Source of the DNA: a virus
Taxonomy: Duplodnaviria; Caudoviricetes
IMG/VR virus record: IMGVR_UViG_3300036768_000354
Location: 1 to 60,777 of that record
Reading direction: 5' to 3' (one strand)
DNA length: 60,777 nt
The translations under genes and the position numbers were made by a program. This document shows positions 1 to 60,777 of this stretch, piece after piece. A model generated the notes under the pieces. That model was not told the origin of the DNA. It saw only the letters and a list, made by a program, of their open reading frames with translations, and made no database searches. Each line of letters starts with the position of its first letter. The first letter of the stretch is position 1.

Positions 1-316
1 AGTTGGTAGCACGGGTAGCATAATAAGCAGCATTAGCAACAGTATAAGCTGCATAATCAGCAGGAACAATAGCACAACCAGCAGGAGCAATAGCACAACC
101 AGCAGGAGCAATAGCACAACCAGCAGCAGCAGCAGCACAATCTTCTACCGAAGCTCTTCCTTCTAAGAAGGAATAAGCTGTCTCAATAGCTTTTTTACAG
201 CTTTCTCTATGTTTTTCATCTACTAAGTGGATCACTTGCTCAGCACAAAAACAAGCAAATATTATTTGCTTATTACGAGATAGCTTTTTTAAGTCTATAT
301 GTGAAATTTGTCTCAT
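1..316 (-). CDS. Ala-rich protein resembling the Imm5-like putative immunity family; runs off the window edge
   Basis: Not in ORF track because truncated. Manual translation from ATG 316: MRQISHIDLKKLSRNKQIIFACFCAEQVIHLVDEKHRESCKKAIETAYSFLEGRASVEDCAAAAAGCAIAPAG...; upstream AGAGAGGG RBS; FA-x-x-CAE...AIE-x-A...G plus Ala-rich tail recalls Imm5-like proteins. Confidence 0.6.
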   Translation of the reverse strand, partial: MRQISHIDLKKLSRNKQIIFACFCAEQVIHLVDEKHRESCKKAIETAYSFLEGRASVEDCAAAAAGCAIAPAGCAIAPAGCAIVPADYAAYTVANAAYYATRATN

Positions 317-714
317 CAATAACCCTCTCTTTAAATCATTAGTTTCAGATCATAGTTTCCATGGGTATACGGTTATCAATACGTTCTCTCTATATCTCTC
401 TAAAGATGAATATAGCCTCTCTCTATATATGTGTAAGCGCAATACACTCTTCACCGTAGCGCGCGCGTGCGCACGCGAAGGGGAGAGAGGCACACGCGCG
501 CATCTTAATCTAACTTGAGGAGCGCTCATCATGTGAGTCCCCCTATTGAAGCCAATGCATGATACATCACCTCATCTTGAGGTGAGGTAAATCTCAGCAG
601 CTCCTCTTTATATAGCGTGAGTGGTAGTATTAACTTAGATATCCAGTGCACACACCCCACCCACCCCATCTTTATAAGGCTTATTCAGTAGGAGGAGAAG
701 TAGGAGGAGGGTTA

Positions 715-1300
715 CTAGCTACACCAGGGCCAGCTACACTAGGGCCAGCTACACTAGGGTGTAAGTTATATCAGCTGCACCAGCTACACTAGGGCTAGCT
801 ATACCAGTAGGAGGATTGAGAGAGGGGAGTAACATCACCAACAATACCAGCAGGGGGAGGAATACCACCACCACCACTACTAACGCTACCAGCTACACTA
901 GGAGGAGTAACACTAACACTCCTAGGATGAATAACACCACTAGCAACACCAGCTACACTAGGGGGAGGAGTAACACCAACAATACCAGCTACACTAGGAG
1001 TAATACCACTAGCACTAGGAGCAGCAGGAGAGCGGCAGGAGAGCAGCAGGAGCAGGAGGAGGAATAACACCACCACCACTAACAATAGCTACACTAACAA
1101 TACCAGCTACACTAACACTACCACCAGCAACAATACCAACAATACTAGGAGGATTAGGAGTAGTAGCAGGAGCAGGAGTAGCAGGAGCTACACTAACACT
1201 AACAATACCAGCTACACTAACACTAACAATACCAGCTACACTAACACTCCTAGGAGGAATACACTACCACTAGCAACAATACCCACCACTAGGAGCAGTA
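715..1300. repeat. Degenerate tandem repeat tract (CCAGCTACACTA / AACAATA / AGGAGC units), A+C rich
   Basis: Many copies of CCAGCTACACTA(GG/AC) and AACAATACCAGC visible directly. Confidence 0.85.
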
Positions 1301-1619
1301 GGAGCCTCTCCCTGATATAACCTCTCCCTTACGTAATAGGCTATACCTTATAGTGGGGGAGATCACTAGCTATCTTACTCCTATACATACTAGGATATGG
1401 GAGGAGGATGGGGATGGGGTGTACTTAAGTATGTCTCCAAACTTGCTATATTTCAACTGGCGTAGGATGGGTAAGACACTGAAAGTGTTAGGGGGAGGAG
1501 TAGGTTGGATTGGGGGTGGACTGACGCCCACACAAAGCCCACACAAAGCCCACACAAAGCTCTCCCTCTCAAGGAGACAACGCATCATCCTCCGGATAGG
1601 TGTCCTCTGTGTGCGCACA

Positions 1620-3970
<2,351 letters not shown>

Positions 3971-4147
3971 GAGGGGTATTGCGTATGATACTTTACTAGG
4001 TGTTATGCCCTTCAGGCTTGACGGGAGGGTAGGATTGGGTATCTGAGTGCTTTATTATCTCTCTATATATATAGAGAGATCCATATCCCCTGTCCTTGTA
4101 TAGGTTCGGGAACATATCAGGTTTTATTAGGAGGTAGGATCAGGTTG

Positions 4148-4170
4148 TGGGTTGGGCGTAGCAGTGTCAG
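4148..4170. repeat. 23-bp direct repeat copy 1 (TGGGTTGGGCGTAGCAGTGTCAG)
   Basis: Identical to 5370-5392. Confidence 0.9.
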
Positions 4171-4272
4171 ACCTGAGTACATGGAGCTTCCCTCCCCTAC
4201 TTAGGGAGAGTACAGAGGTCTGGGTACATACAAGAATATTGGGTGTGTGAGAGAGGGGTTTACTTGATAGGG

Positions 4273-4536
4273 TTAGAACTCATACTCAGGCTCAGTCGTA
4301 GTGTACATGAAGGAACCTAGTATACCGAAGTGTGCGATGGTGTCTCCAGTTTTTGCCATGTGGTCTATGGCGTACGCCACGTCTTTAGCTATCTCTTCTT
4401 TAGAGAGCTGCTTGCGTAGTCCAAACTCTTCCCACATTATATCTACTGCTTCCTGCTGGTTGTTGCACCAGATAACTTTATGTTGAGGGTTAAAGTTTAG
4501 TCCAATAGCTCCGTCGTTAGTGTATATTAGTTTCAC
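4273..4536 (-). CDS. Hypothetical protein, 87 aa
   Basis: GTG start with AGGAGG RBS; normal protein composition. Confidence 0.8.
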   Translation of the reverse strand: MKLIYTNDGAIGLNFNPQHKVIWCNNQQEAVDIMWEEFGLRKQLSKEEIAKDVAYAIDHMAKTGDTIAHFGILGSFMYTTTEPEYEF

Positions 4537-4537
4537 C

Positions 4538-4666
4538 TTATACCTCCTGTCTTAATGCCCCTAAGGGGGAGTGTAGTTTATGTAGCTCTTTAGCTCGGGC
4601 AGCTTCTGCTACATCCTTTGTTATGTCCCAGGCTCTGTAGCTTTAACATGTACTGTACACACACAT
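4538..4666 (-). pseudogene. Small ORF with an internal TAA
   Basis: GAGAGGG RBS, then MCVYSTC*SYRAWDITKDVAEAARAKELHKLHSPLGALRQEV*; fills the gap in the operon. Confidence 0.4.
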
Positions 4667-4679
4667 ATATACACCCTCT

Positions 4680-4888
4680 CTAATGGAGGTGTGGTGATGA
4701 TGGTGGTAGTGGTGGTAGGGATGCTTCATCCTCCTTTAATAACTCCTCCTCATCGAGCTCATTCACACACCGCTGTTTAGGATTAAGGAGTCGCACTCTT
4801 CGGTCTGAGCTTCCATAGCTACCTGTAAGTCCTCAATCTCTTGAGAACTTAGGTTAGTGACATCAACTGATATAGTTAACACCTTCAT
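4680..4888 (-). pseudogene. Small acidic protein apparently frameshifted in a GT dinucleotide run
   Basis: GGAGG RBS and TAATG overlap; MKVLTISVDVTNLSSQEIEDLQVAMEAQTEECDSLILNSGV* stops at 4763; removing one TG continues as NELDEEELLKEDEA... to 4680. Confidence 0.5.
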
Positions 4889-5085
4889 TATGCAACCTCC
4901 GTGTATATCTCTACTCGACCGTTCTCATCTAGGTTCTTCATGATGAGACGACCATCTTGACCTTTTAAGTTAAAGGTATTCTTTAAGTTCCAGATAAGAC
5001 TCTTACGGTTCAGACAGTGGATCTTGCCAGAGTGCATCTGGATGTGGTATACTGTGTTGATCTGAGTTATAGTGATCGTCTTCAT
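4888..5085 (-). CDS. Hypothetical protein, 65 aa (start revised to ATG 5085)
   Basis: AGGAGG RBS 4 nt upstream of ATG; MKTITITQINTVYHIQ... Confidence 0.75.
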   Translation of the reverse strand: MKTITITQINTVYHIQMHSGKIHCLNRKSLIWNLKNTFNLKGQDGRLIMKNLDENGRVEIYTEVA

Positions 5086-5369
5086 AAAACCTCCTATATA
5101 TAAAGGAATAGGTAGTACATCAAGGAAGTGCACAGCTCATCCTGCTCCTGCTCCTCCTGCTGCACTGTTGTTGTTATAATACTTATTAAGATCAGATATG
5201 GCACGAAGTCGTACCCAGGTGTTGATACACACCCCTGCTCCTACTTCTGCTCCTGCCACACTTCCACCACACACATCAGTGGATATAGGGTGTGTGTGTG
5301 TGTTCAGGTCCATGCTCTTAGCTTGTTATATATTCATAGGTTCAGGTATTGTCACGCACCCACCCCTAT

Positions 5370-5392
5370 TGGGTTGGGCGTAGCAGTGTCAG
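5370..5392. repeat. 23-bp direct repeat copy 2
   Basis: Identical to 4148-4170. Confidence 0.9.
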
Positions 5393-5823
5393 TGGGAGTA
5401 GGGAAGAACACACACCCCCGAGCTCGCGCTGCTCTCCCTAGTGGGAACACGCTGTCCTTCACCGTTAAAACCCTGTAACGTTGCATACTGCCTAAAAATA
5501 CTGCTCTCCTTCTTCTTCTTGAGAAACATTACACTCCCTCTCTCTCTCATAACAACCTCCCAGGTGTATTTATGTTGCTTCTCCTCCTGCTTCTGCTTCT
5601 CCTGCTGCTGCTTCTCCTCCTGCTGCTTCTCCTGCTGCTGCTTCTCCTCCTGCTTCTGCTTCTCCTCCTCCTCTTCAGATGATTAGAGCTCTAGCTTTAA
5701 CTCATCATCTAGCTGCACGTACCCCCTACATAGGGTAAGGGGATTAGAAGGAGGAGCTACACCAGCTACAGGAGGGGAAGGAGCTACAGGAGGGGAGTTG
5801 AGGCAGAAGGGGAGAAATAGGGT

Positions 5824-5945
5824 TAGGACAGCTAGGACAGCTAGGACAGCTAGGACAGCTAGGACAGCTAGGACAGCTAGGACAGCTAGGACAGCTAGGA
5901 CAGCTAGGACAGCTAGGACAGCTAGGACAGCTAGGACAGCTAGGA
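5824..5945. repeat. Perfect 9-bp tandem repeat (TAGGACAGC) x13.5
   Basis: Directly visible. Confidence 0.95.
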
Positions 5946-8176
5946 TGAGACTTAACTCCTCCTTCATTAAGTCCACATTATTGCTGACTTGTTATCTATG
6001 GTGAAGAATTATAAGGGAGGAGAAAGAATTATAAGGGAAGAAGAAGAAGAAGAAATATTAGGGAAGAAGAAGAAAAGAAGAAGGAGCCTTAACTCATCAT
6101 CTTGCTGCACACACGCGCGCACACACACCTATGTAGGTTCGGGAAGTGGGCCCGCTGGCCTCAGCAGCAAAGGGAACCCCCATCTTTAGGCGAGGTACAC
6201 GCTACACCTCCACTCTCTATACATGAACTTTCTCCCCTTAAAGTGGCCCCCGCTACCCTCAGAGTACAATTCCCTACACAACCCTCAACTCCTATCTTTA
6301 TATATAAAATTTAAGTTATAAACCATCAACTTACTGAGTAAACTCAACAACACCACAGGGTACACTCACGATGAGATGCACCTCAACACACTGCACGTAA
6401 TTCAAGCACAAACCTCCTACATCAAGACATCAGGCCACCCCCCCCACACTCCACACTCAACTCAATGGAGTTACACTGAGAGAGAGAGAGAGAGCACATC
6501 CCACACATCCCCTAATAAAACAGGCCCCACAACCCTTCCCACCTATTAGACACAAGGTACCGCCTAGCCTCTTTCCCCTACAGGTATAACTCTCTCTAGA
6601 TGAACACATACATCGCAACCACCCACCTCTACTCCCTACTCTTCCTCCTACGCGTCATAGATGTGCCAACTGCCCTATCAGCAGTTCAGGCAGTATCAGC
6701 AGTTCAGGCAGAAGGAGGAGGAGACAGAAGGGGCAGGAGTTCGAGGAGGAGGGGACAGGAGACAGGGGACAGGAGGAGAAGTAGTAGGAGGAGAAGTAGG
6801 AGAAGGATAATACATAGGGGTGACTCATACCCCGTATTATAAAGGGTGTATGGGTGCATACGTGTGTGCACACACCCCTATCCCCTACACCCCAAGGGTT
6901 AATCAATGTTGTCTCATGCCATGAGAGAGAGAGAGATTTAGGTGGTGTTGGTGTTGGTGTTGGTGTTGGTGTTCCTACTCCTACTCCTACTCCTCCTGCT
7001 CCAGGAGTGGCAGCTCCCCCTACTTCTGTAGGAGCAGTGGGTACGGCACCTGTTGCAGCTCCTCATCCTTCTCATCCTTCTCATCCTCCTGGTGTAGCAG
7101 GGGGTAGGCATAGCTTCTCCTCCTGTAGCTGGTGTAGCATTAGCGGTATTAGTAGCGGCAGCAGAGCTGCTTCTCTTCCCAATCCCAATCCCTCTCCCCT
7201 CCTAATCCTCCTGGTACAGCTGGTACAGCTGGTACACTTCAGCACCTTCAGTACCTTCAGCAAGAGCAAGAGCAACACCAAGAGCAACACCAACACCTCC
7301 TGCACGTAATTCTCCGCGAAGAGTTAGGCCTGCGGGTATCACACATTGTGCGTGGTTTAAGGCCAGGTATTCGCGAGAATGTCTCACTCGTGCGTGTGTG
7401 TGTGCATGTGTGTGCTCGACATGTGTAGGGCAGCAGGAGCAGCATCAGCTGCAGGAGCATCAGCATTAGCATTAGCAGGAGGAGCAGTATCGGCATCAGC
7501 AGGACCTAACAAGGTCTTAGGTATGATGTGGGGAAAGCCTTTACAACACTAAGGTGAAGCACAATGGATGAGGTTAAAGTGTGTGTATACATGTGTGTGA
7601 AGATAATGCGCGAGATTGAATGGACCATGTGGTGCGGCGGAGAAGGCTCTTCATGTAGATTATTGCGTAAGTTGGGTATGAAAGCAAAGTTGTACTAAGT
7701 CGAATATATTGCATCTGGAGGCCCTCTATTTGCCCGAAGAGGGGATTTACGGATGACACAGAAGCAAGGGTACGTTAAACAACTATCAAGTTAAGGTGTA
7801 TTAAATTGCACTTCTTTCATTATGCAAGTATAAATACACTACCGACGGAGTATAGGAGATAGTATGAGTAGATATTCAAGAAGAGTTATGGATCCTAAGA
7901 GTAAGCTAGCTATGATAGTTTGTAAGTTGTTAACTAGTAAGGGTGGCGAGCGAGATGTTACTGGCGGCTTCCATTGGGTATTACCATACTCTAAAGCAGA
8001 TATAAATGTTCGACCTAGATGGATCACAGAGTCATGCTAATGGAGCGTAGCAGCCGTAAAAGATCACTAATATTAGTGTATGTCAAGGTTTTGTATGAAT
8101 GCATGCATGCATGCATGCTGCAAGAGAGCAGCTCTACAGAGATTGTCCGTCTTAAGAACGATGGGTATTAAGTACA

Positions 8177-8374
8177 ATGCAGAATCAGATTAAACACCAC
8201 TTTGAATTTTATGTAGAGGATGAAGATAGGGCGATGCTTACTTACTGTATGTTGAAGCTATTGCATAAATTGAATGTAGGTATTAGTTCAGTATCTCATG
8301 CCCATAGTTGGGGTGGAGACATCACTCTGATTGTCGAGTACAAAGATCAACTACATCCTGTAACATCATACTAG
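8177..8374 (+). CDS. Hypothetical protein, 65 aa
   Basis: ORF with plausible composition; overlaps the 3' end of a convergent ORF. Confidence 0.45.
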   Translation: MQNQIKHHFEFYVEDEDRAMLTYCMLKLLHKLNVGISSVSHAHSWGGDITLIVEYKDQLHPVTSY

Positions 8375-8594
8375 CATCAAAATACGTACCTGATGCTTCC
8401 AGAGGTGTCATCTTGCTCTTATTAGGGTCATAACCTGCAAACTTCAATGTATATCTTATTGGTTTACCCATCTCAGTTAATGGAACTCTCTCAGTAGAGG
8501 TATGTAAAACACCAATAACCTTGAGCTTTCTTAAGAGCTTATATAAATCCTTAAAGCTATTTACCTTATCTAATGTTATCTTTACAAACGTCAC
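8322..8594 (-). CDS. Hypothetical protein, 90 aa (start revised to GTG 8594)
   Basis: GTGA overlap with the upstream small ORF and a GGGGAG RBS. Confidence 0.55.
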   Translation of the reverse strand: MTFVKITLDKVNSFKDLYKLLRKLKVIGVLHTSTERVPLTEMGKPIRYTLKFAGYDPNKSKMTPLEASGTYFDASMMLQDVVDLCTRQSE

Positions 8595-8749
8595 TTTATA
8601 AGCTCCCCAAGGATATGGCAGTATGCTGACCACTCTCTGACTGCTACGTCATGAGCTGAGTTAATACCTAAGTCACGTAAAAAGTACAATAATCTTACGA
8701 TTATCTCTTTCTTTCTAACTTCATGTACTTCATTTGGTCGCCATTGCAT
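8591..8749 (-). CDS. Small hypothetical protein, 52 aa
   Basis: MQWRPNEVHEVRKKEIIVRLLYFLRDLG...; TATAAT 7 nt upstream of ATG; below ORF-track cutoff. Confidence 0.55.
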   Translation of the reverse strand: MQWRPNEVHEVRKKEIIVRLLYFLRDLGINSAHDVAVREWSAYCHILGELIK

Positions 8750-8757
8750 TAGCTTTA

Positions 8758-8880
8758 TTATACTTTTGTATATAAAAGCTTTGCTATGAAATACTTAAAT
8801 TCTATTTGAAAATAAAGATCTACTGCCTCTTGTGGATTTTTGAAACGGATACGAACTGGAGCTTTCAATCGCTTTTCCAT
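8758..8880 (-). CDS. Small hypothetical protein, 40 aa
   Basis: MEKRLKAPVRIRFKNPQEAVDLYFQIEF...; AAGGA RBS; below ORF-track cutoff. Confidence 0.5.
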   Translation of the reverse strand: MEKRLKAPVRIRFKNPQEAVDLYFQIEFKYFIAKLLYTKV

Positions 8881-9291
8881 AAAATTTTCCTTTAATAAAT
8901 TTTGCAGGCGAAGAGGTAATCAAATGAATTTGACCTAGATCAGTCATATTACCCCCTTGTTAGATACTGTTATTATAACAGGCTATTCATCTTTAAGAAG
9001 TAAGTTATCTAGAGGTATATAAAATAATTCTTCATCTACTAATTTATGGAGTTTTTCAGCCAATTTATAACCGTATTTCTTTTCTCTTAGGGTTCGATTG
9101 TTGGGTCCGCAGTAGCGCGGCGGCGGCCAAGTATATAGCTCAAATCGTCGATCGATGCTGCTCGCAATTCTAATTTTAATTTATCTAGCTCTGACTGTTA
9201 GTCCATGGTGGTGCACCAATCAACATTAACATGAATATATAGAAATTACACTTTATAGAAGTTTCCTTTTTATGTGAGTGTAATTCAGTTG

Positions 9292-9534
9292 TTACCTTTT
9301 GTCCCATTGATAATCCTCTGCCCTCAGAGGTTCTTCGTCTATCAGAGAGTGATGGGTTAAGACGTCTAAAGCCATCTTTGATCTTTGCTCTTGGGTTGGC
9401 GGATTTGGATTTACAAACTCTGGAAGGCACATTGCGCGGAAGGGACATAATTTACACCTCTGTGAATCCATACACTTACCATATAGGTCAACTATTTGTT
9501 CTAATATTATAGTGTCGTTCTTATTGAGAGCCAT
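9292..9534 (-). CDS. Small Cys-cluster protein (CX5CX2CX5C); start revised to ATG 9534
   Basis: GGAG RBS; CMDSQRCKLCPFRAMC; similar to neighbour 9521-9784. Confidence 0.7.
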   Translation of the reverse strand: MALNKNDTIILEQIVDLYGKCMDSQRCKLCPFRAMCLPEFVNPNPPTQEQRSKMALDVLTHHSLIDEEPLRAEDYQWDKR

Positions 9535-9784
9535 CAGACTCTCCAAGGATTTCATCTATAGTTTTATCTAAAAGAATTTTAGCAGCAACATTTTTATATC
9601 TGGCGTCAGCTTCTTCTTCTGACATCTCTTGAACACCTAATGCTTCTATACAGCTATAATAAGCTCCATTAGGTTTCTTTTTTAATTTACTCAACGGGCA
9701 CTGTTTACAGATGGACGGATTTGCCCAACTAGTGCAACTACCTTCAGATTCTACTATTTTATTTAAAATATCCATCTTTTCCAT
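9521..9784 (-). CDS. Small Cys-cluster protein, paralog-like to 9292-9534
   Basis: LNKIVESEGSC...CKQCP...C; GGTATAAT upstream. Confidence 0.75.
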   Translation of the reverse strand: MEKMDILNKIVESEGSCTSWANPSICKQCPLSKLKKKPNGAYYSCIEALGVQEMSEEEADARYKNVAAKILLDKTIDEILGESDGSQ

Positions 9785-9869
9785 TCATTCCAGATAAATC
9801 CTATTGTTTATTATACCGGAGAACAGACGTAGTGCTGTTATAACACATAATCAGGTATAATAGTGGAAT

Positions 9870-10700
9870 ATGTCAATGAATAAGCCGAACAAACCATATC
9901 CTACACCTCCTCCAACGTCACCTATGTCGACACCATCGCCTATGCCGATGTTTCTTCCAGACCCGTCGATAAAGGGTTTGAGCTTTGACCAACTATTAGG
10001 TCAACGTGGAATTCGCTTTATTCACCATAAAGCAATACCTTGTATGAACGTTGAATCAACTTCATTTCAAGCTCATCAACCTGACTGCCCTTTCTGCGAT
10101 GATAGCGGATTAATATATTATGAGAGTAAAGAGATATGGGGCGTTTTCTCAGGAAATTCAATTGAGAAGACATTTGAAGCACATGGTGTTTGGGAGACAG
10201 GTACAGCTGTTGTAACTCTTCCCACTGAATATCCAGATGGAACTCAAGCTGATTTTAATACATACGATCGATTAGAAGTGCCTGACTTTACAGTTAGGTT
10301 GTGGGAGCTGAAGGGCTATGAACCACGACCTGGTAACATACAATCACTTAGATATCCTATTAAGAACGTAGAGTACGCATCATCTATCACAGATGGCGTA
10401 CAAAAATTCTATTTACCCGGAGTTGATTTTAATATTACAGCCGATGGTGAAGTAGAATGGATACATGGAAAAGAGCCTGCTTATGATTATGCTTTAGAAA
10501 GAGGCGAAGTCATTGGATGGGCTTATTTTGCAAACCCTGTTTATGTTGTAATACAGTCACTTAGAGAACTTAGAATTACACAGGAGCTTGTTGGTGGTAC
10601 TAAGACTGCTCGCAGATTACCTCAACAGATCCTAGTAAGAAGAGATTTTATGGTGGGCCAAGGTGAAAAGATCACTAATACATCTACGCCTACACCTTAA
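9870..10700 (+). CDS. Putative neck / head-closure protein
   Basis: KAIPC...DCPFCDDSG Cys motif like neck proteins of SPO1/Twort-type myoviruses; located upstream of the sheath gene. Confidence 0.6.
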   Translation: MSMNKPNKPYPTPPPTSPMSTPSPMPMFLPDPSIKGLSFDQLLGQRGIRFIHHKAIPCMNVESTSFQAHQPDCPFCDDSGLIYYESKEIWGVFSGNSIEKTFEAHGVWETGTAVVTLPTEYPDGTQADFNTYDRLEVPDFTVRLWELKGYEPRPGNIQSLRYPIKNVEYASSITDGVQKFYLPGVDFNITADGEVEWIHGKEPAYDYALERGEVIGWAYFANPVYVVIQSLRELRITQELVGGTKTARRLPQQILVRRDFMVGQGEKITNTSTPTP

Positions 10701-10756
10701 GTTAAGCTCAGGGTTGAGTTATAATCTACTTATAAGACAAACGGGAGCTCTTTAGA

Positions 10757-12286
10757 ATGCCTCAAGCAGTATCGCGAAAACAATATCGTTTAATGCAAGC
10801 CATTTTACATGGTAAAGCAGACGCGTCAAAAACTGGCCGTGGTGTACCACCTAAATCCGTTGCAGCTAAATACTCACCTCCTGGTAAAGATGCCCCTGAA
10901 CAACACGGTGAGAATCGTGGTGGAACTTGGGGAGAGAAGCATCACGCTAAAGCTAAAGAAAAAGTTAAAGAAGATAGATATAAGCGTAAAAAATCTAAGA
11001 AAGAGCTTAAAAAATCTTTTGAAGATAGTTACACTGGTCATGCTGCTGCGGTTATTGTGATGAACGATAACAATCAAATATTATTAGGACGTCATCAAAC
11101 TGGTAAATTAGCTTTTGCTGGTGGACATATGGATATGGCTGACGGAGATAAGTCAGTTACAGCTCTTCGTGAACTTAAAGAAGAGATGGGTATTACTGGA
11201 AAAAAACCTCAAAAAGTTTGGTCTGGTAAATTAAATGGAAATGAATGTGATGTTTTCTTAGTTGAGTCTTTTACTGGCGAACCTAAGTCAACTGATGAAA
11301 TTAAAAATCCTAGATGGTTTGATGTTGAAGATATCCCTTGGGACGATTTACGCGATTGCTGTGAAAAGCCTCTAGAAGAGTTCGTTAGAACTAAGTTAGG
11401 TAAATCTTTACAAGGAATGATAGCACTTGAGAAGTTAGAGAAGAACATCATTCGTGAAAAAGGATCTGCTGTATTTGAAGTAACGCACGGCGATGCTCTT
11501 AAATTAGTTGGTAACGGTGTATTTAGAAGACTTCGTGAAGAAGTTAAAGACATGTCCGATGAAGACTTTAAAGACATTCATATAGATACATATACTCTTA
11601 GTATCCGTAAACATATGAATGATGTTTATTCTGGTAGAGTTATCGACGGGCATAAAGTAGTGTATCAATTCACAAATAAATCACTTCCTGAACTCACTGC
11701 AGCATTAATGTCTGTATTTGAGTGGTATCTTCCAGAAGATGAAGAAGTATTAGATATTGTTAACGATGACTCTTTAGAAGATGACGTTGTTCATGGTGGC
11801 TTACACTCACTAATTGACAACTATAAGAAGCACAATATTGGAAACATTTATCAAGAGATGGAAACAATTCGAGAGCAGATCAGAAATGGTGTTGCAGTAG
11901 ATCTACAGCAAGTAGAGTCTCGAATTATGAAGTTATTTGATAAGCTAGAAGAAACTATTCACGCAGTTACCGATAAGCATAATGAGTTAGCTGAATCTGC
12001 TGGTAAAGAGATTGATGAATTAGAATCTAAATTAAGAGAATTACAAAATAAGATCGATGAAATGGGTCGTGGTCCAGAGACTGTAACTGCAGTTAGTGCA
12101 ATTAGAGCAAACCCTGCACGAATCCATGATGAGAACTATCCATACTTACCGCGCCCTCAAGTCGAGATCTCACCAGATGGAAAAATTAAAATTACTTTTA
12201 GTCATGACTGGACAGACCTTGAGAAACAGAACTTCTTGCATGATATGAAAGCAAAAGTCATGAAGCGCGAGAGAGTAAATGATTAA
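10757..12286 (+). CDS. Nudix-hydrolase-domain protein with basic N-terminus and C-terminal coiled coil
   Basis: Nudix box GGHMDMADGDKSVTALRELKEEMGI. Confidence 0.8.
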   Translation: MPQAVSRKQYRLMQAILHGKADASKTGRGVPPKSVAAKYSPPGKDAPEQHGENRGGTWGEKHHAKAKEKVKEDRYKRKKSKKELKKSFEDSYTGHAAAVIVMNDNNQILLGRHQTGKLAFAGGHMDMADGDKSVTALRELKEEMGITGKKPQKVWSGKLNGNECDVFLVESFTGEPKSTDEIKNPRWFDVEDIPWDDLRDCCEKPLEEFVRTKLGKSLQGMIALEKLEKNIIREKGSAVFEVTHGDALKLVGNGVFRRLREEVKDMSDEDFKDIHIDTYTLSIRKHMNDVYSGRVIDGHKVVYQFTNKSLPELTAALMSVFEWYLPEDEEVLDIVNDDSLEDDVVHGGLHSLIDNYKKHNIGNIYQEMETIREQIRNGVAVDLQQVESRIMKLFDKLEETIHAVTDKHNELAESAGKEIDELESKLRELQNKIDEMGRGPETVTAVSAIRANPARIHDENYPYLPRPQVEISPDGKIKITFSHDWTDLEKQNFLHDMKAKVMKRERVND

Positions 12287-12923
12287 TATATTTATTGAGT
12301 TAGAGAGATTAAAAGCTCACCTTCGTTCTAGGGGAATAGAAGAGGAGATGGTTGAAGGGATTGTCAGTGAAGCTGAACGAGAGATTACTTTTGCCTTAAG
12401 AGAGCAACTAGATCAAGCTATGGAATTAGCTATTCAATCCGGTGTTCAGAAAGACTCTTCAGACTTTATTAATCAGTTAAGACCTAGACCTGATGCTTTC
12501 ATGATTGAAACTGAATCAGGGGTAACAGATTTCACAGAACCTCCATATCCTATGCTAGACAGATTATTAGCTAGAGGTACCAAACCTATGAAGGATGGTA
12601 GTGGAGTTTATAGGGTTATTCCAGTTGGTGGAAAATCTGGTACTCAGAAAAAACCAATACATACTAATATTTTTGATGCTCAGAAAGCTATTTCAGCGGA
12701 ACGTTATGAGACTGCAGTTAGTCACTATAATAAGGTTGCGCCTAAGAATTCTAAGGTTAACTTTAGAACAGCTACTAGTAAGCAAAATAGGCAAACACAA
12801 TGGGTGATGCCGGAGAAACCTAAGGACTTTACAGAGGACCTAGCAGAGATTAATAGCTTGCTGGCGGCAGATTATGATAATTTAGTACTTGGGATCATTA
12901 GGTTATATGAGGAATCATTTTGA
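12279..12923 (+). CDS. Putative neck / tail-completion protein
   Basis: Position in the neck module; GVYRVIP and FRTATSK motifs. Confidence 0.5.
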   Translation: MINIFIELERLKAHLRSRGIEEEMVEGIVSEAEREITFALREQLDQAMELAIQSGVQKDSSDFINQLRPRPDAFMIETESGVTDFTEPPYPMLDRLLARGTKPMKDGSGVYRVIPVGGKSGTQKKPIHTNIFDAQKAISAERYETAVSHYNKVAPKNSKVNFRTATSKQNRQTQWVMPEKPKDFTEDLAEINSLLAADYDNLVLGIIRLYEESF

Positions 12924-13000
12924 AGACGTGTAGTAAGTGTAATAATATTAAAGAATTAGATGGTTTTTATAAATCAGATAAGTATCAGGGTGGTAGGTAA
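12920..13000 (+). pseudogene. 26-aa stub of an HNH-family endonuclease N-terminal Zn finger
   Basis: TTG start: MKTCSKCNNIKELDGFYKSDKYQGGR*, similar to MKKTCTTCKQEKTLDKFHK of 16272-16925. Confidence 0.65.
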
Positions 13001-13743
13001 TGTCTTTCGTGATGCCAGAAATAGTTATTCAGAAAGTTCTCACTCATGGTATAACTCAGTTACGAGCTAATAAGACTGAGTTTTATGACTTATTCTGTCA
13101 ATTCACTCAAGATGAACTAAATCAAGACTATGGTCCAAAGTATTTGGATGATGTCTGGAAATGGTTCTCTACAACTAAGATTCCTGTAGTTAAAGCTTGG
13201 TCTTTTAACTCACAAGTTATCCCATGTATCAGTGTACATCTAGCTAATGAGACTGAAGATGAAGGTAAAGCTTCGTTGGGTGATTTAGCAGGTACCTTTG
13301 ATTCTGAGGGTGAAACGGGTACTGGAGTATTTACCGCTATGGTAGATATCGGTATCCACGCTAATAAGGCCGGCGACCACGTTCTTTGGCTTTATTATAT
13401 AGTTGCCTATATTCTCTTTAAGCATAAGCTTATGGCCCATAGACTTGGACTTAAGTTACACACATTTAGCGCTTCTGATTACAATAAAGATGCTAACAAG
13501 ATGACTGAGAATATTTGGACTCGTTGGGTTAGATTTAGATGCACAACTCAGAATTTCTGGGATGCTGATAGATTTCAAGACATTCAAGACCTCAACACTG
13601 ATCCTGCAGTTGGCTTAGAGCCAGCCCATGATGTAGCGGTATCATTGGATGTCGATATAGATGAAGTAGACACTACGTCAAACGATGGCTTAATTGCTAG
13701 TCGTATAGGTGATGTAGATGGCGAAGATGATTTAAACATCTAA
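13000..13743 (+). CDS. Putative tail terminator / completion protein
   Basis: Synteny directly before the sheath module; IPCISVHLANE. Confidence 0.55.
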   Translation: MSFVMPEIVIQKVLTHGITQLRANKTEFYDLFCQFTQDELNQDYGPKYLDDVWKWFSTTKIPVVKAWSFNSQVIPCISVHLANETEDEGKASLGDLAGTFDSEGETGTGVFTAMVDIGIHANKAGDHVLWLYYIVAYILFKHKLMAHRLGLKLHTFSASDYNKDANKMTENIWTRWVRFRCTTQNFWDADRFQDIQDLNTDPAVGLEPAHDVAVSLDVDIDEVDTTSNDGLIASRIGDVDGEDDLNI

Positions 13744-13782
13744 CCGATACGTTCGGTTAAAATAAGTATTTAAGGAGCTAAA

Positions 13783-14040
13783 ATGGCGAAGAAGAATCTT
13801 AAGTCAATAGAGATTGATGAGACAGCCCTTGATGTAGCTGAAGAGGCTGCTCCAGAAGCTGCTATTGAGGAAGAGCTTGTGGATTTTGAAGCATGGTATG
13901 CTGCAAGACAGAAGGCTATTCCTACTCACCATCATAAAGAAATCCTACGAGCTGACTTTAAAGGTCGTAAGATTCCAGAGATGGCGACTATGGCAATTTT
14001 TGATGATGCTTTAAAAAAGTACGGTGTTAAGTTAGCCTAA
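13783..14040 (+). CDS. Hypothetical protein, 85 aa
   Basis: AAGGAG RBS; TAAAAT upstream. Confidence 0.8.
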   Translation: MAKKNLKSIEIDETALDVAEEAAPEAAIEEELVDFEAWYAARQKAIPTHHHKEILRADFKGRKIPEMATMAIFDDALKKYGVKLA

Positions 14041-14056
14041 CCTAACTTGACGCCTA

Positions 14057-14065
14057 TGTTATAAT
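14057..14065 (+). promoter_or_regulatory. Extended -10 promoter (TGTTATAAT) for the sheath gene
   Basis: TGn-TATAAT followed by an AGGAG RBS. Confidence 0.55.
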
Positions 14066-14097
14066 TATGTTAGAACTTAATTCAGGAGACATGATAC

Positions 14098-15900
14098 ATG
14101 GCAATTAATGTAAGCTTTAATGGTGCAACCATTTTCAAACCAGGTGCTTACTCAAAAACAAGCATTGATCTTGGCGGAGGATTTCCTCTTAGTCCAACAG
14201 GTATTGTTGCTATTTTTGGTGAAGCAGATGCGGGCGCTCCTGGTTCCGCTGAAACAAACATCGCTAATAACGTATTTAGCCCAGATCAACTTCCACAAAT
14301 TCGTGCGAAGTATCGAGGCGGAAATATCGTTGACGCTTGTAACTTCTTGTTTTCTCCAGGTGCCGATGGTGCAATTCCTGGTGGAGCGCAATATGTTTAC
14401 ATCTATAAGACAAATGCTTCTGTTCGTGCACAACTTGCACTTACAGCATCTTATGGAACAGTGCGTGCGTTAGAGTGGGGTGTCGGCGGAAACAGAATTA
14501 CTCTTAAGATTACTGGATCAGGTGCTACAAGAACAATTACTCTTTCTCAAAAAAGAGATAGTCTTGTTGAATCTGCAACAGTTGGTGGAAACACTGTAAT
14601 CACTATAACGAACCCAGCAGCTGGATCAACAGTTACTATCGATGATACAACAATTCAATTGTTTGATGGTACAATTACAACAACCCTTCTTAAATCTGCT
14701 TATAACAGTGTTTCTGATCTTGCATCGGATATCGCTCTTGTTTCTGGTTGGACTGCTTCAGTAGGAACTGGGATTGATCCTCGTTTATCAGTTGAAGTTC
14801 TTGACCATGTTACAGCTTTATCTGCTGTATCTGGTGCAGCTGTTAAGAAAGATGCTCAAGAAGTTCAAGACTTCTTTGCTCAATCACAGATCGCTGAAAT
14901 CATTTCTCCAGCATCAACAGGTCTTCCTGCTGCTCTTACTGAAACGTTCTTAGCTGGTGGAGCTATTGGAGCAACTCTTACTTCTGATATCACTACTGCT
15001 CTTTCAAAATTTGAAAAGATCAGAGTAAACAGTATCGTTCCTCTTTTCTCAAGAGATGCTACTGCAGATATCGCTGACAGAATGACTGATGCTTCTTCTA
15101 CATACACTATCGACGGTATTCACCAAGCTGTTAAGACACACTTAAGCTTGATGCAAACAACTAAGAAAAAATCTGAGCGCCAAGCTTATTTATCTGTTAA
15201 AGATACTTATGCTAACTCAAAAGCAAAAGCTATGAATTTAGCTTATGCTAGAGCTCAGTTGATGATCCAAGACATCAGAAATATCGATGCTCAAGGTGTC
15301 ATTAAATGGTTCCAACCTTGGGCTGGTGCGGCATTACTTGCTGGAGCTCGCGGCGGTTCACCAATTGGTAATCCAATGACTTTCAAATATTTCAATATGT
15401 CAGGTATTCGCCACACTGCTCAAGCTATGAGCACTGCTGAGCAAAATATCGTCATTGATTTCGATCCAGATACACAATATGATGATGCTATCCAAGCTGG
15501 TATCACCTTCTGGGAAGCTCCTCAAACTGGTGGATTCCGTTTAGTTGTTGATAATACAACTTACGGTAAGGATGGAAATTGGGTTTATAACCGTGGTAAC
15601 GTTTTATACGCTGCGGACATCCTTGCTTTCGACTTCCGTTCGCAACTTGAGAACATCTATGTTGGATTGAAGAATACAGTTTCTGCTGCGGAGATCAAGT
15701 CTACTTGTGAAGCTATCTTAGCTACTTATTTAGCTCAAGGTATCACTGTGAGTACGTCGGATGCGAAAAACGGGTTTAAGCAACTTGTAGTTCAAATTAA
15801 CGGCAATACAGTGAACATAAGTGTCGTAGTCAAGTTGGTGGAAGGCATCGATTTCGTTCTCGCCGATATTACACTTCAACGAGCTTCGCAAACTGCTTAA
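14098..15900 (+). CDS. Contractile tail sheath protein
   Basis: 600 aa; N-terminal FNGATIFKPGAYS; sheath-like C-terminal domain; followed by tube genes. Confidence 0.9.
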   Translation: MAINVSFNGATIFKPGAYSKTSIDLGGGFPLSPTGIVAIFGEADAGAPGSAETNIANNVFSPDQLPQIRAKYRGGNIVDACNFLFSPGADGAIPGGAQYVYIYKTNASVRAQLALTASYGTVRALEWGVGGNRITLKITGSGATRTITLSQKRDSLVESATVGGNTVITITNPAAGSTVTIDDTTIQLFDGTITTTLLKSAYNSVSDLASDIALVSGWTASVGTGIDPRLSVEVLDHVTALSAVSGAAVKKDAQEVQDFFAQSQIAEIISPASTGLPAALTETFLAGGAIGATLTSDITTALSKFEKIRVNSIVPLFSRDATADIADRMTDASSTYTIDGIHQAVKTHLSLMQTTKKKSERQAYLSVKDTYANSKAKAMNLAYARAQLMIQDIRNIDAQGVIKWFQPWAGAALLAGARGGSPIGNPMTFKYFNMSGIRHTAQAMSTAEQNIVIDFDPDTQYDDAIQAGITFWEAPQTGGFRLVVDNTTYGKDGNWVYNRGNVLYAADILAFDFRSQLENIYVGLKNTVSAAEIKSTCEAILATYLAQGITVSTSDAKNGFKQLVVQINGNTVNISVVVKLVEGIDFVLADITLQRASQTA

Positions 15901-15930
15901 TACAAAATTAGTTACTCTAAGCTTTCAGCT

Positions 15931-15961
15931 AAACCCCGACCAAAAGTCGGGGTTTTCTTTT
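15931..15961 (+). terminator. Rho-independent terminator after sheath
   Basis: AAACCCCGAC-CAAAA-GTCGGGGTTT followed by a T-rich tract. Confidence 0.85.
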
Positions 15962-15985
15962 GTATAGTTAATTATAGAAGAAAAC

Positions 15986-16275
15986 ATAGAATTTATTAAA
16001 GCAATTAAAGCGATTAAAACTCGTAAAAGATGCGCAGACCACAATGAAAGCCTGGATATTTTATTCAAGCGTGCGACAATGGACTGCTTCACGATTCTGA
16101 GTTCTATAGAACTGGCCCTTATAAAGTAAGAGGTGAATATCGATCTAACTGGCAAGATATGTTAACCAATGATTGGGAATTAATAGAGGACCTTGTTGAG
16201 TTAGTTGGATATAAAGAATCAAGCATAACTGTTGATGGTGAAAAACTTTTTCATAAAGTAGTAAAAACTATTTAA
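15986..16275 (+). pseudogene. Decayed DUF2829/Tad2-like gene
   Basis: (ATA)EFIKAIKAIKTRKRC / frameshift / RPQ*KPGYFI...NWQDMLTNDWELIE; matches the F-x-EA-x3-K-x-GKK-x-AR-x2-W and D-M-L-x2-DW signature. Confidence 0.6.
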
Positions 16276-16925
16276 TCTATCCAATTTCTATTAAGAAGTT
16301 CAAAACATAAATCTTGGGCTTCTTGAGTCTTGCTGTCTGACTTAGCAAAGTTTCCATTAGGTCCGTGAGTAATCATGGGCCTTAAATTTTTGAAGTGCTG
16401 CAATTTTATTAATTCTTCTTCATTCTGCGCCTGATTACAGGGACAGATATGATCAATCGACCAATAAGATCCATAGTTATCCCAAGTTAAACCATTAGAA
16501 AACTGATCCTCAATATGAGATTTAAAGTTCTCAAAAGAACAACCTAAATATTGCTCTAATTTCTTATGTTTCTTCAAATCTTTTCTAGTTAAATGATTAT
16601 AAAGAAGCGATCGAATATTGCTAAGTAATTTAAATTGAGGATCAGTTTTCTTTCTATTGGCTTGATACTTAGCTACATAACTAGCATGCTTATCAGCATT
16701 CTCTTCACGCCATTTATAAGTAGCTGCATTATGCCTTTCTTTGTTTTTAGCGTTCCAATTACTGCGACCTAGTTTGGCTCGTTCTGGATTATTTCGTTTC
16801 CACTCATTAGAAATATTGGTGATACACTCAGCACACTTAGATTTAACGCCAAACTTACCGGCCGCCTCTTTATGAAACTTATCTAACGTCTTTTCCTGTT
16901 TACAGGTTGTACATGTTTTCTTCAT
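16272..16925 (-). CDS. Free-standing HNH-family endonuclease
   Basis: CxxC...CxxC N-terminus; LGCSFENFKSHIEDQF-x-NGLTWDNYG-x-YWSIDHICP...NLRP. Confidence 0.8.
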   Translation of the reverse strand: MKKTCTTCKQEKTLDKFHKEAAGKFGVKSKCAECITNISNEWKRNNPERAKLGRSNWNAKNKERHNAATYKWREENADKHASYVAKYQANRKKTDPQFKLLSNIRSLLYNHLTRKDLKKHKKLEQYLGCSFENFKSHIEDQFSNGLTWDNYGSYWSIDHICPCNQAQNEEELIKLQHFKNLRPMITHGPNGNFAKSDSKTQEAQDLCFELLNRNWID

Positions 16926-17000
16926 ATTTCTATTATATGCGATACCTTCAACAAACTCAGAATTTATAGTTAAACTTATGGTATAATTAGCTAATAGACG

Positions 17001-17135
17001 ATATTAAAAATTGCACCAAACGGTCAGTGGTCACTAGAAAAGCAAGTGCGAGAACCTCATTTACCTGAGGCACTCTTTGAAGGTATTGGCCAAGGTGTTA
17101 TTTCTCATCATAAGAAATATGAAGTATCAAGGTAG
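17001..17135 (+). pseudogene. Startless gene fragment (ILKIAPNGQWSLEKQVREPH...)
   Basis: Follows TGGTATAAT plus 6 nt plus ATA at the usual leaderless start position; open for 44 codons. Confidence 0.4.
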
Positions 17136-17193
17136 AGATCCAAGACACGCTGACTTTGAGGGTATTTTTAGCATATTATAGTACAATAACTAT

Positions 17194-18117
17194 ATGAAAA
17201 CATGCATTAAAAATCATCAATACGATGATAACTTAAAATGTTGCCCAGAATGCAGAAAGCTTTCTAATTTAGCGTGGTATGCTAAAAACAAAGAGAAATC
17301 TATATCTAGATCTTTAGAACGTTATCACTCTAATAAAGAAGAAATTAAAAAACAAAGAAAGATCTCTAATCTTAATAAGACACCAGAACAAAAACGCAAA
17401 TCTAGAGACCGCAAAAACAAATACAGAAGAGAGCGGTACGCTAATGATATCAACTTTAGATTATCCCTAAAACTTAGAGCTAGAATATCACGGACTATCA
17501 AAAGTCATTCAGAAAGTTTAACTAATAACTTTGGCTGCACCATAGATGAGTTAAAGACCCACTTACAATCCAAGTTTCTTCCTGGGATGACTTGGGACAA
17601 TTATGGTAAGCATGGTTGGCATATTGACCACATCAAGCCCTTAGAAAACTTTGATCTAACTCGTGAAGATGAAGTAAAAAAAGCTTGTAAATATACAAAT
17701 TTGCTACCCAGATGGGCAAGCGACAATCATAAGAAATCTAATAAAACGCTTATCACTATTGTGACAGGTGCACCTGGAGCAGGGAAAAGTTGGGTAGCAA
17801 ATCAACTTGATAGGACTAAGTGGAATGTAGTGGATTCAGATGTGGTTCCTAAAAAAGAACTCGTAGATAGATGTATTTCAGACTTATCTACTGTTTTGTT
17901 CTTGACAATTGGGGTTTCTACTTTCATGAAGAATGATAGGTTTCACTACGATCTGATAGTAATAGATGAACCAATTGATGTACTAAAGAGTAGAGTGCTT
18001 GCTCGAGGTGGCAAGATTACACCAACAATTGAGAGACGCTATAAGCGCATGCAATCCCTAAAAACTAAAGCTAAATTTACAGGTTCGTCTCAAGAGGTCA
18101 TTGAGTATCTAAGTTGA
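17194..18117 (+). CDS. HNH-family endonuclease fused to a P-loop kinase-like domain
   Basis: FGCTIDELKTHLQSKF-x-PGMTWDNYG-x2-GWHIDHIKP...N; then Walker A GAPGAGKS and lid-like SRVLARGG. Confidence 0.8.
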   Translation: MKTCIKNHQYDDNLKCCPECRKLSNLAWYAKNKEKSISRSLERYHSNKEEIKKQRKISNLNKTPEQKRKSRDRKNKYRRERYANDINFRLSLKLRARISRTIKSHSESLTNNFGCTIDELKTHLQSKFLPGMTWDNYGKHGWHIDHIKPLENFDLTREDEVKKACKYTNLLPRWASDNHKKSNKTLITIVTGAPGAGKSWVANQLDRTKWNVVDSDVVPKKELVDRCISDLSTVLFLTIGVSTFMKNDRFHYDLIVIDEPIDVLKSRVLARGGKITPTIERRYKRMQSLKTKAKFTGSSQEVIEYLS

Positions 18118-18180
18118 CATAATAAGCCGCATGGATGAGATCTTAAAATATCACATAATGGCTAAATACCTCTACCAGAT

Positions 18181-18384
18181 ATGTCAGAAGAGAGAGAGGA
18201 TTTTAAGCTACATCAAGTTGTATCTTCATGGATACCAGAACATCATATTCATTCTTATCTGCCAAACGTAATAAACCCTAATCATGAAAAGATCCAAGAA
18301 CAAGAAGTCATAGTTGAGCCACACAATATTCAACCTGATAAAACCTATGCAGGTAAGAGTCTGCAAGCTAACTTAAAAAGTTAG
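18181..18384 (+). pseudogene. Probable gene remnant
   Basis: 67-aa ORF with no RBS, inside the decayed island. Confidence 0.3.
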
Positions 18385-18416
18385 ACATCAAGTAATCTCC
18401 CCCGTTTGCAATATTG

Positions 18417-18485
18417 AAGTAGCTAGTAGTTCAAATTAACGGCAATATAGTAAATGCAAGTGTTGTAGTAAAATTGCTTAATTGA
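18417..18485 (+). pseudogene. Duplicated, diverged remnant of the tail-sheath 3' end
   Basis: K*LVVQINGNIVNASVVVKL versus sheath KQLVVQINGNTVNISVVVKL; 22-bp identity between 18426-18447 and 15787-15808. Confidence 0.85.
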
Positions 18486-18505
18486 GGATTGCACGTTAGG
18501 TTTAG

Positions 18506-18537
18506 GGTAGGTCAGCGAAAGTCGACCTATCTTTTTT
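18506..18537 (+). terminator. Rho-independent terminator-like hairpin
   Basis: GGTAGGTC-AGCGAAAGTC-GACCTATC followed by T6. Confidence 0.65.
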
Positions 18538-18631
18538 AACTAAAAGCAGTGTATAGTAACTACATAGGGTTGCATAGTGCAATCTAAAAAAATGGAAGGT
18601 AAGGACAACCACAGTCCAAAAGGAGAATATT

Positions 18632-19189
18632 ATGGCAGGTAAAAAGCCATCGTTTATTACAGGTGCCAACGCAAAGATTAAAGTAGGCGGAAAGACTTTC
18701 GCATACGCTTCAGACGTTTCTTATTCAGTATCAGTTGATACTATTCCTATCGAAACAATGGGTCGATATGAAGCTATTAGTAATGAACCAGTTAACTACT
18801 CTGTGGCAGGAGAGTTGAGTGTGGTTCGTTATACAGGTATTGCTAAAGCAAATAACATGCCAGGAACAAACACTGGTGGTAATGGTCTTGGTAAAGTTGA
18901 TTACACAATTGGTGGGAATGCATCTAACGAGATCAATCCTGGTAACTTGCTTTTATCTCAAACTTGGGATTTAGCTGTTTATCAAAAAGAACAAGTTGAA
19001 GCTGCTGCTGCTGGTGGAACTGTAACAGACTCTGTTGAGTTTATTACAATCAAAGATTGCCGTTTTACTCGTAAAAGTTCTGCGTTAAATAAACGCGGTG
19101 TCTTAGTAGATCGTTTAGCTTTTGTTGGTATCTTAGCAGACGACGAATCTTTCGATGCGTCATACTCTGGTGACACAGACTTAACATAA
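18632..19189 (+). CDS. Tail tube protein (probably the major one)
   Basis: AAGGAG RBS; ITGANAKIKVGG...SYSV...IETMG; located after the sheath. Confidence 0.75.
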   Translation: MAGKKPSFITGANAKIKVGGKTFAYASDVSYSVSVDTIPIETMGRYEAISNEPVNYSVAGELSVVRYTGIAKANNMPGTNTGGNGLGKVDYTIGGNASNEINPGNLLLSQTWDLAVYQKEQVEAAAAGGTVTDSVEFITIKDCRFTRKSSALNKRGVLVDRLAFVGILADDESFDASYSGDTDLT

Positions 19190-19204
19190 TTAAGGTGAGT
19201 ACAG

Positions 19205-19894
19205 ATGTCTGGAATTAGACCATTCTTCATAACTGGCGCAAACGCCAAGATTAAGCTTAATGGAAAGACTCTAGCTTTCTGTACTGACTTATCGTATTCA
19301 GTTCAAGTTTTAACTCAAACTCCTAAAGTTCTAGGTATGTACGAGGGGTCATCTGTTGAACCCCTCGGATATACTGTTTCTGGAAGTTTCACGATAATTC
19401 GATATGCTAAAGATGCTAAATCTGCAGTTGGTAAAAAGGCTCCAAATGGTGTCGCAGCTAATGACGCCGGTAACGGAGTCGGGAACTGGGGATCTGTTTG
19501 GGGAAATGGGTTATTTAATGGTGTTGCTGCATCATTGGGATTAGGTAATGATGGGCGTGCAAACGAATCACTGGATCCTAGTCGATTCTCTCAGGGAACA
19601 ACTTTTGATATTCAAGTTTATCAAAAAGTTCCAGGTAATGCTCCTACAAATAACGGTGTATTAGATCAAGCTTTCGCACCTATTCAAGCAACTGCTGATT
19701 TTTTAAGCGGCGCGCAAGGTGGAGCAGGAGTTAATTTGCTTGGTGTAGCTAATATAAGGAATTGTAGGATAACACAAGCAGACTTTCAATTAACTAAAAA
19801 AGGTGCAGCAATACAAAGGTTTAATTTTGTTGCACTATATGTAGACGAAGATAGTTTTGTTGCAGACTTTAGCGGTTCTGGTCAGCAATTTTAG
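19205..19894 (+). CDS. Tail tube paralog 2
   Basis: FITGANAKIKLNGKTLAFCTDLSYSV closely matches 18632. Confidence 0.75.
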   Translation: MSGIRPFFITGANAKIKLNGKTLAFCTDLSYSVQVLTQTPKVLGMYEGSSVEPLGYTVSGSFTIIRYAKDAKSAVGKKAPNGVAANDAGNGVGNWGSVWGNGLFNGVAASLGLGNDGRANESLDPSRFSQGTTFDIQVYQKVPGNAPTNNGVLDQAFAPIQATADFLSGAQGGAGVNLLGVANIRNCRITQADFQLTKKGAAIQRFNFVALYVDEDSFVADFSGSGQQF

Positions 19895-19903
19895 AGGTAA
19901 TAA

Positions 19904-20527
19904 ATGCCTAATGGTTTTAACAATAGACCTAATGTTACTAATAGACTTGGCGACAACTTAACAAGCCAAGTTGCTGGCATTTTCTCTACGAGACCTAGTG
20001 CTAAATATGCTTCTGGAGCAAGAACTATATTAAAGATAAATGGAAGAGTAGTTGGTTTTGCTTTCGGAATCTCTTGGAGAATTAACACTCAAACAACTGA
20101 TATCAACACTATAGATGATTATTTTCCAGTAGAAATTGCTCCTCAAAGAGTAACTGTTGAAGGTTCCATAAGTGCACTCCATATTCCTGGCGTTTCTGCA
20201 GGGACTGAGTTGTGGCAGCCAGATGCTTTAAACTTCTTGTTTCAACAATATATAACTATTGAAGTTCGCGACAGCACCGATCAATTATTGTTCTATACTA
20301 GTAAGGCTATGATTACTTCTAGATCTGAGGATATTAGGGTAGATCAGTTAGCTAGCGTTCAATTAACCTGGAGAGCTATCGGCTTCCAAGATGAACGTAA
20401 ACCTGAGTTAGCTGAAGGTGCGAACGTTAAGCAAGAGAGTGCTCAACCAAAGAGTAGACTCTCTTCACCTATATCTGATCTTATTAACACGGTTAAGCGT
20501 CAAACTGGTTTTGGCTCTAATACTTAA
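19904..20527 (+). CDS. Tail tube paralog 3
   Basis: SGARTILKINGRVVGFAFGISW...I-x-TID aligns with the other two. Confidence 0.65.
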   Translation: MPNGFNNRPNVTNRLGDNLTSQVAGIFSTRPSAKYASGARTILKINGRVVGFAFGISWRINTQTTDINTIDDYFPVEIAPQRVTVEGSISALHIPGVSAGTELWQPDALNFLFQQYITIEVRDSTDQLLFYTSKAMITSRSEDIRVDQLASVQLTWRAIGFQDERKPELAEGANVKQESAQPKSRLSSPISDLINTVKRQTGFGSNT

Positions 20528-20576
20528 TCACGCGCTATCATTTAATTGGTATAATAACCTCTGATTGAGGAGTGTT

Positions 20577-20936
20577 ATGGATTTACCAAGCAAAGAAAAA
20601 ACATTTGACTTCGAACATGTAGGCGAGACCACTGGTAAAGAATATAAAGGTAGATTTACTGTTTTATGTGTTTTGAATGTGGGCCAAAAACATGCCTTAA
20701 GTCTTGAGAAAACACGCCTACTAGGCAACTATCAAAATCCTACCGATGATTTAGCTGGTCTAGCTATCATATTAGCAAACCTTAGAGCTAAGATTGTTGA
20801 AGCACCAGAATGGTGGAAACAAAGTCAAGGTGGAGCCCTAATTGAAGACGAAGACGCTTTAGTAGTCTTGTATAGAAAGATCCAAGAGGCTGAGTTTGAA
20901 TGGAAAGAAGAACTGAAGAAGAAGACTCAGAAATAG
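20577..20936 (+). CDS. Putative tail assembly chaperone (start revised to ATG 20577)
   Basis: GAGGAG RBS; between tube and tape measure genes; GRFTV...APEWW. Confidence 0.7.
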   Translation: MDLPSKEKTFDFEHVGETTGKEYKGRFTVLCVLNVGQKHALSLEKTRLLGNYQNPTDDLAGLAIILANLRAKIVEAPEWWKQSQGGALIEDEDALVVLYRKIQEAEFEWKEELKKKTQK

Positions 20937-21394
20937 GGTCAGAGTACACAATAATTGATGCCATAAGAGATAGAGCCGCTAAAAATGCGAGAGCTCCTCT
21001 AGATACTGAGGAGCAACTCTTGCTATTCCTACAGAGCTGGTGGTCTAGAACATACAATAGGCCACTAAAAGACCCATTACTATTATCATACACTTTAGAA
21101 GAATTATTATATGAATTCTACGACCGCATTGAGCGAATTAAAGCGGAAGATGAGCGACTTGAGCAAGAAAGTGTTAAGATAGAAGAGGCTAAAGATAAAG
21201 AGGCTGAAGATTGGGCTGAGCGCATGGAACGTGAAGAGCGAGAAGCTGAGTTGCGTGAGCAAGCAAGTAAAGCTGAAACATCTGACCCTACGAAAGATCC
21301 CGCTAATATCGCTTGGATGGAAGAACAACTTCGTGCAGGTAAAGAAGCGTTTGGAGATTCTTTTGGAGAAGATATAGAAGAAACTTTTGAATAA
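20900..21394 (+). CDS. Second putative tail assembly chaperone
   Basis: Overlaps the previous ORF in the -1 frame; directly precedes tape measure; WWSRTYNRPLKDP. Confidence 0.6.
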   Translation: MERRTEEEDSEIGSEYTIIDAIRDRAAKNARAPLDTEEQLLLFLQSWWSRTYNRPLKDPLLLSYTLEELLYEFYDRIERIKAEDERLEQESVKIEEAKDKEAEDWAERMEREEREAELREQASKAETSDPTKDPANIAWMEEQLRAGKEAFGDSFGEDIEETFE

Positions 21395-21404
21395 GTGAGA
21401 TGAG

Positions 21405-24299
21405 ATGGCAGACCAAAATCAATCTAATAAGAGAGGCATGAATACGGTAGCAGACGATATCGACATGTCTCCACATTTAACTGAATTAGAGCGCATTGGT
21501 GCGAGAGCCAGAAGACTAGGTATCAACAGAAGTCAACTAGAAGATCGCATTAGATCTGAAGGTAAGATGTTGAATGACTTATTACAGCAAGGTCGTGCAA
21601 ATCCCATTATCACCGAAGGTCCTTTCTACAGTGAGCAAGTATCTTCTTTAAGACAAAACATTAAAGATTTAAGAACTAGAATGAACTCTATGAATTCTGC
21701 TGCTACAACTAAAGCAGAGTCTGAAGCATCCACTTATTTAAGTAAACAGTTTAGTTCTCAAGCAATTAATTCTCAAGTATCTGTAATGCAAAGAGAGTCG
21801 ATGACTCAAAATAGAGCATTCAGTTTGTCTGGTCAAACATACGATCAGTTAGAGCAACAAAGACAAGAAATCTTAGGTAATATTCGTCTTCGTGAAAGAA
21901 ATGTATTAAATGAAGTTAAAGGGATGTATGACAAAGGGGGCCATGTTAATCCTGAAAAATCTGCCGCATTAGGTGTTATGTTTGGTGGAGCTCAAAGTGA
22001 GATGCAACAACTTGCAACTATCAATGCAGCTCAAGCTATACAAAGACAATTAGGTAGAGATCCTAACTCTCAATTGAGACGTTTAAATGTTACTGGTGAG
22101 AAAGCAGATAATATATTAAGCTCTGAATCAATCGCTAGAGAGCTTGCAACTGGTGCAGTAAGCATTAGCTCTGGCGGTAAGCAACAAACTATACAAAACC
22201 AAGATATAGATAAAGAGATAGTTAATCAAGCTAGATTACTAAAAGAAGCTTTAGAAGGTTTAGCAAAAACATCTGCCGATGCTACTGAAGATTTAGAAAA
22301 ATTCAGAAAGCAAGCTGACGAAGCTACTGATAATTTTGAAAAATTAGAGAGAGCACGAGCTGCTGGCGGTGGCGAAAGTAGATTTAATTCGACAATAAGT
22401 ACACTAAATAGTGTTGGTGCTGGATTCAACATTGCTGGACAAGCAATGCAGAGCTTATTGATCGATCAAAGATTTGGTCAAGTTAACAACACTGCTGGTT
22501 TTGCTGGCATTGCAAACTCTCAATACGATTTATATAAAAAAGCAAGATCTGGCGATATTGCTTCTCAAATAGCTTTAGGTCAAACTGGCGAAGCTGAAAA
22601 CTTTGCTACAGAGATGAATAGAGCTACAAATATAGTCAAAGGAGCTTATGCTGTTGGATCTACAGCTCAAACTGGAGTTGGAGTTCTTAGTACTATAGAA
22701 GCTCTAGAACAGAAAGCGAATCCTTTAGCTTATGCTGCTGGTACATCGACACAAAATACTAAAGCTTTACAAGAAGGTATTTTAAATACTGCTCAAGGTG
22801 CTGCAGGCTTAGCAGTTCTCGGTGGAGACTCTCTAAAACAGATTAGTGCAAATCAAAATACTATCGCTGGATACAATGCACAGATGCAAGCTCGAATGGC
22901 TATTAATGCAGTAGGTGCAGAACAAGCTCAAGGTTTGCGTGATATGTATGTTGGTCTTGGAGTTGCTGGACAAAGTCTTGGATCTAGAGCATCTGACTTT
23001 ATTGATGCCGCTTCAACTGATGATACATTAAATAGAATGATTGATGCTAGAATATCACCTGAGCAATTCAACAAGATGGCTCAATTTGGTGCAGCTGAGA
23101 TGGGATCTACTTTCAATATAGATCAAATCTTTGCTTCAAGAAACCTTGAAAGAGGTAGCTTCGGTAGTATGCAGCAAAACATGAGCAGAATGGCAACATT
23201 AGCTAGTGTAGGATCGAATAATCCTCAAGCTGGATTGCAATCTGTTTTAGAAGCCGCATTCACTAAAGGTTTAGATAGTTCAAAAGCTATCGACATGATG
23301 GTTCAAAATACAGCAGCTATGGTTCAACAATCTGGAACTAGTATGGCTGCTGGAATTGATACAACTAGTGCAGTGTCTACTATGCTTGCAGGTAATGTTG
23401 ATGCCAGTATTGCAAATAAAGAGTTTGCTATACAAAGAGCTGCTGCAGCGCAAGATGTAATGAATCAAGTAACTACAGACACTTCTGTTAGTTTTACAGG
23501 TATGGTTAATACAGCTAGAATTAGTGAAGCAACTGGCTTAGCTGGTGATGATGCACTATTCGCTGCAAAATTAACTCCTGCAGATATTAAAGCGCTTCAA
23601 CAACAAGATCCAAATAAAGCTAGACAATCTCTATTAAATAGAGGCGTTAATGTCAAAGGTGATGTTGGTGGGTTCTTATCTAAGATGGCTCAAGCCCAAA
23701 CTGCTCAAATGTTCACTGGTTCTGGTGCATTAGCTTTTGGAAGCAATGAAGAGCGAGAAGCTTTACTTAGTGCAGCTAGATCTGGAAAATCTTTTGACTC
23801 TTTAACTGCAGATCAACAAGCTTTATTAGGTAAGATAGGCGGAACTCAAAACTTAACTGGTAAAGAATACTTTAATGCCGCTGCAGGTATAACTAATGCA
23901 AGCAATGCTCCAACAAATGCTAAAGATGTTATGTCAGGTAAAGGTCCTGAGACTTCTTTCACTAAGGCAGATGATTTAAGAACTTCAGGGTTTAAGCAGT
24001 TGAGTGAAGCAACTAAATCAGCTTCTGAGGGATTAGGTGGATTTACTAAAGCAATAGATACTTTCATGAATTTACAAAAATCTCTTGAAAAAGATGGTGT
24101 GAAGAAGGAAGGCGAGTTTAGAGACGCAGGCGCAAAGATGGCCGAAGACTTTAAGATCAATGTAGTTAATCCTTTTGGAGAACATGTTAAGGCGTTTGGT
24201 GGTTTTATTAAAGATGCTAAAGAACTTAGAAGCAATAGAATACCAATAGTTCCTAAAACTGCAACTGATTTATTAGATAAGATTAGAGGTTCTAATTAA
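21405..24299 (+). CDS. Tape measure protein
   Basis: 964 aa, Ala/Gln/Gly-rich helical composition; canonical position. Confidence 0.8.
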   Translation: MADQNQSNKRGMNTVADDIDMSPHLTELERIGARARRLGINRSQLEDRIRSEGKMLNDLLQQGRANPIITEGPFYSEQVSSLRQNIKDLRTRMNSMNSAATTKAESEASTYLSKQFSSQAINSQVSVMQRESMTQNRAFSLSGQTYDQLEQQRQEILGNIRLRERNVLNEVKGMYDKGGHVNPEKSAALGVMFGGAQSEMQQLATINAAQAIQRQLGRDPNSQLRRLNVTGEKADNILSSESIARELATGAVSISSGGKQQTIQNQDIDKEIVNQARLLKEALEGLAKTSADATEDLEKFRKQADEATDNFEKLERARAAGGGESRFNSTISTLNSVGAGFNIAGQAMQSLLIDQRFGQVNNTAGFAGIANSQYDLYKKARSGDIASQIALGQTGEAENFATEMNRATNIVKGAYAVGSTAQTGVGVLSTIEALEQKANPLAYAAGTSTQNTKALQEGILNTAQGAAGLAVLGGDSLKQISANQNTIAGYNAQMQARMAINAVGAEQAQGLRDMYVGLGVAGQSLGSRASDFIDAASTDDTLNRMIDARISPEQFNKMAQFGAAEMGSTFNIDQIFASRNLERGSFGSMQQNMSRMATLASVGSNNPQAGLQSVLEAAFTKGLDSSKAIDMMVQNTAAMVQQSGTSMAAGIDTTSAVSTMLAGNVDASIANKEFAIQRAAAAQDVMNQVTTDTSVSFTGMVNTARISEATGLAGDDALFAAKLTPADIKALQQQDPNKARQSLLNRGVNVKGDVGGFLSKMAQAQTAQMFTGSGALAFGSNEEREALLSAARSGKSFDSLTADQQALLGKIGGTQNLTGKEYFNAAAGITNASNAPTNAKDVMSGKGPETSFTKADDLRTSGFKQLSEATKSASEGLGGFTKAIDTFMNLQKSLEKDGVKKEGEFRDAGAKMAEDFKINVVNPFGEHVKAFGGFIKDAKELRSNRIPIVPKTATDLLDKIRGSN

Positions 24300-26068
24300 T
24301 GAGCAATTATAAGATTAAAACACCACATGCTGCTGTTTTAGTTTGGAATTATGTCGATAGAGTCGGCGTTCCAAGTGATAATACTTATAATGCTACTGGA
24401 GTTTCAAAAGCAAATGGAGTTACATTAGACTCAACAGAAAAAGAGAGCTTACCTGTAATTATTAGTACACTATCTTGTGTTTCTATAGGAATAAGCAAGG
24501 CTAAAGGTTCTCCAGACGGTTCTTTCAATCTCATTCTAGCTCCTTATAAAAATTGGGTATCAACATTAACTGCAGGTAGTTGGTGTGCAATATTAATGTC
24601 TAATGAACCTATCACAGAACAAGATATTAGAAAAGCTAATAAAAAGCATTTAAAGATGATAGGGAGGATTGAGACTGTTAGATGTGAAACTACCACTAAT
24701 CAAGATGGTTCTAGAAGCACTCTATATTATGTTTCCGGAGTTGATTGGGGGCATGTTTTTAATTCTATACTTTATATAGATAATTTAATAGCTGGACCTA
24801 AAGATCCAGTTAATCAAGGTAATTCTGCAGCAGTAGCTATCAGAAAGATGTTGTTCGGTAACGATGGATCTGTTAAGAGCTTTGCAGTTAAGCAAAACTT
24901 AGCTAATATTCTTGGAGTTATGGGAACAAATCTTCATGGCTTCACCGAGAATGAAACTTTAATCAATAGGTTAGCAAAATCTATTTATGAATTTAAAATA
25001 CCAGATGAGATGGCAAAATACCTAAATTTAAGAGATTCTCAAGGTGAACCTACATCTGATAAGAGTATTAGTAAAGTTGTTTCATTAGTTACTGGACCAC
25101 TTAAAGCTTTAGATACTTATGATCCAAATGTAGTTGAAGCAGAAGGATTCATTGATCCTTTCTCTTTACAGGGTAGCCACTCTCTTTGGCAAGTTCTTTT
25201 AGAGAATAGTAATCCAGCAATGAACGAAATGTTCTGCGACATGGATTTTGCAAAAGATGGTGGATTACAACTAAAGATATATAACAGAATTAAACCTTTC
25301 TTATATAGACCATTAGATGCGACAGTTGGCTCCTCATTGGAGATAGCTTCTTACTTCAAGAACATTAAGTATCATAAGATAGATACAGTTGATGTTATTT
25401 CGGTTAATGCAGGGACTAATTGGCGAGATAAGTTTAATTTTATTGAGATTAAACCTCAATTTCAAGAGTTTAATATAGTTGCTAACTGGACAAAGCGAAA
25501 ATCTCAAAGATTTGATGAGCAAGCTTTCAATAGAGAAGGTTTTAGACCTCTAATATTAGATACTAAACAATTCCCTATAAAACCTGGCAGTAAACCAAAA
25601 GAATATAATATAGATTGGGACCAATTAGAGAAGTGGACTATTCTTTTAAGAGAATGGTACTTTGGCACTCATAGAATGTTGAACGGCACACTTGTGATGC
25701 ATGGAAGCACAGAGTATATTGGTGTCGGTAATAACATAATGTTTGAATCAAAACTAATTAATCCTACTCAAAATATAAGTAAAGCCAACAGAGCTAATAA
25801 GAACACAACTTGGATACTAGCTCATGTGGAATCAGTTTCTCATAGTTTTGGCGTTAGTGAAGATGGAGCTAGAACATATAGAACTACAATAAATTTTGTA
25901 AGAGGTATCTTAGTTGACGATAATAGAAATATTATCGGCGAAGGTATGTTAGATCAGCTTTCTACTGATTTAACTCAACCTCAGGATAGGAATAGGTTGA
26001 ATATTATTGCGGAGTCTGACACGTTAGACCCAGATCCTCAAAAAGTGAAGGGCGACAATGTTAAGTAA
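24299..26068 (+). CDS. Putative baseplate hub protein
   Basis: Follows tape measure; hub-like motifs (GSFNLIL, GRIETV, G-x-DWG, VESVSHSF). Confidence 0.65.
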   Translation: MSNYKIKTPHAAVLVWNYVDRVGVPSDNTYNATGVSKANGVTLDSTEKESLPVIISTLSCVSIGISKAKGSPDGSFNLILAPYKNWVSTLTAGSWCAILMSNEPITEQDIRKANKKHLKMIGRIETVRCETTTNQDGSRSTLYYVSGVDWGHVFNSILYIDNLIAGPKDPVNQGNSAAVAIRKMLFGNDGSVKSFAVKQNLANILGVMGTNLHGFTENETLINRLAKSIYEFKIPDEMAKYLNLRDSQGEPTSDKSISKVVSLVTGPLKALDTYDPNVVEAEGFIDPFSLQGSHSLWQVLLENSNPAMNEMFCDMDFAKDGGLQLKIYNRIKPFLYRPLDATVGSSLEIASYFKNIKYHKIDTVDVISVNAGTNWRDKFNFIEIKPQFQEFNIVANWTKRKSQRFDEQAFNREGFRPLILDTKQFPIKPGSKPKEYNIDWDQLEKWTILLREWYFGTHRMLNGTLVMHGSTEYIGVGNNIMFESKLINPTQNISKANRANKNTTWILAHVESVSHSFGVSEDGARTYRTTINFVRGILVDDNRNIIGEGMLDQLSTDLTQPQDRNRLNIIAESDTLDPDPQKVKGDNVK

Positions 26069-27068
26069 TCCTTTTAAAATAATTAAAGATAGTTCTATTT
26101 GGCAGAATTCAAATGCCTTTAGTGCATACAATGCAAAAGATTCTTTTATACGAATCGGGATCGTGAAACAGGTTTATAGAGAGAAGCGATCTACAGATAT
26201 TAAGTATCTTGTTGAGATACAGGATAGAAATGATTCTATAGAAGTTAGTGCAGTCATGATGAGACGTTTTGGTGGTGTTTTTAACTACGAAGATGTCGTA
26301 TACCATGGCTATAAATTTGATGATAAACCAGATACAGTTAGAGCTTTTGATGCAAAAGCTGGTGACTCTGTTCTAGTAGCCTTTCTTAATGGTGAAAGTA
26401 GAGAGGCCGTTATTTTAGGTGGCTTAAAACATACGGCAAGAAAATCAACAATAGATATTACAAAAGGCCCTCAGTATGCTTCAGAGTTTAATGGAGTCGA
26501 AACAACGATTAATCAAGATGGCGAGTACAAACTCACATTTAAGGCTATTCCAACAAACATCAAGAAGTTGGATGACAAGCCAAACAAGACTCTTTCAAGT
26601 CCAACCTACGACGACAAGATCGGTGGTTCCTTCTTTCAATTCGATAAGACAGGAAGCATTGAGATGAATGATAAAGACAAGCAAGGTGTTCAGAATTTAA
26701 GAATAGATAAACCGAAAGGCACTATACAGATAAATTCTGGCAAGATAAGTCTTACATTAACTAAAAAAGATGAGAAGGTTGAGCTTAAGTGTAAGGTTTT
26801 AAATATCACTTCTGATGATAAGATAAACCTTAAGACAAAAGAATATAAACTTGAAGCTGAAAAATCTGTAAAGATAAATTCACCTAAAATTGCAATCGGT
26901 AAAGATGGCGTTGAGTTATTAGACCAGTTATTTCAATTAGTTGAAAAATTAGGTAAAGTAACGCCAATATCTCCAGTTGGACCATGTACATCATTGATGG
27001 CAACCCCTCAATGGAGTCAAGTGCAACAGGTTCAATCTAAGATAAAGGAAATAACTGGTGGTCTCTAA
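26058..27068 (+). CDS. Putative baseplate spike (gpV/gp5-like)
   Basis: OB-fold-like GDSVLVAFLNG...AVILGG, beta-repeat region, C-terminal SPVGP. Confidence 0.7.
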   Translation: MLSNPFKIIKDSSIWQNSNAFSAYNAKDSFIRIGIVKQVYREKRSTDIKYLVEIQDRNDSIEVSAVMMRRFGGVFNYEDVVYHGYKFDDKPDTVRAFDAKAGDSVLVAFLNGESREAVILGGLKHTARKSTIDITKGPQYASEFNGVETTINQDGEYKLTFKAIPTNIKKLDDKPNKTLSSPTYDDKIGGSFFQFDKTGSIEMNDKDKQGVQNLRIDKPKGTIQINSGKISLTLTKKDEKVELKCKVLNITSDDKINLKTKEYKLEAEKSVKINSPKIAIGKDGVELLDQLFQLVEKLGKVTPISPVGPCTSLMATPQWSQVQQVQSKIKEITGGL

Positions 27069-27092
27069 CTAAGATCGCTATATAATTAGCCT

Positions 27093-28070
27093 ATGGTTAG
27101 TATCAACGACTTAAAAAACATTTTCAATAGACCAAAGCCAACTGCTACCAGTGGAGCATCCAATGGTGGAAATAATGGCGTTAGTATGGAAGGCTTTTTA
27201 TCTTCTGGGGATGGAAGCTATAATGTTGATTCTCAGAATTGGTACTCTGCTAAGCCGTACGGCTTTAGAGTTCATTTTAGAGATAAACAGTCGCTTGTGA
27301 TGTTTTTACCTATAAGTCCAAGTAACCTAACGATTAACACAAACTTTGCGACTAACATTATTCCTACTTTATATGGAACTATCGAAGAGCACTCAGCTGT
27401 AAGATATTTTGATATATCAATTGAAGGTACAACTGGTATGGCACCTCAACACGTTTCACCTTCTCAGTTAGTTGGATCTAACTCTATAAATACCTCTTCA
27501 GCTTATAAAGAAACTATAAAAAATGGTAGAGAGACTTTTGCAGTCGCTAATTCTTTCTCTGCTGGTGGCTTCTTTCAAAAGACACTCTCTATAGTGAACC
27601 AAATAACTCAAAAAGCTACAGATTTAATTAATGGTGCCCCAAAGGCTAAAGCAGGAATTAATTCTAAGAATAGCGGATATGCTGCTTTTCACAACCTATA
27701 CAGAGTTCTATTGAAGTATAAGCAAGACACTTCGGGTATTTCTGGTTCGCAAGATAGAGATAGACATCCTTTAACTTTCTTTAATTATAAAGATAACAAT
27801 GAGTATGACGTAGTTATTAAAAGCTTTACTATGAGACGTTCAGCTGATAATCCTATGCTTTACTATTACTCAATACAATTAAGAGCTTACAACTTAAGAA
27901 GTATTGGTAGCAATCAAAGCATAAGTTCTGAATATAAGAAGAGATTAGCTAACCTTGGTTTAAATGGTGTAGATTCTTCTTCTGCTTTAGGCGACATGAA
28001 GAGTTTCGCTAACTCTGCTAAATCAATTTTAGGTGCCGCTGCTGGCGGAATTAACATACTGGGTAGATAA
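27093..28070 (+). CDS. Putative baseplate / tube-initiator protein
   Basis: LPISPSNLTI...TLYGTIEEH...ISIEGTTG; FTMRRSADNPMLYYYSI. Confidence 0.55.
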   Translation: MVSINDLKNIFNRPKPTATSGASNGGNNGVSMEGFLSSGDGSYNVDSQNWYSAKPYGFRVHFRDKQSLVMFLPISPSNLTINTNFATNIIPTLYGTIEEHSAVRYFDISIEGTTGMAPQHVSPSQLVGSNSINTSSAYKETIKNGRETFAVANSFSAGGFFQKTLSIVNQITQKATDLINGAPKAKAGINSKNSGYAAFHNLYRVLLKYKQDTSGISGSQDRDRHPLTFFNYKDNNEYDVVIKSFTMRRSADNPMLYYYSIQLRAYNLRSIGSNQSISSEYKKRLANLGLNGVDSSSALGDMKSFANSAKSILGAAAGGINILGR

Positions 28071-29677
28071 TGGCTGCAACGTTAACTGGAGTATATAAAA
28101 GCATAGCTGATATGAATCTGTGGTTCAAATTGAGAACAGGTGACGATATGTTCTTAGCAGACGTACCATCTATTATTCCTTTGAGATGGCCATATTTTAA
28201 GCAATTTTGGGAGTTCATTAAGCCAGGACTTGTAGATGATGTTAACAAGAACAATCAAAACCCGGACTTCTTAAATCAACAGATTAGAGATTTTTCTAAA
28301 TTTATAGAGGCCCAAAGAACGACTGGTGGGAACATAAATCCATTTCAAGATTCTCAGACATTCTATAGATTTCATGCGATATTTGAATCACTTAAAATAC
28401 AGGATATTAACTTAACTAATGAAGAGTCTAGATTATTAGATTCTGAGATAGCTAGAGTTCAAGCGTTTTCTAAAAACAACTTTATTCAAATTAAGAAGAA
28501 CATAATTGATTATAGAGATAGAACAACTGATGTTTACGGTTTGAGCGATATTGATTACAATAAAGCTTTCGGTAAGAGTTCTATTCCACCACAAATTAAT
28601 GCAACTATAGTTGAAGCAAACTACTTACTTACACTACAATCAGCTATAAAGGCATGTGATTTTATTTTAGCTAACCTATTTGCTGTAGATGCAACCTTAG
28701 ATCCTTTTGCCCTTGCAAGAGCTAACGCAAACAATCCTGCAATAGATATCGGACAATATAAGTCTGGTAAATTAGTTAAATTAAACTATGGTGAAAGTTT
28801 AGAATCTTTAGCTAATAGGTACCTAGGAAGTCCGGATAAATGGATTGATATTGCTATAGCAAACGGTCTAAAACCTCCATATATTGACGAGGTTGGTGAG
28901 AGAATTCCACTACTATCAAACGGATCCAGTAATCAAATAAACTTATCTGAGACTGATTTAAGCGGTAATTTGAACATAGATAAGCTATATATTAATCAGC
29001 AGGTTTTCTTACAAAGCTCGGTAGAGGTTGTAATTGATCAAAGAACAATAATTAGTATTAGACAAGTCCCTGTTTCTGGCGAAATCATCATTGAATTAGA
29101 TGGTGCAAGGGATCTAAGTAAGTATAAGGTAACTGATGGAGCGAATATAAGAGTATTTGCTCCAAATACCATAAATAGTTCATTTTACGTGCTAATTCCA
29201 TCTCAAACGCCCCTGTCTGATGATAGAAATGATGAGGTTCCTTGGTTTTTAGCTAAGAGTGCAGAAGATGAGAAAAGAGCTAAAGTAGACTTAGCTTTAG
29301 GTGAAGATGGTGACTTAGTTTTTACATCTAATGGCGATGTTAAATTAAGCTACGGTCTAGATAATGCTATTCAGGCTATTAAGTTAAAGATTATCACAGA
29401 ATTAGGTTCTTTAAGATATCATCCAAATTACGGCCTAATAAATGTAGTTGGTAATAAAAATAGCGACATAGAGCAAATAAAAACATTAATAACTGAGTCA
29501 ATTGTCTCCCAAATTGAGGCCGACAGCAGGTATGACCGTGTTGAGAATTTAACAGTAGATTACTTGGTTGATAGTAGGACAAATGAGGGAGTGGCTGCAA
29601 TAGCTATTAGTTTAGCAGTAAGGTTGGCCGGAGGAACTCAAGTTATTCCTATAAGCTTTACGGTTAATAACTCATAG
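28070..29677 (+). CDS. Baseplate wedge protein with LysM-like and gp25/gpW-like domains
   Basis: GESLESLANRYLG-x3-KWIDIAIANGL; GLDNAIQAIKLKIITELGSLRYHPNYG. Confidence 0.75.
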   Translation: MAATLTGVYKSIADMNLWFKLRTGDDMFLADVPSIIPLRWPYFKQFWEFIKPGLVDDVNKNNQNPDFLNQQIRDFSKFIEAQRTTGGNINPFQDSQTFYRFHAIFESLKIQDINLTNEESRLLDSEIARVQAFSKNNFIQIKKNIIDYRDRTTDVYGLSDIDYNKAFGKSSIPPQINATIVEANYLLTLQSAIKACDFILANLFAVDATLDPFALARANANNPAIDIGQYKSGKLVKLNYGESLESLANRYLGSPDKWIDIAIANGLKPPYIDEVGERIPLLSNGSSNQINLSETDLSGNLNIDKLYINQQVFLQSSVEVVIDQRTIISIRQVPVSGEIIIELDGARDLSKYKVTDGANIRVFAPNTINSSFYVLIPSQTPLSDDRNDEVPWFLAKSAEDEKRAKVDLALGEDGDLVFTSNGDVKLSYGLDNAIQAIKLKIITELGSLRYHPNYGLINVVGNKNSDIEQIKTLITESIVSQIEADSRYDRVENLTVDYLVDSRTNEGVAAIAISLAVRLAGGTQVIPISFTVNNS

Positions 29678-29716
29678 CTTCACTAACATCATAGTACAAT
29701 ATAGTACGGGTGAGCA

Positions 29717-32700
29717 ATGAGCATACAAATTAGAAGTTTTAATCAAATTCTAGGTGACATGATTAGAAAGATCGTTTCTGAGACATCTCTTAACGATCTT
29801 AACGCTGGTTCAGTTTTATTGACTTTATTAGAAGCAGCTGCTGCTAATGACTTTGAGAACAATACAGCTATTCTTAACGTGTTAGAGCTACTTAACATAG
29901 ATGTTATCAAGAACAATGATCTTGATGCAAAAGCCGGTGACTTTGGCTTATCACGTAGAGCTGCAATTAAAGCATCTGGTTTAGTTAATATATACAACAC
30001 AAACATCACAAAACGTTCCACAGGGCTTTATGTAATCAAACCAGCACCTATAGCTGGCCAAACTAAGATTTACGTAAATAACACAACTGGTTGGTCTATA
30101 ACTGGTAATTTATATATTGGACGTGGTACTCAGAATTTTGAGGGTCCAATTGCTTATACAAACATCACTGTTTACCCTACATACTCTGAAATCACATTAG
30201 CATCAGCTTTACAAAAAGATCACTTGATTTCAGATATCGTAATCGATTCTCAAGGTGAGCCAGATAGAGTTATTGCAGCAGGAACAATCGTTAAGATACC
30301 TGCCAATAATCAAAACCCAGAGATACAATACTCTACACTTAGAGATGCTATTATTCCTGCAGGCGAAGACTCTGTTATTGGTGTTGAAGTTATAGCATTA
30401 GTTGCTGGAACTTTAGGTAACGCTGGTATTAACACTATCACTGACTTTGATGTTCCTCCATTTACTGGGGCCTCTATCTCAAATACTTCTGCATTCTCTA
30501 ATGGTAAAGATATTGAGACAGATGTTGAGTTAAGAAACAGACTTAAATCTTATGCTATCACTTTAGCACGTGGAACAGCTCCAAGTATCATTGAATCTGT
30601 GATCGGTGTATCTGATCCAGATGATAGTAATCAAGTTGCTTCTGCAGTTATTACTGAGCCAGTTAAAGTTGGTGACCCTTCAATCATGTACATCGATGAT
30701 GGTAGTGGTTTTCAACCGTCTTATGCTGGTCAATCTGTCGACACATTACTTAATTCTGCTGAAGGAAGTGAAGAGTTCTTACAGTTAGCTAACTTCCCAG
30801 TACCTAGACCTCAGGTCGTTAACGTACAAGAAGGTCCTTTTACACTTAAAGATGGTATGTTTTTAAGAGTGATCGTAGATGGAGAAGAAGAGACAATTTA
30901 CTTTGACTCCACTCAATTTTTAAATATCTCAGCTGCAACACTTGCAGAGGTTGTTATCGCCATAAACGATAGTTCAACTTTATTTAAGGCTAGATTTACT
31001 GAAAATTCTTCTGGTATTCTTTTATATCCAGTTGCTCACGATGCTGAGATCATCCAAGTTTCTCCTTTAAGAGAGACCGATGACTCTACGTTCTATGCAA
31101 ACTCTTTGTTCAAGTTCCCAACAGATCAGTTTAGCTATATCGCTTTATATCAAAATAGCACAAGACTTAGAGAAAAAGCTAAGAGTGCTGAATTAACTAC
31201 AACCCCATTTGCACAGTGGAATGTTAACACAACTAGTAATATAGTTATTGAGGTTGATGGAACACCATCACAAGATAGATCATTTGCTTTAAGTGATTTC
31301 CCTGGAGCTTCATCTTTTACTTCTTTAAGTTTAGAGAATTGGGTTACTGCTTTTAACTCTAAATTTGCCGGCCTTACTGCAGAGTCTACGCCTAGTCAAA
31401 CAATGATTATTAAATCAAATAAGACTGGACAAGATTCTTCTATTGTTGTAAGTGGCGGAACTTTATTAAATAAATGGTTTCCTAATTTAGATACTCAGTC
31501 TCAAGGACGAACAGCTCAGTTTGAATTAAATAGACAGACTGGTAATTTAAGAATTTTAAACACAATTCAACCTGGCGATAAAATTACTGCGGGTGTTGAA
31601 GATGCTAAGGGATTTGTTATCTCTACGTCTACATCTAACGGTACATATAATTTATCCAACGACTCTTTTGGTAGACCTGCTGAGATGGTTATAGTAATTG
31701 ATTCAAGTTATTGTAATCAACGACCTGTACCATTATTAGTTGGAGGGACTATTTCTATTAGTAATCCTGCTGGATCTACTATGAGAATCATGGCTTCAAC
31801 TTTAGATACATTCTCATCTTTAAAACCAGGTGATTTTATCTATATAGCTCCAAAAACATCTGGCTGGGTTAACTCAGCAAATGCTGGACTATTTAAGATT
31901 AAAGCTAAAGGTCAACACACCATTGTCGGCACAAATAGTTTTATAGATGTTGATAATGTTAATGTTGTTGTTGAGTCTGGCATTTCAATCTCTGATTCTT
32001 TAGATATTAAAGCTTTTGAAACAAACGGTTATCCTCAAGTTTGGAGAGGATCATACTTAACTAATCCTCCTGCAGAACCTATTAACGGTGTATTATCTTC
32101 GCTTAATAAAGATTTAGCCGGTGTGGTTGCTACTATATATAAATCAAATTCAATTAAGATTACTTCTAGTACAGAGAATGGTGGAAGCATTGCTATCCCA
32201 GTTTCTTCTAGTAACTGTTCTATAGTTTTTGCAGAAACAGAAAGCGCTCAATTTGGCAACCCTTCTCATATAGCAACTAGAACATCAGACAAATCTCTAG
32301 TTAGTATGTTTAAAAGAACTGAACCTACCAGTGCTAACGTGTTCTTAGGTCGTTCTGTTTATTCAGATGTGAAAGCAAATATATCTTCTGCATCAACACC
32401 TGATACACCGCCTTTCACTGGAACTTATAGTGAACAAGTTACTGCAACTGGACAATTAACTCCAGCAAATGTTAACTATGATGATTATTTATCGTTCACT
32501 AGAGGGAATAATAAGGGTCAATTTAGAACTGTTAAAGCAGAAATTGCCGGAGATACAGTTGGTACACAGCAAGGTCGTGCTAGAACAGAATTAGATCACG
32601 CTGTTGGAGATGAATTAGAGTTAGTTAGACCTGTATCAATTTCATCTGATGACAGTATCGTTGTTGTTATGGATAAAGACGCAACTATTAAAACAGTTGA

Positions 32701-35700
32701 CGTTAAGATGTCAAGAACTGGAAGAGTTAATTCTGGTTCAGGTATCGGATCTTTCATACCTACTACTACAGAGTTATCTGCTGATGACCAAGATAATGAG
32801 CCTGGAATCGATTTCAGTAATGTTAACGTTTGGGGGACTAGCATTAACAGTACCGACTTTGCAGATTATGCTATGTGGATGAAAGCTAGAAACTGGTATT
32901 CTACTGGTGGAGTAGCTGGATCTGGTGGAAAAATGTTAGTTAGATCTAGTCAATTTGGACCTAACGGAAACAAGATTAGATTTTCTATAAAATATCCATC
33001 TACTGGAAATCAAACTGCAACAACTGTACAAAACAATACTCCATCTTGGAGTGAGTTATCTTACTTCTTTGGCTCTGGCTCTGTAAGAGCTGTAGCACTA
33101 AATCCTGGATATACAATATCGGTAAATGGACCATACCCTGACTCTTCAACTAATTTCCCTAATGGCGCAATATCGTCAGGAGATTATTATGATTACACTT
33201 TTTCTGCAGGTAACTTGTCTTCAGTTTTAGTTGGTGATGTATTATCTATTATTGATGGTTCTGGAGTTTCAAACGCAAACTCTGGGCAATTTAGAGTTAC
33301 AAATAAGAGTGGTTTTACTGTTCGTGTTTTTAATCCAAACGCAACAACAACTTCACCTGGTGCTGCTGAAGTATTAACTGTAACAACTATAAGTGATATT
33401 ATTGGAACTCCAACTCAATATACAATTAACACAGTTGCTGACGTTGCTGGATCTTTACATCAAAAATACTTTATAATCTACGATACTCAAGGATCTGTAG
33501 CTGTTTGGTACGACATTGATAATACTGGAGCAGTTGCACCTCCACATGGAGCAAATAGAGCTATTAAGGTTGCAAATGTGAGTACTGGAGATTCTGCTTC
33601 AAATGTTGCTACTAAAACTGCACAAGTTATAGCTTTAGATAATTCATTTACAGTTACAGTAATATCTAATCAAATTACTATAACTAACTTAATTAACGGT
33701 CCTTTATTACCTGCTACTGCAGGTACTTCTGGTTTCACTACAAGTACATCTGCTGGAACTAACGATGCTTCGTTAGATGGTAAGTATTTCATTATCTATG
33801 ATGCCAGCGGATCTGTAGCTGTTTGGTATGACGTCGGAGACGACGGTACACAAGAACCATTCCACGGTGCAGAAAGATCTATTAGAGTTGGCGGAGTTAA
33901 TTATGGAGATTCTGCTGCAACTGTTGCTGCTGCAACAGTAGCCGCTATAAATCCAGATTTATCTTTTGTAGCTTCTAATATTGGAAATGTTATCACTATA
34001 ACTAACGCTTTCGATGGAAATGTTCAAAACCCTTCTGCTGGAACTTCTGGTTTCACTATATCAAATAGTGATGGATCGTTACCTGGAAGTGAGTTAATAA
34101 CTAACGCTAACAACGTTTTATTCTTCCCTATCACAGGGACAGATATTTCTAGTATAGCTAGCACTGTTAACTCTAGCAATATTATTGAAATTACAGCTAT
34201 AGGCAACTCTGCATTAACTATCGATAGATCTACATATGAAGAAGACTACACTTATGGCGGTAATTCTACAGCGTTAGCTTATGGTCATAACCCTACATCA
34301 GCTTCATTAAAAGGTTATATTTCACTATATGATGGTGTTAATTGGATTAAGAGTTTCCAAAATTCAAATCCAAACTTCACTATGAAAACAGCTTTCACTT
34401 TAAATGGTGTAGCTCCAACAGTATATCAAATGAATACTGCGCCTAACTACAATAGTTCAGATATTGGTGAAATGTTTAAATTGATACCTGTAACTGTTAC
34501 AAATATACAGCACCATTTAACTCAAAAAGCATTATCACAACTTCCTATCGTTTCTAATGTTAGAATTTCTAAAGATAGAAAGAATGTTCAGATTACTTCT
34601 AAGAACTTGGGATCTGTTGGTGCTGTTGAAGTTATCGGTGGAAATGCTAATAAAGCTCAAGCTTACATAATTGGTGAATCTGAAGTTGCGTCAGATGTTT
34701 CTGGAAATCACTTATTACTTAAAGTACCTGCTTTCCCAGATACTTTTAACGCTGGCGATTATATCAAATTACAAAATGATGCTGGAGTTAAGAGACAATC
34801 TAGACTAATTAGCACAGACAGTATTAACGTAACAAACCCTTCTGCTGGAGTTATAGAATACAACTTCAATGCAAAAGCTATAAATGTAACCGGCGCTACT
34901 CAATTTACTATAACTGACGTCTCTGGTTCCTATGGAAGACCGGCTGGTTTTATATGGAGATGGACTCACAATGGATCAGCTACGCTTGCTCAAGTTAGAG
35001 CAGGTGATCAAGTTATGGCATTTGGACCTACATTACCTTGGGCTCAAGGTAATAAGGCTAGGACTGCTGGTGATGGATTAGTTGCTGGTTTACCAATTAT
35101 TGCAGTCAGTGATTCTGCTAACTATTTTGATGTAGTTAACCCTTATGGTAAAGCTATGTCAGCTACTGCAGTTGGTTTTGGTAACACTGTTCAAATTTGC
35201 CCGACTCCAATAATTAAATGGAATTTGGCTCATTCTTCTAGAGTTTCTGTAACATCTATGACTAGAGTTTCCAATTTAGTTACTATAGTTTGCTCAGGAT
35301 CTCATTTCTTAAATACTGGTGACTCTTTTGATATTAGAGATAGCAATAATATATCTGATGCAACTTATGGGCCTGTAACTGTAACTTCACTTAATCAATT
35401 CACGGTAACAATCTCTGGATCTGATTTCACTGAAGCAGCAGTTGGAGCTTCTATAATCAAGAGTGGATTAGTTCCAACAAGATATAGATTAGAGAAACTT
35501 GGCTTTAATGGAATGGTTAGAATATCTAGACAAGATGGACAATCTCCTCGATTCTTAGATTCTGGTGTAGCTGTAGATGATTATGTTGTTATTGGTGGAT
35601 CTACATTTAAAGCTAATAATAACGGTAGATTTAGAGTTCAAGCTGTAGATAATGACTCATTAATTATAATCAACGAGTCTGCGACAGATGAATTGAACAC

Positions 35701-36811
35701 TATTAAAACATTTAACAATAAGGGCTTGTCTGCTACATGGACAGCAAACACTAATGTTGTTACAGGTGTAGCTGGAACATTTAAAAACTTAAGTATAGGT
35801 GATTGGGTTAAGAAACCTGAAGATCCAGACGAATACTATAGACAAATACTATCATTTTCTCCTGGAACTGCTAGTACCGCTACGTCAATCACTTTAGGTG
35901 GTAATTACAGCGGATCGTCTGCAATCTCTTCTGGAGCTGCATACGATCAATTAAATGATTACGATAAGGGTGTTGTATTGCAATCTGCAGATGATATTGT
36001 TGTCTTAGAAGGTGACTCTGTTGCAGTAGGAGACACTTTGTTTGTTCAAAACATTGTTAACTCTAACTGGTTTAGTATTAATAATATTGGAAACTTTGAT
36101 ATCGTTGAAGTTGGAACTAACTCAACAACATATAAGCCTTTTGTTAGAGTCTCTAACGCTGCTGGAGTTGCTGAATCAAATAGATTGATGTCTGTAGATA
36201 CAGCTGGATTTTATTTTGTTGAAAGTTTAGCTAATAAGTTTTACACTATTAGAGAAATTAAACATATCGCTCTTGATGACTTAAATCCTGAAAGAAGATC
36301 CATCTATATAACTCCTTCTAACAGATCTTATAAGTTTACAGATGCAAACGCGACTAGTATATCTCATATGGGTAAACTTGGATATAGCACTGATGTAACT
36401 ACAGGTATCGATGGGTACTTATATTACACTGGTCTATTAAGAAGAGTTCAAAGAATTGTTGATGGTTATGAACCAGACGTTCAAAACTTCCCAGGAAGAA
36501 GAGCAGTTGGTGGCTTAATTGAGATATTACCACCTCTAATTAGAAAAATTTCAATCACTATCGATGTCACTACTGATGAAGGTGTTAACTTAGGGGACAT
36601 CTCTAACAACATTAAATCTGTAGTTATTAACTATATTCAGACTTTAGGTGTTGGCGAAGATGTGATCTTATCTGAGATCATTGCTTCAATTATGCAAATT
36701 AAAGGTGTTGCAGCTGTAACATTTACTAATCCAGTACCTAGTACTGAACGTATAACTATAGCTAATAACGAAAAAGCTGTAATCACTCCAGAAGATATAG
36801 GTATCGCATAA
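29717..36811 (+). CDS. Very large baseplate J-like protein (2364 aa) with a ~1900-aa insertion
   Basis: J-like N-terminus (GTLGN, GKDIETDVELRNR, LARGT) and C-terminus (YIQTLGVGEDVILSEII...IKGV). Confidence 0.8.
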   Translation: MSIQIRSFNQILGDMIRKIVSETSLNDLNAGSVLLTLLEAAAANDFENNTAILNVLELLNIDVIKNNDLDAKAGDFGLSRRAAIKASGLVNIYNTNITKRSTGLYVIKPAPIAGQTKIYVNNTTGWSITGNLYIGRGTQNFEGPIAYTNITVYPTYSEITLASALQKDHLISDIVIDSQGEPDRVIAAGTIVKIPANNQNPEIQYSTLRDAIIPAGEDSVIGVEVIALVAGTLGNAGINTITDFDVPPFTGASISNTSAFSNGKDIETDVELRNRLKSYAITLARGTAPSIIESVIGVSDPDDSNQVASAVITEPVKVGDPSIMYIDDGSGFQPSYAGQSVDTLLNSAEGSEEFLQLANFPVPRPQVVNVQEGPFTLKDGMFLRVIVDGEEETIYFDSTQFLNISAATLAEVVIAINDSSTLFKARFTENSSGILLYPVAHDAEIIQVSPLRETDDSTFYANSLFKFPTDQFSYIALYQNSTRLREKAKSAELTTTPFAQWNVNTTSNIVIEVDGTPSQDRSFALSDFPGASSFTSLSLENWVTAFNSKFAGLTAESTPSQTMIIKSNKTGQDSSIVVSGGTLLNKWFPNLDTQSQGRTAQFELNRQTGNLRILNTIQPGDKITAGVEDAKGFVISTSTSNGTYNLSNDSFGRPAEMVIVIDSSYCNQRPVPLLVGGTISISNPAGSTMRIMASTLDTFSSLKPGDFIYIAPKTSGWVNSANAGLFKIKAKGQHTIVGTNSFIDVDNVNVVVESGISISDSLDIKAFETNGYPQVWRGSYLTNPPAEPINGVLSSLNKDLAGVVATIYKSNSIKITSSTENGGSIAIPVSSSNCSIVFAETESAQFGNPSHIATRTSDKSLVSMFKRTEPTSANVFLGRSVYSDVKANISSASTPDTPPFTGTYSEQVTATGQLTPANVNYDDYLSFTRGNNKGQFRTVKAEIAGDTVGTQQGRARTELDHAVGDELELVRPVSISSDDSIVVVMDKDATIKTVDVKMSRTGRVNSGSGIGSFIPTTTELSADDQDNEPGIDFSNVNVWGTSINSTDFADYAMWMKARNWYSTGGVAGSGGKMLVRSSQFGPNGNKIRFSIKYPSTGNQTATTVQNNTPSWSELSYFFGSGSVRAVALNPGYTISVNGPYPDSSTNFPNGAISSGDYYDYTFSAGNLSSVLVGDVLSIIDGSGVSNANSGQFRVTNKSGFTVRVFNPNATTTSPGAAEVLTVTTISDIIGTPTQYTINTVADVAGSLHQKYFIIYDTQGSVAVWYDIDNTGAVAPPHGANRAIKVANVSTGDSASNVATKTAQVIALDNSFTVTVISNQITITNLINGPLLPATAGTSGFTTSTSAGTNDASLDGKYFIIYDASGSVAVWYDVGDDGTQEPFHGAERSIRVGGVNYGDSAATVAAATVAAINPDLSFVASNIGNVITITNAFDGNVQNPSAGTSGFTISNSDGSLPGSELITNANNVLFFPITGTDISSIASTVNSSNIIEITAIGNSALTIDRSTYEEDYTYGGNSTALAYGHNPTSASLKGYISLYDGVNWIKSFQNSNPNFTMKTAFTLNGVAPTVYQMNTAPNYNSSDIGEMFKLIPVTVTNIQHHLTQKALSQLPIVSNVRISKDRKNVQITSKNLGSVGAVEVIGGNANKAQAYIIGESEVASDVSGNHLLLKVPAFPDTFNAGDYIKLQNDAGVKRQSRLISTDSINVTNPSAGVIEYNFNAKAINVTGATQFTITDVSGSYGRPAGFIWRWTHNGSATLAQVRAGDQVMAFGPTLPWAQGNKARTAGDGLVAGLPIIAVSDSANYFDVVNPYGKAMSATAVGFGNTVQICPTPIIKWNLAHSSRVSVTSMTRVSNLVTIVCSGSHFLNTGDSFDIRDSNNISDATYGPVTVTSLNQFTVTISGSDFTEAAVGASIIKSGLVPTRYRLEKLGFNGMVRISRQDGQSPRFLDSGVAVDDYVVIGGSTFKANNNGRFRVQAVDNDSLIIINESATDELNTIKTFNNKGLSATWTANTNVVTGVAGTFKNLSIGDWVKKPEDPDEYYRQILSFSPGTASTATSITLGGNYSGSSAISSGAAYDQLNDYDKGVVLQSADDIVVLEGDSVAVGDTLFVQNIVNSNWFSINNIGNFDIVEVGTNSTTYKPFVRVSNAAGVAESNRLMSVDTAGFYFVESLANKFYTIREIKHIALDDLNPERRSIYITPSNRSYKFTDANATSISHMGKLGYSTDVTTGIDGYLYYTGLLRRVQRIVDGYEPDVQNFPGRRAVGGLIEILPPLIRKISITIDVTTDEGVNLGDISNNIKSVVINYIQTLGVGEDVILSEIIASIMQIKGVAAVTFTNPVPSTERITIANNEKAVITPEDIGIA

Positions 36812-36879
36812 TGTGGATTTATAAAATAACTAATTTCATGAATGATAAGGTTTATATAGGTTTAAATTTGAGGTTGTAA
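36811..36879 (+). pseudogene. 22-aa stub of a GIY-YIG endonuclease
   Basis: MWIYKITNFMNDKVYIGLNLRL* contains the IYKITN...KVYIG motif; TAATG overlap with the upstream gene. Confidence 0.75.
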
Positions 36880-39189
36880 ATGCAAAATAAAGGTAAGACT
36901 GACCAAATACATGAACTTTTGCCGAAGCATCTTGGCTCTCGGCAAAACACTAATTGGAAAGCTTTGGTAGAAGCTCTAGGTCAGTCAGATCAACAAACAG
37001 CAGACTTAGTTGCAGAAGTTAGAAAGCAGTTCTTCATTAAGACTGCATCTAGACCATATCTTGACAGATTGGCTGCAAATAGTAAGATTGCTAGACCTAG
37101 ATTAGTAGGTATGGATGATCAATCTTTTAGACAGTACATACCGGTTCTTTCTTATCAACCTAAGCAAGTTAAGTTAATTATTGACCAATTATTGGATATT
37201 TTCTTTTTTAAAGAATCAACTACTGCTTTTATCACTTCTGATAGTTTTTCACCTTTCTCTTTGAAGAATGGCTGGGAATTAGATTTTTTAGTGGATGAAC
37301 AATATAGAGAAAGAATCAACTTTAAACCGTCTGATTTTACTAATATTGCTTCTGCGAATGCAGAGGAGATAGTTTCTGCGATCAACAGGCAAGCAAAGTA
37401 CTGCTATGCTACATCTTATTATGATAGTATTACTCAGAACACTTTTATTAGAATTTTTACTAATACAGTTGGTTCTAAAGGTTCACTGAGAGTATTAGGT
37501 GGTCGAGCAAACGTAGCGTTACGTTTCGATGGTTTTATTTTTACTGCCGGTAATGGATCTAGCACTGAGTGGACGGTAACTAAAGTCGGAGATGAAGTTA
37601 CATTTCAAAATACTGGTGGAGCTAACGCAGGTATAGATCAGTTAGAGACAGGCAACATAGTAATTATTGATATTCCTGGAAACCAAGGTTCTTTTGAGAT
37701 TATTGATGTAGATTTAGTTAATAGTAGTATTAAATTTAAGAACTTATTTGGTACACCTGGTGTATTTACTCAAACTTCGTCAGATGAGACTAAATTCATA
37801 GAGAATAAGAAATTCGTAGCATACCTAAACCCTAGAAGAGCTATGACTTGGGAAACGTCTCCTGGCGAAATCACTGTAGAGATGCCAACATCACCGCCGG
37901 TGGTTAAAAGATCTTTACAAGGATCTATTCACGTTAATGGAACGTTCTCACAGATGACTAATAGAGATTCAGACACATCTTTAACTGTATCTGATGCTTT
38001 TGCATTCCCAGAATCTGGCTCTTTTTACTTAGAGCAAGTAAATGAGATAGTTACAAGAATTTTAACGTCTTCAGAGAATCAAGTTATCTCTAAGAGACAA
38101 AACACTAGATTACAGTCAAGTTTACAAAAATATGAATACACTTCTAGAGTCGCTTTAAATACTACTGGTGATATTGTTACTGGAGTTGCTCAAATAACTA
38201 ATTTAGCATCTACGTCTGGTTTAGCAGTTGGACAACAGGTTAAGATGGATGGTGTTCCAGCCTATGCTAGAGTTACTTCTATATCTGGTAATATTGCTAA
38301 CTTATCGGTAGAAGCTACTTCTACAGCTACAGCTCAAACAGTTAAGTTTTTAGGAAACCAGTTAGTTGGTATTACTCCTAATTTACCAGAAGGTGCAAGT
38401 CTTAATGAATTCACGTTGAATTCATTAACTAGGTCCTCTAATATTGTAACCGGCATAACCTCTTCTAACCATGGATATAAAGTTGGAGAATCTGTAATTA
38501 TATCTAATACATCAGGTGGCCCAGGTAACTGGGACGGTTCTTTTGTAATAACATCGGCATCTGGTAACACTTTCACCTACAATCAAATAGATGCATCTGG
38601 AAGTGCTTCAACTTTAGGTAAAGCTAGGGTTGAAAGAATAGCTATGTCTAATAGTGGTTCTAAAGTTATATTAACAGATGCAATAAGTAATGAAGTAAGT
38701 AGAATTACTGGTTCATATATGTGGGATAAAGCCGCAACTTTTGTGCTTTCATCTAATAAAGGTAACTCATTAGAGGCAGTTCAAGCTGGAAAAATAGTTA
38801 GATTGCTTAATATAGGGGCTAATACGTTATCTGACTCAGGTGGCTTCGTAATTTTTAATTATGGCAGAAGTAATCAAGAAGGCCCTATTAGATATTTATA
38901 TAAGCCAACACCAAACACACTAGCAATTGATCCTAGCTATACTTTTAAAAATAGTCACGCTATTGGGTCACCTATTGTTGCAATCAGTAAAAGGGGACCT
39001 CATCAAATGAGTGGTAAAGCCCTAGAGTATCCAGCTTATATTACTGACCCATCTGAGGCTAGAACTATATTACAAGAATTAATTAGATCAGTTAAGAGTG
39101 CTGGTATTTTTGTCAATTTCTTAATTCGATTCCCAGAGCAACTATACGCTACATTGGATGTTTATAACTCAGGTAATGATCCTGGCTAA
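36880..39189 (+). CDS. Baseplate wedge protein (tail protein I-like) with added beta domains
   Basis: TASRPYLDRLA...R; C-terminal VKSAGI; follows J. Confidence 0.65.
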   Translation: MQNKGKTDQIHELLPKHLGSRQNTNWKALVEALGQSDQQTADLVAEVRKQFFIKTASRPYLDRLAANSKIARPRLVGMDDQSFRQYIPVLSYQPKQVKLIIDQLLDIFFFKESTTAFITSDSFSPFSLKNGWELDFLVDEQYRERINFKPSDFTNIASANAEEIVSAINRQAKYCYATSYYDSITQNTFIRIFTNTVGSKGSLRVLGGRANVALRFDGFIFTAGNGSSTEWTVTKVGDEVTFQNTGGANAGIDQLETGNIVIIDIPGNQGSFEIIDVDLVNSSIKFKNLFGTPGVFTQTSSDETKFIENKKFVAYLNPRRAMTWETSPGEITVEMPTSPPVVKRSLQGSIHVNGTFSQMTNRDSDTSLTVSDAFAFPESGSFYLEQVNEIVTRILTSSENQVISKRQNTRLQSSLQKYEYTSRVALNTTGDIVTGVAQITNLASTSGLAVGQQVKMDGVPAYARVTSISGNIANLSVEATSTATAQTVKFLGNQLVGITPNLPEGASLNEFTLNSLTRSSNIVTGITSSNHGYKVGESVIISNTSGGPGNWDGSFVITSASGNTFTYNQIDASGSASTLGKARVERIAMSNSGSKVILTDAISNEVSRITGSYMWDKAATFVLSSNKGNSLEAVQAGKIVRLLNIGANTLSDSGGFVIFNYGRSNQEGPIRYLYKPTPNTLAIDPSYTFKNSHAIGSPIVAISKRGPHQMSGKALEYPAYITDPSEARTILQELIRSVKSAGIFVNFLIRFPEQLYATLDVYNSGNDPG

Positions 39190-39225
39190 GACATTTCATA
39201 GTATAATTTAGTCGAGGAGATCTTC

Positions 39226-42200
39226 ATGGCAGTTTTAGGACGAGTATTAGTTTCAAGCGCAGAGCGTCTTGATCTACCAGATTTACTTTCTATAGATTCT
39301 TACGCCGCAGGCGATTGGAAGTTTTTTCTTAAAGGGTTAGTTGGCGATTCTAAACCTTATATCCTTAAAGGATTTGATGTAATTGATCCTCAAAACGCTA
39401 TTGGTACACAAAGTTGTTCTATTAGAGTTGCTGATTCAGTTGTATTTTATCCAGGATCTAGTTCTGGTTCTTTCTTTCATGGTCTTCAAGAAGGTCATGC
39501 TCAAGCTACTCCACTAGTTCCAGAACTTAGAAAAAATACAGTAAACTATGTATATTTAACTTTTTCTACTTTCAACACTTCTGTAGATACTAGAGCTTTC
39601 TGGGATCCAGACAAAGATGGTGGTGCTGGTGGAGAATTTACACAAGACATTAATACACAATCTGTTTTGAAAGTAGAGATTAATGTTTCTACTGGTTCTT
39701 TTCCTGCTAACACAATACCTATTGCAAAGATTACAGTAGGCCCTGTTGTTATTACAGCTATTGAAGATACAAGAGATCTTTTATATAGATTAGGTTCTGG
39801 CGGTATTAACCCTAATCCTTTCAACACATATCAATGGAAGTCTTTTCCAAGTTCTTCATACCAAAGAAGTGAACCACCTACTAAAATGTTAGCTGGTGGA
39901 GTTAATCCATATCAAGGTGCTGATAAGAATATCACATCTATGAAAGAGTGGATGGACGCTATCATGTCTAAGCTTAGAGAGCTTGGAGGTACTACTTATT
40001 GGTATGATGATACGTCTACATTCGGTATTGTAAATAACTTCTTTGATGCTGTAGGTATCACTTTTAAATCTAAAGGTCAATGGATACATAGCCAAACGGT
40101 TGCTGGGTTAATTACCTGGACAGAAGATTTCCAAATTAAGATGACTGGAGATCCTAGAACATATATCGTTAGACAAGGTTCTAAGACTCTACAAGATGAA
40201 CAAGTAATGTATCTCCCTTTGCAGAGAAATAAGTTGGTTAATTCTACTGATGAGGAAGTGAGTTGGATTAATGGTCAACCGTACGTAAATACAGTCGGTG
40301 GAGCAGTTGGTATTTTTGCTAACTTAGCAAAAGGCGACTGGATCAAGAAGACAAACGATACATTTGATAAATGGCTTAGAGTTGAAGAATTCTATGATGC
40401 GGTTAATTTAGGTGGATCTACAACTACTGCATCTAATGCTAAATCTGTTAGATTAAGCTCTACATACTTAGGAACTACTGGGCAACAAAAAGCAAGATAT
40501 GACAGAGGTGTTTACGATGTCTCTGATGTAGTCGTCTCTGATAGAGATAGTGCTGCTATTAATAATATTGGTGGTAATTTCCACTGGTTATCATTAAGAA
40601 GCGACATTATTCAAAAAATCGGTAATATCACTACAACTCAATTAAATATTACAATCTCTGAACACGATGGATATACTGCAAAGTGTACTAGTGCTTCAGC
40701 TCACGGTTTATCGGATGGTGAGAGAGTCACTATCACAAGTACTACAAACTTTAACGGCACGTATGTTGTAGAAGTTGAATCTAATACTATTTTTTACATA
40801 ACAAAATCTGGACCATTGTTACCAGATGATTCTGGTAATGCTTTTTATGCTGTTATTACAACTGTTGCAAGATCGACTGCTTACGGATTGCAAGAAGAAT
40901 CCGCAAATCATGGTTTTAAGACTAACGACACTATCGATATATCTGGTACTTCTAATTATAATAATAAGTACACTATAAAAGTAAGAACTGCTACAGAATT
41001 CAGTATTCCAGTTCCTTCAGCTATAGCTTCAGAATCTACTGGTTTAGCTACTTTAGCTAAAGTTATGGTTAGAACTGAAGGATCTTCAGCACAAATCATT
41101 CAAGGCGAATCTGCTGACGTTGGTAGTGGAACTGCTGACAACATTAGACAATATGTTGGTATGGCAAGTTTATCTGAGATATCTCCAACATATTCAGTAC
41201 CATCTGGATACAATACAATTAACGGTATGCAAAACTATAACAGTGGGGTTAGTGATAACTTAACTGCTAGAGTTTCTAAATTAACAGCTATGATGGCCAA
41301 TAAGGCTCAAGATAAGACTGTTAAATACATACCGAACAATATAACTACTATTTCAAATACAACTAACGGCATATCTCAAGAGGTAACTTTTAATCCATCT
41401 GGATCTTGGCTATCTTTAGTTACACCTGGATCTATTGGTACGGCAACTGTAATGTTACCTTCTACGTCTCCAGGAATATCTTTATTAGTTAATCAAGTTG
41501 CTTATGTATCTATTGATAGAAATAACTTGACAACACCATCAATACAAGTATCTAACATTACTTCTCTACCTGTAGATGAAAACATATTTGTCATTGCTAT
41601 GAGAATGAGCGCTACAGATGTTTATCTTTGGGACAGCTCTATTGTAACTGTTGGTTCTATACCTGGACCTGGAAACATTTATAATGTAATGCGACAAAAC
41701 CAAGCTCTTAAATTAGTAGATGGCGGAACTTGGTCTTGGAATTTAGGTACAGAAACACTTACTTGGTCTTCTGCAGCCTACGTTCAAATTCCTGGATTAA
41801 ACAACTCTGCTAATACTATTTTAGCTGGATCTATAGTGCTTGCTTCTGGTGAAGTTGCATATGTAGACATTAACAGACAATCTCCAGGTGGAAACTTAAC
41901 TGTTCAAGTTGCTACCAACTCTAGTTTGTCGATGACAACAGATAGATTTATTATCGCTAGAAGAGAAAACAATGATGTTGTCGTTGGATTACACTCTATG
42001 CGACTTATAGATCAAGAGAGTAAGAAGCTTTATGCTGGAATTAGTGACCAATCATTGACTTATATTGGTCAACCAAATAGCGCAGACTCTACTCCTACGT
42101 ATAGCAATATCCCTAATGGATTAGCTACTTATACTTTTAATCAAGGTGATAATTTAACTCTAGCGATAGGTCAGACTGCTGGAAATGTTAACAGCATCTT

Positions 42201-42978
42201 GTTAGCTTTAGATAATCCATCTTTCGATGAATTCATTGAAGTAGTTGCTGCATCACCTACAGGTAATCAATTATTGGCTCCTGTCACTAATGGAACAATA
42301 ATAACTCTACCAAACAACTCTAGATTAACTGGATCACCTCCTCAGTACTACACTGTAGGTAAAGGAACTTTAGAGATTTATCTTAACGGTCAAATGCTTC
42401 AATTAGGTGAAGCTGGTGGATGGTCAGAAGTTGGAATATCTGGTAACCCTAGCAATCAGATCCAAATTGGGCAACAATTAGAGACCGGTGATTTCTTAAC
42501 GTTTAGAATTGATGCTACTGGCGGACCTGGTTCTGGTGGAGCTGGAGCTGTGGATGATAACTTTTACACGTTACCAACTAAGAATACAGCTTCTAATTTA
42601 GATTATATTCCCGTATATGACGTAGCTGATAATGCTTATAAAAAGCAAACTAGAGCTGTTTTCTTGGCAGGATTAAATAATTTAGTGAATGTCAGAACTG
42701 TTACAGCTAACTGGTCTATCATCACTAGTGATGATTTAATCATTGCAGACACAACAACATCTTTAATTACGTTAACTTTACCTACATCTTCTGGCAACAC
42801 TGGTAAGAAATTTTTAATTAAAAAAGCAAATAATGCTCCAAATGATTTAATACTGAACACTACAGGTGGCGACTTAATTGACGGTTCTGCATCTTTTAGC
42901 TTTAACGCAAACGGTTTAACAAATTACGGTTCATTAACTATTATCACAGATGGACTTGGAAACTGGTGGTTGTTCTAA
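39226..42978 (+). CDS. Tail fibre / baseplate-attached structural protein, 1250 aa
   Basis: GAGGAG RBS; S/T/G-rich beta domains; C-terminal ITLTLP...GKKFLIKK fibre-type module. Confidence 0.65.
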   Translation: MAVLGRVLVSSAERLDLPDLLSIDSYAAGDWKFFLKGLVGDSKPYILKGFDVIDPQNAIGTQSCSIRVADSVVFYPGSSSGSFFHGLQEGHAQATPLVPELRKNTVNYVYLTFSTFNTSVDTRAFWDPDKDGGAGGEFTQDINTQSVLKVEINVSTGSFPANTIPIAKITVGPVVITAIEDTRDLLYRLGSGGINPNPFNTYQWKSFPSSSYQRSEPPTKMLAGGVNPYQGADKNITSMKEWMDAIMSKLRELGGTTYWYDDTSTFGIVNNFFDAVGITFKSKGQWIHSQTVAGLITWTEDFQIKMTGDPRTYIVRQGSKTLQDEQVMYLPLQRNKLVNSTDEEVSWINGQPYVNTVGGAVGIFANLAKGDWIKKTNDTFDKWLRVEEFYDAVNLGGSTTTASNAKSVRLSSTYLGTTGQQKARYDRGVYDVSDVVVSDRDSAAINNIGGNFHWLSLRSDIIQKIGNITTTQLNITISEHDGYTAKCTSASAHGLSDGERVTITSTTNFNGTYVVEVESNTIFYITKSGPLLPDDSGNAFYAVITTVARSTAYGLQEESANHGFKTNDTIDISGTSNYNNKYTIKVRTATEFSIPVPSAIASESTGLATLAKVMVRTEGSSAQIIQGESADVGSGTADNIRQYVGMASLSEISPTYSVPSGYNTINGMQNYNSGVSDNLTARVSKLTAMMANKAQDKTVKYIPNNITTISNTTNGISQEVTFNPSGSWLSLVTPGSIGTATVMLPSTSPGISLLVNQVAYVSIDRNNLTTPSIQVSNITSLPVDENIFVIAMRMSATDVYLWDSSIVTVGSIPGPGNIYNVMRQNQALKLVDGGTWSWNLGTETLTWSSAAYVQIPGLNNSANTILAGSIVLASGEVAYVDINRQSPGGNLTVQVATNSSLSMTTDRFIIARRENNDVVVGLHSMRLIDQESKKLYAGISDQSLTYIGQPNSADSTPTYSNIPNGLATYTFNQGDNLTLAIGQTAGNVNSILLALDNPSFDEFIEVVAASPTGNQLLAPVTNGTIITLPNNSRLTGSPPQYYTVGKGTLEIYLNGQMLQLGEAGGWSEVGISGNPSNQIQIGQQLETGDFLTFRIDATGGPGSGGAGAVDDNFYTLPTKNTASNLDYIPVYDVADNAYKKQTRAVFLAGLNNLVNVRTVTANWSIITSDDLIIADTTTSLITLTLPTSSGNTGKKFLIKKANNAPNDLILNTTGGDLIDGSASFSFNANGLTNYGSLTIITDGLGNWWLF

Positions 42979-43409
42979 TGTATGCTAAAGGCGGCGTACC
43001 TTCTGGTACATCAAGATCAATAGTTAGAGCAGCTAATAATAACACTGGCTCTACTATTCTTAAGGGAACTCCGGTGAGAATAACTCCTACTGGAGTAGCT
43101 ACTATTGACCTATCTAATGAAAGTAGTGCTAATGCTGTTGCAGGTATTGTAAAGGCAGATATAGCGAATGCTCAAGCTGGTGACATTATTAATACAGGTA
43201 TCATAGAGGATATAACTACATTAGCTTCCATTGGTGATATAATGTATATATCTAAGTCAGGCGGCTTAACTAATATTAAGCCATCTGAAGGCGTTAATGG
43301 TTTTACTTTTGGAGACTGGGTCATTAGAGTTGGTGTGGTTACAAAAAATAACGACAACCCTTTACTAAAAGATTTATTAGTAAATATACAAATAGTAGGA
43401 GAGCTTTAA
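42978..43409 (+). CDS. Small structural protein (start revised to ATG 42978)
   Basis: TAATG overlap; NNTGSTILKGTPV...G-x3-YIS-x2-GGLT-x3-P, similar to the C-terminal domain of 43611. Confidence 0.65.
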   Translation: MYAKGGVPSGTSRSIVRAANNNTGSTILKGTPVRITPTGVATIDLSNESSANAVAGIVKADIANAQAGDIINTGIIEDITTLASIGDIMYISKSGGLTNIKPSEGVNGFTFGDWVIRVGVVTKNNDNPLLKDLLVNIQIVGEL

Positions 43410-43597
43410 TGGAACAAAAAGTTGAAAAAGTAGACATGAAGCAATTACCTATGTCTGAGAAAGCTAAGATTGCTAACTTATTAGGTGAAGAAGTTGGAAA
43501 AATTATAAATAAAGCACTCACCAAGTGCAATAAAATGTTAAAAAAGTATGGATACTCTGTTTCCGTTACTTTAAATTTTCATGAGTTAAAAGATTAA
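43409..43597 (+). CDS. Hypothetical protein, 62 aa
   Basis: TAATG overlap; AGGAG RBS. Confidence 0.7.
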   Translation: MEQKVEKVDMKQLPMSEKAKIANLLGEEVGKIINKALTKCNKMLKKYGYSVSVTLNFHELKD

Positions 43598-43610
43598 TTA
43601 AGGGGTTTTT

Positions 43611-45377
43611 ATGGCAGATATTTCAGTTTTAGCAAGGTTGCTTAATGGTGCTACGCGAAACGTAGATTTAACCAATAATACACCTGTTGTCCTATCTATT
43701 AAAGTAGGCGGTGGTGTAAGTAATACTGAGCTTACTAAAACATTAGTAGATAATTTAGTTACATTGTCTAGCGGTGTCGATGCTGGTGCACTTCACCATC
43801 ATGATGGAAGATATTTTACGGAGACAGAGTTAGGTTCATCTAGTGCTTCATCTGGTTCTGATTTGATCGGTGACGACAATACTTATAGTAACTTTACACC
43901 TTCTGCAGCAACTGTAAAAGGAGCTTTAGCTGGTATTGACGTTGCTTTAGCTACTGCAGGTGCTGATGAAAAAGTTAAAATTAGTGCAACAGATACAACT
44001 CCCAGTTATCTACAAAATAAGATTATAGTTTCTACCGGCACTAATACTAGCACCATCTTAGAATCTAGCATAGTAAATCCTAGCGGAAACGAAAATTTTA
44101 AGATTCAATTAGATCAATCAAAAATCGATCACGGAAGTATTGCTGGTCTTGCAGATGATGACCACACTCAATACCATACTGATGCTCGCGGTGATGCTAG
44201 ATACTATCAAAAGACTGAATTTGTAACAACATCTACTCCTGGTGCTCCAATTAAATTGGATGGCTCTGGTAAAATCTCTGCTTCTCAATTACCTAATTCT
44301 GTAATGGAATTACAAGGTTTCTGGGATGCCTCTACTAACACACCAACATTAGCTGATGGTTCTGGTAATCCAGGTGATATTTATGAAGTTAGCATTGCTG
44401 GTTCTGTAAATTTAGGGAGTGGTTCTATTACTTTTGCTGTTGGTGACTGGGCAGTTTATGCAGCTGACGGTAAATGGCATAAATCTATAAATTCAAATGA
44501 AGTTGCAAGTGTAAATGGTCAAACAGGTACTGTAACTGTAAATGCAATTAATCAATTAACTGGTGATGTTATTGCTGGTCCTGCTACAGGATCTCAATCT
44601 AAAGTTGCTACGATTGCAGCTAATGCAGTAACAGATACTAAATTAGCTTCAGATGTGTCAAATGATGCAAATAGAGCTGTTGGTTCTAATCACATTAAGA
44701 CTTCTGCAGTAACAACTACTAAGATCGCTGATGATGCGGTTGATAAAACTAAGATCGCAGCTGACGTTGCAGGATCTGGTTTAGGTCAAAACGTTGATGG
44801 ATCTTTAGAAGTTAATGTTGATGGATCTACAATCGAAATTAATACTGACTCTCTAAGAGTTAAAGATTTAGGTATCACTACAGCTAAATTAGCTGCAACT
44901 TCAGTAACAGCTGCTAAATTAGGTAATGATGTTGCTGGTGCAGGTCTTGCTGGCGGCAACGGTTCTGCTTTATCAGTAGGTTATTCTCCTTCAGTTGCTT
45001 CTGTATCAGAAACAGCTGGCGAAACTTTCGGTGCATCTAGTCTTTTTGCAGTGAGATATGCTCAAAATGCTGAGACTTTAGGTCGAATCTACAAAGCAGA
45101 CAAAGATGCTTCTTCTACTGACAATTTCTATGTTTTTGGATTAGTTTTAACTAGTTCTTCTGTAAGTGCTGGTTCAACATTACCTATAATAGTTAAAAGC
45201 GGATTAATGAGCGCTCCATCTCACGGTTTTACAGTTGGTAAACCAGTATTTTTAGGTGCTTCTGGAGCATTAACTTCAACACCTCCTTCTACGGCTACTG
45301 AAGCGGTAGTAAGAGTTGGCTTAGTAAAAGATGTTAATACTATTGACGTACAAATACAAGTTATAGGTGTTAATTAA
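43611..45377 (+). CDS. Fibre-like structural protein
   Basis: GLADDDHTQY, GFWDASTNTPTL, VASVNGQTG and AVTxxKI/LA repeats. Confidence 0.7.
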   Translation: MADISVLARLLNGATRNVDLTNNTPVVLSIKVGGGVSNTELTKTLVDNLVTLSSGVDAGALHHHDGRYFTETELGSSSASSGSDLIGDDNTYSNFTPSAATVKGALAGIDVALATAGADEKVKISATDTTPSYLQNKIIVSTGTNTSTILESSIVNPSGNENFKIQLDQSKIDHGSIAGLADDDHTQYHTDARGDARYYQKTEFVTTSTPGAPIKLDGSGKISASQLPNSVMELQGFWDASTNTPTLADGSGNPGDIYEVSIAGSVNLGSGSITFAVGDWAVYAADGKWHKSINSNEVASVNGQTGTVTVNAINQLTGDVIAGPATGSQSKVATIAANAVTDTKLASDVSNDANRAVGSNHIKTSAVTTTKIADDAVDKTKIAADVAGSGLGQNVDGSLEVNVDGSTIEINTDSLRVKDLGITTAKLAATSVTAAKLGNDVAGAGLAGGNGSALSVGYSPSVASVSETAGETFGASSLFAVRYAQNAETLGRIYKADKDASSTDNFYVFGLVLTSSSVSAGSTLPIIVKSGLMSAPSHGFTVGKPVFLGASGALTSTPPSTATEAVVRVGLVKDVNTIDVQIQVIGVN

Positions 45378-45397
45378 ACTTAGTATAAGATATATGT

Positions 45398-45703
45398 ATG
45401 GCAAAGTTTACACGTATAGTTAATGGAGTTTTACGCCAGTTTGATGAGAGTGGAACCCCTACTATTTACGATCAAAATAGTGTAATTGGTGGTGGAGGTC
45501 TAACAACTGGATCTCCAATAACTTTGCCTTTATCTCAAACTTACGATTCAAATGAGCTTGAGGTTTACTTAAACAACGTTCGATTAACTCCGGTTTTAGA
45601 TTATAACTACGTTGGTGCTTCAGCACCTAGAACTCAAGTGAATTTCACTTTTGATCTATTGGCTAATGAAGTTGTCCGATTTAGGATCGATAGAGGTATT
45701 TAA
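45398..45703 (+). CDS. Small structural protein
   Basis: LEVYLNNVRL...DY domain resembles LEIYLNGQML in 39226. Confidence 0.7.
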   Translation: MAKFTRIVNGVLRQFDESGTPTIYDQNSVIGGGGLTTGSPITLPLSQTYDSNELEVYLNNVRLTPVLDYNYVGASAPRTQVNFTFDLLANEVVRFRIDRGI

Positions 45704-47601
45704 TGGCTAGTAATAAAATAGATTCAAGACAAATTACATATAGAGGTGTTATTGATCAACTCTCTAATAGTAATCCTTCTGAATTAGATAATTTACTAAG
45801 AGCACTAGGAAATCAGATTGTACCTCTATTGAGAATGAGTGCTCAAACTACTCCTTCTTTAGTTGTAAGTGTTGGTGGTAGTGATTTAACAGATTCTGAA
45901 TCAAATAGACGAAGAGCAATTCCTCATATTGGAGCAGCTTACGTTCAATTCTCTTCTGGTACTATAACCTTTCCTGCTGTTTCAGGTGGTAATATCACTA
46001 CATCTACTGGTGGCTCTAGTCTTCTTACTATTGCTTCTGGTAACTACGCCGCTGTCCTAGTATATCTTGACGGCGCAGGTAACTTGAACACTATCGTTGG
46101 CACAGATGCCGCAACTGAAGCTACTGCCGTTACTAACCTCCCTCCAGCTTCAGAGGAGACCTTAGCGATTGGATTCGTCGTCGTTCATAACGTCGGCGGA
46201 GTTATTCAGAACATTACTCAAGCCAGTATTAGACAGTTCGGTACTGGTAGTGGTACTGGCGGTAGTTCTGGAGGATTATCTGAGAATAGTATTAGTTTAA
46301 GAAATACTTTAGATAGCAGCTATCTTAAATACTTATCTCCCTCAATATTTAAAACTGAAAAATTAACCCTTATTGATACTGGCTCTACTACGGCTACCTA
46401 TAACTTGGTTAGCAATTTGTATGAGTTTGCAGCCGCACAAGCAGTGTATTCTGTCGATCTTCTTGACAGTAGTTTTTATGAAGAATCGTCAGATGTAGAT
46501 GCTGCAATGTTTGTCGTATTTTGGAATAATTCTTTTGTAGACACTGCTGCAACCTACGAATTAAGCAGAGATAACGGAGTTACTTGGCAAACAGTTACGA
46601 TGGGGCGTAACGGTTTAACTGGTCAATACGCTGGAGTTAAACAGTTTTCAAATGAAACCTTTAGCACTGCTGGGACACTCACAGATTCTGCAAATATAAC
46701 TCTTAATACTACCACAGTACAGCAAACATCTCAAAGACTGGTTCTTACCGATAATAGAGTAGTAAATGAATTTACCTTTAAATTAAATAAGATCGGTTCT
46801 CCTGCCGGAAATTTAACTATTGAGTTAGTAAAAGATAGCGGCGGAAATCCTTCTAGTTCCAGTGCGGATTTAATTAGCTTTGTAGAGAAGAAGATTACTG
46901 ACATATCTTCAGGCATAAATAACCTTGTTGTCGATTTTGGTAAACAAATGCTTAAGGCAGGGACTTACCACATCGTATTTAAAACAGACCAGTCGTATAA
47001 GAACTCTTTTTCTTCTGGAGTAACTGAGTTAGCCGTCAGGTCTAATTCAGCAGGTTCAGACCCCGTAGCAAAAAATTACAACGGTAGCGCATGGTCTGAT
47101 GTCGTTGGTCAAAGTATAAAGTTTACTTACAAATATAAAGTTTTAAAACTATTAGCCAGAATAACTAGCTCAACAACTGCTAAATTAGAAGGTTTTGGAG
47201 TCCTATATCAAACTGATGATAGGTTGGTTTCTCCAGTTTCTTACGAAAATATTATCGTAGGAACTTCAGCTCAAGTAGACGCAGGCCTTGCCACTCATAG
47301 TTCGTTACAGAATGCTTTAAATGATGCAGGAGCTGGTTCTAGTGTAGTAGTTCTTCGTTCAACTCTTACCGGTTCTGTTACCTGGAATCAGAGCGAAGTT
47401 TTAGTGAAAGGTGAAGGCCGACCTACTATTATAGATGGAAATTTAACAATCAGTGGTAGTAATAATTTGTTGTATAACGTAAAGATTACTGGTAACTTAA
47501 CTGTTAGTGGAAACTACAATTCAATTAGGGATTGTTGGATTGGCGGAACAATTACAGATAGTGGGACTTTAAACAATTTTAGCGTAATATTGGATGATTA
47601 G
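45703..47601 (+). CDS. Tail fibre/spike-like protein with a short C-terminal beta-helix
   Basis: SLQNALND...VKGEG...GNLTISGSNN / GNLTVSGNYN repeats. Confidence 0.6.
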   Translation: MASNKIDSRQITYRGVIDQLSNSNPSELDNLLRALGNQIVPLLRMSAQTTPSLVVSVGGSDLTDSESNRRRAIPHIGAAYVQFSSGTITFPAVSGGNITTSTGGSSLLTIASGNYAAVLVYLDGAGNLNTIVGTDAATEATAVTNLPPASEETLAIGFVVVHNVGGVIQNITQASIRQFGTGSGTGGSSGGLSENSISLRNTLDSSYLKYLSPSIFKTEKLTLIDTGSTTATYNLVSNLYEFAAAQAVYSVDLLDSSFYEESSDVDAAMFVVFWNNSFVDTAATYELSRDNGVTWQTVTMGRNGLTGQYAGVKQFSNETFSTAGTLTDSANITLNTTTVQQTSQRLVLTDNRVVNEFTFKLNKIGSPAGNLTIELVKDSGGNPSSSSADLISFVEKKITDISSGINNLVVDFGKQMLKAGTYHIVFKTDQSYKNSFSSGVTELAVRSNSAGSDPVAKNYNGSAWSDVVGQSIKFTYKYKVLKLLARITSSTTAKLEGFGVLYQTDDRLVSPVSYENIIVGTSAQVDAGLATHSSLQNALNDAGAGSSVVVLRSTLTGSVTWNQSEVLVKGEGRPTIIDGNLTISGSNNLLYNVKITGNLTVSGNYNSIRDCWIGGTITDSGTLNNFSVILDD

Positions 47602-47603
47602 TT

Positions 47604-48725
47604 ATGAAATTTAGAATAGAGAATAATATATTACAAGAAGGCTCTAGTTATAGTAGCGATTTAGAGGATTTTCCTAGAGCGATTAGTTTTGTGACTAAGA
47701 AAAATTATACTTATCAAAACGGAAACTTCAATGACCAGGCAACTACTCCTTCAGCTAGCTTCCCTGGTAGTAGTGCATTCAATGGAGGGGTACTCCTACC
47801 TGACGGTAGAGTTTTCTGTGTGCCGTATAACCAAACTTCAGCCACCATTTATAACCCAGTAACTGATACAACAGCCACTATTTCAGGATTCCCTGGTGTA
47901 ATCTCATTTATTGGAGGGGTACTCCTACCTGACGGTAGAGTTTTCTGTGTCCCATATAATTCTACAACAGCTAGGATTTACAATCCAGTAACCGATACTC
48001 TAACTACTCCCTCTGGGACTTATCCTGGTGGCACTGCATTCATTGGGGGAGTTCTTCTCGCTGATGGTAGGGTATTCTGTGTCCCGTATAACTCCACCAC
48101 AGCTAGGATTTACGACCCTGTAACTGATACAGTAACTACCCCTTCAGGAACCTATCCTGGTACTGGAGCATTCGCTGGAGGAATACTCTTGCCTGACGGC
48201 AGAGTTTTCTGCGTACCGAATAGCTCTACAACAGCTAGAATCTATGATCCGGTAACCAATACAGTAACTACTCCTTCTGGTACTTATCCTGGTGGTACTG
48301 GAGCATTCTATGGCGGGGTACTCCTACCTGACGGTAGAGTTTTCTGTGTACCGCATAACTCTACAACAGCTAGAATCTACAATCCAGTAACTGATACTCT
48401 AACTACCCCCTCTGGGACTTATCCTGGTAGCTTCGCATTTATTGGAGGAGTACTTCTACCTGATGGTAGGGTTTTCTGTGTGCCCCTCAACTCCACCACA
48501 GTTAGAATCTACAACCCAGTAACTGATACTTTAACTACCCTCTCTGCAGCCCTCAGTGGTAGTGGAGCATTCGCTGGAGGAGTACTTCTTCCTGACGGTA
48601 GGGTATTCTGTGTACCTTATAGCTCCACTACAACTAGGATTTTAGCTGGTAATTTTAGTCAAAACAATAATCCATACCAACTTACTAAACAGCTATTACT
48701 ATCAACGTTCCTAAATAAATTTTAA
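47604..48725 (+). CDS. Seven-repeat beta-propeller-like protein A (putative receptor-binding protein)
   Basis: 7 copies of ~44-aa F-x-GGVLLPDGRVFCVP-x-x-STTARIY-x-PVT; ends FLNKF. Confidence 0.8.
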   Translation: MKFRIENNILQEGSSYSSDLEDFPRAISFVTKKNYTYQNGNFNDQATTPSASFPGSSAFNGGVLLPDGRVFCVPYNQTSATIYNPVTDTTATISGFPGVISFIGGVLLPDGRVFCVPYNSTTARIYNPVTDTLTTPSGTYPGGTAFIGGVLLADGRVFCVPYNSTTARIYDPVTDTVTTPSGTYPGTGAFAGGILLPDGRVFCVPNSSTTARIYDPVTNTVTTPSGTYPGGTGAFYGGVLLPDGRVFCVPHNSTTARIYNPVTDTLTTPSGTYPGSFAFIGGVLLPDGRVFCVPLNSTTVRIYNPVTDTLTTLSAALSGSGAFAGGVLLPDGRVFCVPYSSTTTRILAGNFSQNNNPYQLTKQLLLSTFLNKF

Positions 48726-48748
48726 TAACTACTAAAAAGAGGTAACGT

Positions 48749-48955
48749 ATGAAAATTATTAAAAACGCAAATAATATGTTAGAGATTCTAGATGAAAATA
48801 ATAAGGTAATTTCTAGAATGTTAAAAACAGAAGAGAATCAGGAGTTGGTTGACTCTCTATTGGCTTCAAGCGAATATCAAGTTACTAACTTTAATATAGA
48901 AGTTATTATGCCAGAACAGCCGGTTGACGGCGATTGGCAAAACAGCTTGATTTAA
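48749..48955 (+). CDS. Hypothetical protein, 68 aa
   Basis: GAGGT RBS. Confidence 0.7.
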   Translation: MKIIKNANNMLEILDENNKVISRMLKTEENQELVDSLLASSEYQVTNFNIEVIMPEQPVDGDWQNSLI

Positions 48956-48977
48956 TAAATTTTATGAAAGAGGCATT

Positions 48978-50102
48978 ATGTTTAAACTAAATGGTAATTT
49001 ATTTGAAAATTTAAGTAGCAATACTGGAAGTTTAAAATCTGATGTTGTAAACATATTGCGAACTATTACTACAAGAAATAGAAATAGTACTGGACAATAT
49101 TTTAATTCACAAGCTGCAACTGTAACTACCCCCTCTGCAACTTTCCCTGGTAGTAATGCATTTGTTGGAGGAGTACTTCTACCTGATGGTAGAGTTTTCT
49201 GTGTGCCTTACAACAGCACTACAGCTAGGATATATGATCCAGTAACCAATACAGTAACTACTCCTATAGGAACTTATCCTGGTGGTGGAGCATTCAGTGG
49301 AGGGGTACTTCTATCTGATGGTAGAGTTTTCTGTGTGCCGAATAACTACGGATCAACTAGAATCTACAATCCAGCAAATGATTCTCTAGCCAGTCCTTCA
49401 CCTGTTTTCCCTGGTGGTGGAGCATTCAATGGAGGCGTACTCCTACCTGACGGTAGAGTTTTCTGTGTACCTACCAACCAAACTTCAGCCATCATTTATA
49501 ACGCAGTAAATGATACCACAACCACTGTTTCAGGATTCCCTGGTAGTGGAGCATTTCAAGGTGGAGTGCTTCTTCCTGATGGTAGGGTTTTCTGTGTCCC
49601 GTATAATTCTACAACAGCTAGGATTTATAACCCAGTAACCAATACAGTAACCACTCCTTCTGGTACTTATCCTGGTGGTGGAGCATTCATTGGAGGAGTT
49701 CTTTTAGCTGATGGTAGGGTTTTTTGTGTACCTGTTAACTCCACAACAGCTAGAATCTATGATCCAGTAACTGATACAGTAACCACTCCTTCAGGTACTT
49801 ATCCTGGTGCTGGAGCATTAGCTGGAGGAGTACTTTTGCCTGATGGCAGGGTGTTATGTGTGCCTCACACCACCACTACAACTAAAGTCTATGATCCAGT
49901 AACTGATACTCTAACCACTATTTCAGGGTTTCCTGGTGGTGCCGCATTCATTGGAGGAGTACTTCTTCCTGATGGAAGGATATTCTGTGTGCCGCATAGT
50001 TCCACAACAACTAGGATTGTAAGCGGTGCTTTTTCTAGCTACGCTAATCCGTATCAAATACCAACTCAATTAGCCTTATCTGGTTTTTTGAATAAGTTTT
50101 AA
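48978..50102 (+). CDS. Seven-repeat beta-propeller-like protein B
   Basis: Same 7 repeats; ends FLNKF. Confidence 0.8.
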   Translation: MFKLNGNLFENLSSNTGSLKSDVVNILRTITTRNRNSTGQYFNSQAATVTTPSATFPGSNAFVGGVLLPDGRVFCVPYNSTTARIYDPVTNTVTTPIGTYPGGGAFSGGVLLSDGRVFCVPNNYGSTRIYNPANDSLASPSPVFPGGGAFNGGVLLPDGRVFCVPTNQTSAIIYNAVNDTTTTVSGFPGSGAFQGGVLLPDGRVFCVPYNSTTARIYNPVTNTVTTPSGTYPGGGAFIGGVLLADGRVFCVPVNSTTARIYDPVTDTVTTPSGTYPGAGALAGGVLLPDGRVLCVPHTTTTTKVYDPVTDTLTTISGFPGGAAFIGGVLLPDGRIFCVPHSSTTTRIVSGAFSSYANPYQIPTQLALSGFLNKF

Positions 50103-50119
50103 TTAAGAGGCAAACACTT

Positions 50120-51652
50120 ATGAGTACATTTGCAAAAAATAAATCTATAATCAGGAAAACATTAGCAGAAGAAAGGTTGCCTAACGTAGTATCTCGTACT
50201 ATAACTTTTATGCACCAAGCTTCTGGTTTTGTCAGTTTTATAGACTTAAATAGTCTAACAATTCCCACAGACGCCGCCTCGGAAGGATTTTCTAATCCTG
50301 GTGCCAGTGTTTTTCCTTATTTAAGGTTATATAGACAAAACATCTCGGTAGAAAGTTCTTATAAGGGTAAACTACAAGATTACTCGGATTATAGAGTTGT
50401 TAATAACGAAAAAATTCAACTTATAAATATCACCACTGAGCCGGGTGAGATTTTCGTAATTAAGTTGGTATTACCAAACAACATCGATGTAAAAAATTTA
50501 CAGGAAGAGTTAAGTAATCCCTTGAGTATTCTTAACAACGCTAAGTACGGAGTCGCAACTGTACCTTCTAAAGTATCAGATATGTTATCTCCGGTTATTA
50601 CTGATATTTTGACTCACGTTAGTGAACAAAATACAAAAAGGTTTGAGAGTGCTGGTAACGTAGATGTTACGACTACTCCTTCAGGGAGTTATCCTGGTAG
50701 TAGTGCATTTTTTGGGGGAGTCCTTCTATCTGATGGTAGGGTTTTCTGTGTACCGAATAGCTCTACAACAGCTAGAATCTATGATCCGGTAACCAATACA
50801 GTAACCACTCCTTCTGGTACTTACCCTGGTAGTACTGCATTTGTTGGAGGAGTGCTTCTTCCTGATGGTAGGGTTTTCTGTGTACCGAATAGCTCTACAA
50901 CAGCTAGGATTTATAACCCAGTAACTGATACTTTAACTACCCCCTCTGCAACTTTCCCTGGTGGTGGAGCATTTCAAGGTGGAATATTATTACATGATGG
51001 TAGAGTATTCTGTGTGCCTGGTAACTCCACAACGGCTAGCATCTATGATCCAGTAACTGATACTCTAACCACTCCTTCAGGTACTTATCCTGGTAGCGCT
51101 GCATTTTATGGCGGAGTGCTTCTTCCTGATGGTAAGGTGTTTTGTGTGCCTAGTAACTCCACAACGGCTAGCATCTATGATCCAGTAACCAATACAGTAA
51201 CTACTGTTTCAGGGTTTCCTGGTAGTACTGCATTTGTTGGAGGAGTGCTTCTTCCTGATGGTAGGGTTTTCTGTGTACCGCATAACTCTACAACAGCTAG
51301 AATCTACAATCCAATAACCAATACAGTAACTACTCCTTCTGGTACTTACCCTGGTAGTACTGCATTTGTTGGAGGAGTCCTTCTTCCTGATGGAAGGGTG
51401 TTTTGTGTCCCATATAATTCCACAACAGCTAGGATTTACGACCCTGTAACTGATACCGTAACTACTCCTTTAGGGACCTATCCTGGTAGCGGATCATTTT
51501 TTGGAGGAGTACTTCTATCTGATGGTAGGGGTTTTTGTGTGCCTGGTAACTCCACATCAGCTAGAATCTTGGCCGGGAATTTTATTAAAAATATAAACGA
51601 CTTCCAATTTCCAAAAGAAATAATGTTATCTCCATTTTTAAATAAATTTTAA
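50120..51652 (+). CDS. Seven-repeat beta-propeller-like protein C with an extra N-terminal domain
   Basis: ~185-aa N-terminal domain plus 7 repeats; ends FLNKF. Confidence 0.8.
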   Translation: MSTFAKNKSIIRKTLAEERLPNVVSRTITFMHQASGFVSFIDLNSLTIPTDAASEGFSNPGASVFPYLRLYRQNISVESSYKGKLQDYSDYRVVNNEKIQLINITTEPGEIFVIKLVLPNNIDVKNLQEELSNPLSILNNAKYGVATVPSKVSDMLSPVITDILTHVSEQNTKRFESAGNVDVTTTPSGSYPGSSAFFGGVLLSDGRVFCVPNSSTTARIYDPVTNTVTTPSGTYPGSTAFVGGVLLPDGRVFCVPNSSTTARIYNPVTDTLTTPSATFPGGGAFQGGILLHDGRVFCVPGNSTTASIYDPVTDTLTTPSGTYPGSAAFYGGVLLPDGKVFCVPSNSTTASIYDPVTNTVTTVSGFPGSTAFVGGVLLPDGRVFCVPHNSTTARIYNPITNTVTTPSGTYPGSTAFVGGVLLPDGRVFCVPYNSTTARIYDPVTDTVTTPLGTYPGSGSFFGGVLLSDGRGFCVPGNSTSARILAGNFIKNINDFQFPKEIMLSPFLNKF

Positions 51653-51654
51653 GA

Positions 51655-51843
51655 GATCTTCCAGAAGATGTGTCACTTGTTAATACTTTATATTCAGCAG
51701 AAGGTATTTAAAGATATATGATGCATTTGCAGGACTTGAATTATCAAGGACAATTTAACGAAAGATTAAAAGTATATTGGTGTGGATGGAGAGATTATTA
51801 TGAATTCCTTGCCGCATTTAAAAACAAAATAGATAGGGTGTAA
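51655..51843 (+). pseudogene. Gene remnant with an internal TAA
   Basis: DLPEDVSLVNTLYSAEGI*RYMMHLQDLNYQGQFNERLKVYWCGWRDYYEFLAAFKNKIDRV*. Confidence 0.4.
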
Positions 51844-51848
51844 TCTTC

Positions 51849-52076
51849 ATGGCAAATAGAAAGACGTGTCCTTTATGTATAGCATATTTATTGGATCATC
51901 AGAACTTAAAGGGCTGGAAACGTTGTCCAGGATGTGGTTATGCTGAGGATGCTGAAGGATATAATCTTATTAGTCCGAGACCTGTTCAAGAACAGTGCTT
52001 CAAAAGCTGTACCTCAGAGACAGTCGATTGCACCTGCAATCCTGATCAAAAAGAAGATTTAAATTATAAATCTTAA
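51849..52076 (+). CDS. Small zinc-ribbon protein
   Basis: CPLC...CPGC plus further Cys residues. Confidence 0.7.
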   Translation: MANRKTCPLCIAYLLDHQNLKGWKRCPGCGYAEDAEGYNLISPRPVQEQCFKSCTSETVDCTCNPDQKEDLNYKS

Positions 52077-52337
52077 TGAAATTTTATTAGGTAGAGTTAC
52101 TCAAAGAACACTTAGATAATTTAATAATCTTATAGCAAGATATAAGGCTTTCATAGTCATATCTCTAACATACCAGAGACTTTTTCCTTTAGTACAACTA
52201 CTGTCGGTTTTTTAACTGGATTAAATGATGGTGGTGGCACAACTAATTCAGTCACTGAAGAAAGCTTCAGTATAAATGTAGTTTCTAGTAATGCTAGATG
52301 GTTAAGTGAAGTTACAATGACTGTGAACGCAGAGCAG

Positions 52338-52727
52338 TTATAAAAATAACATTTGAGTAACATCAATATAGAGCAAAGGATCACAGTTATTCTTCACTTT
52401 ATAAGCATCTCCCCACCAAATCGTAACACCTCTAACTTGAGTTTCTTCCCAAGATCTTTCATCTTCATTTTTATGAAACTCTATAGAGATCTTAGCTTTT
52501 CTATCAAAAGATTGAATACGTTCCTGTAGAGAGCGTCTAGCTTCTGTAAATAAGACATGGTCATACCGCTGACCACCATGAAGATTTCTTGAGTCTTCGA
52601 TATTCTTAAAGAAAGCGAAAACTGCAGCCTCTAATGTTTTATTTGAAGCAGCTTCAATACGCTTATCGCGTATCTTTTGAGCTTTCTTTTCTATCTCTGC
52701 AAGAAGGTCTTTTTTAACTGATTTCAT
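52338..52727 (-). CDS. Hypothetical protein, 129 aa
   Basis: Overlaps the primase end; same operon. Confidence 0.75.
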   Translation of the reverse strand: MKSVKKDLLAEIEKKAQKIRDKRIEAASNKTLEAAVFAFFKNIEDSRNLHGGQRYDHVLFTEARRSLQERIQSFDRKAKISIEFHKNEDERSWEETQVRGVTIWWGDAYKVKNNCDPLLYIDVTQMLFL

Positions 52728-53592
52728 CTTTAGGTCTTATACTTTTGATAACATATTTAGCTAGATTATCGTGACCACCATCTTTTAATAAGTCATTCCA
52801 ATCTTTTGAAGGGTCATCAGACATTACATAATGGCTAATGCAATCTGCCTCAACCATCTTCTTCAACATCTTAAAGCCAGCTTCATCTGTATCTGGTGCA
52901 GCAATTACTTTATATCCTTGGTCTCTGAGTTCTTTGAGAGCTTCTGCTTGAAATGTCGATAAGCCAGACCCAGAGCAAGCAAAGACCCTCCAGGGACTAC
53001 GAGACACACCGCCGTAAGCTTTATTAAGTGCTTGTTGGATTGATAGCGCGTTGAAAGCTCCTTCAGTAAGGATGATTCCTTTAACTTGCGCCAATAATTT
53101 CCCTTGGTTCCATCCATAAAACAATAACCCCAAGCGAGTTCCAGGAAGAGTAGTGATTTTCCATTTATCACCATCTTCGTTAATTCTCTCTTTTAAGAAT
53201 CTTACTTGAGCTCCGCAGAAGTGATTCTGAACGTAATATGGGAAGACGATACCTTCATCTTCTAAATCATAGTACATATCACCATCTGTCGTAAGACCGC
53301 GACTCTTAATATATTCTACGCCCTTTTTTGCCCTAGGATCTGATAGAGGTATAAAATTATGTGGCCATGCCATAGCAGAAACTTCATTATCTTGATCCTT
53401 AACTATATCAATCCCGTCTTTAATAAGATCTTCAACCTCAACACCGGCCATCTCACAATATTGAGTGAGTGAGTAGCCTCTATTACATTTACAGCACCAG
53501 ACCCAAGGAAGTCCAGATTTTTCATCAAGATGAAAGTATATAGTGGGGTTCCTGGGAGAGCATAGGAGACAATATCTTTTATCATTCTTCAT
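52714..53592 (-). CDS. DNA primase (Zn finger + TOPRIM)
   Basis: CLLC...WCCKC; LTEGAFNALS, DTDEAG, KDWNDLL. Confidence 0.85.
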   Translation of the reverse strand: MKNDKRYCLLCSPRNPTIYFHLDEKSGLPWVWCCKCNRGYSLTQYCEMAGVEVEDLIKDGIDIVKDQDNEVSAMAWPHNFIPLSDPRAKKGVEYIKSRGLTTDGDMYYDLEDEGIVFPYYVQNHFCGAQVRFLKERINEDGDKWKITTLPGTRLGLLFYGWNQGKLLAQVKGIILTEGAFNALSIQQALNKAYGGVSRSPWRVFACSGSGLSTFQAEALKELRDQGYKVIAAPDTDEAGFKMLKKMVEADCISHYVMSDDPSKDWNDLLKDGGHDNLAKYVIKSIRPKDEIS

Positions 53593-53605
53593 ATTTGCCC
53601 TTTAC

Positions 53606-54184
53606 TTAAATTACATTTAGCCCATAAAGGTTGTAAGTTAGTATAACTGCATGCTTTTTAAATTGTTCAGAGATTGTTAGGTCAAACTTAGAAAGAGGCT
53701 CTTTATGATATATCCAATCACTCATCCTTCTTAAAGCTTTTTCTCTATGTTTAGAATTATAGACTGAAACTTTACACTTTGGTATGCAATAACTAGCTTT
53801 TAAACTCTTACACTCAAAATCTTTTCGACAAACAATACATCCTTTAATCCCTCTATTGCCCTGAGTTTTCCTAACATAAAGATTATAATGTTTTTCACAT
53901 AAACCTTTAACATGACGTACTTCTTTACATTCAATTAAAGTGCATTTTGATTTTTGCCTTAATCGTCTAGTTATTTGAGATGTTAAATTTGCCTTCTTAT
54001 TAGAACAAGATTGGCACGGCTGATTAGAATGATTCGGTGTCTTATATCCTCTATCGGAACCACGAATATCACATTTAGTCCAAAAATGGCGTCTTTTATT
54101 CTTAATGATGAAGTCTTCTCTTATAAGAAGCATTACTATACCACGCTTACATATTAAGCACCAACGGTTATCACGTTTTGCCAT
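53606..54184 (-). CDS. Zn-finger-rich, homing-endonuclease-like ORF with a primase-like N-terminus; probably degenerate
   Basis: Starts MAKRDNRWCLIC; C-x4-C...KGLCEKHY and CIVCRKDF...YCIPKC modules; no clear catalytic motif. Confidence 0.55.
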   Translation of the reverse strand: MAKRDNRWCLICKRGIVMLLIREDFIIKNKRRHFWTKCDIRGSDRGYKTPNHSNQPCQSCSNKKANLTSQITRRLRQKSKCTLIECKEVRHVKGLCEKHYNLYVRKTQGNRGIKGCIVCRKDFECKSLKASYCIPKCKVSVYNSKHREKALRRMSDWIYHKEPLSKFDLTISEQFKKHAVILTYNLYGLNVI

Positions 54185-55211
54185 GCACTACCACCATTGC
54201 TTCTAGTTTATCAAGCTTTTCTTCTTGAATCTTTAGCTTAGCTCTCTTTTCACGCTCAGCAATTTCGTCTGGTGAAACCATTACATAGCGGCCCTTCTCA
54301 AAGCCACAAGTGATTTTAGACCCTGCCCGCCCAAAGCGATCTTTATGGATAATGAAGTCTGAAGTTTGAGAATCAAAGTTAGGGATAACTTCGATGATTA
54401 CTGTAGCGGGTTCTACAATCGCAGAACAGTCTTTAATTCTAGTATCGATATCTTTAGCTCCACCCTTTTTTGATATAGAATATAGCTGAGCAAACATAAC
54501 AACAGGCATCGTAGACCCTTTGATATATTGACCGATCCACACTCGAAGATCATTAAGATTTTCATATGCAGTTTTCTTAGAATCTTTAATTGAATACTTG
54601 ATTAATTGAAAGTAGTCAATCATGACGCATGAATAGCTGTCTTCTTTTTTAACCGCCTCTAAAGCTTTTTTAATACCCTCAACTTTTGTTGTTAGACCAT
54701 CTTGATAATTAACATCTAAAACTTTTACGTATTTTGAAATCTCTGGAAATAAGCTTATCACTCGCATGATATCTTCATTCTGCATTAAGCCCTTTTTAAA
54801 ATCATTAAAATTTAATCCAAGCTCTAAGCAAGAGATACGAAACAGCACGTCGTGCTGCGACTCTTCGTTTGTTATAACTAATGTTTTCTTACCTTGTTTC
54901 CATAATGGGTATGTTATGTTTGCAGCAACGGTTGATTTACCAGAACCAGTGTATGCACAAAATAGATAAAAATTTTCTCTAGTGAATGGAACAGTTGCAC
55001 TCAAAGCGTCATTGATGAGAGTGATTCTCTCTGCTAACATCTTTTTATATTTAGAGATATCAGTGAGCATTGTCGTCATTGATTCTTTGTTGCCAAAAGA
55101 TTCAATGTCATCTAAAGATACTTCGACTTCTTTTGAAGAAGTGTTGGGAGATTTGCCAGCTAATTTAAGTTGCTCTTTAATTTGATCAGGAGTTAGTTTC
55201 ATCTTCATCAC
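54171..55211 (-). CDS. DnaB-like (SF4) replicative helicase
   Basis: AYTGSGKST, ITNEE, IDYFQLI, FAQL, KDRFG. Confidence 0.85.
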   Translation of the reverse strand: MMKMKLTPDQIKEQLKLAGKSPNTSSKEVEVSLDDIESFGNKESMTTMLTDISKYKKMLAERITLINDALSATVPFTRENFYLFCAYTGSGKSTVAANITYPLWKQGKKTLVITNEESQHDVLFRISCLELGLNFNDFKKGLMQNEDIMRVISLFPEISKYVKVLDVNYQDGLTTKVEGIKKALEAVKKEDSYSCVMIDYFQLIKYSIKDSKKTAYENLNDLRVWIGQYIKGSTMPVVMFAQLYSISKKGGAKDIDTRIKDCSAIVEPATVIIEVIPNFDSQTSDFIIHKDRFGRAGSKITCGFEKGRYVMVSPDEIAEREKRAKLKIQEEKLDKLEAMVVVHGKT

Positions 55212-55722
55212 CTAAAACGTTTTCTAGCATATTATCAATATCGATATTATACTGTTGTTGCCGCCACTGTTTCACGAGTTCCGTCGTATCTAATGTAGGG
55301 AATTGGTCTGCATATCTGCGTTGAGCTCTATACTCTTGAGCAGACATATTGCCAAAAACTTTTGGCTCATCGTCTTGATCTAATGGCTTAGCAGGGAAGA
55401 ATTCAAAGAATATTTCTGTGCCTTTTGCTTCTATAGAAGCATTCCATTCATCGATAAACTCTTTTTCGGTCTTATCAAATTGCGCTATAGTTTTCTTTAG
55501 ATTCTTATAAAATCCTCTTGCCGTTGAAGAGGGTGGGCAATGTGCTTTAATTGCTTTTGGTAAATAGTTTTCATATAGATCATCAAATGATGCACCTATC
55601 TGCTTCCAACTTTCGAATAATTCTTCAAAATTGGGACGAATATGTTTTGCACCACGAGGCTTGCTCTTTAGTTCAGCAACCCATTGAACAAAAGCTAATT
55701 CAATTAGCTTAGTCTTGTCCAT
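55186..55722 (-). CDS. Hypothetical protein upstream of the helicase
   Basis: GAGGT RBS; overlapping operon. Confidence 0.75.
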   Translation of the reverse strand: MDKTKLIELAFVQWVAELKSKPRGAKHIRPNFEELFESWKQIGASFDDLYENYLPKAIKAHCPPSSTARGFYKNLKKTIAQFDKTEKEFIDEWNASIEAKGTEIFFEFFPAKPLDQDDEPKVFGNMSAQEYRAQRRYADQFPTLDTTELVKQWRQQQYNIDIDNMLENVLGDEDETNS

Positions 55723-55915
55723 CTGCTACCTCAGAATGATCTGTGGTCTGCTCTAAAACTTGTCCTGTTTTAATATTTGTGACACGAATTTTAGCAGAGT
55801 TATTAACTTTATCTACAAACAATAACTCTAACTTATATTCGTCGTTGATGATAAAAGGTCGCTTTTTACCAAGCCACCAATACAATGAATCTTTTAACTT
55901 ATTGGAATAATCCAT
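55709..55915 (-). CDS. Hypothetical protein, 68 aa
   Basis: AGGAG RBS. Confidence 0.75.
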   Translation of the reverse strand: MDYSNKLKDSLYWWLGKKRPFIINDEYKLELLFVDKVNNSAKIRVTNIKTGQVLEQTTDHSEVADGQD

Positions 55916-56041
55916 ATTGTCTCCTAAAACGGTTTATTAATCGTAATCATTTTATACATATCAAAAAATATATAGTAATATATTAAGCAATTAGGTATGT
56001 GCAGTTATTGCCATAGATTTATACCTTGGTAAAATAATGCA

Positions 56042-57454
56042 ATGGACATTATAATCAAAAACAATTCCATGTCAATATCTAAAGAAGATCCTAGTTTTGC
56101 AAAGTTACTAGAGTCAACTTTATGCTATACAGATAAGTCTAAGCAATATCAACTTAAAAGATTAGGTAAAACTATATGGAGAAGAAGTTCTCCAGAGTTC
56201 AAAAAACTTCAACAAGAAGTTAATGGTAAGTTATATGAAAAGAATGACTTAGGGGAATGGATTATAAACTCTGCGTTCTTTGATTATTTATTAAATGAGT
56301 ATCCAGAATTTTTTAAAAACGCTAACATCATCGATGACAGAAAAGAGACGGGTCAAAAGATCGTATTACCGTGGGTAACTAAACCTTTTGATCCTCGCCC
56401 ATATCAAGAAGAAGCCATAGATTTAATGATGTCTAATTACAGAGGCGTTATTAATTTTGCCACAGGTCTTGGAAAGACTTTAGTTGCAACTCATTTTATT
56501 AAAAGATATAAGAAGAAAGCTCTTGTAGTTTGCCCTAGTGACTCTGTTGCTAAACAATTTTACAGTCAGTTTGTTGAGTGTTTTGGTAAGAATGAAGTAG
56601 GTTTTTATGGTGGTGGAAAGAAAAAGATTAGCGATATTACAGTTTCTATCGCTGCTTCGGCAACTAGGAATATTGAGGAACTTAAACAGGCTGATTTTGG
56701 AGTCGTTATATTTGACGAGGTCCACCATACTCCTGCGTCTACATTCTTTGAAATTAGTAAAGGACTATCAGGAGTTGGGAAGGTTTTTGGTCTTACAGCA
56801 ACAGATTACAGATCGGATGGCAAAGACATAATGATTACCGCAGGCTGCGGAAGAGTCTTGATTAGAAGAGATGTTAAATGGGGAGTCGATAACGGTTTCC
56901 TAGCTACACCATATTTCATCGTTAGAGAAGTAAATACTGGCGGAAGAGATTTTAAAGATGATAAGCTTAAATCATATAAAGAGCATGTACTGAACAATCA
57001 GATAATGAAAGATCGCATCTTAAATGATGCTAAATCTATGATTGCTGCAGGTAAAGCTGTTCTTGTTTTGGTTGATGAAGTAGCTCACGGAGAAGAGTTA
57101 TCAAAAGCATTAGGTGTTCCTTTTGCAACAGGTGAAGATAAGAAGAGTCAAGACTACATTGATCAATTGAATAATCATAAAATACAAGGTTTAGTGGGAA
57201 CTGATGGCAAGATATCTGAGGGAAGTGATACTAAGAATGTGGATGTATTGATTCTCGCAAACTTTGTAGCAAGTAAAGGGCCAGTAATTCAATGTATAGG
57301 AAGATCATTAAGGAAGCAGGGGATCAAGACAAAGGCTTTAATATTGGATTACATCCCAATGGGGTCGACAATGCTAAAGAGACATGCCCTACAGCGAATG
57401 GAATACTATCTAGAGATAACAGACAAAGTAAAGTTGGTGAAATATAATGCTTAA
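56042..57454 (+). CDS. SF2 DNA helicase (UvsW/XPB-like)
   Basis: PRPYQ, ATGLGKT, DEVH, GLTAT, QCIGRSLR. Confidence 0.9.
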   Translation: MDIIIKNNSMSISKEDPSFAKLLESTLCYTDKSKQYQLKRLGKTIWRRSSPEFKKLQQEVNGKLYEKNDLGEWIINSAFFDYLLNEYPEFFKNANIIDDRKETGQKIVLPWVTKPFDPRPYQEEAIDLMMSNYRGVINFATGLGKTLVATHFIKRYKKKALVVCPSDSVAKQFYSQFVECFGKNEVGFYGGGKKKISDITVSIAASATRNIEELKQADFGVVIFDEVHHTPASTFFEISKGLSGVGKVFGLTATDYRSDGKDIMITAGCGRVLIRRDVKWGVDNGFLATPYFIVREVNTGGRDFKDDKLKSYKEHVLNNQIMKDRILNDAKSMIAAGKAVLVLVDEVAHGEELSKALGVPFATGEDKKSQDYIDQLNNHKIQGLVGTDGKISEGSDTKNVDVLILANFVASKGPVIQCIGRSLRKQGIKTKALILDYIPMGSTMLKRHALQRMEYYLEITDKVKLVKYNA

Positions 57455-57612
57455 AAACCTAAACAACAAGTATTAGACTCAATGGCCAATACGATATTCA
57501 ACTTACAATAGCTGATATAGTTGCAGCTGGGTTTTCTAAGTTAATAGAGAACATGTACTTTGATACATAGTTTGAACAAGGTTTCGACTTAAAGTTCTAG
57601 TATAATGGTTAT

Positions 57613-59061
57613 ATGCCATTAAGTAAAAAAGATCTATCAGACATAGCTAAAGAATTTGCCACTACTAAGAGTGACCAGGCAGATGATAAAGCTGTTATTC
57701 CAAACATAGAAGAACAAGTTGCTAAAAAGCAAGAACAGGTCGATAGAACTTATATTCCGTACAATAATGCACATATAGAGCGAATTACACCGTACGAGCA
57801 AGAGCATAGATGGCTTAATGGTACTACTTACACAACTATAACTCAATCTCAGATCGAGACAGTTAATCAGAGCACAGGTAAGGCAACATACTTCTTTCCT
57901 GATTCTTGGACTAAAAGTAATGCACAGCTTCAACCTAACGGAAACGGTAATCCAAAATCCACAAGTACTAATAGCGAAGATTATGTAATAAACAGTACGA
58001 TCCAATTGCGCGGAATTAAAGCAATGGTTAATACTATTAGAAATGGTATATCTGGTGCAGGAGGCAACGCTACAACTCAACAACCACTACACGATATTCC
58101 AGCAGGCACAGTATCTAATCTACAAATAGATGTAGATAGTGTTTTAAATTTTAATGCAAATGATTTGATATATATTAATAAAGGTTCTAGTAGCGGTATT
58201 TATATAATTAATTCTGTTGGAGCATCTCACTTATTTATAAGTAGTGTAATACCATCACAGATAGGTTTCACTGGACAAGGATCAACAGTAAAGAATAATG
58301 TTGCAGGTTTTACTCTCTCTGAGAGACAAAATTTAACATCATCTACTTATCAAGAGCTATTAACTAATCTCTCTAATGAGATCATATCTTCTGTATTGTT
58401 GTGGGAAGCAGCGCTGAATAATCAATTAGCTCAATTAAATATGAATATTGATGCAGCAAATCAGATATCTACTGCAAAAAGTAATGTAAATACAGCAAAA
58501 ACAGCAATAGATACTTGGCAAGCATTATCAAATACAGGCGCTTCTGGCAAGTTTGTAGATACAAGTTTAAATAATTTAGCTACTGCTTACAATACTAGAA
58601 GTTCTTTTATTGCTACTAGAGCATCGCAAATAACATCTGCATTAGGGAGTGTATCTCAAGATGCTCAGGGTAATTATTCAGGTGCAGGTTTATATCTTCA
58701 AAGATATAAGTGTCTTAATTTTTTAATCAATACATCAAATGGACCTTTATATCAAATATTTGGATTAAATATGGCTAAAGGTACCTTTCAATCCAAAGTG
58801 GCCAATGCTGCAGATAAGTTAGCAACTTATAGTGACTTAGTTCGCTATGGCGCTTTCACTGCAGATCCTGTATTAAATACAGTGAAGATTGATTCTGTTT
58901 CGCAATTCTCTAACGGTGACTCTATCCTTTTGACAGGTAATAATTTACCAGCTATAGAGTGCACAATATCTAGTATATCTGGGTCAACAATAACACTAAA
59001 CATAAATATACCTAAAGAGTACACTAAGTCAGCGAAAAGTGGAATTATTAAAGCGATATAG
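57613..59061 (+). CDS. Hypothetical, probably virion-associated protein, 482 aa
   Basis: S/T/N-rich with helical segments; leaderless-type promoter. Confidence 0.7.
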   Translation: MPLSKKDLSDIAKEFATTKSDQADDKAVIPNIEEQVAKKQEQVDRTYIPYNNAHIERITPYEQEHRWLNGTTYTTITQSQIETVNQSTGKATYFFPDSWTKSNAQLQPNGNGNPKSTSTNSEDYVINSTIQLRGIKAMVNTIRNGISGAGGNATTQQPLHDIPAGTVSNLQIDVDSVLNFNANDLIYINKGSSSGIYIINSVGASHLFISSVIPSQIGFTGQGSTVKNNVAGFTLSERQNLTSSTYQELLTNLSNEIISSVLLWEAALNNQLAQLNMNIDAANQISTAKSNVNTAKTAIDTWQALSNTGASGKFVDTSLNNLATAYNTRSSFIATRASQITSALGSVSQDAQGNYSGAGLYLQRYKCLNFLINTSNGPLYQIFGLNMAKGTFQSKVANAADKLATYSDLVRYGAFTADPVLNTVKIDSVSQFSNGDSILLTGNNLPAIECTISSISGSTITLNINIPKEYTKSAKSGIIKAI

Positions 59062-59076
59062 TATATAATCTAAGTT

Positions 59077-59625
59077 ATGAGACCAGTGAATAAAGCAGGA
59101 ATAAATCTTATTAAGTCATTTGAAGGGTTGTCTCTTAAACCCTACTTAGATGCTGTTAATATCCCAACTATTGGGTACGGCACTATTCAATACCCAAATG
59201 GTCAAAAAGTTTCAATGAAAGACCCCGCTATTACTGAAGCGCAAGCTATTGAATTCTTAGAGCATGAAGTAAACATGAAGGCCTCTGTAGTAGAAGATAT
59301 GGTTAAGGTTCCGCTTAACGACAATGAGTACGCAGCATTAGTTTCTTTTTCTTATAATGTAGGCTCAAACGCACTACAGACATCAACTTTACTTAAGCTA
59401 TTAAACTCTGGAGCTGACAAGGTAGCTGTAGCAGATCAATTCTTAAGATGGAATAAAGCTGGCGGTAAAGAACTTAAAGGTTTAACAAGAAGAAGAGAAG
59501 CAGAGCGTTCTCTTTTCTTGCAACCGGTGGCGCAATATAGTGGCGACGAACTTCTTTCTTCTGAACCTTCAGAGGAGGATATTGATGTAAAGCTTAAGAA
59601 GCTGGAAGACGATATCATGAAGTAG
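59077..59625 (+). CDS. GH24 phage lysozyme / endolysin
   Basis: IKSFEG-x6-LD-x4-PTIGYG; ALVSFSYNVG; GLTRRREAERSLF. Confidence 0.93.
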   Translation: MRPVNKAGINLIKSFEGLSLKPYLDAVNIPTIGYGTIQYPNGQKVSMKDPAITEAQAIEFLEHEVNMKASVVEDMVKVPLNDNEYAALVSFSYNVGSNALQTSTLLKLLNSGADKVAVADQFLRWNKAGGKELKGLTRRREAERSLFLQPVAQYSGDELLSSEPSEEDIDVKLKKLEDDIMK

Positions 59626-59697
59626 GTATCGAAACCGTCTTGAGTACACTCTTAGTTAAATCTATCGGCTTCCAACAACCAATTAACTAGGGGAAGT

Positions 59698-59868
59698 ATA
59701 GGAAATTCATTTATTGAGATTAAAAGCAGAGATTAAAGTATTAGCTCACCAAATTAAATCATTAAAATCATTCCGCAAACCATATAAAATGGTTATATAC
59801 CTGGACTTGCTGATAGCCAGCATGAATTCAAATATAAGCATATTGCTTACCGCTATTGCAGCTCATAA
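59698..59868 (+). pseudogene. Frameshifted remnant of a small phage gene
   Basis: RLKAEIKVLAHQIKSLKSFRKPY continues after a frameshift as NGYIPGLADSQHEFKYKHIAY; GGGGAAG RBS followed by ATA. Confidence 0.4.
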
Positions 59869-59912
59869 TTGCGATCATGAAGTCAGAAACTTAAAGCTAC
59901 TGTAAGTGTGTG

Positions 59913-59918
59913 TATAAT
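59913..59918 (+). promoter_or_regulatory. -10 box upstream of the structured RNA and tRNA
   Basis: TATAAT 6 nt before the first paired base of the predicted RNA. Confidence 0.6.
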
Positions 59919-59924
59919 AGATTT

Positions 59925-60095
59925 GCACGGCCGCGTAAACGGATGGTAACATTACCTAAAGATTGTAAAGAGCTTTACGGTGTTCCTTCTTTAGCAGAAG
60001 CCTACATGCTGATACTTAATGTTGTTAGGGGTTATCGGGCAAGAGATTCGACGGAATATCTGCCATCTATACGGTAACAATAATTCAGCCCGTGC
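59925..60095 (+). ncRNA. Unclassified structured RNA (~171 nt)
   Basis: GCACGG(59925-30)/CCGTGC(60090-95); CGTA/TACG; GGATGGTA(59941-48)/TGCCATCT(60061-68); internal hairpins 59962-81, 59986-60000 and 60009-38. Confidence 0.55.
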
Positions 60096-60116
60096 GCCTT
60101 TATTTTCGGAGGTTAT

Positions 60117-60194
60117 GTACCTATAGCTCAGCTGGTTAGAGTTGGAATCTCTAAAATTCTGTAAGCGTGGGTTTAAGTCCCACTAGGTGCTCCA
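60117..60194 (+). tRNA. tRNA with CUA anticodon (amber suppressor type)
   Basis: Acceptor GTACCTA/TAGGTGC; D arm GCTC/GAGT; anticodon stem GGAAT/ATTCT with loop CT-CTA-AA; T arm GTGGG-TTTAAGT-CCCAC; discriminator T; encoded CCA. Confidence 0.85.
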
Positions 60195-60198
60195 TATT

Positions 60199-60528
60199 AT
60201 GAACTGGATCGGTCAAGATTTCTCTTCTAAAATGAAGCTAAATTTACTTCCTGGTGTTCATATACAACCAGGCTACTGGCAAGTTCAAATCGATTACATA
60301 TCAGAGTCAAGCAATACAACTATATACCATAACTCTACATTTATGGCGGCGGGTCATAGACAGCAAGACTACGACGTAGTTATCGGTATAGATGTTCGCA
60401 ATATACACCTCACGATGCATAGACACAGTCCTTTTCCCGGCTCTTCTAGCAATATCATCAATAAAAACCTATCAGTTCACGCACTTATCTTATTAAACTT
60501 TGCTCATCGCTTACTTAAGATAAAGTAA
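60199..60528 (+). CDS. Hypothetical protein, 109 aa (start revised to ATG 60199)
   Basis: ORF begins 4 nt after the tRNA CCA; no RBS. Confidence 0.45.
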   Translation: MNWIGQDFSSKMKLNLLPGVHIQPGYWQVQIDYISESSNTTIYHNSTFMAAGHRQQDYDVVIGIDVRNIHLTMHRHSPFPGSSSNIINKNLSVHALILLNFAHRLLKIK

Positions 60529-60777
60529 CAACCAACCAACTAATCAACTTAAGGAGCAGTTAGTAACTAGCGATTAGTGACTAGCCAACTTAAAAAGTAA
60601 TAACTAACCAACCAATCAACCAAGCAACCAACCAACCAATCAACCAACTGACTTAAGGAGTAATAGCAATAGCAATAGCAATAGCAATAGCAATAGCAAT
60701 AGCAATAGCAATAGCAATAGCAATAGCAATAGCAATTAACCAACTAACTTAAGGAGTAACTAGTTACTAGTTACTAG
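60529..60777. repeat. Low-complexity tract: AACC/AATC runs, (AGCAAT)x12 at 60665-60736, three ACTTAAGGAG
   Basis: Directly visible. Confidence 0.9.

Follow-up and report, generated by a model that had tools for sequence, protein, structure and literature searches.

The locus analysed here raises the question of why a phage whose genes appear to follow the standard genetic code should encode a tRNA with the anticodon CUA. The stretch of DNA under study, hereafter the window, is a whole IMG/VR record of 60,777 nucleotides (IMGVR_UViG_3300036768_000354), linear and with a low G+C content (38%), that corresponds to about 36% of the expected genome according to CheckV, and the window-based statements made below on the absence of a hydrolase and on the standard code cover this fraction of the genome. 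It carries a myovirus gene set, including tail sheath and baseplate proteins, a primase, a DnaB-like helicase, a second helicase and an endolysin. The closest cultured relative is Myxococcus phage Mx1 (27.5% identity in the helicase), for which no tRNA was found within the region read. Uncultured relatives are plentiful (36 loci) and include L034, which is 93% identical to the window by helicase, and G001, a record of 174,974 bases rated 100% complete. The clade that hosts the gene cassette described below consists of standard-code myoviruses of roughly 150-175 kb.

A conserved tRNA with the anticodon CUA

ARAGORN detected a single tRNA in the whole window, at positions 60117-60194 of the plus strand and with the anticodon CUA at 60151-60153, and the same segment matched the full Rfam model RF00005 (positions 1-71) with 49.8 bits (gathering score, 29) and an E-value of 1.1e-07 in a search of both strands of the window. 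The cloverleaf described in the initial annotation is thus borne out by two programs, and its details were also found as described: the CCA end is encoded (60192-60194), the discriminator position 60191 is a T (U73), the several G-U pairs are three in number (2:71, 10:25 and 27:43), and the non-canonical T loop, TTTAAGT, has a U at canonical position 56 (60174). Base pairing is seen in each of the four stems, with these G-U pairs at three places, and both the anticodon loop and the CCA end are intact. The label tRNA-Pyl given by ARAGORN was rejected, because it follows from the anticodon alone and the molecule has an ordinary class I structure, in which a canonical D loop containing GG is combined with an anticodon stem of 5 bp and a variable region of 6 nt, whereas tRNA-Pyl has a short D loop without G18G19, a 3-nt variable loop and an elongated anticodon stem. 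No single isotype stood out as nearest when the tRNA was compared with 22 other phage tRNAs, the similarities of 0.60-0.73 being spread over many isotypes and the discriminator base being U, A or G.

A sequencing error or private mutation in the anticodon, for which a check in reads and relatives had been advised, is ruled out. The region is matched without any difference by contigs from two public runs (run X1 over 59733-60417 and run X2 over 59654-60055), indicating that the sequence is no assembly slip, with the reservation that the best-matching run is possibly the sample from which the window was assembled. Two further runs from wastewater, X3 and X4, labelled RNA-Seq and flagged as 'probably DNA', yielded contigs that reach only the leader upstream of the tRNA (59934-60095). 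The anticodon loop C-U-C-U-A-A-A (7 nt, with U33 and a purine at 37) is shared by all 12 clade members and by 46 of 59 distinct CUA tRNAs, and in the alignment of the 12 clade sequences compensatory changes were found in 14 of the 20 stem pairs, with an invariant loop and a variable discriminator base. Such a combination of an invariant CUA loop and covarying stems points to selection for a tRNA that reads UAG. Among 38 related loci, 16 have a CUA tRNA downstream of the helicase, and the tRNA is retained among relatives with helicases that are just 63-93% identical. We conclude that positions 60117-60194 hold a genuine tRNA of the amber suppressor type, with predicted reading of UAG. An exact-pattern scan of viral contigs with the anticodon arm and the T arm gave another 32 loci, which were discarded, as they contain unrelated tRNAs or none and not one orthologue.

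A box resembling a -10 element, TATAAT (59913-59918, plus strand), lies about 6 nt before a structured leader RNA of about 185 nt (59924-60108, plus strand), and is conserved in the window and in L034, L036, L039, L063, L137 and L064. A two-hexamer sigma-70 scan gave no promoter at 59913, so that it is the conservation of the box that suggests a promoter; no canonical terminator was found in that scan. For the leader, RNAalifold predicted 39 pairs from six lineages, 15 of them with compensatory changes; its closing helix joins 59924-59930 with 60090-60096, a U-rich run follows at 60099-60108 just 5' of the tRNA, at a distance of 9-20 nt, and no Rfam family matched it at E ≤ 5. The covariance model of the leader matches L064 with 131.6 bits, and in that genome the leader directly precedes a gene for a 109-aa protein, with no tRNA, suggesting that the leader belongs to the 109-aa gene and that the tRNA is embedded in its transcript. 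In the window this conserved gene (60199-60528, plus strand) begins 5 nt past the tRNA, and its likely Shine-Dalgarno sequence, AGGTG (60185-60189), lies within the 3' acceptor strand of the tRNA. Its homologues are found behind the tRNA in L034, L036, L039, L040 and L063 and directly behind the endolysin or the leader in L037 and L064, and the protein has no match in Pfam or PHROG.

The tRNA belongs to a cassette with ORF A and a PTH2-like protein

The gene order in relatives is endolysin, ORF A (about 97-130 aa), a 99-aa protein, the leader RNA in some lineages, tRNA(CUA) and the 109-aa gene. The parts of this cassette, or module, occur jointly or not at all in relatives: ORF A, the gene of the 99-aa protein and the tRNA are found together at 14 loci, all three are missing from eight endolysin loci (one of them too short to judge), and among the compared loci it is only in the window that the tRNA is accompanied by mere protein remnants. 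Joint loss of the whole cassette has taken place in at least seven lineages. Since in some lineages the promoter-leader unit separates the upstream proteins from the downstream tRNA, this co-occurrence is not due to one contiguous block alone. A functional tie between ORF A and the 99-aa protein is suggested by a sister group in which both form a single polypeptide; elsewhere their genes overlap.

The structural model of the 99-aa protein identifies it as a peptidyl-tRNA-hydrolase-like protein with a PTH2 fold, and hydrolase activity is predicted for it. Pfam PTH2 matched it with 13-17 bits (E-value 0.009-0.1), below the curated cut-off of 23, and a search of the PDB with its profile gave a match to peptidyl-tRNA hydrolase (E-value 0.008). 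When the model (pLDDT 92.8) was compared with known structures by Foldseek, the top matches were all Pth2 (2zv3, 1wn2, 1xty and 1q7s), with TM scores of 0.76-0.80. ORF A is modelled as a confident helical bundle (pLDDT 90.9), for which the PDB gave no match with E ≤ 0.001 and neither Pfam nor PHROG gave a family.

The cassette is degraded in the window

DNA alignment with L034, L036 and L040 revealed that ORF A persists in the window as a remnant (59699-59849, plus strand) with a TAG (59699-59701) at the position of the relatives' ATG and a 1-nt frameshift near 59776-59786, ending at a deletion junction. What is left of the hydrolase gene, as found by blastn of L034 and by alignment, is its end (59850-59905, plus strand), comprising the last 18 codons or so and the TAA at 59903-59905. 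About 374 nt of L034 (14325-14698) are deleted, and the junction joins the middle of ORF A to the end of the hydrolase gene. By tblastn no PTH2-like match was obtained in the window, and a PTH2-fold gene within about 2 kb of the tRNA, present at the 14 related loci, is thus missing here. Judged from these alignments, the window is a degraded, not an intact, member of the class of tRNA(CUA)-hydrolase cassettes and, with its protein partners destroyed, its tRNA is an orphan, which probably still folds and may still suppress UAG but would no longer serve its known purpose at this locus. A minor variant that co-occurs in run X1 keeps the ATG of ORF A, which indicates recent damage, and a recognisable protein can still be translated from the remnants of ORF A.

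The endolysin stop codon as a candidate read-through site

The gene upstream of the cassette encodes an endolysin of the lysozyme type (59077-59625, plus strand; phrog_7, E-value 5e-57) and ends 492 nt upstream of the tRNA with a TAG (59623-59625), for which read-through is proposed. The seven module-bearing lineages that were examined first (the window, L034, L036, L039, L040, L063 and L137) all have a TAG stop in the endolysin with the C-terminus ...EDDIMK(K), and in module-less relatives the stop is TAA (six) or TGA (two). The endolysin TAG is kept in three of four orthologues, compared with none of nine for three other TAG stops of the window; the TAG of a 482-aa gene is kept in two of two, but it overlaps TAGTATAAT, a promoter-like motif of the endolysin gene.

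Beyond the TAG the frame continues into a short tail, which in the window reads V-S-K-P-S before a TGA (59626-59643, plus strand; CCG TCT for Pro-Ser) and in relatives has 5, 6 or 15 codons. Eight different tails end with Pro-Pro-stop (IREPP, MLKPP, IADKPP, IAKKPP, NDKPP, IVKPP, NANSQLASAYADRPP and INKDRLTHVYADKPP), and their proline codons vary at third positions (CCA CCC, CCG CCT, CCT CCG, CCT CCT and CCA CCT). Additional tails came from a metagenome scan with ORF A, which gave 80 loci. The end of the endolysin gene could be recovered at 23 of these, and its distinct versions comprised nine with TAG and a Pro-Pro tail, two with TAG and no such tail, three with TGA and five with TAA. Exceptions are L040, which has the TAG without a Pro-Pro tail, and L318, in which three further codons follow Pro-Pro. 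The initial annotation had offered partial or conditional read-through as one possibility, and this idea now gains support in a specific form, namely an endolysin TAG kept in module-bearing relatives and followed by a conserved short tail.

Immediately downstream there is a hairpin (59644-59699, plus strand), the 5' arm of which begins 1-5 nt past the stop codon of the tail and the 3' arm of which holds the GGAG of ORF A, thereby covering the Shine-Dalgarno sequence of this gene, or of the former gene in the case of the window. The hairpin is the minimum-energy fold in all five sequences folded (the window and four relatives), with energies of -8.1 to -11.3 kcal/mol and z-scores of -1.4 to -3.35, the window having just -1.4. 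With eight sequences RNAalifold predicted 11 pairs, five with compensatory changes, at a weak consensus energy of -2.3 kcal/mol.

Read-through of the endolysin cannot be the general role of the module, given that endolysins of other types, ending with TAA or TGA, are found in other module-bearing lineages (the fused group L041, L043, L049 and L051, and L305 with TGA). Among 80 endolysin relatives, mostly unrelated lysozymes, TAG was found with a CUA tRNA in four and without one in two, and another stop with the tRNA in five and without it in 69. An ancestry-aware test of TAG against the module, based on poorly resolved trees of the endolysin and of the endolysin together with the C-terminal half of the helicase, found three independent pairs and no significance by the sign test, so one to three events could suffice to produce the correlation of TAG with the module.

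Ribosomes terminate slowly when the protein ends with Pro-Pro, and their footprint extends about a dozen bases 3' of the A site. If a host synthetase charges tRNA(CUA) and the tRNA reads the UAG at the end of the endolysin gene, the read-through ribosome would translate the short tail, terminate slowly at Pro-Pro-stop and, while paused there, melt the hairpin over the ribosome-binding site of ORF A, whereas a ribosome that terminates at the UAG, which lies at least 18 bases further upstream, would leave the hairpin closed. From slow termination and a ribosome footprint that reaches the hairpin we infer that reading of the endolysin UAG by the tRNA would permit translation of ORF A and of the hydrolase gene that overlaps it, and that this would happen only while suppression is active. 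The explanation that we favour, with modest confidence, is that tRNA(CUA) is the RNA member of an endolysin-side cassette, in which read-through of the endolysin stop licenses the synthesis of ORF A and the hydrolase, and that in the window this system has decayed, leaving the tRNA orphaned.

tRNA(CUA) and PTH2-like genes in other phages

Scanning of viral contigs (up to 405 kb) with the hydrolase alignment retrieved 80 loci with 60 distinct genes from a diverse range of large phages, and a CUA tRNA lies within 2 kb of the PTH2-like gene at 67 of these loci (52 of the 60 distinct genes). The hydrolase gene itself contains an in-frame TAG at 36 of the 80 loci (24 of the 60 distinct genes). In 22 distinct genes a TAG is located at codons 3-9, right behind the ATG, and in five it is found in mid-gene, where re-initiation is no explanation. 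With an in-frame UAG, as in many of these other clades, the hydrolase would not be made without the tRNA. Of the eight distinct hydrolase genes lacking a CUA tRNA nearby, four still carry a TAG, and the corresponding tRNA may be elsewhere or may have been missed.

In the clade of the window, in contrast, none of the ten aligned hydrolase genes has an in-frame TAG, there is an additional gene, ORF A, and the candidate gate is the endolysin UAG. In this sub-clade, we infer, the gate would be indirect, a different construction on the principle of the direct amber gate. A broader circuit of the lock-and-key kind, in which the PTH2-type hydrolase would be made only when the phage's own tRNA(CUA) is active, owing either to a UAG that lies in frame at the beginning of the hydrolase gene or, in this clade, to the endolysin UAG followed by an arrest tail with Pro-Pro-stop that opens up the next ribosome-binding site, is put forward as a tentative proposal that we hold to be possible rather than probable. 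Being placed within the lysis cassette, such a circuit could time a late activity directed at translation. If it exists, its possible roles would include the clean-up of peptidyl-tRNA, the shut-off of host translation and the shielding of ribosomes positioned at UAG from host toxins that cleave mRNA in an empty A site, and the window would represent a natural knock-out of the lock in which the key is still kept.

Comparison with known systems

Translation attenuation through ribosome arrest is known from ErmCL-ermC, SecM-secA and TnaC. The arrangement proposed here resembles these systems in having a short stall-prone coding stretch, with stalling predicted, followed by a hairpin over the next ribosome-binding site. 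It differs from them in its input, which would be suppressor activity instead of a drug, the secretion state or a metabolite, and in a leader that can be reached only by read-through of a UAG. Programmed read-through of a stop codon is also known from the A1 protein of phage Q-beta, where host near-cognate decoding gives a long functional extension. In both cases some ribosomes would pass the stop codon and yield a C-terminally extended form, which for the endolysin is a proposal, but here the phage supplies its own cognate suppressor and the tail is merely 5 to 15 residues long.

Among phages, the standard-code jumbo phage XacN1 has CUA tRNA genes in its terminal repeats, and in silico read-through of 18 amber stops gave no target, according to the sections available of its description (PMC5852040). 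The clade of the window shares with XacN1 the standard code, a CUA tRNA and a PTH2-like gene, and differs from it in that the tRNA, the hydrolase and a candidate UAG target are adjacent to each other, whereas the tRNAs of XacN1 lie far from its PTH2-like gene. In crAss-like and Lak phages, which use code 15, a CUA tRNA is located near lysis genes, and expression has been proposed to depend on this tRNA, as far as the accessible portion of the source states (10.1101/2021.08.26.457843). A phage-encoded CUA tRNA near a lysis gene is also what the clade of the window has, but in those phages, going by the same portion, TAG occurs in-frame in many structural and lysis genes and here it does so in no conserved gene, so that read-through would concern no more than a single stop codon or, in other clades, a single small gene.

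A search of the literature, with most subscription journals outside its coverage, found nothing on a link between tRNA and PTH2 or on endolysin read-through by a phage suppressor. The CUA tRNAs of standard-code phages have so far been without a known target, as the available sections on XacN1 describe (PMC5852040), and have been read, where discussed in the accessible portion of 10.1101/2021.08.26.457843, as a step toward recoding. The comparative evidence presented here points instead to concrete and very local targets, which are the neighbouring PTH2-like gene and, in this clade, the endolysin stop codon.

Action on the host and loss of function as alternatives

It is unlikely, in our assessment, that the tRNA acts chiefly in trans on the host, with UAG read-through disturbing host proteins or keeping ribosomes moving and the hydrolase clearing peptidyl-tRNA or stalled ribosomes, in which case gating would merely match the dose of hydrolase to suppressor activity and the tRNA of the window would keep its main job without a hydrolase. 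Such a function would agree with the persistence of an intact cloverleaf, anticodon loop, promoter-like box and leader after the loss of the partners, as well as with PTH2-like genes that are unlinked to tRNAs in the TAG-recoded Lak phages and in XacN1, which has two CUA tRNAs. No tRNA was found near the PTH2-like gene of either PBECO4 or XacN1, that of XacN1 (ORF364) having none within 2 kb. At L160 a tmRNA gene adjoins the hydrolase gene and the tRNA, which is also in keeping with this alternative.

Read-through might, moreover, be cheap for the phage, given that a second stop codon lies within five codons in 32 of 73 TAG-ended genes. A TAG is not followed more closely by such a back-up stop (44%) than a TAA is (42%), however, and there is no sign of adaptation to the phage's own suppressor, as TAG is the terminal codon of 73 of 542 long ORFs (13.5%) in genomes with the module and of 11 of 67 (16.4%) in module-less relatives. 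The joint loss of the cassette in at least seven lineages also argues against this alternative, and the U56 and the Pro-Ser tail of the window point to relaxed constraint.

Relaxed constraint could have gone further, and the tRNA of the window could already be a dead relic, transcribed or not, although we regard this as quite improbable. Its T loop has U56 in place of the conserved C56, which pairs with G19, and is the only one to do so among 59 distinct CUA tRNAs; the other 58 read TTC, as parsed by script for 36 and judged by eye for the remainder. Its Rfam score is the lowest among five genomes (49.8 compared with 57-62 bits, and 59.6 bits for the closest orthologue), its partner genes are destroyed, and its endolysin tail reads K-P-S and not K-P-P as in relatives. 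Destroyed proteins, a Pro-Ser tail and U56 are three derived changes that affect separate parts of one system and all occurred on the lineage of the window, which suggests that the system is being lost. Against a dead relic stand the four stems, which pair with G-U at three places, the intact anticodon loop and CCA end, and the small number of differences from the L034 orthologue, three in 78 nt, all of them C-to-T (positions 2, 25 and 56). The resulting identity of 96%, compared with about 78% in the flanks, can equally reflect continuing selection or recent orphaning, and after recent pseudogenisation an intact tRNA is either functional or merely not yet decayed. The decaying tRNA considered in the initial annotation is hence a description that suits the destroyed partners and the singular U56 but not the cloverleaf and anticodon loop, which are intact.

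The clade uses the standard genetic code

The observation that long genes lack in-frame TAG and that several end with it holds for the window, where none of 37 genes called under code 11 (9.8-60.5 kb) needs an in-frame TAG and six end with TAG, the others ending with TAA (27) or TGA (4). With code 11, 88.9% of the record G001, which is rated complete, is covered by ORFs of 100 aa or more, and the gain in coding density from recoding TAG is smaller than that from recoding TGA or TAA, which upholds the standard code. ORF pairs split by a single in-frame stop numbered eight for TAG in the window, compared with eight and five for the other two stops, and 32 for TAG in G001, compared with 46 and 57. 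Across five genomes (548 kb), stop-free alignments of relatives that span an in-frame stop were found for TAG in eight cases, for TGA in 30 and for TAA in 17, all of them short segments of the off-frame type, and TAG was not found as a sense codon in any conserved gene. The suggested search for a phage RF2 or synthetase gene returned none: neither an RF-1/RF-2 domain nor a synthetase of the GlnRS/GluRS or LysRS type was found in five phage records, one of them rated complete. On the basis of these sequence comparisons, the genetic code of the clade is the standard one.

An early or relic stage of genome-wide TAG recoding to code 15, as envisaged in the initial annotation, is thus not supported and we consider it highly improbable: although the G+C content is low, a published model of this kind exists for suppressor tRNAs of phages that use the standard code and are related to recoded gut phages, and the cassette adjoins a lysis gene like the 'code change module' described in the accessible portion of the same source (10.1101/2021.08.26.457843), the tRNA persists over deep divergence with no conserved gene recoded, TAG is not rare as a stop codon, RF2 and synthetase genes were not found in the five records, and the gain in open frames under TAG recoding was traced to a low-complexity region at 0.7-4 kb.

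Two candidate genes with in-frame TAG were examined and rejected. For that at 55893-55189 (minus strand), the conserved part upstream of the ATG has stops at varying places in relatives and looks non-coding, and for that at 9681-9295 (minus strand), the homologue in G001 begins just past the TAGs. The low-complexity region at 0.7-4 kb is rich in TAG, and its six frames are open under the TAG-recoded code, so that it would mislead a test based on coding density. For annotation, a lone CUA tRNA together with a rise in open frames under code 15 that comes from TAG-rich repeats should not trigger recoded gene calling.

A structured leader RNA and tRNA-like genes around the amber-suppressor tRNA

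Directly upstream of the amber-suppressor (CUA) tRNA there is a structured leader of about 185 nt (window 59924-60108, + strand), which lies downstream of a conserved TATAAT and is also present in the related phage loci L064 (2793-3010), L034, L036, L039, L063 and L137. No Rfam match was found for this leader, which is a new structured RNA. It is the sole part covered by contigs from two wastewater runs, whose libraries are labelled RNA-Seq and were flagged as 'probably DNA'; these contigs show one difference and stop within the U-rich run of the leader.

In L063 (3967-4134), L039 (about 13155-13325) and L137 (reverse strand), a second tRNA-like gene, with an Rfam score of 45.3 bits, separates the leader from the CUA tRNA. 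Its anticodon loop carries an insertion of about 97 nt after C-U-U-G-G, which gives a Pro-like anticodon. A typical group I intron would be longer than this insertion. In L036 a related tRNA-like gene has its insertion in the D region instead. Another tRNA-like gene, with an anticodon loop of about 14 nt and an Rfam score of 46.8 bits in the relative G005, directly follows the endolysin stop codon in L045, L046 and L047 (12165-12250), and similar genes are found in L229 and L371. Both ORF A and the PTH2-like hydrolase, the proteins encoded between endolysin and CUA tRNA in relatives, are absent from L045-L047.

An orthologous tRNA was also found in a minor contig of sequencing run X1 (corresponding to window 60102-60190; depth 3.8, nine differences), the downstream flank of which is similar to L034. 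Two of its changes, 60151 C>A and 60153 A>G, would make the anticodon read ATG; given the depth, this variant could be erroneous. Additionally, a 223-kb phage contig (L160) has genes for a PTH2-like protein, a CUA tRNA and a tmRNA next to one another at 2001-3662.

Gene starts and conserved non-coding sequence

Several genes of the window have their start codon 6-8 nt after the end of the motif (T)AGTATAAT, or of one closely resembling it (57593-57612, 59057-59076, 9850-9869 and 27073-27092), with no Shine-Dalgarno sequence in between, an arrangement that suggests leaderless or near-leaderless mRNAs.

Upstream of the gene at 55722-55186, the intergenic stretch 55723-55893 (- strand) shows translated conservation of at least 60% across relatives, yet stop positions vary; this element, which lies between divergent genes, is likely conserved without coding for protein. 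An in-frame TAA is kept in four of four relatives (G001 79743, -; G002 34295, +; G003 95073, +; G004 5310, -), inside an open frame of 744-816 codons and with flanks 70-85% identical; it could reflect a programmed event or the boundary where one gene directly adjoins the next. This region is absent from the window.

Repeats

In the window, about 45 copies of TTCCT(A/G)TAGG lie on the same strand at 1700-3940, spaced by 30-60 nt (64 matches on both strands versus 5.5 expected). They sit within a wider low-complexity zone (650-4000), where their flanks consist of repeats with purine/pyrimidine skew and a run of (CTA)23. Because every copy contains TAG, the zone is open in all six frames under a TAG-recoded code. 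No similar array was found among 219 loci of relatives.

Both contig ends are repetitive (60530-60777 and 51-140), with (AACC)12, (AATAGC)12.5 and CTTAAGGAG, the last of which occurs three times with stop codons after every copy; the left end carries a repeat of 21 nt. Three adjoining genes at 47604-51652 each consist of 6-7 tandem 132-nt (44-aa) repeats.
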